Source of the DNA: Phallusia mammillata
Lineage: Eukaryota
Length of the DNA: 64,000 nt
Assembly (NCBI GenBank): GCA_965637545.1
Contig: OZ281498.1
Coordinates: 17,856,001 to 17,920,000, forward strand
Reading direction: 5' to 3'
The notes under the pieces are model-generated. The model did no database searches, was not told the DNA's origin, and worked only from the letters and a program-made list of their open reading frames with translations. Of the stretch, positions 1 through 64,000 are shown piece by piece. A program made the translations under genes and the position numbers. Numbering within the stretch: position 1 is the first letter of the stretch; every line of letters starts with the position of its first letter.

Positions 1-43
1 AAGCGCAGTATATATGATTTGGGTTTGATCCAGCATTCTATAA

Positions 44-344
44 CAGTGGTTCTCAACCTTTTAATTGGGCGGACCAGTAAACTTTCTAAACAAATTTTGC
101 GGACCGGTGGACTTTCAAAATCAACCCAAAATGCAATTACGACAAAAATATGCAATTCAAAAGTATGAAAATTTCAATTTAATGAGAAGTTTGCTGCTGT
201 CTGTTTGATACCTTATGTGTTAAACGCGGTTCTTGGAAATTTACAAAAATTAAATTGAGATAAAATTGTAATATATTTGGCGGACCGGCAGGAAAGTTGA
301 CAGGGACCGGCACCGGTCCGCGGACCAGCGGTTGAGAACCACTG
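44..344. mobile_element. hAT (Charlie-like) MITE, 301 bp
   Basis: Terminal inverted repeats CAGTGGTTCTCAACC / GGTTGAGAACCACTG; perfect 8-bp target-site duplication TTCTATAA at 36-43 and 345-352; subterminal GGACCG/CGGTCC motifs; no ORF. Confidence 0.9.
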
Positions 345-3300
345 TTCTATAACATCCCTTCGAGGGTTGACATGGCAAACAGTTGGACCACATCATGTTT
401 GACTTCTTGTTTATAAGTGGACAGATTTTATGTCTGACAAGAAGTCGTGTTTTTGCCTACAAACATGTGTTACTTACTGATCACAACCCTATTGCTACTG
501 TGTACCTAAAGTCAAACATCTACAATCGGCAGCATAGAAAATCGTGTACTATGTTTAGGATGAATATACAGAACTGATTAAATTCGTCCTATTTTTGGTT
601 AAGACCAACACAACGTTGTTTTTATTCATGCAAAAGACCAACCCCAAACATGAACTATTGTTGTTTGTTCATACAAAAATCATCTAGATATGTACTACAA
701 TATCATCGTTGTTGCCAGGTAGTATTTTTGTGAACTTCACTTGTAAAAAATCATCTGCAAACTAGAGCAGCACACTTTTTGTATTTTTTCTTTTTGCCCT
801 GCATATATGGTCCTTCAATTTCCATTGAATACAATTTAAAATTTGACATTTTATTTTTTTCGTTCCAAATGTAAAAACATTTGTTTTGGAACATACCAAT
901 GTATTACAAAAAATAGTATTGCCCTGCCCCAAAGGCAATCGGCACGTGGATGATATGCTCATCTTTCCTATGTTTTTTTGTGTATTTGTTTTGCTTGCAT
1001 TTATTTTTGAAGTTGCTGTTTCTTAAATAATATGTTTCAAGGCAATGATCATTATGAGTATAAGCTATGGTTAGGTAGTGATCAAATAGATTGTAAAACA
1101 GATATTGCATTGTCCAGCTCCAGGCTGTTTGCTAAGTCAAACGGATACAGACACACAAAAAAAGAAAATAAAACCTTGGTGCAGGGGTGCACAACTATTT
1201 TGCTAGAACGGCCGCATCGCAGATTCTTATTTCACCAACGGCCGCCATTTACCTGCTTATTTTTGTTTCAAAATACTTGGTTTATATCATGCATTTACCA
1301 TCTAATAGCGCCCCAAAAGCCCATATTAATTTCTAGCTTGGTGCACACATTGAGCTGCACATCGAAGAGATCAGTCTTAAGTGTTTATGATGTTGTACTG
1401 ACCCAGTGGGTAGACAATTAAACACTCCGTGTATCTGACTCTAATAAACAAACAAACTATCACTGTCGAAACAAACCTAAAAAGACGCAAACTGATTTAA
1501 CGTTCCCACATTATATTTCAATAAAGCATGCCACGAAAGCGCCTCTTGCGGCTAAACACGCAACACAAAAGTCACCGCGCCACGAATCAACTGTGAGATA
1601 TCAATTCCAATGCGTACTCTGGTCACTCTAGGTAACTTAAGGTCTTATGCACTGAAGGTAACTTATGCATTCTTATGGTAACTCTAGATGACTGTAGGTA
1701 ACTCTAGTTTTTAGTTTGAAACACGTCGGTCTTTATAGCGCTCAGGTCAAATGTTGTTATGCAAGCTGAGCTGTAAAAACGTACGCCCGAGAAGGTTAAG
1801 TAAGTTCTAAACCGTAATTATTCTTTAAATTGCTTATAGAAGTGTCAAGTTTAACATGGCTGGAAGCAGATTAAGACGTTGCTTCACGTTAACACGTAAG
1901 GGGACGATAAAACGATAGCCTTAAGCAGTAATTGACCGGTTTAGTGATAAGAAAAACAGGTTTAAATAGCCGGTCAAGCTTTTGTGTAGAAAAAAGGCGA
2001 GTTATGAACGGGTTTGACCGGGCCAATGGCTACGTCACACAATTACATGCAAGTTTTAAAATTAAAAGTCCAAAGTCCGATGTATTTTGAATTAAAAGTC
2101 CAAGGTCCGATACAATGTCATAATCTATATTGTGTTGCTTGCGGTACCTGTTTTGTTCGCATTGTTGGCACACAATAGGCGTACAAAAAGATTGACATTT
2201 GGGGTTATTAGGCTGGTAATACTCTTTTTAGTACCGCAAAAACTGTTTAGTGTAGTTTAAAACACCCCTGCCCAAGTTTAACCTTCCAGTGTTTTAATCT
2301 TAAACAATTGCAAATTGCCGTTTTTAGCAACTATAGATCCTAAAGCTTGACAAAAACGAGTATTGGGATTGTACTTCCCAAAAAAGACCTTCGTCGAACC
2401 CCGGTTAAGAACCACTGGTGTAGGTAGTGGCCAATGACGGTATCATCCGTGTTACAAGAGTTTGTCCACTGACCAGGCGACTGTAAAGAAAATTAAAAGT
2501 ACAAACAAATGAATACGTTTGTTTACCAAATCAAGCAAAGCTTTTTTCCGAAACCGAATTACTACCGCCTTTGTGTTCAAGTGTGATTCAAAGATCCTCG
2601 CCGGGAGTTGGTTATATTTGTTTCAAATTCTCCCCAACACAAGGGTAGAAATGAAATTGTACAGGTTCGTTTTTCTCAAAGATTATAATGAATACAAAAC
2701 TTTATTAGTGTATGAAAGTAATTCCTAACTTTCAATGCCGCCATGTGTAAAACATCAAAAATTAACTTATTGTTGCACCTAGAAAATACAGCCACGATGT
2801 CTGCAAAGTATTAGCTGTTTTGTTTCGGTTGACGGTTATATATTACAAAAGTTGCTCTGTAGTTTCAGAAATAGGTTCGCCTGCATCAACAATTTTATTC
2901 GGTTTTGACCTATTAAGGCGGGTTCAATGCATCACCAATTTAAACCATAAACAAGCACAGGAAAGGAAAGGAAACATCCTAGACTCGAAATTTCTGTCTG
3001 CATTAAGCTTACCAAACAAATCCAGAAATCTAGCGATTTTAATTCTATGCCAGAGACCGTCAACTTAATAGGGCAAAGGCTCAGCATTAAAACCACAAGC
3101 ATTTGCACACAATATCCGGTAAAGCTCTTTGCGACACGTATCGGTATTTAGCAATTTTTTGTGATTTCAATTCTTATGTTAGCAGCTCTGCCATCATGGG
3201 GAGGCAGCAAAGGTGTCATAACGAATTAACAATTTATTTGAACAATTACGTGGTGGTGGAACTACGCAAACATCAGCAAAAGTGCTTAAAATTATAGCAA

Positions 3301-3782
3301 TACATACAACTTCATTTCTAGTTCACTAAACGAAAGCACATAACATTCAATATATACAATCCAATACGCGATGATCCAAAACCATTACGAAAATGCACAT
3401 TACATTACACTCTCCACCATCTCATCATTCTCTCTGTCAAGTCTTGAACTAAAGGATTATTAGCGATGATTTCCAACTGACCTAAAAATTTAAAGTTTTC
3501 CACTGGTAAAAGAGAAAGAGTTTAATGTTAACATGTAGCAACTGTTGGCTGACTTTACATACTTTACAACAACATACAATTTCAACTTGTTTTTGAAAAG
3601 TTGGGTATGAAGTCAAATATTTGCACCAATGTTGGTGGTTTTTAAAAAACCTTTTGTTATGGTTCTTTTGCCAAAACCTAAATCAGAGATAACCGAAAAT
3701 TCAATTTAAACACAAAAGTTTTTCGGAAATCCATTGATATGTTTGCTCTTTGTCTAGCAATGGCTTAAAACGGTCTACAACT

Positions 3783-5366
3783 CTACGTACTCGGCAATAT
3801 ACCACGCCCACATGGACAGTGCCGATACGCTTCGCCGCCTCTCATTGTCACGTGACATCCAGCGTTGCGTGTACTGCCATCTCGTGGAGGACTATCAATG
3901 AGATCAACTTCAATTTTGTCCAGCAAGTCAAGAAGGTTTAAAACACGAAACATATATAAACGCCGGTTGTTGCAACTGTGATAACAATGTAATAGGTTTA
4001 AGTATCAACACGATAAGGATAGGAAAGCTTTGGACACCAGTTTGATTTAGTACAACGCCTTCAGTAGGCATGGTTGGATTTAATAAACCAGTAAACAAAA
4101 TATATTTATGCAAATTGGTTCAATGTGACAAAAAAATTTGGTAGGAAACAAAAAAACAAATAAGAGTGAAAAATTCGGACTTTGGTTTGGTATTATCGAC
4201 AAGTCAAAACGTTCTTTCTTGAACTATTAAAAACACAAACTGTCCTGATATAGTCACTGTAATAGCATGGTACTTACCTTACGTATTCACCATTTACTTC
4301 ATACACATCCATTCTTCCAATATCAGTTTCATCCAACTGCCCTCCTGCTATTTGGATAATTGTGTTGTTGACGTCGGTTCCGTTGCGAAATGTGCTTCTG
4401 ATCGAATTTTGACTAAATCGTATTCTTGCCGGGGAAAGGCTTTCGGTCCTGCTGGATGCTCGCGTTGTGGTTGCTGCTGCGTAAAGCACAGCTGCCGTAT
4501 CAGCAACCATGGCGGCTCCTGTAAGCACCGAACCCCAACTCATCGTATTTCTGGGGCTTGTTGAGTGCACTGATACAGCACGAGAACTGGAACTGGGATA
4601 GTTTACCCTGTGGGCCACCTCCAACTGGTGGCCTAAATAGCATAATTGATTTATAAAGTTGGCAGAAAATGAATCCGCTACAAAAACGAAACACAGCTGA
4701 ATTGTTAAAATCTGTATTGACAAGGGGTGACAATTTGAATTTTATAAAACGTCTAAGCACGCGTTGACCAAGATTTGAGAAGTGTAATACCACCTACAAT
4801 TATTTATTTGTAATTCAAATTAGGTTGATTATATCCATGCAATAACAGTTAGCCCTACCTGGTAATGGTAAATGTTGTTGACTCGGACAAGTGCAGTGTC
4901 GATAGGTTTGTGCATCACCTTGCATCTTGATGTGGCATCCAGCGTTGCCAGGTGACAACATAATATCTTGGTGGGAGCCACTGATTATATCCACAATGAT
5001 AACGTCTAATTTTCCTTTCATTTCCAGCACACGAAACACATATAGACGTTGGTTGTATTTGCTGTGCAAAAACATTTAAAAAACATAACAAATTTCAGCT
5101 GGATTTCTGGTTTAGTTTGGCTTTTAGACGGTTGCTTTAGGTAATCGAATTCTATTCCACAACACGCGTTGATTATACCTGTAAAACTTGCCACGTGTCT
5201 TGAAAACCTTTATGTTTTCAAGATGTATTGACAAAGGATCATCCAGAAGTTGGTCAACTATGTAATGCACATCATCTCCACCACGAAAAACAGGCCAAAT
5301 GCTGTCTTCAGTAAAATAAATCTCCGAAGGCCTTATCTGTTTGTTTATTTCAACCACCCCTGACAT
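3783..5366 (-). CDS. Spliced gene, 312 aa, with two tandem ParB/Srx-like (Tox-ParB-like) domains each followed by a GCH-x-YRHCxC tail
   Basis: Coding exons 5366-5179, 5061-4859, 4632-4278 and 3975-3783, all GT-AG with compatible phases (2,1,2), total 939 nt ending TAG. Repeat 1: IRPSEIYFTEDSI...FYS|KYNQRLYVFRVL...NAGCHIKMQGDAQTYRHCTC. Repeat 2: LSPARIRFSQNSI...YVS|CNNRRLYMFRVL...NAGCHVTMRGGEAYRHCPC. Gene structure is well supported; the family call is from motif recall only. Confidence 0.8.
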
Positions 5367-8129
5367 GCTCAGAGAGCTCGTTTGTCCAAAGCTGTATCTT
5401 GTAACAAATATACAATTGTCATAAAAATGCCAACGACGTAACTAAATTACCCTTATATTCCTAATTATCGATTCTAAAAGTAAAAAGCAGCGCTAATACA
5501 GTAACCAGCCCAAGAACACTGGCGAAACTATATTTAAAATATACATTCTAATTAAATATTAACCCCGTGATAGAAAAGCAAACACGTGAGTATTAAGACT
5601 CTAGGAAGAGAAGTTCAAATATTATGAGACTCCGTCTAGCTAATGTTAACTTACGATGTTTAAATAGAAACTTCAGTTTCCTAAAATTAATAATTAATAA
5701 ACAAAATCGCGTTTCTAAAATACAACGTAAACGTTGTAATCGTTTCATCTACCCCAATTAATGAATTGCATTAGTTAATACATATGCTTTCAACGCAACT
5801 TTCGCAAGAGTATAGGTGGTGAATAATAACTATATTTAATAAGTTACATGTTAAACGTAATCATCTTGTTTAGTTTAAAATACTGGCGGCATCAAACGTG
5901 CGGGTAGAATCTTGATACAAATGCTTGGAAAAAATCAAAAACCTTTTAACCACAGCTACACTCAGATAGCGGTAACAAGTTTACCAATTCCTGATACGTA
6001 ATTCAAACAATTGTATTAAAAAGGGGTTGTGATTGACAAATAACTCCAGCGGTAGAGATGTGAACTACGTGAATTATGTATGTGAACGCATGGTGACAGT
6101 GTAGAGTCATGTGTTAGCAGCAGTAGTTTAAATATTGACAAGGTAGAGAATTAAGAACAAGAAACAAATCAACATGCAATTATAACCCATGCACAAACAT
6201 AAATTGATATTTTATCAAGAATTTAAGATATCCTGAAAGTTATAGTTTATCTGTTGGTGAGTAGCCAAAAAAGTAGTTTTTATGCAATGCTATAGTATTT
6301 GATATTGAAAACTTGAGAAGACTGTACTAGAGTTGGTGAATACGTTCACCACATCTCGGTACGGCCATGTAGTCTGCAGTGATTTCGTCGTTTTGGATTG
6401 CAATTATCGGTTTGACTTAAAAACTTGGCAATAAAGCATGCAATTAAAACATGTGATAAGTGATGAAAATGTAATTGTTCGACATGCGATGAAGATCATC
6501 ACCCAGTTTAGTAATTTGTATACATTAGATTTCAAGTAGACATGAAAAGCAAAGTAAATTGATAATTATTGCTTCTCTGCAAAATTGTGACTCGACAAGC
6601 AAAAGATTTTTGTCAACATTTTTTGGCCAACAACCTTTGTTCAATCTGAACCGCATTGTAGATATGGTTCATACACGCAGGTCAAAACGGTCGACGTTAT
6701 CGGTTGTGGAGCGTCTGCTTTTCACCCCCAGAAAAGTACTGCTAGGGCCACCTCGCGTACTTGTAACGCATCAATAGCTTAGTTGGTCAAGGCTTATTTG
6801 TGCTGACGAAAGACAGAATGCGCTTGGAAATGATCAATTGTGAAGATAATAACAGAGAAAGGTTCATGTGGAAATCAGTCGTCAGAGCAGATTTGTATTT
6901 GATCGTTGTGCGTAGTTGGACGTCGCAGAACTGTAGAAACAAATTTAAAATGTTTTGTACACCTTTGTCTATTGGCTTCAACGAATCAAAGTCAAAAAAT
7001 TAACTGAAAATTATTTAACGTTTCAAGGTATTGTACTTCGCTTTTCTCGCCAAATTACCTGCATCAATAAAATATCACACGTTTAAATGCAGTTTATAAA
7101 ACACGCAGATTTAACAATTGTGACTTTATGTAGCGTGCATATTTAAGGAGATAAACCAACAGTTTAAATAAATGTGTTATTTATTCGAAGTAATATATTA
7201 GATCATTGACACACAATTATATTTGCTTACATCTTACAGCACGAAATTGTCGGTTTCAGTTTACCTCCAAATTAAAAACAATTAAATGTTTGGGTACGAT
7301 GAAATTATTTTTATTTTACAACGCTCTGCTGTTCTTTAAAGAAGAAAACTAATATTTCGTTTACGAATTAGTGTGATTGCAGTAACCCATAGAAAATGAT
7401 GGAGTATGTTAAAATTTAGGCATTTCCATGCGTAATTTTAGTGCAAAACTGTACAAATGTTTGAACTGTATTGTAATGAGTTTTAGGTTTCCAATTCGTT
7501 TACTAGTTGGTAAATAAGTTGCATTAGGGAACATTTATTACACATTGGATAAATGCAGAGGTTAGGTTTGGTTCCTTTAAGAAAAATAGTAAAATCCGTA
7601 TCACTGGGTATTGGAAGATATCCTCAACTACAGTAGCCTACGTACCTGTTCTGCAAAAAAGTACGGTTCAACAAGTGACATTCAACCATAACACACTGGT
7701 GTATTTTACAGTTCATCCTAAAACAAACATTAACACGCTTCACCAATAAACCGACAAACTGTTCTCAAGCAATACACATAAGCTAGTCATTGATTTTTAC
7801 AGCTACTTGTGCAGGTGAAATATGTAAGTGTGGAAGTGAGCGAAGTACGGATCGAAATAGTTAATTGCAAACCTTAGATAACTTCAACTTTAACTTTTGC
7901 ATTATGCCATGTTGTTTCTATAGCGTGAAATATTATCTGTTTGTAAAGTTTTAGTCTAAAGAGTACGGTTGACATCATTTTCTGTAAGCTTTCAAGGGGC
8001 GAAATAACAATCTGCAAAATTGACAACTTTTTCTGCGAATAATTTAAAATTTTAAAATTTTTAAGGTATGTCTAAGAAAAGGTTACCATTTGTAGCGTGT
8101 CAAACAGGAGTTACAGAAAACCCACGAAG

Positions 8130-11081
8130 ATGCTCAACTTGTTTTTGGGTGTGTTCTCTTTACTTGTAGTCTTGTTTTTCTATTGGTGGTATCAAAAACC
8201 CGAAAAATCTCCACCGGGTCCAAGGGGACTTCCCCTACTTGGAATTCTTCCCTATCTTAGCGGTTTTCCAGAAAGAGACTTTGGCGCTTGGGGAAAGAAA
8301 TATGGTCCCATCATGTCTGTGCCAATGGGATGGAAAAACTTCGTGATTCTAAACGATTACGAAATCATCAATGAGGTAATTGTTATCATTTTTTGAATTG
8401 GTAAAAAGAAACAACAGTGCCTAAGTAATCACTAAACAGTTTAGTGAAAAGCAAAATCGTGTGGGTTAAAGTTGAAAGCGCATAAAAAGTGGAACTGACT
8501 TCTTTTTAACAAAGTATAATTTTTGCACTTTAAAACCTTAACATGAGGATGTGTGTTTTTCTTTTTGGTAGACGTTAGTTAAACAGAAAGAGGAGTTCCA
8601 GGAAAGACCCTACATACGCCCATTTCACATGTTTTCAGCCAACGGAGTTGTTATGATCACAGGAGGTCCTGTATGGCGTGCTCATCGCCGGTTTGGCATG
8701 TCAGCTATTCGAAGGTACAAACCTTAACAAACCACTGAAGTATACTCATGCACATTTGCATCTATTGATTTAACAAGACGTAACTTTTTCTTTGAGCATA
8801 CGCTTTATACTTGATTTGTTAAACAGAAATTTCCTGCAATATCTAAATTTACATCAAAAACTTTACACCCAACATACCGGGAGAATAAGTGTTCCGTATC
8901 AAATCCCACATAAATTTTTTGGCTGTGTAACATAATGTAAAAAACAATTAAAAAGCGATGCCGATCAAAACTGAAAGAAAGTTGTTGCCCAAACTCAGTC
9001 AAAAACATTTTTGGAGGTTTGGTGGCAATAAAGGTGTGATGGAGCGGAAAGTTACTGACGAAGCAATGTATCTTGTTCAAGAAATGAAGGAATTTGAAGG
9101 AAACCCCTTTAATATGCAGGTTGAAGATAAAAAAGATCATAAGTTTGTTTTAAGCTACTGTATTTAATCTTCAATCTAATTTTTTGACTAACAGTGCAAT
9201 TTATTTGCTGACAGCATGGCTGAAAATGATTATGACCAGAAATGAATTGAAACTAGGAAAGAGTTCGCTTCGACTTATACAGCTCCCAATTTTTGTTTTA
9301 AACTTTTGTATAAACTTATAATTTGTGTAAAGTGAAATACAATCAACAGAAATAATTTCGTTCAGAGTCTTTTGACAAACGCTATTGGAAATATGATCTG
9401 CAATATGATGTTCGGCAGAAGATACGAATACAATGATAAAACATTTAAAAGGCTGATTACCAACATTGTGGCGTTGTAAGTTTAAAATAAATTGTTAGTA
9501 TTGTGAAACAATGTATTTAGTTTAATATGTGGCGATTACTTTGACCACACTCACACAACAATACAACTCGAGTTTTAACTGATTTCATACTTTTCAGTTT
9601 TGAAAACTTAAGTGACTGGAAAACGAACCTTCTTATTTTTCTTCCAATTCTGTGCGACGTACCACCCTTCTCAAATCATGTTAAAAAAACTTTAGATATG
9701 GTTAAACTAATGCGAGGTACTTTGTGAATGATTTCAAGGGTACTTTTTATTACTGAGTTGTTTATTTTCTATTTTAAAACCCAGCAATAATTGATGATGT
9801 TGCCAACGAACACAAATCCACTTTTGATCGGAATGACATTCGCGATATGATGGACGGATATTTAGAGAGCTTTATTTACAAGGACGACAGTTTTGTACTC
9901 TCGGTAAGCTTTAACAGGTTTTAAGTAATCACGTTATGACCAAAAATATTTTAAGCACTGCGAGGACTTCTTCGCTGATTTATTTGTGACGGGAACAGAT
10001 TCCACTACCACCACTTTGAGATGGGCTTTTTTGTGCCTAATGCTTCATCAGGACGTCCAGGAAAAAATGATAAAGGAAATCGACGACATCATCGGTTAGC
10101 ATTCAATTCTACATTTTGAAGTGAGGCGTTGTTATGCAAAACTTGCACAAACAATCTATGAGGAGAATATCAACTGAGGAGTTTTCGTTTGATATACATA
10201 TTCGAAAACATTTATGAGCAGTGATGAGACTTGTAAAAGTATGTTTTAAGTTCTTTCCGTGACCAATTATAGATACAGTATCTCATGACAACCAAAACTG
10301 GCGTTTTTTAAAAAAGAGTTAAATTCAAAACATCTTTCTCTCCATAAACTATGTTAACTCAATGACACGCCTGACAAAATTTGAATAACATACACCAATT
10401 CTTGCTTTACAATCGTCAACATGTTCTCTGTAGGAAAAGAAGGAACACCGAGCTTATCTCACCGCGAGAAGATGCCTTACTCATGTGCAGTGCTGCATGA
10501 AGTCATGAGATTTAGGACACTTGCACCTCTTTCGGCCCCACGTTGTACTACCAAAGACGTGACTGTTCGTGGCTATCGAATACCTAAGGGCACTCAGGTA
10601 AATCGCCTTAAAAAGATATACTTGCAGTATCCTGTCCCGAATGGACTTGAATCTAGTACAAAGCAATGTGTTAAAATGAGAAACTGTCTCTCGAGGCGTT
10701 TAAACCCTATTTGCAAATGATATCAATGCAGTGGGGGAAAATTATAAATACCTATTTATTCAGGTGTTTACCAACCTCTGGCAAGTCCACAACGACCAAA
10801 CTTACTGGAAAAATCCAAACAAATTTGAACCACAGCGACACCTAGATGAAAACGGAAACTTTACCAATTCCAGATACGTGATCCCATTTGGCGCCGGGGC
10901 AAGAGTTTGTATGGGCGAGCAGATGGCGAAGACACAACTGTGGATCTTTCTTATTACTATTCTTCAGCGGTTTAGGATATCTGTCGACCCCAATGATTCA
11001 GATCCGCCATCTCTCGATGACGGAAACAACGCTCTAGCTTATATTCCACCGGCTTATAATATGATCATTTATTCGCGGTGA
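8130..11081 (+). CDS. CYP-1: cytochrome P450, CYP2 clan, intact 9-exon gene, 486 aa
   Basis: Exons 8130-8375, 8572-8714, 9017-9119, 9366-9475, 9598-9716, 9785-9903, 9956-10094, 10434-10597, 10764-11081 (1461 nt, open). N-terminal anchor + PPGP, WRAHR (WxxxR), I-helix VTGTDS, EVMR (ExxR), PQRH, heme motif [10 protein letters not shown]. Confidence 0.93.
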
Positions 11082-11828
11082 ATTGAGATTTTCGTATAAG
11101 ATTGAATACGAGTTTGTATATTTACCTCCTATAAATTAAGCTTATATTTACCTCCTATAAATTTAACGAAGTTTGGAACTTGTAAGCAAATAACACTTTG
11201 ACATTTTATTTTTTCTTAGTACATATTTAACTTTGCAAACCATGCATATAGTTAAGTATAGGTATTTTGTATGTTGCTTCTGTAGCGGTCACGTGCTTTC
11301 AAACTATCATTATGGCACTTTGGTTTGGCTAAGCATTCAGCAACGGGAAATTCTTACCTTGAGATAAATGAGACTTGATGTGTGTTGCGTAACCAGAATA
11401 AAATACAGGACTAAATTGATCTTTTGTGGATCATGTCGGCTCTATGCAGCAAGCATTAAGAATCGTAATAATGAACATACTCGCTACTGCAGACATAACA
11501 AGCTTCTGAGTAAAGAATTACCTAGCCCAAGATGTTTAGCTGACGCAGGAGAACATTTCCAAACCAATAGTCAGTCCAGGACCTTGTTAATTATAGCGGG
11601 AACCACACACACGACACTCCGCACTTCAATGTTATTTTAAATCTTTTTCAATTTCACATATTACTACATGATGTAATATGTTAAATTGAATATGAATCAA
11701 AATATGTAGTGGTGGGGATTGTTATAACTAGTAAAGGAAGTATGCCCCGCATTTCCGGGCTTTGTCCTAGACTGCTGGTTGTGTGGCAGCTGTGCAAAGG
11801 AAAAAGGGTTTATCAAATAACAATAGAC

Positions 11829-11875
11829 TTCATGCTTCACCAATGAACCGTCAAACTCTTCTCACGCAACGCACA
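11829..11875 (+). promoter_or_regulatory. Conserved CYP upstream module containing an XRE-like core (CACGCAA = TTGCGTG) at 11863-11869
   Basis: Block CTTCATGCT(T/C)CACCAA...TTCTCACGC(A/G)A recurs at about 25575-25620, 39545-39590 and inverted at 50255-50320, each upstream of a CYP copy. Function is inferred. Confidence 0.45.
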
Positions 11876-14732
11876 TGAGCTTGAACTTGATTTTTACGGC
11901 CTACCTGTGCAGGTGAAATTTGCCAAAGTCGTATGTAGCGCTTTGACACATTAACACCATTTAAGGTTTTGCGTTTGAACGTTTTCTTGAGTGTGTAGTT
12001 TTAGTCTAAGATTATGGTTGAATCATTATGTCTGTGCCGCTGGCATGGAAAAACCTTGTGGTTCTGAACGATTATGACATCATCATTGAGGTAATCACAT
12101 TTTTTGCATTGGTGTGTGATAAGTAGAAAACAGTGACACAACAGCACTCAAATAGGCAACAAACTGACAATAACTATGGCCCAAAATACTTGTATGAAAC
12201 ATGGAACCGTATAAATAAAAGTTAAAAGCGCAGAAAAATATAGTTCTGACTCTTTTTCAACATAAAGATGAAGACATTCAAACTGGGATCAGCCCTGAAG
12301 CGTTTATGCAGGCCAGCGATCACGACATACTCTTTGATAAGGGCCAGGCCTATATAAAGGGTGTTATTCCGAATCAATCCCGTCTCAAACATTCCCACAT
12401 GGCAAGGCACAGGCTAGATATTTCCGGCTTGATTTGGTATACGCCTTTCTTGTGCATGGCGTATTATGACCACTTTAAACACAATTGAATTTTGATTGCG
12501 CTTTGTAGTTTTTACTTTTTGCTGCACACATTTTTAAAACCTTGAGCATTAATGTTTTTCTTTGTGGTAGGCGCTGGTTAAACAGAAAGAAGAGTTCCAT
12601 GAAAGACCTTACATACGTGCATTTCGCAAGTTTGCTGACAACGGAATTGTTATTATGATCACAGGAGGTTCTGTATGGCGTGCTCATCGCCGGTTTGGCA
12701 TGTCAGCTATACGAAGGTACAAACATAGCAAAGCCATAGCTACATGAGAATAGCATTACCAGAACAGACAAGCGTACCAATAAAAACTTGTTAGAAGCTA
12801 CACGATCATGTGCGCTTGGTTCAAACTTGATTTGAAGGTTCAACTTGCCCGAAATATAACAATTTTCATACGAAACTTTACATACCTGTAAAAGATTATG
12901 CATTTCGTATTAAAATACTTCCATACTTGCTATTGGTCACATAAACATTATGCCAAAAACTACTAATTAGGAATTTGAAAGAGTATAATAAATCTGTCGC
13001 CCACAGCACTAATGATAGGACAAACCTTTGCAGATTTGGTGGCAATAAAGGTGCGATGGAGCGTAAAGTTACTGACGAAGCAATGTATCTTTTGCAGCAA
13101 CTAAAATAATTTGAAGGAAAACCTTTCAATATATACAGGTTAAAGACATAAACAACCGTTAAGTTATGAATTTGCTTTTACCAATGGTGTTTAAGTGCTA
13201 TTGCAATTTTTCTACGGTTCGCAATAGTTTTGTTGACATTTGAAAAAGTAAAATTTAAGATAAGTTAAAAAACTTCAAAAACACTAAAAGGAAAAGATTT
13301 CACCAGCAAAAGATTGATTTCGAAATAGACATAAATAAAATAACTTTGTACAGAATCTTTTGACAAACGCTATAGGAAACTTAATCTGCAACATGATGTT
13401 CGGCAGAAGATACGATTACCATGATGAAAAGTTACAAGTTCTGATGACCAATCTTCTGGCATTGTATGTTCGAAACTCTTTGTCCGTGTTGCATGAGAAT
13501 GTACTTTGTCATTTAGCAAAAAATACTTTGACCATAAGCTATACTTTCGTGCAGCAAATACTTACAAAAGAATTTATACTTTTCAGTTTTAAAAACATGA
13601 GTGACTGGAAATTCTCATGTTTCTTCCATTTTTTGAAGACATACCACCCTTCTCAAATCATGTCAAGAAAACTTTTACGATGGTTCTGAAAGTACGAGGT
13701 ATATATTTTAATGTTCAGATTTTAGAGCAACTTTTGTTACTGAGGTTTTTTTTTTTAAACACAGTAATTATTGATGATGTTATCAACGAACACAAATCCA
13801 CTTTTGATCCCAATGACATTCGCGATATGATGGACGGATATTTGGAGACCTTCCTTCATACAGACAACAATTTTGTTTTCTCAGTGAGTTAAAATTGTTT
13901 ATTATTTATTACCGACTTTGTAATCAAAATTTTTTTTCAAGCACTGCGAAGACTTCTTCTTTGATTTATTTGTGGCGGGAACTGATACCACTACCACCAC
14001 TCTAAAATGGGCTTTTTTGTGTCTCATGCTTCATGAGGAAGTCCAGGAGAAAATGCAAATGGAAATCGACGACATAATCGGTAAAGCTATAAATTAGTAT
14101 TTGTGAAGTACTCTTTTTGTTTCTCAAAACGAATAATTCAATACCTGCATTAAGTTATACATTATCAACTTAAAATTATTTATAGTAAGCCAAAGATGTG
14201 TGGTAAGTGTTTGGACTTTCAAAAAAACCAACACACTCCTACGCACAACTTCACACACAGCTAAAAAAAATTGAGAATATATTCTCAATTCTCGGTTATA
14301 GCCGACCAACCACCGCACATAATTACAACTAATTACAATGTGTTTGTCCTCTGCAGGAAGGGATAGAACACCTAGCTTGTCTCACCGTGAGAAGATGCCT
14401 TACTCGTGTGCAGTGCTGCATGAGGTGGTGAGATTTAGGACTCTTTTACCAGCGCCACGCTGTGCTGTCAAGGACATAGTAGTTCGTGGTTATCATATAC
14501 CCAAAGGCACTCAGGTAAATATCAAAAGTACTGGCGAATTTAATGTCGCTATTCAAGCCATAACTTATTACTTAGTCAAGTACAAATCAATGTGATTTCA
14601 TAATCTAAATTCAAATCTGCCCTTTGAGGCTGCTGAATACTATTGACAACATTTTTGAAATCTAAAGAAAAGTCACAAAGTGCTTTTTAAACAGATTATT
14701 ACCAACCTTTGGCAAGTTCACAACGACGAAAC

Positions 14733-14852
14733 TTTTTTTTTTTCACGGGGTTCGAACCCAGGACACTCCCGGGGACGAATCCCGATCAAGTTTTTTTTAT
14801 GTCTGTATGTGGGTCAGGCGCGCCAGACCATTCGGCCAAGTTCCTGCCCCTC
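14733..14852 (-). mobile_element. Short tRNA-derived SINE (Leu/Ser-tRNA-like head plus A11 tail) inserted antisense in CYP-2 exon 9
   Basis: Minus strand reads GGCAGGAACTTGGCCGAATGGTCT (A box TGGCCGAATGG)...GGGTTCGAACCC (B box) followed by 11 A. The flanking target sequence AACGACGA is duplicated. Absent from all paralogous exon 9 copies. Confidence 0.8.
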
Positions 14853-14855
14853 AAC

Positions 14856-14879
14856 GACGACGACGACGACGACGACGAC
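14856..14879 (+). repeat. (GAC)8 microsatellite in the right-hand SINE target duplication
   Basis: Eight perfect GAC units replace the paralogous GACGAAACCTAC. Confidence 0.95.
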
Positions 14880-16203
14880 TGGAAAAATCCAAACCAATTT
14901 GATCCACAGCGACATCTAGATGAAAACGGAAACTTTACCAATTCCAAACACGTGATTGCATTTGGCGCCGGGGCAAGAGTTTGCATGGGCGAGCAGATGG
15001 CGAAGACACAGCTGTGGATCTTCCTTATTACTATTATTCAGCGGTTTAGGATATCTGTCGACCCCAATGATCCGGATCCGCCTTCTCTCGATGATGGAAG
15101 CAACGCTTTTGTTTATATGGCACCAGTATATAATATGATCATTCATTCGCGATAAAGTATAATGGTTTATATGAGTTTGAACACGAGTTGGTGAAGAAGA
15201 AGTACACTGCTATTTGTTTCTTAAGTACGATATAAATGTTTGAAACTCGAATGTGGATAACACGATTTTGTTTTATTGAGATTTTATCCCAGATATTAGT
15301 TTGACAACTACACCTCATAATTAAGCACGGGTGTTTTGTACATTTCTTTATTGCGTGTTGAAACTATAATTTTTGTAGCGTGTGTTTTAATGCAATTAAC
15401 ACAAATAACAAAATATAAAGTGGTTTATTTACAAGAAGAATCACAGTACGCCAGGCCCATTGAAGGCGCTATACCGAATCAGCCGGTCACCAAGCATTCA
15501 CCACCATATGGCAAGGCGTAGGCTTTACAAGAAGAATGGATTTTAAATTGGTCAACTGCCGTCGTTCATCTTCGATAACATTTCAATGGCACGTAAATGA
15601 AACAAAAATACATGCAATTTTTATGTAAGACCCGTTAACGGTTTCAATTACGTAGCTACTGCCTTTTTTATTTTTGAAATGTAGGTCAGCTAATAACGAT
15701 TGGATCCTATATACACAGTGGTTTTTCGTCCGTTTTTTTTGGACCAAAAATGTTTAGGGTCACTAAACGAATATCTCATTAGAAATGTTATTTAAACCAG
15801 TTCGCCTGTCTTACTTGGTTTAGTGACTGTATTAGCGCTTACCCCCTATCTCCACCGTACCCGTTAATCGTTAGATTTGAAGCGAACGTCGAATCCACAG
15901 TTTGAAATCAAATGGTCGATTTTCGAAAAATATAAACGGTTGCCAATAAAATCGCAAAGTTCTAGTTTTTGCTTACAATAAACAACAAACACAATATTTT
16001 GTTGTTGTGTATTACTTCTGTAAATCAACGCGCTGCTAAAATCCACAAATTGGAAAATTTCAGAACAAAAGATGACATTTTTTTTCATGTTAAGGCATAA
16101 AATCAGCAAAAATTTTTCTCGTTCAAATTTTCACAAGTGAATTTTAACGCGTTGTACATCATCTCCAGCAGCTTGCATTCAAACGCATTGAGGTCCCAAA
16201 CCT

Positions 16204-19200
16204 TTATCGTGATTGTATGATCATATTATAAGCCGGTGGGACATAAAGAAGAGCGTTGGTACCATCATCGAGAGAAGGCGGATCCGGATCATTGGGGTCT
16301 ACAGATATCCTAAACCGCTGAATAATGGTAATGAGGAAGATCCACAGCTGTGTCTTCGCCAACTGCTCGCCCATGCAAACTCTTGCACCGGCGCCAAATG
16401 CAATCACGTATTTGGAATTGGTAAAGTTTCCGTTGTCATCTAGGTGGCGCTCTGGTTCAAATTTGTTCGGGGTTTTCCAGTTAGTTTCGTCGTTGTGAAC
16501 TTGCCAGGTGTTGGTGAAAACCTGTAGTTTGTATTTATTGTATAGAATTGTGTAACGCAGACAAAAGTAAGTTATTTGTACAGGTTTCCTTGTCACACGT
16601 TCAGTTGCGTAAAGTGCGTAAAGTTATGTTATAATGCAATTACAGTACAGGCACAAATTTAGCCAATTTGTCCTTAAGCGTTTTACAGGTTTTGTGTAAA
16701 TTTGAGTAAGTGACTCGAGTCAATTCAAATTCAACGAGGCTTAAATTAACATCCAACGTACCTTGCTTAATTGATTTATTGTCATATTCTATGCTGCAAT
16801 GTTATTTTGACTTGGACTCGGATTCAAATTAGTACGCCCAATGAATTTGGGTTCGGCTTTCATAGCATCCACTTAAAAGTTCATTTACCTGCGTTCCGTT
16901 ACGTATACAATAGCCACGTACTGCCACGTCCTTGGCAGCACAGCGTGGCACTGAAAGTGGGCTAAGTGTCCTGAATCTCATAACTTCATGCAGCACTGCA
17001 CATGAGTAAGGCATCTTTTCTCGATGAGATAAGCTCGGTGTTCCTTCTTTTTCTACGGGGACAACCAACAACTTTTAAGGACGACAACAGTGATGTCGCT
17101 CTTTAAAATTTTGTTAGTCATTGGCTGAATGTTAGTTCCTAATCTTAATGTGTAAAAGTATGTGGGACCTAAATTTAGTTTTTGCAAGACTTGAGTCCAA
17201 GCACGAGAGAACTTTTTAAAACGCTAACCAACGAATTTATCAATCTTATTGTTCAGTTGGTGAAGCAAAAATGCTTGACAAGAAGTTAAGAGTACGCATT
17301 CCACCACAGTGGTAATTTTACAGACCAAGTCTAACTGTAAGGAAATGCTTAATTTAAAATTGTTTTTTGATGATTTAAAGTAACATGTTTTGCAGAACAA
17401 CGCCAATACGCCACAAAAGAACTAGGTTTAATAAAATATTTACCGATGACTTGGTCGATTTCTTCTTGCATTTTTTCCTGGACGTCCGAATGAAGCAACA
17501 GACATAAAAGAGCCCATCTCAAAGTACATGAAGTGGTATCTGTACCCACAAACAAGTCAAAGCAGAAGTCTTGGCAGTTCTTAAAAAGATGTTGGTTATA
17601 AGCCAGTTATCTAACACCATTAAAACTTACCGCAAAAACAAAGTTGTCTTCCGTGTGAAAAAAGTTTTCCAAATATCCATCTAATACATCACAAATGTTG
17701 TTGGGGTTATAATTAGATTTGTGTTCATTGATGAAATCTCCAATCACGGCTGCGCTGAGAAAACAGAAATTAGGCTACCTATTGCAAAAATATTGAAACA
17801 CAATTACCTCGTATTGGGTTTATCAACGCCATACTGTTTTGAACGTGATTTGAGAAGGGTGGAACGTCGCATAGAAAGGGAACAAAAATAAGAAGGTTCG
17901 TCTTCCAGTCACTTAAGTTTTTGAAACTAAACTCAACAGTTAGGTTTTGCATGTTTTTAGGTCGCACATAGGCTTGGCCAGCAATTCCAAACTGTAAGCT
18001 ATGGCCCTTTAGTTTAGGATAAACGCATTTTCAGGGGGCACTGAGCTATTTGCGTTCGTAGTAAGTTTATTGTAGAATAAATGTGACATACGGTACATAT
18101 AAAAACCAATAAATTAAAATATGTGAAAAAATAAGTTGTCATAAGTAATCTTACAATCAAGTGCGAAAACTACTGGTTTAAGCGTTCCTTTCTGTAAGCG
18201 TTTCGTTTAAACTATTGTAAATGCGCCCGCACGTAATCCAACGGCCTTTCGTGTTATCTGAAAATCTTTAAAAGAATCATACCTAAAAAACCTTAATTTT
18301 TGTTTTAAACTAAAGAATGTTTTTAATTTTCACAAAACAACATAAAATCGACATTAAAACAAAATAAAAAAACATGGTTTGAACTCACAATGCCATAAGA
18401 TTGTTTATCAGCATTTGAAACTTGTCATCATTATAATCGTATCTTCTACCAAACGTTATGCTCCATATCACGTTTCCAACAGCGCTTGTTAGAATATTCT
18501 GCACCAAATTAAATAAATAGATTTAATTCAAAGACCGTAGATCAAGCCACTGAGCAAGACCCGGTTGGGCCTCACTTCATGCGTTCAAATCTCACCAAAC
18601 GAATGTATTTTGCTTAATTTTGGAGTCGTGATACATGTAAATTAGTGGTTCTCAACCTTATATGGATCGTATACCACCTTAACCCATTTTAATGGGCATA
18701 GACCAAGAAATAGGTATATTATTTCGACCAGGCTAACAAATTTCTGAAACTAACAAGGTTAGCAATTTCAGATGTACGTCCAAGACATCAACTTTGCCCC
18801 AAACCATGGCTGATCAGTTGGGTCAGTTAAATCGCATTTCATGATCTGACTTAAATTAGTTATAGCAGAAAGCTACTCGCGTACCACCTAAAAAGCTCTG
18901 GCGTACCCATTGGTATGGGTACTACAGGTTGATAGTGATATAAATAATTGAAAAACAGTCAATTCCTGTTTTGAGACGTGTACTAAAACCTGTATTTTAA
19001 AAGCTTTTCCCTCAAATTCTTTCAATTGCTGCAAAAGATACATTGCTTCGTCGTTGACTTTACGTTCCATTGCACCTTTATTGCCACCGAATCTGCAAAA
19101 GATTTTCTGCCATCAGTCTAGGCGGAATTATATGCCCTTCAAAACTTAATCAAAAGGGAGACACGATTTGTCCTATATTGTGTACATTTAGGACAAGTTT

Positions 19201-19968
19201 CATTATTACACCAGCCGAAAGTGATAAAATGCAAGCGTGTCATGATGTTTGTTGCTATACAGTTTATACCTTCTTATAGCTGATATACCGAATCGTCGAT
19301 GAGCACGCCATACAGGACCACCAGTGATCATCCCGATCCCGTTTGGTATAAACGTATTAAGTAGTCGTATGTAAGGTCGATCTGAAAAATCCTCACTTCG
19401 ATTAACCAACGTCTGTCGAAAACACAAGCTCTTTCTTAGCAATTTTATATCGTGGAAACTGAATACGGCAATATTTACAATACATGAATAAAAATCATTA
19501 CATGAATAACATTCAATAAGATATGACATAAATAAGATATTTGATTTTTTTATTTTTTCTCCACGACATTAAAAAATGTTGCTGTTATTCGCTAATAAAA
19601 AAGTTCAACTAAATCAATTTATATTCTAGGGTCTTTCAAAAAACTTTACATCTGGGATGACTCCAATATCCAAAAAATGTGTTTTGGAAACATAACAAAG
19701 GTCAAGAAAAATCTTTCGCCAGTAAACATACCTCCATGACAGTTTGATAATCGTTGAGAACCACAATGTTTTTCCATCCCATAGGCACAGACATGATGGG
19801 GCCATATTTCTTACTCCAAACGCCGAAGTCTCTTTCTGGGAAACTGCTAAGATAAGGAAGAATTCCTAGTAGGGGAAGCCCTCTTGGGCCTGGGGGAGAT
19901 TTTTCGGGTTTTTGATACCACCAGTAGAAAAATACAACTACCAGAAAAGTAGAAACTACCACTAACAT
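16204..19968 (-). CDS. CYP-3: cytochrome P450, open 9-exon gene, 482 aa, with a one-codon deletion in the I-helix
   Basis: Exons 19968-19732, 19412-19270, 19092-18990, 18498-18389, 17926-17808, 17749-17631, 17579-17444 (136 nt rather than 139), 17052-16889, 16521-16204; all GT-AG, no stops. [26 protein letters not shown]. Confidence 0.88.
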
Positions 19969-22129
19969 GTTAAGGATTCTTGATTCTGTTTAACCACTAG
20001 CAAAAACATGAGTATAAGAAAAAAATAATCAAATAAGTTAATAAAATTGTCACTGCATATTTTTAATTCAAGAGATATTTTCACCATCTGTCAGAGTACA
20101 ATTTGACTAAGTTTTAATCACACAACTGTTGTTAAATATGTTTTAACTTGTAACGTCAGTTTAGACTCTGTAAAGATATTCTAGCGTTAGGCTGTCTAGA
20201 AACTTTACACTTATGTCAACTTCACTTCTTTATGCTGCTTGTTTGATATTACGCCAAAAAGCGCACAGAACAAACAGTCTTAATAGAGAACTACAGTCTT
20301 AATAGAGAACTACACACAACTCAATTTTTGGATCAGTAAAGTTATGCAACTGCGACGGTTCGCTGTTTTAAAATTGAATAGGAGGCTAAAAACTTTTTTG
20401 CGCTTCATTAGTAAAGCATAAAGTTCATTGCCACTGGGCGGTACTTTTTGCTGAACTGTCGCTTACTCAGCAGTTTAGGATATTTGTATACCCCAACGAC
20501 CCGGTTCTTATAACTTATGTAAAGATACAAGGAAAAACTACAGTATGAAAGCAATTTTTTTTATATATTAGTATATCTTTAAAATAGGTCAATCAGTAAA
20601 CGGGACAAAACGGTTATAAACATGTTCCTTAAAGCATGGTTGCTGTTTGGCGTTCTTGTTTGTGTTAGCAAACAATATCGAGTGTGAGCAACTGAGTTTT
20701 TGCTCACAAGTTAATGGCGAAATCGAAACCTCCAATATAGGGTAAGCATGTCTAACTAATTCATATCCTGCATGTAGTATAGCGCGTTTTCTTAAAGTCA
20801 AAAATATAAAGGTAGCATACTTTCATTGGTGATGCACTCCGCAACTGCTTTACCACTCGTACTTGAGTATTAATTTTCTGTGTGCATAAACTTGCATACC
20901 AGATTTTCGGAAACGGTCATTTTTACAACAGTAACAAGGTTCAGCAAACGGCAATGAGTTTCATGCTTCACTAATGAAGCGCTAATAACCTTATTGCACG
21001 AGACATGGGCTTGCGTTCGATTTCAACATTTGTCAAGGGCAGCGAAAACAGCTGCATATATAAGCCCGACCGTCTGGCTCAGAACCAAAAAGCATTTTAA
21101 TGTGAAGAGAAAGTTAAGATAATTGTAAACTTTAGGTGAGCAAAATAAATGATTGACAAAAAGTAGGAATATGTACCGAACTTGAAAAACTAAATTCAAA
21201 GTTAATCTGCAATGCAGAGTTTTTGTATTGTATTGCTTGTTTTATGATTAACAAAAGGGTCAAGTCTACTTTGAAATGTATTTTTGGTAATTTGTTTAAA
21301 ATCAACTGCTAAAATTTTGCTTCACGAGTGTTTAAACATGTAATAGTTTAGAGTAAATAAAGGCCAAAATGATAAACTTATTTTTGGGATTCTTTACTCT
21401 CTAATTTGGTGGCTCTAATTTTATATTAGTGGTATCCAAAATCAAAAATGCCCCACCAGGCCCCAAGGGGCTTCCTCTGCTTGGAATCCTTCCCTATCTT
21501 AGCACGTTTCCAGCAAGAGATTTTGGGGTTTGGAGTAAGAAATATGGCCCAATCATATATGTACCCATGGGATGGCAAAACTGCGTGGTTCTCAACGATT
21601 ATGAAATCATTATTGGGGTATTTTTACAACTTTATAAATAGGATACGTAAACAAATTGCATAAGTTTTAGCTTGTGGAAAGAATGGCTTTAAAATGATAC
21701 TAAAATATTTGCCACACCGAAAAAATTGCTCTACGTTCATTTTATGCACATTTTATTTATGGAGGTGTTTACAACGTCTTGATTGGGTAAAGTCAGCTTT
21801 CTCTTTTTGGCAGACTTTGGTAAAAAAGAGTAAGGAATTCGCTAAACGACCTTATATAAGGCTTCTCGAAATGTTTTCGAAAAACGGAATTGTTATGATC
21901 ACTGGAGGTCCTGTATGGCGTTCACATCGACGGTTCTGCATGTCAGATATACGACGGTACAATGACAACTGCTCTATGGTGTTTTTATGGATAAAATTAC
22001 GTAAGCAGAAGTTTCCAATGTAGCGATGGTACTTAATATAAATCTTGTTGTTTCCTTGAATGGTCCAATACTGAAGTAGTTTTAAGTTAGAACCTATCGA
22101 TATATTATACAGTCTTTAAAGGACATGAC

Positions 22130-22309
22130 CAGGTTTTTTTAAGGTTTGGTTTGGGTGACCGCTAAGTAGTTTTAAGAGACCGCAAGTGTTTCATTTAAAT
22201 ACCAAAAATAGCCATATTTGCTTAAACGAATTATTTATTAGGCTACTGGCAAATTTTGGGAAACCGCTAGAGAAATTTGGGCACCTCAAAACACCTTAAA
22301 AAAACACTG
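22130..22309. mobile_element. hAT-type MITE, 180 bp, in CYP-4 intron 2
   Basis: Imperfect TIRs CAGGTTTTTTTAAGGT / ACCTTAAAAAAACACTG; 8-bp TSD GACATGAC at 22122-22129 and 22310-22317. Confidence 0.8.
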
Positions 22310-23997
22310 GACATGACAAACATAACCACCAACATCATGACTATATTTTTTTGCAGATTTGGTGGCAATAAAGGTGCGATTGAGCGAAAAGTTACCGACG
22401 AAGCAATGTATCTTGTACTGTAGCTAGAGAAATTTGAAGGAAAATCCCTTAAAATACAGGTTTAGTCTAAAATAGACTTGTAAAGGTTTTGACCGATTGT
22501 TTTTAGGTCTAACCCAGATGATTTCACACTGTTAGTCATTTATTGACAAAAGGTTTTGTTATTTTGGTAGTATTTTGCTATTTCAAATCGGTAACTGCCG
22601 TGTACCAACTGAAACTCAAATTACACAAAATCTTCATACAGATTATTTTGACAAACGCTGTGGCCAACCTGATCTGCAACATGGCGTTCGGCAGAAGATA
22701 CGATTATGATGATGAAAAGTTCCAAGGGTTGATTACCAACCTTTCGGCACTGTAAGATTAAAATATTTTTTTATTTGTTAATTCAAAATATGTACAGTCG
22801 GTTTGCTAGAAAGTGAAATTACTCGTGTTAATGTACCAGATACCAAGGCCCACTCAAACTTGTAATGGTACTCAAACAGCATAGTGTGAAACATTTCTTT
22901 ATTTCACAGTTTTAAAAATCTAAGTGACTGGAAGTCGAATCTTCTCATGTATGTCCCATTTTTGTGCGACGTACCGCCTTTCACAAATCACGTTCAAAAG
23001 AATAATGCGGTGGTAAGGCAAATACGAGTTAAAATTTGCATTTGGTTTGCAAAGTTAGTTTGCATTAAAGTTCTTCTTTGTGTGTTGTCAATGCAGCAAT
23101 GATTGGTGATCTGATAAACGAATACAAATCCACTTTTGATCCCAACGACATTCGTGATATTTTGGACGGATATTTTGAAAGCTTTATTCACAAAGACGAC
23201 AACTTTGCTTTTGAGGTAAACTTATAAACAAATAACCTCATTAACAAATTATCTTTGAAATATAAGTTACTTGTTAAGAACTGCCAAGACTTTTTCTTTG
23301 ACCTGTTTGTGGCGGGAACAGAAAGCACTAATACCACTTTAAAATGGGGCCTTTTGTGTCTAATGTTTCATCAGGACATCCAGGAAAAAATGTTTGTGGA
23401 AATTGACAACGTCGTGGGAAAAAGTTTTTAATGATCTTTATTATAGTCTACCGTTGCAAAACATGTTTCGCGAGACAGTTTTAAACAAAATAATTTTAAT
23501 TTAATAAACTGTATGTCGTTTGTGATGGACTGTTTTTAATCAACTGAATTAAGGGATTTTGCCCATGTCACCAGTTATCGTTTTGACTTTCCCGTATGTA
23601 TCGATGTTTCGAGACGAAAAAGCTAGAGATACGAATTACCTTTTAACGCTAGAGATAAAAAAAACAACTTAAACTCAACACACCCGCAGATTGACATGCG
23701 AATATACAGTTGCTTTGTACTCTTTTTGGAAAAGAAGGAACACCGAGCTTATCTCACCGCGAGAAGATGCCTTACTCATGTGCAGTGCTCCATGAAGTTC
23801 TAAGAATAGGGACGCTTGCACCACTTTCGGTACCACGTTGTACTGCAAAGGACGTGACAGTTCGTGGCTATCATATACCAAAAGGCACGCAGGTAAACTC
23901 TTATGACATGTTTCACAACCTTTAAAATGTGCACTGGAACTACTATAAAATCTTAAGTTAGGATCTTGGTCCTTGATGTCCCGAATTGGGTCTAGAG

Positions 23998-24555
23998 CAG
24001 GGGCGGGCAACATACGGCCCGCGGGCCGGATCCGGCCCGCGACGGGATTTTGAGCGGCCCGCAGACAGTTCCAGGTCTTACATGATAATGTGGCCCGCGG
24101 CCACAGTCTGCCGCAATCCCCCACTACTTGCTTACTGCGTCAAATTATAGTTGTAACGGACATTAACGCTCCCCAATAGCAAAAAACTTTCCCGCCGTTG
24201 TTGCCATTGCACCTTACGTCCATTGTTACGACATAACTGCCAACCATGTGTGTGGCCTGCTTTCACGGTTTCCTTTGTTTCCACACGTATAGCCTAGTAA
24301 GTGTTTCACCAGTATCTAAGTCTGTGGTGTATGCATTAAATTTGCTGTGGTGAATAATTTTATGTTATATCAGTTAGATTGTTTGGACTGTATTGTATTT
24401 GTGATGTTCTTGAATGTATTTGGTTTAGGTGGTCAAAAATCCGTTTTAAATCACTGGATAAATACGCGATTAATGTATCGATTCAGGAATCCGGCCCGCC
24501 AAGTACTTCATTTTCCCATATCAGGCCCGCCGACTGGAGAAGTTGCCCGCCCCTG
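23998..24555. mobile_element. hAT-Charlie-like MITE, 558 bp, in CYP-4 intron 8
   Basis: TIRs CAGGGGCGGGCAAC / GTTGCCCGCCCCTG; 8-bp TSD GTCTAGAG (23990-23997, 24556-24563) matching the NTCTAGAN Charlie target preference; GGCCCGC subterminal repeats. Confidence 0.93.
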
Positions 24556-26044
24556 GTCTAGAGTCAAGACTAGTGGTTCTATTTGACTTGAAATATATTC
24601 CTTCAATACAGAATTCAAAGTGTGATACCAAACTAACGACAGCAACAATAAATGGCCAAAAACTTGGATAAGCTTTTTTCGAACTGAATTTTAAATTAAT
24701 TATAAGCAACTAATTCCAGCTTATCTCCATATGCAAATAGCGTCTTGTGGAACGCTTAAAAGTCATTTACCAATTTCAAACATGTGCTCTCGTTTGGGGC
24801 CGGAGCAAGAGCTTGCATGGGCGAGCAGATGGCCAGAACAGAGCTGTGGATTTTCCTTGTTACAATTGTTCAGCGGTTTAGGATATCTTTTGACCCATAA
24901 TGATCCGGCTCCGCTTTCTCTCACTGACGGCACCAAACCTCTTGTCAACGTCCCCCCTGCATACAACGTTTTCCTACAATCCCGATGAAATATTGGAGTT
25001 TATGTGTGTTATAAAAGCAGTATACAAAAGAAACTTTGTGACATTTAACAGCAAATATAACGGGAGAAATGCACATCGCGTCTTAACATAGCAAAAATAT
25101 GACTGAACTCCATTGCAATAAAAAAAGTCAGTGTGTGTGGTTTTGTTAAATCACTGTTATAACACAAAACAATGAAGTAGGGTGTAATATAGTTGTTGAA
25201 GGAAAATATCATACCAAAACAAGTTTGTCAAGTTGTTAGTGCTATCTCAAAATAAGTCAATCTTAAAATACGGCCAAATTTGTTGAGAAGTTTCTCATTA
25301 AAATCTACACTGGAAACAGTTGTAAAGCAGTTGTAAATAAATCTTTGGTGATATGACTAGCTTTGAAGCGTTTGTGCAGGCGAGCAATAATGATGAACAT
25401 TTCACAAATCATACATCTGGCGTATTTAAGAGGTTATTTTGCAATAAATCAGGCTCAAATCACCTCTATGTGGTGCATAAAAGAGATGCTCAGAACACAT
25501 GTTTAGAAACAAGTCTCCTACACCAAGAATAGCAGAACGTTAGAGCACAGCAAACTATGCTTTGTTGTAGTACACTTCATGCTTCACCAACAAAGCGATA
25601 ATCGCTTATTCTCACGCGATGCAAACAGACTGGCATCTGATTCTACAGTTAGGTACCGCCGCCCTAAATCATTAAAAACGACAAAATGGATGCATAGTTT
25701 TAGATTTTTTAGAATTGCTTTACTCTTGTATGTAATAGACTTCTAAAGCTTTAGTATTTAGGTAGAAACAGTTGGTTTGTTCAAAATAGGAGAGAGCAAA
25801 AGGTATCATACAGAAAGTAGCAATAGGGACAAGTTTAACATGGAAAATTTACCCATTACTACAAAACAACCAATATTTTTCTTTAATTATTACTTTTATT
25901 GTTAAGAACGTTTCTACATTCAAGTTGCCTAAACCCCATTAACACCTTGGTAATTTGTTGGGAAACCAAACTATAAAGATTTTATTTTTTTAATAAGTTT
26001 TACCAGTTACATGTCTCTGATGGTGGTTCATCAAACTCATAGGA

Positions 26045-28215
26045 TTGCTCAGTCTAGTTTTAGTTGCTTTTACTATCCTGATCGTCCTGATTTTGTAGTG
26101 GTATCAAAAACCAGAATGTTTTCCACCAGGCCCAAGAGGGCTTCCACTGCTAGGAATCCTACCCAATCTTAGCGGTTTTCCGGAAAGAGACTTTGGCGTT
26201 TGGGGAAAAAATATGGCACCATTATGTCTGTACCGATGGGATGGAAAAACTGTGTTGTTCTAAACGATTATGACATCGTCAATGAGGTTACTATTATACT
26301 TTTCGTGTTTGCTGTTTTTTGCTACATACAAGCTTTCGTCTGTTTTTTTTGTTTATTGGCAAACTGCTTTGGGGTTAAATCTAATTGTTTTACATTTCTA
26401 AAGCGACCACAATCACAGAGCTTTGTTCTGTTGATTGTTTTGTTTTGTAAGTTTTTTTGTCACGAAATAGTGAAAAATATGTGAACGTTTTGCCACTATG
26501 CAGGTTTATTTTGACACAATATAAAACAATTTTGGTTAGCACTTAAAAGGTTTCAAAAAATGTCAGCAGAAATGTAAATATATGCCCGATTGATAAATGT
26601 TTTCTTTCCTGCAGACGTTGGTTAAACGGAGTAAAGAGTTTAATGAACGGCCTTACATACGTTTTTTCGATATGTTTACAAATAATGGCATTGCTATGAT
26701 CACTGGTGGCCAGGTGTGGCGTGTTCATCGCCGGTTTGGTATGTCTGCCATACGAAGGTACAATAACAAATCAACTGATAGTCTATGAACCCAGTTAGAT
26801 GTATAACTTTCCCACATGTTTGCAGCATTGTAATTTAAATGAGTTCGGTTATATGTGCGATGTAAAAACGTAAGATATGAGATGTGATTATCGCAGATCA
26901 AACGAAAAATGTTCTAAGATTGTCCACCAAGGCATTACGCCCAAGTTACACCAGGTTTTTGCTATATTTCGGACATTATCACAGCCTATAAGCATTCAAA
27001 TTTGGTTACTCAATAATTAATGTTTTTTTGGGTAATATTACAGTGTGCTAGCCAATGTCTTTAAAAATCCAACATAAATCACCGACAAAACTTTGACTGT
27101 AAACATGTGAGGATTTTAAAACTCTGTTATATTTTTACAATGTTATATTTTCATGCAAAACAAAAAATATTTTTTTGCAGATTTGGTGGTAATAAGGGTG
27201 TGATGTAAAAGAAAGTGAGGGACGAAGCAATGTATCTTGTGCCGAAATTAGAAGAAAATGAAGGGAAACCTTTCAAAATTCAGGTAAATGCTACAAACGA
27301 CTCCAGATCAAGGACAAAATGGAACAACAAATATCACTTATTTTTTTCAGAATCTTTTGACGAACGCTGTGTCAAACGTGATCTGCAACATGGCGTTCGG
27401 CAGGAGATACGATTACAATGATGACAAGTTTCAAGTGCCAATAACCAACCTTTTGTCACAGTAGGTTTTGAACAGACTATTCCGCAAAAAAGAGGTTATC
27501 TACTTTTTACCCATCAATTATACGACAACTAGTATGCAATCTTGCTCGATATGGCAAATATTTTTGCAAATACGTCGCACTGAAGTTTTCGCAGCTAAAC
27601 TACAGGTGTACTGAAAAAAGAAACAATTTTTCTTTTTTATCAGTTTTAAAAAGGTAAGTGACTGGAAGACGAACGTCCTTATGTTTATTCTGTTTCTTTG
27701 CGACGTACCGCCTTTTACAACACATGTCGAAATAAACCTGATGCTAATTCGTCCAATACGAGGTAACTTGATTTTCAAATACAATTAAAATCGAGTTTTG
27801 TAAAAAAACAAACATTACCTGCCCTTCTTCAAAATTTTTTTTGGGAAAATTTAGCGGTTTACAAAAAGTTGTTTGCTACTTAACACATTATTTTGTCGTC
27901 ATTAATGCAGCAATGATTGGTGATCTGATAAACGAACACAAATCCACTTTTGATCCCAACGACATTCGTGATATTTTGGACGGATATTTGGTGAACTTTG
28001 TTCACAAGGAAGACAACTTTGTTTTTAAGGTATAGATTTTTTATTGGTATACCTGATAATCGTCATCACTAGAAATACTTTTAAAGAACTGCCAAGACAT
28101 TTTCTTTGACTTGTTTGTGGCGGGAACAGAAACCACTTCCACGACATTAAGATGGGCATTTTTGTGTCTAATGCTTCATCAGGACGTCCAGGATAAAATG
28201 CAAAAGGAAATCGAC
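26045..28215 (+). pseudogene. CYP-5 pseudogene (exons 1-7 only)
   Basis: Start appears as TTG; TAG at 26096-26098 and a -1 frameshift in exon 1; TAA at 27206-27208 in exon 3. Exon 7 joins at 28215/28216 directly to sequence matching the CYP-8 3' flank (41517 onward), so exons 8-9 with the heme Cys are deleted. Confidence 0.92.
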
Positions 28216-29469
28216 CCGTGTTTCCCCTTTGTTTTGAGTTTACAAAAGTGCTTTTACAAAGTTTACCTTTTTTGGTTTTGTAATACTCTGAGAAAAAGTT
28301 AGCCAAATAAAAGAAATAGCATGCATTGTATTTAAATACAATAGCAAGTACTTTAATCAGCCAAAAACAAAAAACTTACTGTATTATTTATCATATCATT
28401 TGGAGCAAAGATGGCATAGTCTGTTCCGAAAACTTACCTCTATTGGAAACAGACTGGCGATTTCCCACGGAACTTTCGGCCAGAAGCTATATGATAACTT
28501 TGAGGCCAAAGCTTTTTGCAATTGTGTATGTCCAATATAAAACTTAACATATAAGTGTGACTTATAGTACAAGACCTTAAAGTACGCTATGTTTAACAAA
28601 TTAAAATTTCATAATGTTTTGATGAATCAAGCTCGTGTAGTCCCATTATACTCTTGAGTGTTACAGAGAGTAACATTTCTAGTTCATGCCAGTGATCTGA
28701 CTCTATTCACTGTGACATAACAAAGCGCGTGCCATGATTGGGGGAGAAATCTCTGACGTAACAATGTGTATGAAGTCATTAGTGGTGCAATCTTGTGCAC
28801 ACCACGTTTTGCAGTTTCTTTCTGTGCTGTAAGCAGCCTTTTTAGTAGTCGCAGTTTGTGGTTAAACTCCTCCTAACAAGTTGATACTTAATTTGATTGT
28901 ATGAATTGTTATAGATTAATATCGTGATAATGTTTGTGTATGAGTTAAAAAATAGTGACTTTCTAATTGTCACATGTTTCTTTGAGTAAGTTTATCGGCT
29001 ATTTTGTGTGTGTGTATAACTAGCCGATTGTGACACTTTTCTGTTTGCTTTAACAGAGAACCAATGTAGAGCAAACAAAAGTAGATCACAACATAAGGCT
29101 TAAATTCAAAGTTTCTGAATTTCCTGTCAGTAAAGAGACTAAAGAGAACATTACAAAATTCTATCAAGAGAAAATTTTAATTCGCTGCAATTAAATTTAA
29201 GTAGGTAGTTATAACTAAACCGCAAGAAGTGGGCAAATTTGATATGACATCAACTGGTGTCAATCATCCGTTCCTTCTAAATAAATCCGTTATTTTGTGG
29301 TGACTGTTTTATTTACAAAAAACACCCAGCAAAAATACAAAATTTTAGTTTTGCGAAGGAAATACAATAAGGTTAAAGTTAGATTAGCTTTAGTAGCAAG
29401 TGATTATTATTAAACTCTGTACAATCAACTCTCACCTATACTTGTTTAAACTCGTAAAATTAAACTATT

Positions 29470-32400
29470 TCATCGGGATTGTATGAACATATTAAAAGCC
29501 GGTGGGATATTACCAAGAACGTTGCTTTCATCATCGAGAGAAGGTGGATCCGGATCATTGGGGTCGACAGAAATCCTAAACCGCTGAATGATGGTAATAA
29601 TGAAGATCCACAGCTGTGTCTTCGCCAGCTGCTCGCCCATGCAAACTCTTGCACCAGCACCAAACTGCATCACGTGTTTAGAATTGGTAAAGTTTCCGTT
29701 TTCATCTAGGTGTCGCTGTGGTTCAAACTTGCTTGGGTTTTTCCAGTATGTTTCGTCGTTGTTGACTTGCCAGAGATTGGTGAGTATCTGTCAGAATACT
29801 CCTTTTTGAATTTCCGGAGACAGTGTATGTTGGGAAAAGTTTGTTTTCATTGTCTAAGTCTTTGTTTAATGTATGGGAATTATCTTAACTAAATAGAGTT
29901 TAAATTAAAGTATGAATCCTTGCCATCAAAGTAAGCTGATCAGCTTGATTTTCTGCATTTCGGAAAAAAAATCTTGGTAGCTGCTTAGGCTAAATGTTTA
30001 CCTGAGTGCCTTTGGGTATGCGATAATCGCGAACTGCCAAGTCTTTGGTAGTACAACGTGGTACAGAAAGTGGTACACGAGTCCTGAACCTTATCACTTC
30101 GTGCAGCACTGCACATGAAAATGGCATCTTTTCCCGATGGGATAAGCTCGGTGTTTCACCTCTTCCTGCAGAGAAAAGATTAACCCCCATAAATTACTTT
30201 TAAACCAACATGTTGTTAAAACTCCTGTCAGCAACTTTGTAAAACTCATGTCAGGAAATGCTTACAGTAATAAGAAGAATACAGTAATAAGAAGAATGGG
30301 GTTCTAAGGTTGATATTTAATCGTTGTCTAAACCTAAAAGGAAAAATGTTGTATAAAAACGGTTACCGATGACATTGTCAATTTCCCTGATCATCTCATC
30401 TTGGACATCCTGATGAAGCATCAGACACAACAAAGCCCAATTTAAAATTGCAGAGGTGGTCTCAGATCCCGCCAGAAACAAGTCAAAACAGAAGTCTTGG
30501 CAGTTCTTTAAATATCATTTCGCTTGTAAATCGGTTTACAGGTTAAACTAATGAAAAATCCACCTTAAAAACAAAATTCTGCTCCTTATGAACAAAGTTC
30601 TCTAAATATCCGTCCAAAACATCACGAATTTCGCCGGGATTAAAAGTGGATTTGTGTTCGTTGATCAGATCACCAATCATTGCTGTTGGAACAAGTACAA
30701 AACATTCATTTGGCACAGCAGTCGACGTGGTCATAGACGACGGTTGTTTTTAAATAAGTAGACGCCTCGTAGTTTGCCTACCTCGTATTGGACTAGCCAA
30801 TGACATGGTGTCTTGAACGTGTTTTGTGAAGGGTGGTACGTCGTACAGAAACGGAATAAATGTTAAAATATTCGTCTTCCAGTCACGTAGGTTTTTTGAT
30901 CTAGAAGCGTATTATTTACAAGGTGATTTGACAATTTTCCAGTACTTATTCCAATAATTTAACTGTACACGACTTGAAAATTAATTTAATCAAAAACATA
31001 ACTGCCAGAGAACTTGCTATTGTCATCATCAGCTCAGATTGTCAATGGAGCTCGAACAGGGTTGATACAAGCACTTTGGAAAAAGGGTGAATGCAAGGTG
31101 TGTTGAAACAAACCCTTTTCTAGCTCGATTGACAAAGTAGTGTACAGCGTGTTTCTTTTTCTAAAACTTTTTTGTATTTTTGCCACAAGAAATTTATGTT
31201 TCAAACGGAATGGATGTCAACTAACTTTTGCCACATGATTACACGTAACTTACAACTCAACAATGCTTGTTACGAACGCCTGGAACTTGGGATCCTTGTA
31301 ATCGTATCTCCTCCCAAGCACAATGTTGCAAATCACGTTTGGTACAGCGTTTGATAAAAGATTCTGTAGAAAGTTTTTCGTTACATATAAATGCCAGAAT
31401 CACAAACAGTATTTTAAATTACTGGTTACTGCTATCTGACTTTTTTTAACTAAATAACTATAACTATTCTTTTATGATTGTGCAGATCAGTTCGCCAGTC
31501 GCAAAACAATTGATAAACATTCGTGCCAAATATTTTGACATTTTTCTTCTAAACCACATTACGGTGATTAGGAACGTCCTTAATAGACTTGGCGTATTAT
31601 AGTTTACCTGAATATTAAACGGTTTTCCTGCCAAGTTATTTAGTTTTTGAGTCAGATACATCGCTTCGTCGTTCACCTTTTGCTCCATAACGCCCGTATT
31701 ACCTCCTAATCTGCAAAGAGTATGTTTAATCCGTGTTATTTAGGATTTGTAGCGATTGGCATTGCCTTTGAAGGTTACCATCTTTTTTACTCATCTTTTA
31801 TGGTTGCAAACAATTTGCCCTGCCGGAAACCGAAACTAATGTGCGGTGAGGCTTTTGTGGTAAGTCGTTGTTACAGGGTTGTTAGCCATTACACAAATAT
31901 TGTGACAGTCACTGTTGTAATATGAGTTGACTATGCGTATTTTTGGTTTAATGTACAAGAACAATATCGACTCCTAAATATGACACTTCACTGCTAAGAC
32001 GCTGAATAAATACAAGCAACAACAATTTTTGTTTATCAATAGATACGCATATCAATAGATACGAAACTTAACACATATGTTTTAAATTGTGCGTATTCAG
32101 AATTAATTCCGTTGTCAAGTTTGAAACGAAACCCACACGTTTGCAAAATCGACTGATTTGATTGCAACACTGACCAACTTTGCTTCAAACACAAAGCATA
32201 TTTCACTATTGTGTTATGTTTGTACCTTCGTAAAGATGAAACACCAAACCGACGATGGGAATGCCACACAGGACCACCAGGAATCGTGCCAATCCCGTTC
32301 GATGAAAGTGCACTTGAAAGTCGTATATAAGGTCGTTCATGAAATTCCTCGCTTCGTTTTACCAATGTCTGTCGAAAACGAAAACAGTCAGCAGAGTTAA

Positions 32401-32735
32401 TATGCGGAAAACTAAACACATTCGTGTCGTGAGGACCTTACCACATACGCCGACAAAACACAGTCAGGAAATTAAGCATGTAAACATACCTCAATGACGG
32501 TTTCATGATCGTTCAGAACCACGACGGTTTGCCATCCCATCGGTACAGATATGATGGGGCCATATTTCTTGCCCCAAGCGCCAAAGTCTCTTTCTGGAAA
32601 ACTGCTGAGAAATGGTAGCATTCCCAATAGAGGAAGTCCCATTGGACCTGGTGGGTGTTTATTGGGTTTTTGATACCACCAATAGAAAAACAGGGCCACC
32701 ATAATAGAGAATATTATCAAAAATAAGTTGAGCAT
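29470..32735 (-). CDS. CYP-6: cytochrome P450, intact 9-exon gene, 486 aa
   Basis: Exons 32735-32490, 32368-32226, 31710-31608, 31363-31254, 30900-30782, 30682-30564, 30505-30367, 30165-30002, 29787-29470; open throughout. [31 protein letters not shown]. Confidence 0.92.
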
Positions 32736-34773
32736 CTTTCTAAAGGGTTTTGTTTGTAATCTTTTAAAGTCACGTTACAGTGAATATATAAGCTGTTCTG
32801 CAACAAACCGATAAATAGTTAAGTGCGGAAATTTTGCAGAACAGATTGTCAAGTTGCATTAAAAAGACTATAATTTTGCCGACTGAAAGTTAAAGGCATG
32901 ACCAGTGCAACTGCATCATCCCTAACCTTTAGACTAAACTAAAACTGCCCGTTGAAGATACAACGTCTGCCCGTTGAAGATACAAAAACTTTGTATTGGA
33001 ATTATATAGGTTTATGCAAACTATTTGGTTCCATGCAGTGCCGAATCTGACACTAGCATATTTCATCTGCATAAGTAGCTCTAAAGATCATAACTTCAAT
33101 CACAACACATAACAAAGTACATTGTTAGACCAAGTAAACATCAGATAACAAAGTCAGTTCAACATCCTGATTAACGACGGGAAGTGAGCTTTGAAACGAG
33201 CTGATCCAGTAAACAATAACAAACTTTGCACAAATCATGCATGATTTAGCTATCCAGTTAAACAAACTGTGTCACAACTTCGTCGCATACCTTTGAGCTA
33301 GCAAATCGAAACGATCAGATGATTCAGTAAACATTTGCAAAAATTGCACAAATTATATCATTGCAATTGATGCACTAACATGCTTGGGCTTATTCTTCGA
33401 ATTACAATATTTTATTAAATCATTAGCGTAAACTTAGCCGCCTCAAATCAACTTTGCTCGCTACCTTAACGCAAAGTTTACTTCTTCAAGAACCTCAGTG
33501 TAGTTCAGATTAAACCAGATAATCCAAACTGCAAGTAGCAGGAAAATTTGATATTACTTTGAGCTGGTGACAGTCAACTTTATCCTACTACCAAAAGCCT
33601 TACGTATCGTTTTGTTGTTAATTTTTTATTTGCAAAACAACACTGCACAAAATGAGATTTCAGCTTTGCAAGGGAAGATTAAAGTTACATTAGCTTTCGC
33701 AGCAAGTGAATATCAAAGGGTATACAATCATTTTTCACCAACAGCTGTTTCATATACTTTAACGCGAGTTTATGATCATATTATAAGCCGGTGGGACGTA
33801 AACGAGAGCGTTGGTTCCATCATCGAGAGAAAGCGGATCCGGATCATTAGGGTCGACAGATATCCTAAACCGCTGAATAATGGTAATAAGGAAGATCCAC
33901 AGTTCTGTCCGGGCCATCTGCTCGCCCATGCAAACTCTTGCCCCGGCGCCAAATGGAATCTCGTATTTGGAATTGGTAAAGTTCCCGCTTTCATCGAGGT
34001 GTCGCTGTGGATCAAATTTGTTTGGATTTTTCCAGTAAGTTTCGTCGTTGTGAACTTGCCAGAGGTTGGTAAACACCTGTCGAAAATAACTAATATTGTT
34101 TTAGGCTGACTGCTTATATTCAACAACACTTATTGTTTAAGTATGTCTTTCAACATTTGAGTAAACAATACCGAAAATAACTTAGTTATAATATAATCGA
34201 CACAAAATGTCCATTATGCTGCAAAAGGTTTAGTTGAATTTCCGTTGGACATTTGGGAAAATACCAAGATTCACAAAGTTACCTGCGTGCCTTTGGTATA
34301 TGGAAACCACGAACTGTCACGTCCTCCGCAGCACAGCGTGGCAATGAAAGTGGTATAAGTGTCCTAAACCTCATCACTTCATGAAGCACTGCACATGTGT
34401 AAGGCATCTTCTCGCGGTGAGATAAACTCGGTGTTCCTTCTTTTCCTACAGAGTACAAACGAGCGGAAGGTTCACATGTTACATGTAGTTGCAAATTGTT
34501 TTTCTTTTTTTATTAGTTCTTATGGCTGTGGTTCTAAATTTTTAACGACCCGGATGTTCAGGTTATGCGTAAAGTTTTCTTTTGAAACAACTAATTTTAG
34601 GCCTGATTAAGAAAATTTTACCGATGACTTGGAGGACACAAAAATGTCCATCTCAAAGTGGTTGAAGTGCTTTCTGTTCCCGCCACAAACAAGTCAAAGA
34701 AAAAGTCCTGGCAGTTCTGTAAAGGAATTGTTAGTGTAACAAAGATTTTCTGTTTCACCGATTATAATTCTAC

Positions 34774-35371
34774 TGTAGCGATTGCGACATAATTTGTGCA
34801 AACTATGCAATAGTTGTTTACCAAATATAGCTCGTTTTTTAATCCGCTAGCTCAAAGCTGCGAGGAAGTTAAAATGTGTAGCACCAAATCAAACTGTATT
34901 GACAAATCTTGGTCGGACTTTGTAATATTTCCTGTCGCAGTTAATTAGGATGCAGGTGCGTCTTTGTGATCTGGTGTTTATGTGCTTTAACCGTATGTTT
35001 TGTCCTGTGCTGTGATTGGACGCTGCTTTGTGTGGAAATTGTACAAGAGCCAGAGCACATGTGTACGATTTAACGCTTTTATCCGGGATATATAAAACCG
35101 CACTCGTTTATTTCGATCTCTTCTCTTCCTTCTTTCTGGTCATTCTGTTTGACTTGCATTCGCTTATATCAGCGTGTCGCTTTCTATCGTCAAGAAGTAA
35201 TAAACAAACGAACCGAAGTGCAAGACACCTGTGTGGAGTTTCCAGGACTCTGTCCTGACAAGCTCAGGAGCTTGGGAGGTTAAGGACGGTGGTATACCTT
35301 TTTAATTTGTAGTGACGCAGTTGTAACTTTGAGATTTTTAAGCGAACTTTAACATAAAACGGATCACTACA
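34774..35371 (+). mobile_element. Solo LTR (Gypsy-like), 598 bp, in CYP-7 intron 6
   Basis: Ends TGTAG...CTACA; 4-bp TSD CTAC (34770-34773, 35372-35375); internal TATATAAAA near 35089 and AATAAA near 35198 on +. The empty site is seen in the CYP-10 intron (47401-47430). Confidence 0.85.
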
Positions 35372-35936
35372 CTACCTTAAAAACAAAGTTGTCGTCCTTG
35401 TGAACAAAGCTCTCCAAATATCCGTCCAAAATATCACGAATGTCGTTTCGATCAAAAGTGGATTGGTGTTCGTTTATTAGATCACCAATCATTGCTGTGT
35501 TGATAAAGATTATAAACAAGTGTCAAATAGAGGATTTTTTTGAAACAGATTAAATTTCAAACAAGTTTTAAAACACAAAAAGCCATTAAATTTTTTCAAT
35601 GGATTGTAATTAGTTTACCTCGTATTGGACGAATTAGGGTCATGCTTTTTTCAACATGTTTTGTAAAAGGAGGTACGTCGCACAGAAATGGAATAAACAT
35701 CAGAACGTTGGTCTTCCAGTCGCTTACGTTTTTAAACCTGACAAAAAGTAGCAAATTTTTTATTTCTTGTTTTAAAAACAGCTGAAGTCGAGCTCCGAAA
35801 ACTTGAGAGCAAAATATTTAGGATATCGAGCCAGTATCACAAATAGTTGTCATATAACTTGGGATGAAAGGTTTTTCGGAACAGTTTGTTGAAAACTTAC
35901 TGTGCCAACAGGTTGGTTATTAGTACTTGAAACTTG

Positions 35937-36641
35937 TGTTACGAATAATATTATCAATTTCTTTATTGCACTGTTTTGTCACTCGTTTCGTTTGTTCTTT
36001 TGTCACAATATGTTGTTCGTTTCCCATAATATTATTTATATGTCTATTGCACAGCAATTTCACCATATGATACTTATTTCCATGTGTTGCTAATATTATC
36101 ACCTTTGTTTATTTAGCTATTTCTTCACTGTGTTAATACTAACTTTGTTTGTTGCTTCGTCACTGTATGTTATCTTTTATTTTTATTGTTTTCCATTTTT
36201 GCGTTTCGGACGCAACCGTCCTTGTTGCCTTGGCATTCCTGCGCGTGTCCCTAATTAATTACCTCGGGACTTTGCTTAATTTGCCCCAAGAATAACTGCT
36301 GTTTTTTCCTCGTGGCTTGCTCCCTAACGTGAGGGCGGTGAAAATGTGATCAGGCAGACTTGGTTGGTCGGCCTTGGTAGAACGTGCTTCTTGGCTTGTG
36401 AGATCTTTTACCTATTTGTCCGTTTTTACATCATGTTTTTAAGTGCTACGTTAGCCCGATTGTGTTGTCGAGAACCGTGCTTATTTCAGTCCGCTTTTAT
36501 AATAAGAACAAAGGATATATTGCATATTTTGTTACTGTTGTGCAAAAGAATTAAGAGTAGCGCGCGGTCTAGTTATTGGTTTTACCGGCTAGCCGTTAGA
36601 GCAGTGTCCTGAACCTTAGGCGCAGAATTAGTAGCGCTACA
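35937..36641 (-). mobile_element. Solo LTR (Gypsy-like), 705 bp, inside CYP-7 exon 4
   Basis: Ends TGT...ACA; 4-bp TSD CTTG (35933-35936, 36642-36645); removing it restores GAC AAG TTT CAA GTA; minus-strand TATAAAAG near 36500 and AATAAA near 36110. Confidence 0.88.
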
Positions 36642-37043
36642 CTTGTCATCATTGTAATCGTATCTTCTGCCGAACGCCATGTTGCAGATCACGTTTGACA
36701 CTGCGTTTGTCAAAAGATTCTGGACAAACATAACAATGACAAACAAGCCATATCCGTCTTAAACTAGGGTCGTTTGTACTATTTACATGGATTTTGAAAG
36801 GTTTTCCTTCGAACTCGTTTAGTTGCTGCAAAAGATACATTGCTTCGATATTAACCTTCTGCTCCATCGAACCCTTATTGCCACCAAATCTGCAAAAATG
36901 TGTGATTTTTGTTTTACAAAATACTGTTATGCACAACTAATCTGCGTTTACCACTTATAACATCAAACCAAGCACTCTTTGGTGTTTTAAGTAAATGGTA
37001 TATTCTGACGTTAGTTTATATTCGTACTCCTCACGACGTAGAC

Positions 37044-37260
37044 CAGTGGTCGGCAACCGCCGGTCCGCCGGGAGTTCGTTACCGGGCCGTATAGGTTTTC
37101 AGTTTAAATCCTATTAAACATTTTGCCCATGTATCCCGGGGATGATAAACTAATTTAGTCGTTTTTATTGCTAAGTATATGTAGTTTTTTGAAGACCGGT
37201 CCGCGATAAAATTTTAGTTTCAAAAACGGTCCGCAGTGCAAAAAAGGTTGCCGACCCCTG
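37044..37260. mobile_element. hAT-Charlie-like MITE, 217 bp, in CYP-7 intron 2
   Basis: TIRs CAGTGGTCGGCAACC / GGTTGCCGACCCCTG; 8-bp TSD ACGTAGAC (37036-37043, 37261-37268); empty site in the paralogous CYP-11 intron near 56352. Confidence 0.92.
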
Positions 37261-37287
37261 ACGTAGACAACAACATAAACTATAATA

Positions 37288-37395
37288 CATGAACAAATTT
37301 GTTGCTCTTTCTGCGGTTTTTATTACATTAGGCCGACGTTTTTTGCCCTATACGAGACCTTCATCAGAGTAATGACGTAAATTGAAAGAAAATTG
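37288..37395 (-). mobile_element. 108-bp insertion carrying a decayed hammerhead-like motif and AATAAA (Penelope-like end fragment)
   Basis: Flanked by the 12-bp direct repeat TAAACTATAATA (37276-37287, 37396-37407); minus strand reads CTGATGA-AGGTCTCGTATAGGGC-AAAAAACGTC...AATAAA. Confidence 0.5.
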
Positions 37396-40079
37396 TAAAC
37401 TATAATATTACTCAAAGAAAGCATAAAAAAATATACGCAACAGTTGTGCATTGATATGCTTTTATCATGCAAGAAATGATTCAACAACTTGGCTATCTGG
37501 GCAAAAGTGCTTGTAAGGCACCTTTACGCTGTATTCCATGGCATCACATCTCAAATCTTTACAAATACCGAAGCCTGTCATTCAAATTTTAATGTCATTT
37601 GCAATACAGCAAACACGTAGGCGACTTAAACACCTAGCGTTAAAATGCACCAGCAACGTATCTTTAATATTAAACAGCTGTTTAGTCATACAAGTTCACA
37701 CAAACGTATGTTGGTTAGTTTGTTTGGTGTGTACCTTCGTATAGCAGACATACCAAACCTGCGATGAGCATGCCACACAGGACCTCCAGTTACCATAGCA
37801 ATTCCTTAATCTGAGAACATGTCGATGAAACGTAAGTAAGGCCGTTCATTAAACTCTTTACTCCGCTTCACCAACGTCTGACAAAAAGGAGACAGAAATA
37901 TTTTGGTTTTGCGGTTAAGATTATGCTTACATTTTTGGAAATTGCTGAACCAAAATGTTTAAATTTTTTGATATTGTGTCTTGAGCCATACAATGATTGG
38001 ACCATATTTCTGTCTCCAAGCCCCGAAATCTTTTTCTGGAAAACCGCTAAGATAGGGAAGGATTCCTAGCAGGGGAAGTCCCCTTGGACCTGGTGGAGAT
38101 TTTTCGGGTTTTTGATACCACCAATAGAAAAGCAGAACAAGAAATGAAACACTTATCCAAATTAGGTTGAGCATCTATATGATTTGTCAAAAACCTTGAG
38201 CAAAAAATGTCGTAATAGTAGTTATTTAAACAGCCAACAGTAGTTTTAAAACCGTTTTTAAAATTTAAAGTTCCATCATCGTTGAGCCATCCACCAGTAA
38301 TTTACTGATCCATTGCAATAACTTAAACCACCGCACGTTACAATATCGCTTTTGCTTGCATGGGAATGTTTATTGCGCACTACAAAATGACTGTAAAAAT
38401 CAACATACAGCGGCCATATTGACAATTTGCTTAACTGAAATTAGCAGTGTGGTCATCCAAACCGATTATTTAAACACAGTAATAATTAAGTGGCTAGAAT
38501 TTCAAATATACACAGGCTAATTTAAGTTTGTAATCGTCCTCCAGGTTTTCAACTCAGAAATAGTTCTAAAAACTTTTTTTAAATTTTCGAATATTTAATA
38601 ACCGCGAAGAAATTGTTGTGGATATTTATGTTTTTTTCTGACACAAAGTCAGTGAATATTATCTGTTAGTATGTGTTTGTTTGGTTTCTATCCTTGGCGT
38701 GCGGGCAACGCCTGAATACGCTTCTTACAATGAGGCCACCATCACAACTCTATGTTTTGTTGTAAGTCCTCTCAGCCAGTTTTTATGGGTTTCACTAGAC
38801 TCGGGTAGTAGGCTTTACAACCCATTTTGATGGCTTAGGCTCGGCGTCTTTTGTTGTTACCTCTAACAGATACTAAAAAAGATACAATTAGAGCGTGGTA
38901 AAAATTAGTGGATATGGTGTCTGTTGCACCGAAAAGGGAATGTGAATAACCCTTTGAGTGAATACAAGAAATGTTCAAATCGATACTGTTGCTCCTTCTA
39001 CTACGCGTAACCTTTAATGTGGTACGCGACCACGGAAACGTGGGGCATTTATTGGCGTTAAGCCTGCCAACGTACGCCATCGTCCCGTCTCTCGCCGGAC
39101 AATATCAGACAACGGCCTTAGCTGACTTGTAGAAACTTCAGTTATCGCCTGAGTTTGCGTAATATGATTAATCCCTAGGAGTCGAAAAGGTTTAGACCTT
39201 TCTGTAACTCTAGCTGTTTTCTTATACTGAACTTCTTACTAATTTAAACAGCGATTTTCTTGCTTTTCAAATACCTGCAACATTGCGCAAAGACTACCTT
39301 CTCAATTGAATTCAAAATCTAGAAAGAAAAGGCGAAAACATCACTATTTATGTTATACTACTTTCTTGCTTTACTTACAAGGCAGCACTAAACTTAATCT
39401 TTGTTTGGTATGCTACTTTTAAATGGGCAACGCCTTTGATTTGCGTCATTTTTGCTTCTTTCATACGCTATAAATCGAAACCGTTAACATTACCAAGAAG
39501 AGCAAAACTTTAGAGCATAGCAGACACCGCTTTGTTGTAACACACTTCATGCTCCACCAATGAAGCGTTAGTTGCTTATTCTCACGCGACGCAAACAGAC
39601 TGGCATCTGATTTTACAGTTACACTTTGCAAGTGAAAAGGGTAGCGCCAAAATCAGTAAAAAACGTTAAAATGGATGCATAGTTTTAGATATAAGACTTG
39701 CATAACGATTCGGAATTGCTTTACTCCTGTATGTAATAGACTTATAAAGCTTTAGTATTAAGGTAGAAACAGTTGGTTTGTTTAAAATAGGAGAGAGCAA
39801 AAGGTATCAGACAGAAAGTGGCAATAAGGACAAATTTAACATGGAAAATTTAATTTTTACTACGAAACAACCAATATTTTTCTTTAATTATTACTTTCAT
39901 TGTCAAGAACTTATCTACTGTCAAGTTGTAGATAAGTACTATTTACCTATCAATTATACGAAAACCAGTGTGCAATACTGGTTCGATATGGCAAATATTT
40001 TTACAAATACGTACTAAATTTTTCTCAGCTAAACTTCAGGTGTACTTAAAAATAAAATAAATCTTCTATTTTTTATCAG

Positions 40080-41514
40080 TTTTAAAACGGTAAGCGACTG
40101 GGAGACGAACGTCCTTATGTTTATTCCGTTTCTTTGCGACGTACCGCCTTTTACAACTCATGTCGAAATAAACATGATGCTAATTCGTCCAATACGAGGT
40201 AACTTGATTTTCAAATACAATTAAAATCGAGTTTTGCGAAAAAAACGTTACCTGCCCTTCTTCAAAAAAATTTTTGAAAATTTGAGCGGTTTAAAAAAAG
40301 TTGTTCGCCACTTATTAACACATTGTTTTGTCGTCATTAAAACAGCAATGATTGGTGATCTGACAAACGAACACAAATCCACTTTTGATCCCAACGACAT
40401 TCGTGATATTTTGGACGGATATTTGGTGAACTTTGTTCAGAAGGAGGACAACTTTGTTTTTAAGGTAGTCTTGTTATTGGTATACCTGAAAATCGTTATC
40501 ACTAGAAATACTTTTAAAGAACTGCCAAGACTTTTTCTTTGACTTGTTTGTGGTGGGAACAGAAACCACTTCCACGACATTAAGGAAATCGACGAAGTCA
40601 TCGGTCAGTTTTTCCTAGTGATCTGATTGCTCGTGAACAAAATTGTTTCGCAATTATCCAGTCAGACCTAAAAAGTAGTTGTTCCCAAGGAAATCTCTAA
40701 ACCTCCGGGTCGTTGAAATCCACAACAACAGCTTGTGAATGACTATGCGCTTGAAATAACAAACTTGTACCAAGAACCTTTTGTTCATTTCTCTTCTGCA
40801 GGACGAGAAGGAACACCTAGCTTATCTCATCGTAAGATGATGCCTTTCTCATGTGCAGTGCTGCACGAAGTGATGAGATTTAAGACGCTCGTACCACTTT
40901 CGTTGCCACGCTGTGCTGCCGAGGACGTTACAGTCCGTGGCTACCATATACCTAAAGGCACTCAGGTAACCTTTCATCTAAACCTTAAGAATTGTTTGTC
41001 AATCTTCTAAATTGGGATTTCTCCAAGTGCACAAGTGAAATTCAAATTATCGTTTTGCAGTATAATCGACATTGTGTGTCCATTATATTGTAATTATTTT
41101 AGTTATTATTTAAACTAATGTTGGAAGACAAAATTATAGTCAATATGATTAAGTGCTGTTATATATAAGCAGTGAGCCGAAAATCTCTTTCAACAGGTGT
41201 TTACCAACCTCTGGCAAGTTCACAACGACGAAACCTACTGGAAAAATCCAAACAATTTTGATACCCAGAGACATCTAGATGAAAACGGAAACTTTACCAA
41301 CTCCAGATACGTGATCCCGTTTGGTGCCGGGGCAAGAGTTTGCATGGGCGAGCTGATGGCTCGGACTGAGCTGTGGATCTTCCTTATTACCATTATTCAG
41401 CGGTTTAGGATATCTGTCGACCCTAATGATCCGGATCCGCCTTCTCTTGATGATGGAACCAACGCCCTTGTTTATGTCCCACCAGCGTATAACATGATCG
41501 TACAATCCCGTTAA
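40080..41514 (+). pseudogene. CYP-8 pseudogene (exons 5-9 only)
   Basis: Exons 40080-40198, 40346-40464, 40520-40603 (55-nt frameshift deletion), 40802-40965, 41197-41514. Exons 1-4 are absent: upstream sequence jumps near 39930-39945 from CYP-5-like promoter to CYP-5-like intron 4. Confidence 0.92.
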
Positions 41515-42914
41515 AGCCTGTGTTTCCCCTTTGTTTTGAGTTTACAAAAGTGCTTTTACAAAGTTTACCTTTTTTGGTTTTGTAATACTCTGAGAAAAAG
41601 TTAGCCAAATAAAAGAAATAGCATGCATTGTATTTGAATACAATAGCAAGTACTTTAATCAGTCAAAAACAAAAATCTTACTGTATTATTTATCATATCA
41701 TTTGGAGCAAAGATGGCATAGTCTGTTCCGAAAACTTACCTCTATTGGAAACAGACTGGCGATTTCCCACGGAACTTTCGGCCAGAAGCTATATGATAAC
41801 TTTGAGGCCAGAAGCTCTTTGCAATTGTGTATGTCCAATATAAAATTTAACATATAAGTGTGACTTATAGTACAAGACCTTAAAGTACGCTATGTTCAAC
41901 AAATTCAAATTTCATAATGTTTTGATGAATCAAGGTCGTGTAGTCCCATTATACTCTTGACTCAAGAGTTGAGTGTTACAGAGAATAACATTTCTGGTTC
42001 ATGTCAGTGATCTGACTTTATTCACTGTGACATAACAAAGCGCGTGCCATGATTGGTGGAGAAATCTCTGACGTAACAATGTGTATGAAGTCATTAGTGG
42101 TGCAATCTTGTGCAAACCACGTTTTGCAGTTTTTTTCTGTGCTGTAAGCAGCCTTTTTAGTAGTCGCAGTTTGTGGTTAAACTTATTTAGTTTGGAATTA
42201 TCTATGTGCTAACATTTCAGTGTATTATGTGCAGCTAATGAGCATGAATGCTAAAAGTAATTTTAAGTGCTGAAACGTCTCAGTTCGTCAAAGTGCTTTG
42301 CAATTTAGTCCTGGACTCCTAACAAGTTGATACTTAATTTGATTGTATGAATTGTTATAGATTAATATCGTGATAATGTTTGTGTATGAGTTAAAAAATA
42401 GTGACTTTCTAAATGTCACATGTTTCTTTGAGTAAGTTTATCGGCCATTTTGTGTGTGTGTATAACTAGCCGATTGTGACACTTTTCTGTTTGCTTTAGC
42501 AGAGAACCAATGTAGAGCAAAGTAGATCACAACATAAGGCTTAAACTCAAAGTTTCTGAATTTCCTGTCAGTAAAGAGACTAAAGAGAACACTACAAAAT
42601 TCTATCAAGAGAAAATTTTAATTCGCTGCAAGTAAAATTTAAGTAGGTAGTTATAACTAAACCGCAAGAAGTGGACAAATTTGATATGACATCAACTGGT
42701 GTCAATCATCCGTTCCTTCTACTAAATAAATCCGTTATTTTGTGGTGACTGTTTTATTTACAAAAAACACCCAGCAAAAATACAAAATTTTAGTTTTGCG
42801 AAGGAAATACAATAAGGTTAAAGTTAGATTAGCTTTAGTAGCAAGTGATTATTATCAAACTCTGTACAATCAACTCTCACCTATACTTGTATAAACTCGT
42901 AAAATTAAACTATT

Positions 42915-45284
42915 TCATCGGGATTGTATGATTACATTAAAAGCCGGTGGGATATTACCAAGAGCGTCGCTTTCATCATCGAGAGAAGGTGGATCCGGAT
43001 CATTGGGGTCGACAGAAATCCTAAACCGCTGAATGATGGTAATAATGAAGATCCACAGCTGTGTCTTCGTCAGCTGCTCGCCCATGCAAACTGTTGCACC
43101 AGCACCAAACTGCATCACGTGTTTAGAATTGGTAAAGTTTCCGTTTTCATCTAGGTGTCGCTGTGGTTCAAACTTGCTTGGGTTTTTCCAGTATGTTTCG
43201 TCGTTGTTGACTTGCCAGAGATTGGTCCTTTTTGAATTTCCGGAGACAGTGTATGTTGGGAAAAGTTTGTTTTCATTGTCTAAGTCTCAACCTTTGTTTA
43301 ATGTATGGGAATTATCTTAACTAAATAGAGTTTAAATTAAAGTATGAATCCTTGCCATCAAAGTAAGCTGATCAGTTTGATTTTCTGCATTTCGGAAAAA
43401 AAATCTTGGTAGCTGCTTAGGCTAAATGTTTACCTGAGTGCCTTTGGGTATGCGATAATCGCGAACTCTCAAGTCTTTGGCAGTGCAAAGTGGTACACGA
43501 GTCCTGAACCTTATCACTTCGTGCAGCACTGCACATGAAAATGGCATCTTTTCCCGATGGGATAAGCTCGGTGTTTCACCTCTTCCTGCAAAGAAAAGAT
43601 TAACCCCCATAAAGTTACTTTTAAACCAACATATTGTTAAAACTCCTGTCAGCAACTTTGTAAAACTCATGTCAGGAAATGCTTAGAATAATAAGAAGAA
43701 TGGGGTTCTATGGTTGATATTTAATCGTTGTCTAAACCTAAAAGGAAAAATGTTGTATAAAAACGGTTACCGATGACATCGTCAATTTCCCTGATCATCT
43801 CATCTTGGACATCCTGATGAAGCATCAGACACAACAAAGCCCAATTTAAAATTGCAGAGGTGGTCTCATAATTCCAGAATCACAAACATAATTTACTACT
43901 ATTTGACTTTTTTTACCTAACTAAATAACTAACTATTCTTTTATAATTGTGCAGTTCAGTTCGCCAGTCATAAAACAATTGATAAACTGACAATTGATAA
44001 ATTCGTGCCAAATATTTTGACATTTTTCTTCTAAACCATAAATTACGGTGATTAGAAACGTCTTCAATAGAGTTGGCGTATTATAGTTTACCTGAATATT
44101 AAACGGTTTTCCTGCCAAGTTATTTAGTTTTTGAGTCAGATACATCGCTTCGTCGTTCACCTTTTGCTGCATAACGCCCTTATTACCTCCTAATCTGCAA
44201 AGAGTATGTTTAAACCACGTTATTTAGGATTTGTAGCGATTGGATTGCCATTGAAGGTCACCATCTTTTTTACTCATCTTTTATGGTTCTAAACAATTTA
44301 CCCTGCCCGAAACACAAACTAATGTGCGGTGATGTGGGCTTTTGTGGTAAGTCGTTGTTACAGGATTGTTAGCCATTACACAATCATTGTGACATTCACT
44401 GTTGTAATATGAGTTGACTGTGGGTATTTGGTTTAATGTACAAGAACAATATCGACTCCTAAATATGACACTTCACTGCTAAGACGCTGAATAAATACAA
44501 TCAACAACAGTTTTTGTTTATCAATAGAGATATGATCAACATTTCAATTAGATCAACACTTCGAATCATAACAGCCTTGGGCCTTTTTAAATTACATCCT
44601 AAATGATTCAAATTACATCCTAAATGAAACTTAGCACATATGTTTCGAATTGTGCGTATTCAGAATAAATTCCGTTGTCAAGTTTGAAACGAAACCCACA
44701 CGTTTGCAAAATCGACTGATTTAATTGCAACACTGACCAACTTTGCTTCAAACACAAAGCATATTTCACTATTGTGTTATGTTTGTACCTTTGTAAAGAT
44801 GCAACACCAAAACGACGATGGGAATGCCACACAGGACCACCAGGAATCGTGCCAATCCCGTTTGATGAAAGTGCACTTGAAAATCGTATATAAGGTCGTT
44901 CTTGAAATTCCTCGCTTCGTTTTACCAATGTCTGTCGAAAACGAATACAGTCAGCAAACTTTGATCACATTCCTGTCTTGAGGACCTTAACACAAACGCC
45001 GACAAAACACAGTCAGGAAATTAAGCATGTAAACATACCTCAATGACAGTTTCATAATCGTTCAGAACCACGACGGTTTGCCATCCCATCGGTACAGATA
45101 TGATGGGGCCATATTTCTTGCCCCAAGCGCCAAAGTCTCTTTCTGGAAAACTGCTGAGAAATGGTAGCATTCCCAATAGAGGAAGTCCCATTGGACCTGG
45201 TGGATGTTTATTGGGTTTTTGATACCACCAATAGAAAAACAGGGCCACCATAATAGAGCATATTATCAAAAATAAGTTGAGCAT
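42915..45284 (-). pseudogene. CYP-9 pseudogene (recent duplicate of CYP-6)
   Basis: Exons 1-3 intact (45284-45039, 44931-44789, 44194-44092); an approximately 0.9-kb deletion near 43870 removes exons 4-6 and the start of exon 7; 12-nt deletion in exon 8; 19-nt deletion removes the exon 9 acceptor near 43227. Confidence 0.93.
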
Positions 45285-46313
45285 CTTTCTGAGGGTTTTG
45301 TTTGTAATCTTTTAAAGTCACGTTACAATGAATATATAAGCTGTTCTGCAACAAACCGATAAATAGTTAAGTGCGGAAATTTTGCAGAACAAATTGTCAA
45401 GTTCCATTGAAAAGACTAATTTTGTCCACTGAACGTTATAGTCATGACCAGTTCAACTGCATCATCCCTAACCTTTCGACTAAAACTGCCCGTTGAAGAT
45501 ACAACGTCTCAATGTGAAACTTTGTATTGGAAGTATCTAGGTTTATGCAAACTATTTGGTTCCATGTAGTGCTGAATCCGACACTAGCATAAAGATCTTA
45601 CGGTCAATCACAGCACATTACAAATTATTGTTAGGCCAAGTAAACACCAGATAACGAAGTAAGTTCAACATCTGATTAACGACAGGATATATAAGTAAGC
45701 GAGCTTTGAAACGAGGTGATTCAGTTAACAATTACAAAATTTGCACAAATCATGCACAAACTGTGTCACAACTTCGTCGCAACCTTTGAACTGGCAAGTT
45801 GAAACGAGATGATTAAGCAAACATTTGCAAAATTTGCAAATTCAAAAATTTTCATGGCAATTGTTGGACTAACATACTTGGGACTATTTTCGATTTTTTT
45901 CGAACAATGTTTTATTAAAACGTTAGCGTCAACTCAGAAGCCCAAATCAACTTTGCTCGTTACCTTAGCACAAATCTTATTTAACAACTGAATGTGTCTA
46001 AAGAAAACCCCTTGGATATTCACTCTAGTAAAGGTGTTAAGAAAAATCTCAGTTAAGATCAAATCAGATATTGCAAAGAGTATGCGAATTTAATTCGCAT
46101 AATCTGGTGTCAATCAACTTTACCTTTCTATCAAGAGCCTTACGTATCGTTTTGTTGTTAATGATTTATTTGCAAAACCAACACTGCACAAAATGAGATT
46201 TCAGCATCGCAAGGGAGCTACTGCAAGATTAAAGTTACATTAGCTTTCGCAGCAAGTGAATATCAAACGCTACACAATAATTTTTCACCAACAGCTGTTT
46301 GATTTTATATATT

Positions 46314-49300
46314 TTAACGCGAGTCTATGATCATATTATAAGCTGGTGGGACATAAACGAGAGCGTTTGTTCCATCATCAAGAGAAGGTGGATCCGGATC
46401 ATTAGGGTCGACAGATATCCTAAACCGCTGAATAATGGTAACAAGGAAGATCCACAGCTCAGTCCGAGCCATCTGCTCGCCCATACAAACTCTTGCTCCG
46501 GCGCCAAATGGTATTACATATTTGGAATTGGTAAAGTTCCCGTTTTCATCTAGATGTCGCTGTGGATCAAATTGGTTTGGATTTTTCCAGTAGGTTTCGT
46601 CGTTATGGACTTGCCAGAGGTTCGTAAAGACCTGAATAAAAGAACTCGTATTTTTTTAGGCCGACTGGTTATATTTAACAACACTTATTGTTCCAAATTT
46701 TGTTTTTCAACATGTGATTAAATAATACTAAAAATAACTTATTTGTAATATAATCGACACATAATGTCCATCATGCGGTTCTTTTAAATTTCAGTTGAAC
46801 AGTTGAGAAAATCCCAAGATTCACAAGGTTACCTGAGTGCCTTTAGGTATATGGTAGCCACGAACTTTTACGTCCCCGGCAGCACAGCGTGGCAACGAAA
46901 GTGGTACCAGAGTCTTAAATCTCATCACTTCATGCAGCACTGCACACGAAAAAGGCATCTTTTCGCGGTGAGATAAGCTCGGTGTCCCTTCTTTTCCTGC
47001 AAAGGACCCATGAGCAAAAGGTCACAAGTTACAAATGAGTACAAGTTGTTTGTCTCTTCAGTTTGGTTCTTGTGAAGCACAGGTTATTCACAAGTTGTTA
47101 TTGCGAATTTTAAACGACCCGGATGTTTAAGTAATAAATATAGGTTTTCTTTGGGAACAACTATTTTTTAGGTCTGATTGGATATTTGTGACACAACCTG
47201 TTTACGAGCATATAGATAATTAAGAAAATCTTACCAATGACTTGGTCGATTTCTTCTAACATTTTATCCTGGACGTCCTGATTAAGTGTCAAACACAAAA
47301 ATGCCCATCTCAAAGTGGCTGAAGTACTTTCTGTTCCCGCCACAAACAAGTCAAAGAAAAAGTCTTGGCAGTTCTGTAAAGAAATTGTTAGTGTAATAAA
47401 GATTTTCTGTTTCACCAATTTTAATTCTACCTCAAAAACAAAGTTGTCGTCCTTGTGAACAAAGCTCTCCAAATATCCGTCCAAAATATCACGGATGTCG
47501 TTGGGATCAAAAGTGGATTTGTGTTCGTTTATCAGATCACCAATCATTGCTGCATTGATGAAGGTGTTATAAAAACGTTAAATATAGGATTTTTGCTTAA
47601 GTTTCAAACAAGTATTAAAATCCAAGAAGGCATTAATTTTGGTTAATGAATTTTAATTATATTTTAAAATCAAGTTACCTCGTATTGGACGAATTAGCAT
47701 CATGTTTATTTCAACGTGTTTTGTAAAAGGCGGTACGTCGCAAAGAAATGGAATCAACATAAGGACGTTCGTCTTCCAGTCACTTACCTTTTTAAAACTG
47801 GCAAAAAAATAAAAGATTTGTTTTATTTTTGAAGACAGCTGTAGTTCAGCTGTGAAAACCTCAGTGCGACGTATTTGTAAAAATATTTGCCATATCGAGC
47901 CAGATTGCAAACTGGTTGTCGTATAATTTATGGGTAAAATGTAGATAACCTCTTTTTTACGGAACAGTCTGTTCAAAACCTACTGTGCCAAAAGGTTGGT
48001 TATTAGCACTTGAAACTTGTCATCATTGTAATCGTATCTTCGGCCGAACGCCATGTTGCAGATCACGTTAGCCATAGCGTTTGTCAAAAGATTCTGAAAA
48101 AAAACGAACAAAAGTTTTATTTATTGTTCCTATTTGTTTATTTATTTTTCTTTTGTATTATTTACCTGAATTTTGAAAGGTTTCCCTTCATTTTCCTCTA
48201 ATTTCTGCACAAGATACATTGCTTCGTCCTTCACTTTCTTTTCCATCACACCCTTATTACCACCAAATCTGCAAAAAAGCGTTTTTTGCATGAAAATATA
48301 ACATTGTAAAGCGAGATTTTTAGCGTCCTTACATGTTGCAGTCAACGGTTTTGACGGTGTTTTCGGTATGTACTTTTAAAGACATTGGCCAGCACATAAA
48401 CTGTTATTTCACCCCAAAAACATTCAATTACGTAACAAAATTAGCATTCGTGTAGGCGAAATGGTTTGCTGGACACGTTTAGAATATTTTTTATTAGAAT
48501 TTTTTTTAACATCGCACTGATAACCGAACTAATTCAAGTTACACCGCTGAAAAGATGTAGGGGAAACACCCAGCGATTAAATTCACAGACAACGCTCCAT
48601 TAAAATAAAAATCTGCTATCAGTTGGTTTGTTATTGTACCTGCGTATGGCAGACATTCCAAACCGGCGATGGGCACGCCACACCGGACCTCCAGTGATCA
48701 TAGCAATTCCTTTATTTGTGAACATATGTAAGAGACGTATGTAAGGTCGTTCATTATACTCTTTACTCTGTTTAACCAACGTCTGCCGAAAAAAAAACAT
48801 ATATCCATCGCGCGTATGATTACATTTCTGCTTATATCTTTTGATACCTTTTAGTGCCCACCAATATTAGAATAATATTGTGTCAAAAGAGAGATGCATT
48901 GTCGTAAAAACTTTATATATTTTCCACGGTTTGTTAAAAACGCAAAACAAAACATTGAACAGAACAACGCTCCGGTTTTGTGGTCGAAATGTAAAACAAT
49001 CAGTTTCAAACTCAAAGAAGTTTGTCAATAACCAAAGAAACAAGTGAAAGCTTATGCACATTAAAAATACACAAACGCCAAAAGTAATAGCAAGTAAAAT
49101 ACCTCAATGACGGTTTCATAATCGTTGAAAACCATGCAGTTTTTCCATCCCATTGGCACAGACATAATGGGGCCATATTTCTTTCCCCAAGCGCCAAAAT
49201 CTCTTTCTGGAAAACTGCTGAGATAGGGAAGGATTCCTAGTAGTGGAAGTCCCATTGGACCTGGTGGAAATGTTTCGGGTTTTTGATACCACCAGTAGAT

Positions 49301-49348
49301 AAACAGGACTACCAGAAAAGTAAAAGCTAATAAAAATAAACTAAGCAT
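46314..49348 (-). CDS. CYP-10: cytochrome P450, intact 9-exon gene, 486 aa
   Basis: Exons 49348-49103, 48782-48640, 48268-48166, 48093-47984, 47797-47679, 47549-47431, 47373-47235, 46996-46833, 46631-46314; open. [31 protein letters not shown]. Confidence 0.93.
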
Positions 49349-49819
49349 TCCTATGACTTTGCTGAACCACCTGTAGAGACATGCAAGTAACTAATTTTTT
49401 AAACCAATAAAAACCCAACTTGTTTCCAACGTGTCAATGCGGTTTGGGCAACTGTACAGTAGATAACTTTCACAAAGAAACGAATATTATTCAAAATATT
49501 GACAGTTAGAGTTTCATTGTTAAATTGGTCCTTATTGCTACTTTCAGTCTACAACCTTTTGATCTCCTCTAGTTTCAACTGAACAAATGTTTTAACCTCA
49601 ATATTTAGAAAGTACATTGAACATAGAATTAAAAACATTCTGAATTATGATGCAATTCAAGTCTTCCAACTAAAGTAATGGTTTCAAACCTTTATCGACA
49701 AATTCCTCACCTAACAATTCAAAATATTTTCATCCCTCCCAAAAAAGCTACGTAATAAATGCTAAACCAACCAAGATTATTTAATTTATTTTTTTGGGAC
49801 CAGGATATATTTCCAAACC

Positions 49820-50091
49820 TGTGCATATACAAACCAAATGCAGTGTGCATTTACAAACCAAATGCAGTGTGCATTTACAAACCAAATGCAGTGTGTATTT
49901 ACAAACCAAATGCAGTGTGCATTTACAAACCACATGCAGTGTGCATTTACAAACCAAATGCAGTGTGCATTTACAAACCAAATGCAGTGTGTATTTACAA
50001 ACCAAATGCAGTGTGCATTTACAAACCAAATGCAGTGTGCATTTACAAACCAAATGCAGTGTGCATTTACAAAGCACTGTGTATTTACAAA
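49820..50091. repeat. 24-bp minisatellite, 10 full units plus 2 partial, upstream of CYP-10
   Basis: Unit TGTGCATTTACAAACCAAATGCAG; a C>T variant recurs at units 4, 8 and 12 (49892, 49988, 50078). Confidence 0.95.
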
Positions 50092-50683
50092 TTTCACATG
50101 TACAAATTAAAGTAAATTTCTCCATATCAAGTTTTCAAATTTATTCCTGGTTGGAAACCTCTGAACTAAACCTATGCGATTTCTTTGTGGTAATTTGCTA
50201 AATCAGACTGGACCGATTTCACTTGCAAAATGTAACTGTAAAATCAAATGCCAGTGGATCGCGTGAGAAGAAACCCTTACCGCTTCGTTGGTGGAGCATG
50301 AAGTTGACTATCAAGCATTTGTTGACTGGGCTCCAAAGTTCTTTACTTAGACGTGTGACCACATATATTCACCAGCACTTAGCGATACGTCCGTCGCTAT
50401 GCGAAAGAACGCCTTAAATTGGTCAGGTGTATGATTTATAAATTGTATGTCTTTATCAAAGGCTTATACAAAGCTGACCCCACTACCACACACATGTTCA
50501 CAGTTGCTTTACAATTGTTTTCAGTACAGATTTTACTGACAAAATTCTTTAAGGCATTATAGGCCGCATTTTACGATATGCTTATGAACTGATAACTTAA
50601 TGATTGCTGTTGGTCTGTTATTTCCCTTCGACAAATACATTGCACACTACTACGCACAGAGAAAAAAATGTAAGAGTTCCGAC

Positions 50684-52660
50684 CAGTGGCGTATCTAGGA
50701 ACGTTTTTTACGGGGGGTTGGGGGGGGGGGGACAATAATATGAAATATGTATATTTGCGGCAGAATGTACCATCTGGCGGTAGTCTGTGTAGACCTCTCT
50801 GTTAGCACCTGTTGTGCCTACTAAACTCGCAATATCAACTAAATGCTGGTTAGCAGGGAAATGCAGGGAAATGTCTGCAGTTCACTTGCTGCTTTCAACA
50901 CATCAATGATATTTTTTGGCTTGACTTCTTGGCGCTTCCAGAGGTTTTTCCATCGCAAAGACTCAACTTCTACTGCATCTTTCGGTCCTGGAAGGAAGCG
51001 ACCAAACTCTTCAACAGCAGCTTCGATCCGCCCGAACGGTTCGTTTACACAGAACTTCGGAAGAAGAGACTGCATGGACAGTGCCATGGCAGAGTGTTTA
51101 TTAAACCATTCACGAAGCTGTGATATGTCAGTATCAATGAAGGTGTAAACAACATTTCGCTTGCAGTGCGACGCTGGAGAATCGACCAGTGCGTTTCCTA
51201 TGTGAACTTGGCGTCCAATAATTCGGGGCAGGGTTATAGGACCGCCATGGCGTGCCTCGGCCTTCGAAAATAACATTGGAAATGTGTCATCTTCTCGCAT
51301 CTGCTTCAATGTGTCAACGCAGATATTTACAGATGCTGCAGCCTTATGCAAATTCAAAGAGACATTTTTGGAGAAGCTTTGCTAACGGTTTAGTAACTTC
51401 CAATACTCTTGCAGTAACCTCAAGAGCAACTAACAATTATGATTGCTCACTGATAGCTCTCATTAACATCAGAGCGTTACCTCCGTTGCGAGGACACGAA
51501 GTCAAAGAATCTAATACTGCGACAACAGCAGGGTAAAGCTTTCTGAATATCAAAATAGAAGTCTGCTTTTCGACCCATTGTGTCTGACAGTGTTGCTGCA
51601 ATCTTGTGTGAGCGCTTTCTGGACAAACAGATCGTATAAACGATTGCAGAGAGGCCATCCTTTTATCAGAATCAGAAAAGAATACGGCTGTAGATTTAAC
51701 AGTGACTGGTGCCGCAGATATTGGTGGTACATTTGAAGCTTTGGCCAGACAGAGATTCAGGTTGTGTGCCGCACAATGTACGTAAACAGAATTTGGAAAT
51801 TTGTCTCGGACATACTTTTGCACGCCATTATGTTGCCCAGACATAGCTGCTGCGCCGTCATAACCCTGGGCCACCATAAGAGAAATGTCCATTCCGGAGT
51901 CTAGAAATATACCGATAATCTGTTTTGCCAATCCTTTTCCAGTTAAGTCTGGTGCCACAGCAAAACATAGGAATCTCTCGCAAATGCGGAAGTCGTGAAC
52001 GCAGCGGAGACACAAGCTCAGTTGTTCCTGCTTCGAGAAGTCGGTGGTTTGGTCCGCTAGATTTGCAAAAAAATGGACTCGCGTACCTCCCTCACTACAA
52101 CTTTACGCATTGTGACATCGATGGCTTTAAATCAATCAGCTCACATTTTGAGCAATGGGGGAAGTATACTGCGCATTGCGAGAAGCTTCATTTATATGGC
52201 GTTCGAGAACTGTGTCGCCAGATTGGACCATAAGCTGAAGGAGAGCTCGACAGCTTCCTTGAGAGTAAAGGTTTTCTGAGTCAAGTGCCAATTTGCCACT
52301 GTCTTTGTGGCCACGGAACGCCAGCCCCAGTCTTCCGATATGTTCCACTGGTCGTATAATTTTTCAGAGCTTCTCTATTTTTCTGTCGCTGCGTTTCAAA
52401 AGCCGAATTCGTTTGTTGGGAAACGTTGCCCATCTCATTTTTTATTCGCAGGCGTAGTTCTGTTGCTTGTCGTATACATTCACTGTGAAAGTTATGCGAA
52501 AGATGAGACGTCAAATAACCATCTTTTCCGGTTAAAAGTAAATATTTTTGCAAAGGAGTTTTGACTAATCGATTTAATTTGACTCGAATCTCCTGAGGGG
52601 AAAATATAATGCAGTACTTGTAGAAAAGTCCCTTCTTTAATTGTGAAAATGCAAAGCAAT
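50684..52660 (-). mobile_element. Degenerate, 5'-truncated hAT (Tip100/ZMYM1-THAP12-like) DNA transposon with a frameshifted transposase
   Basis: Motifs spread over several frames: decayed TTF zinc finger (AFSQLKKGLFYKYC...H..H), GLAFRGHKDSG, LADQTTDFSKQEQLSLCLRCV, QGYDGAAAMSG, YVHCAAHNLNL, CQTQWVEK, FPCISLL. One end only: CAGTGGCGTATCTAGG at 50684 followed by a G-rich tract. Confidence 0.9.
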
Positions 52661-52764
52661 CGTAAACCCCTTGAACCTGGTGGATATTTTTCGGGTTTTT
52701 GATACCACCAATAAAAAAACAGAACAACCAGAAAAGAAAATATTATCAAAAATAAGTTGAGCAT
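52660..52764 (-). pseudogene. CYP exon-1 stub (type A copy) abutting the hAT transposase
   Basis: [30 protein letters not shown]... with upstream sequence nearly identical to CYP-6 and CYP-9; CYP homology stops at about 52655-52670. Confidence 0.88.
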
Positions 52765-53499
52765 CTTTCTGAGGGTTTTGTTTGTAATCTTTTAAAGTCA
52801 CGTTACAATGAATATAAGCTGTTCTGCAACAAACCGATAAATAACGGCAGGAAGCGAGCTTTGAAACGAGCTGATTCAGAAAACAATTACAAAATTTGCA
52901 CGAATCATGCATGATTTAGCGATCCAGTTAAACAAACTGTGTCATAACTTGGTCGCGAGCTTTGAGTAGCAAGTCGAAACAAGATGATTCATTAAACATT
53001 TGCAAAATTTGCAAATGCAAAATTTTTTATTGCAATTGTTGTACTAACATGCTTGGGCCTATTCTTCGAATTACAATGTTTTATTAAAACGTTAGCGTCA
53101 ACTCAGAAGCCCCGGTGAACATTGCTCGCTACCTTAGCACAAATCTTGTTCAACAACTGAATGTATTTAAAGGAAACTTTTTGATATTCACGTTAGAGCC
53201 AGTATGGTATCAAGAAATTCTTCAAGGCAGTTAAGATCAAATCAGAAGTTACAAACTGCTAAGAGTATGCAAATTTGAAATTGCATCAGCTGATGTCAAT
53301 CAACTTTATCTTTCAATCAAGAGCCTTACGTATCGTTTTGTTGTTAATGTTTTTATTGCAAAACCAACACTGCACAACATGAGATTTCAGCTTTGCAAGG
53401 GAGCTACTGCAAGGTTAAAGTTACATTAGATTTCGTAGCAACTGAATATAAAACGCTACACAATAATTTTTCACCAACACCTGTTCAATTTCATATATT

Positions 53500-57380
<3,881 letters not shown>

Positions 57381-58642
57381 CTATATGATTTGTTTAAACC
57401 TTGAGCAGAATACGTAAAAATAAGGCAACTGTTTCTGAAATAGTCAAAATTTAAAAGTTTATAATAGTTCAGCCATCCACAAGTAAATAACTAAACCGTT
57501 GCAATAAAGCAAGCTTCACCAAATGTATGCTATACCATCGCTTTTGCTACCATGGGAATGTTTTTTGCCCAAAATACTATGCATTCACAACACACGACAG
57601 TGTTGACATGAATGGAAGGTTCATTATATTGACAATTTGCTCAACTGAAATCGGCAGTGTGAACATATATAGCGATTATCGAAACACAGTAATGATTGTT
57701 AAAGCTTAAGTGAACCTCGAAAAGCGTTATTCTTTTTTTACATTTTTAGATGTATGCAGTCAAATTTAAGTTGTTTTCGTTCGTCCTCCCGAGTTTTTAA
57801 TTCAGTTTCGGTGCAGTTAATGAATAAAGTGACACCTTGCTGAGTTAGGTCTGGCGACATCGCTACCCAATGCTAATTGACCATCATGCAATTCTATAAT
57901 TTGTAAACTAAATGAAAATACTTTGTACAACTGAAATTCTTGACACGATGCTTTTTCTAACTATCTCAGTACATAAAACCGCTTTTTTAATCCGACTGTA
58001 AAATTTCACTCCAGAATAGGGGAAAGAAAATCTTCGTTTGGGAAAAGGCAAAAAAGTTTGGCGTAGTGCCAGAAAGATATCGCGCATGGCTGCTCAAGCA
58101 TTCACTGCAAAACTTAAACCTTCGAAGGCAAAACAATCATTTGCGAAGCACTATGGGTAAAAAAACTTAGATTTCTGTTTGCTTTCTAAAATGGACTACA
58201 AAACGTAAACAGGGATACATATGCATGACATTTAAGCGATACCTCGCGAGAAAAACAGTACGACAGTTTGAGTTTCAAGATAAACAAATCGACCAGACAG
58301 GGGCAAATCTTATAGTCACGATTAGGGAGAAAACGTTATTAATTCGTAGGCTTGGGCTAGAGAATAGGTCACCCGTGAAAAGACTGACCAATAAGTGGTA
58401 CAGGTCACTGACTGCTGACCGTTTCCAGGTATTTGTCTAAAAATATCTGTGATCTACCACGTTTATTAACAAAATATGTATTTGCAATCTACAAAATTAT
58501 TTCGTAAACTGATATTTCATACTGATATGTGCATCAAAATATAGCAAATAAAGAAAAGTTTTAAAAACATAAACTTTATAGGCTGTCTCGGTTGATAATC
58601 TTTTCTCAAATTTTATAAACACTCTCAAGTTTATCTTATAAC

Positions 58643-59278
58643 TAGGGCAATTATTTTTTGACCTAAAAAACGATAAATTTTGACCTACAAATTGAAAATT
58701 TTGACAAATTTTGACCTTGAAAAACCCTTTTTTGACAAAATTTTGTCCTATGAAGAATTCAAGTAGTTAAATTACGCATTATCGTTCAAAAAGTTAAAAT
58801 ATGGCTAGACTTATCTAACTAGAGCGAAAGAATGTGCAAAAGTCTAACAGAAGGGCAAAAATCAATACATTTGTACAAACGAAATATACATGAAGTATCT
58901 AAAGCAAAACCGAAGCAAGAGCTGCACCTAACCTGCAGCTGCCGTAAAATGACTTGGGACCTACCAAAATTTTGCACATTTTGAGGTGTGTTGAGCATCA
59001 CGCCATATCAACCTAATTGTTTCACTCACTTGATGGTTTATGATTCGCAATAATTGGGGCAATGGGCCAATCACAACAGTATAAGGTAGGCTACAAGGTG
59101 TAAAACGAATAGTTTGATGGCAGTGCAACCTCTACAACACCACGACAATGCAGTTTCTAAACAATTTTAACTTTGTAAAAAATTTTGATTTTGTAAACAA
59201 TTTTGACAATTTTTGACATATTCTAAAAATTTTGACAAAATTTTGACTTTTTGGGCAAGTCAAAAAATATTTGCCCTA
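58643..59278. mobile_element. hAT-type MITE, 636 bp, with TTTTGAC subterminal repeats
   Basis: TIRs TAGGGCAATTATTTTTTGAC / GTCAAAAAATATTTGCCCTA; 8-bp TSD CTTATAAC (58635-58642, 59279-59286). Confidence 0.9.
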
Positions 59279-59713
59279 CTTATAACTTAATATTGTAACG
59301 TAAACTTTAACCAGTAACATTACTAACTCTTTTGGGTGCAACCTAATAACAAAACTGTAAATGCAACATAGGCTTTTTCACTGCTACAAGTAGAACAAGA
59401 GCTATTCTGTTATCTTTTTTTTACAACAGAAATGCGTTATAGAAACGGGTGTCCAAGATTAGTCACGAACTGCCCCTGGCTAATGCACAAATAGCCGGTC
59501 CAGTAAAATCGTGATACTTTGCTTTTATGATTTGACCTGAGGCAATTCCAACAAGATTCTTCACACTATATAAATTCTTTATTTAATAATAGAGCTATAT
59601 ATTTGTTCAAACATCGTCCTATTTGAAAAGTTAATAATATTCCCATTTAAATACGAGTGGTGTACGGCCGATTCAACATGCAACAGACGAGCCACTATGA
59701 GTTGAGATGATTG

Positions 59714-60085
59714 CATAGTTGTAATCGGGCCGGGCTTTTCAAACCGGGTCGGGCTTAGGTTTCATTAAAATAGCGGCTTAATTGGAACCTGACTTTACAC
59801 TTTTTGTCAGTATTTATTTTTTTAAATAAACTTAACCAGCTAAGTAGCCAGTTGACTTAATGCCAAACTGCCCTAAAACGCTTTGTTCAAGACCAATCGC
59901 GGATTGTGTTTGTTGTCTTGGTCTCCCGAGGCTGCAATATATGAGCCTGTCAATCTAACTTTCGGGCCTTTTGAAAAACGATTCGGGTTCGGTCAGGTTT
60001 CGGGCTTGTACTTTCGGGTATTTGCCCGGTTGGGGCCGGGTTCGGATACGGTTCGGGCTTCAATTTCAGACCCGTTACGATTAGT
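59714..60085. mobile_element. Older, degenerate relative of the 55359-55753 MITE
   Basis: Colinear similarity (CATAGTTGTAATCGGGCCGGGCTTTTC...CCTGACTTT...CAGCTAAGTA...GACTTAATGCC...CCTGTCAATC...TTCGGGCC); right TIR and TSD not resolved. Confidence 0.7.
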
Positions 60086-62300
60086 TTTACTTTACTTGGT
60101 GAAAAAAAACATAAAGACATAATATCACAAAAACAATCACCAAGTCGGAAATAGCTGCGCAACGTTATTGGCGCAACAGTGCAAGCAGAAAGAGAAATAA
60201 TTTTTAAAACCGTTTATCACTTTCGTTTATTCAAACACAGCGTTAAACAAGAACAAGTTCCCGAGAATGATTTTACGGACACAACGTCGGTGTATCTCCT
60301 CGGAATACAGCTCATGGCCCGCCTGGGGACCATTGGTTTAACCCTTTCTGGTGGCTTTGACTTGACATCTTTTGTTGTTACCTCTAAAAGATACTGGAAA
60401 ACCAATTAGAGCGTGGTACGAATGAGAGGAGGTGGTGTCTGTAGAACTCAAAAAAGGAAACGTGACTACCTTATTGAGTAAATACAAGAAATGTCGTAAT
60501 GTTTACCAACGAAACAAACTCATTTCATTTGAATATTAGAATTTATTTTAAAGGTCGCTTTAATGTTTTCAAATGTTTTTAATATTGGCTTGAATCACTT
60601 TTTTACAAAACAAGCTCACAAAACTATTTCATCTTCATTTGTTTCACTCAAGAAAGCGCGCTTTTAGAATTATGACCAGTTGAGAGAAAATGAAAAACAT
60701 ACTTTATTGGGTGCACATTTGTATGTCCTAAATCTTATACTGCTTAGTTAATTTGCATTGTTTCGTCAGGGTCAAAAAAATCATAGCCACCGATAATCGC
60801 ACCTTAATAAATCATTTATAATCATATTTTTTCAAACATAAATCAGTAATATCCTTTAAAAAATTACACATGACCCTACAAATAAATCTGTCGAATATTA
60901 AGACATTTATTATTGCAATAAAAAGAAAGTTTGGTTGTGCAGAATGAAGTCCCCCTAAGCTATACGAATTAAAACTTTCACTAACACTTATAATTGCTTT
61001 ATGTTAAGGAATAAAAGCAATGTCACGAATTATTCAACAAGTAACTTAGTTTACGTAAATGACCAGAGGGCATTTCCGGCACGATCATGGACACTCGCAT
61101 CAATGTAGGCGATGCTAGACATAACAGAAAATAGTTAAGAGGGCAAGTAAGAACTTTAATAGTTTTACCAGTTACAGTTATTAATTTCCAAGTTAAGTTT
61201 GCTTCCATTTTCTTGAATCAGGTAGTCTAAAGCATAAAAAACGAAGACAACCTTTAAATAAATAACCTTAAACTTTAAACTAACGACTAATAGTCAAGTT
61301 TCAAAATCGGAGTAAGAACATTGTGACACAACTATTGCCAAGTCTGCTTTTTCACCTGTTACACCTAAAACATCTTGTGTGTTGTGTGTACAGTGTGTTA
61401 CAGTCAGGTTTGTAATATTTATTGCTTACCCACGTGGACTTGTATGTTGTTGATCAAATGTGTCACCTTAGATGTGAACTTCAGGTCAAATACATGTTTT
61501 CAATTTCAAAACGTATTTTTTTTAGTTTAATAGAGGTAGGTGTCAATTAATAAAAAAATTATTAATGTTAACGTTGCTGGCCATATAATACATTGTTATC
61601 TAGAAACAGTTAAGTTATGTGTCAGATTCTTGGCGTACTGTGCATACCAGCTCGGTAACCCGTGGCTAATCTTAGCACGTTTTTTTTCTGAGTCGTGACA
61701 GCATGAAACATATATAATCCCGTTTGGCAGAATGTGGTACTGCAACATATTTGGGTCAAAACTCAGGGTTTTTTTTACTTTTCTTACACTATATCGCGTA
61801 ATAGCGTTTTAAACCTCGCCGAACTTTTGTGTTTGTTAAATATTTGATTATATTTTGTAAAGTTTCTTTATTTCTGAATGTACACTTATGGGCTTAAAAG
61901 TATAATGTCGAGATTTAATGCCAGACAAGTGTGGTGGCGTTTCACACTAAATGCTATACTAGCTATGCGCGACATTTTTGGGGGTCCGAAAAACTAGGTT
62001 TTAAATGCAGTTTTAAGCCGATTGTTCAGTGTCTAAAGTAAGACCGCTTAAAGTAAGAACGGTTGCATTGTTTGCAGTAGCCTTTTTAAGTTTCTTCATG
62101 AATAATTTTATCAACTTTAGTTTAGTAATAGAGGTAGTGGCTGCATAAAGAGTTTCTTCACCACATTTTTATGCTGATAGCAAAAATGAAACACAGGCAT
62201 GCTTGAGAAGTAAATTATCTTTTTGCAATATATTTGTTTTTACAGACGTTTCAACGTCCTATTCAGGTCGCCTGCATCAGGAAATGACCCTTCAATCGTC

Positions 62301-63976
62301 ATGTTTAACTTGTTGGTAGTTTTTACGTTTCTTGTCGTCTTGTTTTTCTACTGGTGGCATCAAAAATTCAAGCAATCTCCACCAGGTCCGAGAGGACTTC
62401 CCCTGCTAGGAATCCTTCCTTACCTTAGCAGTTTTCCAGAAAGAGACTTCGGCGCTTGGAGTAAGAAATATGGCCCCATCATATCTGTGCCCATGGGTTG
62501 GCAAAACTGCGTGGTTCTCAACAATTATGAAACTGTCATTGAGGTATGTGTGCGGCAAACGTCATAGATATAACAAAAAACGTTTTTAGTTTGCTAACAT
62601 CATAATATAATGAATATGGATAGGGTGGCGCATTTTAACTCAGCTGTCTGTTTTCTTTTTCGGCAGACCTTGGTTAAACAAAGCGAGGAATTTCATGAAC
62701 GACCTTTCGTACGACTCTTGAATATATTTTCAGCAAACGGAATTGGCGCGGTACCTGGAGGTCCAGTATTGCGTTCCCATCTCCGGTTCGGCATGTCTTC
62801 TATACGAAGGTACAAATTTAACACGAGTACAATTGTGAGTAAGAAAGCATTTCAATAATTTCGTCCATGGGGGCAAAGTGTGCTCTTTGATAAATTTTTT
62901 ACTCTGTGACCCTATTTTTGGATTAGGGCTTTTACTTAAATGAAGATTTTCAGTTGTTTTTGGGACGTATTTTCAAAGCACTATGTTTGATTGATTGCTA
63001 GTTTATTTACCTGTTGTTATTTTCCTTTTTTGCTTAATTTTTATTTACAGTGGTTTGAATGTGTGGTTGTGAAATTAAAGAGTGGTTGAACCATCATTGT
63101 ATAAATATAGAATAAATCAGCGATACAGAACTATTTTGATGGTCTAACGGTTTTAGGTGTGATACTACGATTGTCAAACTAACCAAATACCCCAGTCAAC
63201 TCAATTTTAAGTGACTGTCACCTTTATTTTATAATGACTTAAAACTTTGAAATAATGATTTACCACGAAAGCCAAGATTACACACTTTGTAAGGACGATA
63301 AAACATAAAAACACAAGATAGAACAAACAACATCAATGGTCGCCCATGTCACTTAGCACAAAAGAAAGCCCATCATTAAAGGGTTTTTTTGTACTTGGCT
63401 GCCAAATGCACCGCTGTACAGGCTAACCAGGCTTCCAGGCAATGGAAAAGAGGTTACCAGTTAAGTGCAGGTTTAACAAAATAAAAGAAAATAACATGGT
63501 CTGACCGTTCTAGTTTAACAAAACTAACTTATAATGCGGAAGACAAATATTTATTACACAATATGTAGAAAACGCAAGAATGATGCACCAATTTTATACC
63601 TTATAAGCGCATAAAACACACTTCTTTCAGGTTTGGTGGCAATAAGGGTTTGATGGAGCAAAAGGTAAACGACGAAGCAATGTATTTCATTCAACAACTG
63701 AAAGACTTGGAAGGAAATCCCTTTGACATACAGGTAAAGATTCCACGCATTTACATGTAATCATCTACATATGCAAGCTATGCTCGAAAAATATATGCAG
63801 TGGTGGAGTTCAATCCCATTGAGCCCATATGCTACTGGAGTGTATCTAACATAAAACATTGTGTAGAAACATTTATCAGAAGCTGTTGCAAACGTGATCT
63901 TCAATATGGCGTTCGGCAGAAGATACGAATACAATGATGACAAGTTTCAAATGTTGATTACCAACATTCTCGGATC
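62301..63976 (+). CDS. CYP-12: cytochrome P450, exons 1-4, continues beyond the window
   Basis: Exons 62301-62543, 62667-62809, 63631-63733, 63867-63976; open so far with standard lengths and GT-AG sites. The C-helix motif reads LRSHL rather than WRAHR. Confidence 0.85.
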
Positions 63977-64000
63977 GTAAGTTTATGTGTTATATTGTGG

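Follow-up and report, generated by a model that had tools for sequence, protein, structure and literature searches.

Tox-ParBL1 was defined computationally by Zhang, de Souza, Anantharaman, Iyer & Aravind (2012, Biol Direct 7:18; PMC3482391), with Neisseria gonorrhoeae NGK_2271 as type member. Its stated motifs are an N-terminal [ST], absent in classical ParB, and [NT][RT][RT], mostly N-R-R, which replaces DGHHR. Bacterial members carry the domain C-terminally behind HINT, RHS, FilH/VENN or MafB modules, with a small gene downstream, and the domain was already reported in metazoa, choanoflagellates and other eukaryotes (PMC3482391). Tox-ParBL1 has no Pfam or NCBIfam model. ToxB, a ParB-fold CdiA C-terminal toxin, binds and hydrolyses ATP and requires the Arg of its GNHR motif; it is an ATPase without DNA binding and is toxic across kingdoms (bioRxiv 10.64898/2026.05.05.722872).

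The window (the whole stretch of 64,000 nt of Phallusia mammillata DNA analysed here) very probably holds, at positions 3783-5366 of the minus strand, an intact tunicate gene of four exons, whose product has two ParB/sulfiredoxin-fold domains of the divergent Tox-ParBL1 type in tandem. The domain features were matched to the published motifs and architectures, the type member NGK_2271 being taken by description, and fit Tox-ParBL1: the ParB fold, the N-terminal Ser/Thr and N-R-R in place of DGHHR are shared. The tandem two-domain layout, a central hydrophobic segment, a G-C-H...H-C-x-C signature and the introns go beyond the described domain, and the window repeats lack an Asp that is invariant in the family alignment.

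The likeness to ToxB lies in the use of a ParB-type fold as a polymorphic-toxin warhead and in its phosphate-binding G-N-H-R loop, found where the family has D-N-R-R. ToxB differs in being bacterial, CDI-delivered and neutralised by an immunity protein; it was found via Pfam PF02195 (the classical ParB_N branch), whereas the tunicate domain has no PF02195 match. With the CTPase N-domain of canonical ParB/Noc/KorB and with sulfiredoxin the domain shares the core strand-helix arrangement, at a Foldseek probability of 1.00, TM 0.40-0.48 and VIA Z 6-7, and an Arg-rich loop at a helix N-terminus. It lacks the HTH DNA-binding and dimerisation domains of canonical ParB as well as the ParA-binding motif, and Box I/III are not conserved. 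The catalytic F-G-G-C-H-R of sulfiredoxin is also absent, the Box II position being occupied by D/N/Y-N-R/Q-R. The 'GCH' of the window repeats was considered as the equivalent of the sulfiredoxin GGCHR and rejected, since it sits about 40 residues later, in the last strand.

Gene structure

The first-pass annotation had joined four ORF fragments into a spliced protein of 312 aa, and the direct reading of the minus strand bore this out. The four exons (188+203+355+193 = 939 nt) give 312 codons and a stop in exact frame; all are open, the three introns are of the GT-AG type and six of the six splice signals are canonical. The features are as follows (a slash marks a splice junction).

5179..5366, minus strand, exon 1: ATG and N-terminal half of repeat 1 (sequence reading), encoding M...RPSEIYFTEDSI...GKFY, then AG, the first two bases of a Ser codon; donor ...TAC AG/GTATAA
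5062..5178, minus strand, intron 1: 117 nt, GT..AG, phase 2, within the Ser codon AG/C
4859..5061, minus strand, exon 2: C-terminal half of repeat 1, S-KYNQRLYVFRVL...NAGCHIKMQGDAQTYRHCTC...; acceptor TTTGCACAG/C, donor CCA G/GTAGGG
4633..4858, minus strand, intron 2: 226 nt, GT..AG, phase 1, splitting Gly G/GC and parting repeat 1 from the linker
4278..4632, minus strand, exon 3: Ser-rich linker, hydrophobic segment and N-terminal half of repeat 2, the repeat part encoding SPARIRFSQNSI...NGEYV, then AG; acceptor CTATTTAG/GC, donor GTA AG/GTAAGT
3976..4277, minus strand, intron 3: 302 nt, GTAAGT..CAG, phase 2, within the Ser codon AG/T
3783..3975, minus strand, exon 4: C-terminal half of repeat 2, S-CNNRRLYMFRVL...NAGCHVTMRGGEAYRHCPC...ST; acceptor TTATCACAG/T, stop TAG at 3785-3783

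Introns 1 and 3 occupy the same position in the domain. Both repeats are cut, as had been proposed, by a phase-2 intron in the same Ser codon (AG/C and AG/T), which in the family alignment is the nearly invariant Ser of the motif Y-S-x-D-N-R-R-L. The proposal that a two-exon module was duplicated is supported by the position and phase of this intron, which are common to both repeats, to a paralogue on contig C4 and to Ciona XP_078487949.1 and Clavelina XP_076825270.1.

A word search of the protein database with exon 3 alone as query gave no match. The same kind of search with an alignment headed by Styela P0008, the exons being entered as separate rows, returned many relatives, and neither the window protein nor the C4 paralogue was among them.

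Repeats, motifs and central segment

A family profile was built from intronless paralogues and the exons were searched against it singly (Z=1e6). Exon 1 aligned to profile positions 4-58 (E 1.7e-6), exon 2 to 62-115 (E 9e-8), exon 3 to 4-57 (E 1.6e-9) and exon 4 to 61-113 (E 3.7e-9). Each exon thus matches its proper half of the profile, and the resemblance is not due to chance. The motifs described for the repeats (P-x-x-I-x-F-[ST]-[EQ]-[DN]-S-I, N-[QR]-R-L-Y-x-F-R-V-L and NAGCH...YRHCxC) are all present, as are the Ser-rich linker and the hydrophobic stretch WGSVLTGAAMVADTAAVLYAAA between the repeats. The following sites lie within the exons.

5046..5054, minus strand: N-Q-R of repeat 1, at the site of the family-invariant N-R-R and equivalent to E-R-R in GERR of ParB (alignments, hhalign)
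4887..4946, minus strand: Cys/His signature of repeat 1, NAGCH-x13-HCTC
4472..4537, minus strand: small-residue hydrophobic segment WGSVLTGAAMVADTAAVLYAAA, model residues 163-184
3960..3968, minus strand: N-R-R of repeat 2, where the long helix starts; a predicted phosphate-binding loop
3810..3866, minus strand: Cys/His signature of repeat 2, NAGCH-x10-HCPC

D-N-R-R-L is invariant in the family alignment, and F-[ST]-Q-D-[ST]-I is conserved family-wide, with FTEDSI in repeat 1 and FSQNSI in repeat 2. The invariant Asp of D-N-R-R is replaced by Y and N in the two repeats. Repeat 1 also lacks two family-conserved arginines, the nearly invariant R15 (IRF to IYF) and the invariant R66 (NRR to NQR), which supports the earlier description of it as the more diverged copy. 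Repeat 2 retains N-R-R-L-Y-x-F-R-V-L, IRFSQNSI and the C-terminal N-x-G motif.

The Cys/His residues of the tails are present as the first reading had it, but part of the tail is the conserved strand that ends the domain throughout the family (N-D-G-x-S-[VI]-x-[VM]-R ... H), in which Cys and His have replaced other residues, and not an appended finger. The hydrophobic segment includes one Asp, and its best 19-residue Kyte-Doolittle window (1.57) only reaches the threshold, a borderline score for a membrane helix. In the C4 paralogue a similar segment, scoring 1.61, stands in the same place and is followed by KVRKR.

Predicted fold

AlphaFold models were obtained for one paralogue and one Ciona protein, to which the window repeats were linked exon by exon via the profile. 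The AF2 model of the paralogue (L024:1793-2173:-) had a pLDDT of 89.9, and that of the Ciona protein (P0122:1-145), which has the same Cys/His signature, a pLDDT of 92.1, with 90-96 over the Cys/His tail. The long helix begins at D-N-R-R-L in both. In Foldseek searches of the PDB the top 50 matches of both models were all ParB/Noc/KorB/Srx/PadC/SbnI/SerK/Atu1540 structures, with best E-values of 3.4e-4 and 1.4e-4 for the two models and a probability of 1.00, and VIA-align gave Z 5.6-7.6. The likeness is moderate (TM 0.40-0.48, Z below 8). The ParB/Srx-type fold suggested earlier is supported on these homologue models.

Profile comparison with hhalign was not significant for a 22-sequence profile against seven ParB-N domains (E 0.14) and marginal for 231 family segments against canonical ParB-N (P=0.009); in both alignments NRR falls on ERR of GERR. 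At the sequence level the PDB gave chance-level matches only (phytase; KMT2C SET domain, E 0.12), whether searched with one protein or with the profile. Neither PF02195 nor any other Pfam family was matched at E up to 10 by the four exons and five full-length paralogues, and nothing meaningful came from NCBIfam scans of the exons and of full-length paralogues. An identity with classical Tox-ParB or Pfam ParB_N was not borne out, and the domain fits instead the divergent Tox-ParBL1 type. A homodimer prediction for Ciona P0122:10-140 scored 0.00, which counts neither for nor against a pairing of domains.

Bacterial homologues and tree

The domain of bacterial RHS toxins is 31-45% identical. It lies at the extreme C-terminus of a Streptomyces protein of 1917 aa and a Paenibacillus protein of 1755 aa, both with RHS repeats, and a small ORF is found downstream of each gene; no recognisable immunity family was found among the downstream ORFs of the bacterial homologues. 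In P0004 and P0005 the domain directly follows the Hint C-terminal motif, and in P0169 the RHS core. Fold neighbours in the ESM-Atlas carry PT-HINT, RHS, PT-VENN and MafB, and a MafB-containing Atlas cluster gave a structural match of TM 0.58 over 100 residues, an indirect link to the type member NGK_2271. Domain position and Atlas neighbours support the view that in bacteria the homologues serve as the C-terminal toxin domains of polymorphic toxins of the Rhs/Hint kind. In the tree the sampled bacteria form one separate group (support 100/99), so the animal genes are not nested among the sampled bacterial toxins. Introns, composition, paralogues and tree gave no evidence of recent gene transfer.

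Tunicate paralogues and relatives

About 40 single-exon copies of the domain were found in the P. mammillata genome, on five chromosome-sized contigs; some family copies carry internal stops. The suggestion of a lone domesticated toxin did not survive this count, nor the distribution of the family across tunicates, bivalves and other eukaryotes. Contig C4 carries, at 20506837-20511124, one paralogue that matches the window gene in exon structure, in its three introns and in the central hydrophobic segment. This paralogue shares the phase and position of intron 2, and the intra-domain intron is matched in its exons 1'/2'. The exons of the two genes are positionally orthologous (exons 4 and 4' are 65% identical), and the internal duplication predates their split. 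Between the two genes pN is 0.31 and pS 0.77; synonymous sites are saturated, so that dN/dS is not computable and the pN/pS contrast alone is usable. The C-H...H-C-x-C signature is intact in four of the four domain copies of this pair.

Homologues were found in four other tunicate genera. A tunicate subfamily, which also includes Ciona and Clavelina members, is marked by the G-C-H...H-C-x-C substitutions in the last strand and tail, and most of its members have the phase-2 intron in the Ser codon just before N-R-R. The signature also occurs in Ciona P0122/P0132 and Clavelina P0055/P0147/P0180, and the intron in Ciona XP_078487949.1 (P0122) and Clavelina XP_076825270.1 (P0055). The uncharacterised proteins of Ciona intestinalis (XP_078487949.1/XP_078492252.1) and Clavelina lepadiformis (XP_076825270.1/XP_076825483.1) cluster in the tree (87/87) and carry G-C-H...H-C-x-C as the window gene does but, unlike it, consist of one domain and a low-complexity tail, with neither a second repeat nor a central hydrophobic segment. 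Among tunicate relatives it is common to find a second, partly degenerate domain in tandem (e.g. P0011, P0012, P0014, P0019). A Pfam scan of ten long eukaryotic members revealed no informative fused domains.

Proposed mechanism and alternatives

By analogy with ParB and ToxB, a nucleotide-dependent mechanism is proposed for both domains, at what we regard as even chances. Each domain would bind a nucleoside triphosphate whose phosphates would be held by the N-R-R loop, at the N-terminal end of the long helix, in the manner of GERR in ParB and of GNHR in the ATPase toxin ToxB. Close to this loop would lie the Ser/Thr conserved in the F-[ST]-Q-D-[ST]-I strand, and the protein would work within the cells of the animal itself, by binding or hydrolysing NTP or by phosphotransfer. 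Of the two sites, that of repeat 2 (NRR, IRF) looks competent and that of repeat 1 (NQR, IYF) weakened or regulatory. From residue conservation it is possible, at somewhat less than even probability, that Zn is bound by the Cys/His cluster and makes the C-terminal hairpin more rigid; a similar tentative standing is given to attachment of the protein to a membrane by the Ala/Gly-rich central segment. The explanation as a whole, a ParBL1-type two-domain gene with a nucleotide-dependent mechanism, is held slightly better than even.

The loss of the invariant Asp in both repeats, and of two arginines in repeat 1, means that catalysis may be lost, and the repeats could be real ParBL1 folds that are enzymes no longer. 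The protein would then serve as a non-catalytic adaptor or nucleotide-gated switch, perhaps by regulating the many single-domain paralogues or acting as their decoy. The frequency of tandem, partly degenerate second domains among tunicate relatives is in keeping with this. Repeat 2, however, retains the conserved N-R-R, IRFSQNSI and N-x-G motifs, the last Arg, essential in ToxB, is kept in both repeats, and the residue before that Arg varies in active ParB-fold enzymes (E/R, N/H); the non-catalytic reading is considered unlikely, if the foremost of the alternatives. A DNase or RNase effector, the 'ParB-like nuclease' reading, was found conceivable by Zhang et al. (2012), since nucleases dominate among polymorphic toxins, but the same authors call the original ParB nuclease claim ill-founded (PMC3482391). 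The sole characterised ParB-fold toxin is an ATPase without DNA binding (bioRxiv 10.64898/2026.05.05.722872), the DGHHR metal site is absent in the window domains and all structural neighbours with ligands bind nucleotides; a nuclease is considered improbable.

The gene might also go unexpressed, as the relic of a duplicate decaying within a family of fast turnover, and its clean splice model would then be fortuitous. Database proteins or transcript-derived fragments matching it were not found, the family has copies with internal stops and key residues of repeat 1 are substituted; the four open exons with six canonical splice signals, the saturated pS against a pN of 0.31 relative to the C4 paralogue, and the intact C-H...H-C-x-C in all four domain copies of the two genes speak against decay and leave it a slim prospect. 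The 31-45% identity to the domain of bacterial RHS toxins could point to recent bacterial insertion or to assembly contamination. Three spliceosomal introns, a GC content of 37% equal to that of the rest of the window, animal P450 exons nearby, about 40 paralogues on five chromosome-sized contigs, homologues in four other tunicate genera and the separate position of the sampled bacteria in the tree (100/99) make the probability of this negligible, and it was rejected on introns, composition, paralogues and tree.

For the favoured two-domain, nucleotide-dependent protein, the tandem expansion and fast divergence of the family suggest that it acts in conflict or immunity and not in housekeeping; this is a conjecture. 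A bolder and rather improbable extension is that ascidians, and independently bivalves, made the ParBL1 NTP-binding domain, a bacterial contact-toxin warhead, into immune or allorecognition effectors that act inside the cell and form a large family in rapid evolution. Within this family the window gene would be a two-domain, Zn-stabilised, membrane-tethered sensor or regulator, in which the active repeat 2 is under the control of the degenerate repeat 1. If so, the two repeats would form an intramolecular analogue of a nucleotide-clamped ParB dimer or of a toxin-immunity pair.

Significance

A transfer of ParBL1 out of bacterial polymorphic toxins and into eukaryotes was predicted in 2012 (PMC3482391). 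A literature search found no later paper that applies the family name to the ParBL1 domain, and no eukaryotic member of established function; as the domain has no Pfam model, such genes are annotated only as 'uncharacterized protein'. The window gene provides a clean, testable example within a tunicate family of about 40 copies, in a subfamily recognisable by its shared intron and Cys/His signature, and the arginines of the predicted active site show a natural difference between its two domains. Given the precedent of ToxB as an ATPase (bioRxiv 10.64898/2026.05.05.722872), ordinary biochemistry on these small domains (about 125 aa) could reveal the use that animals make of this module.

Gene model and neighbourhood

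The gene model was built by reading the minus strand of window positions 3700-5450. Queries throughout were single window exons or complete natural homologues; exons were never joined. The exons are listed below, a slash marking each splice boundary.

Exons of the window gene
5366..5179, minus strand: exon 1, ATG up to TAC AG/GTATAA; 188 nt
5061..4859, minus strand: exon 2, acceptor TTTGCACAG/C, donor CCA G/GTAGGG; 203 nt
4632..4278, minus strand: exon 3, acceptor CTATTTAG/GC, donor GTA AG/GTAAGT; 355 nt
3975..3783, minus strand: exon 4, acceptor TTATCACAG/T, stop TAG; 193 nt

The lengths (188 + 203 + 355 + 193) sum to 939 nt, or 312 codons and a stop, in agreement with the splice proposed in the first-pass annotation. 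The motifs that it listed are all present in the in-frame translations of the four exons, and its phase-2 introns within a Ser codon were confirmed in both repeats (AG/C and AG/T). The window protein and its fragments were absent from the protein collections searched.

At the 5' end of intron 1 (window 5164-5178, minus strand), the 15 nt that follow the first G of GT are TAT AAT CAA CGC GTG and mimic the start of exon 2 (5046-5060, minus strand; TAC AAC CAA CGT CTA). Codons 1-4 differ at third positions only, and a retained intron would likewise encode Y-N-Q-R. No similarity between intron 1 and exon 2 was found beyond these 15 nt; the likeness may be chance, or a vestige of the origin of the intron or splice site.

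Exons of the adjacent gene, a cytochrome P450, lie on the opposite strand (window 8097-11081, plus strand), including:

8097-8396, plus strand: exon with the P450 N-terminal motif
10731-11081, plus strand: exon with the P450 heme-binding loop

Family profile

The family profile combines 15 intronless paralogues with 7 relatives taken from the database. D-N-R-R-L is invariant in it, and the nearly invariant residues include P11, R15, I21, Y61, S62, Y69, F71, F-T-T and G102. All four window exons matched their proper half of the profile (E 1.7e-6 to 1.6e-9), and the intron therefore interrupts the codon of the conserved Ser in Y-S-x-D-N-R-R-L. The Cys and His residues reported earlier are present; their reading as an appended tail did not stand, since in the alignment they largely belong to the C-terminal element of the family, N-D-G-x-S-[VI]-x-[VM]-R-G...H. 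In the window repeats the x-Ser of this element is replaced by Cys-His, and C-x-C follows the conserved His. No Pfam or NCBIfam model exists for the domain, and sequence searches of the PDB for it were empty.

Paralogues and gene duplication

Six-frame searches with exons 3 and 4 located more than 30 related places in the 240 Mb genome. The profile search gave 51 matches at E<=1e-5, about 40 of them complete domains within single open frames.

Paralogue groups in the genome
C7:22.00-22.09 Mb (G000:C7:22000001-22100000, loci L021-L030): tandem array of ~32 single-exon ParB-like copies within 90 kb
C7:17.99 Mb; C6:8.02-8.09 Mb; C2:27.57 Mb; C5:3.77/6.49/27.38 Mb: smaller groups

The array consists in part of near-identical duplicated blocks, e.g. 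the copies in loci L026 and L028. Six or seven of its copies carry internal stop codons, and it looks like a gene cluster with fast turnover. In tree distance, the copy L026:2994-3410 (minus strand) is almost identical to the P. mammillata protein CAB3263313.1.

Introns interrupt only the window gene and one paralogue, at C4:20506837-20511124; the two are alike in their start and in all three intron positions and phases. The paralogue also has a hydrophobic segment, AVAAGVVGGLALIGYGIYQLM followed by KVRKR, at the same position. In an exon-by-exon comparison the best counterpart of every window exon was the same-numbered exon (identity 40% for exon 1, 55% for exon 2, 44% for the domain part of exon 3 and 65% for exon 4); the duplication within the gene therefore came before the one that produced the two genes. 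Synonymous divergence (pS) was saturated at 0.77 versus non-synonymous differences of 0.31, a pattern that long-term constraint on the protein would produce.

The signature G-C-H...H-C-x-C occurs in both repeats of both genes, in Ciona XP_078487949.1 and XP_078492252.1, and in Clavelina XP_076825270.1, XP_076825483.1 and XP_076805106.1; four of these five database proteins cluster in the tree (87/87). The phase-2 Ser-codon intron (AG/T or AG/N) was also found in the loci of Ciona XP_078487949.1 and Clavelina XP_076825270.1. The two-exon module proposed in the first-pass annotation was thus indeed duplicated, and the module existed before these ascidian lineages diverged. Neither the Clavelina XP_076805106.1 locus nor the Styela two-repeat gene, where each repeat is one exon, has the intron.

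Predicted fold

AlphaFold2 models were obtained for the paralogue L024:1793-2173 (minus strand; mean pLDDT 89.9, pTM 0.85) and for residues 1-145 of the Ciona protein P0122, a complete natural protein carrying the G-C-H...H-C-x-C signature (pLDDT 92.1; 90-96 over the Cys/His region). For both models, all of the best 50 Foldseek matches in the PDB were ParB/Srx-superfamily proteins, as the fold assignment made from sequence had anticipated; they include Atu1540, ParB with CDP or CTPγS, Noc, KorB, sulfiredoxin, PadC, SbnI, the serine kinase SerK and pNOB8 ParB (E down to 1.4e-4, probability 1.00, TM 0.40-0.48; VIA-align Z 5.6-7.6). The values for these predicted structures are moderate, though the match list is uniform. 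When 231 family segments were compared by local hhalign with seven genuine ParB N-domains, P was 0.009 and N-R-R was set against the E-R-R of GERR; with the smaller family profile alone the match was not significant.

Distribution and relation to bacterial toxins

An exhaustive profile search returned 4387 cluster representatives at E<=1e-3, of which 2077 also passed E<=1e-10; many of them contain two or three domains. All named eukaryotic members are annotated 'uncharacterized'.

Eukaryotic members
Tunicates: Styela clava, Ciona intestinalis, Clavelina lepadiformis, Phallusia mammillata
Bivalves: Mya, Tegillarca, Mizuhopecten, Pecten, Potamilus, Mercenaria
Others: the annelid Dimorphilus, Octopus, the hemichordate Glandiceps, Monosiga, Symbiodinium

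The resemblance to Rhs toxins noted earlier was borne out. Bacterial genomes, when scanned, yielded 13 loci with 31-45% identity; their hosts include Streptomyces, Paenibacillus, Motiliproteus and Clostridia. The domain forms the last ~100 residues of RHS-repeat proteins of Streptomyces (1917 aa) and Paenibacillus (1755 aa), each followed by a small unannotated ORF, and in the database proteins P0004 and P0005 it directly follows ...HTYYV..VLVHN, which scores as an intein/Hint C-terminal region. Small ORFs immediately downstream of the bacterial toxin genes (L039:6470-7252, L045:6275-6703 and L049:6326-6706, all plus strand) had no Pfam or NCBIfam match and may encode the immunity partners of ParBL1-type toxins. 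A fold search of the ESM-Atlas with the Ciona model returned eukaryotic clusters from Mollusca, Cnidaria and diatoms, and bacterial clusters in which members also contain PT-HINT, RHS/YD-shell, PT-VENN or MafB (TM 0.58-0.72 by query).

The Tox-ParBL1 family has been described as having a predicted ParB fold, a conserved N-terminal Ser/Thr and an N-R-R motif, and was reported in metazoa and choanoflagellates (Zhang et al. 2012, PMC3482391). Architectures, fold, both motifs and this occurrence all agree with the window family, which was matched to the published description rather than to the sequence of the type member NGK_2271.

Phylogeny had been suggested as a check for nesting within bacterial toxins. 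In a maximum-likelihood tree of 54 domains, from which the window repeats were left out, the 12 bacterial sequences instead formed one group (100/99), with the tunicate sequences on the opposite side and their branching unresolved. There was no sign of recent transfer, and the tree gives no direction.

Proposed activity and location

In both models N-R-R starts a long helix, at the position where ParB has its phosphate-binding GxxR loop. The CdiA toxin ToxB has G-N-H-R there; it binds ATP and hydrolyses it slowly, and changing the Arg abolishes binding and activity (bioRxiv 10.64898/2026.05.05.722872). By analogy, the window-gene domains would bind nucleotide triphosphate and probably carry out its hydrolysis or phosphotransfer. 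Repeat 2 keeps IRF, the DSI-type Ser, N-R-R-L-Y-x-F-R-V-L and N-x-G; in repeat 1 the counterparts are IYF and N-Q-R, with LSP where the family has FTT. In the C4 paralogue, too, the first repeat is the weaker one (IHF), so repeat 1 is plausibly regulatory. Given its conservation and the high model confidence there, the Cys/His cluster may bind Zn.

The hydrophobic segment has borderline hydropathy (1.57 in the window gene, 1.61 in the C4 paralogue) at a conserved position and could mediate membrane association. The N-terminus is not signal peptide-like and begins a few residues ahead of the domain, as in the paralogues, so the protein is likely intracellular. The two-repeat Styela clava protein XP_077973299.1 (locus L055) ends in C-T-I-L, a CaaX-like prenylation box, and its first repeat ends in the similar W-C-N-C-T-L; Cys clusters end other relatives, e.g. 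FCCCG in the database protein P0147. From these termini, lipid or membrane anchoring may be recurrent in the family. A Pfam scan of ten long eukaryotic members found no fused domain hinting at a pathway.

The gene first recognised from sequence is real, and its fold and family were correctly assigned. Genes of this kind were predicted computationally in 2012 and have never been studied in animals. More precisely, the window gene is very probably a eukaryotic member of Tox-ParBL1; it falls in a tunicate-specific Cys/His subfamily and has a previously undescribed tandem architecture.
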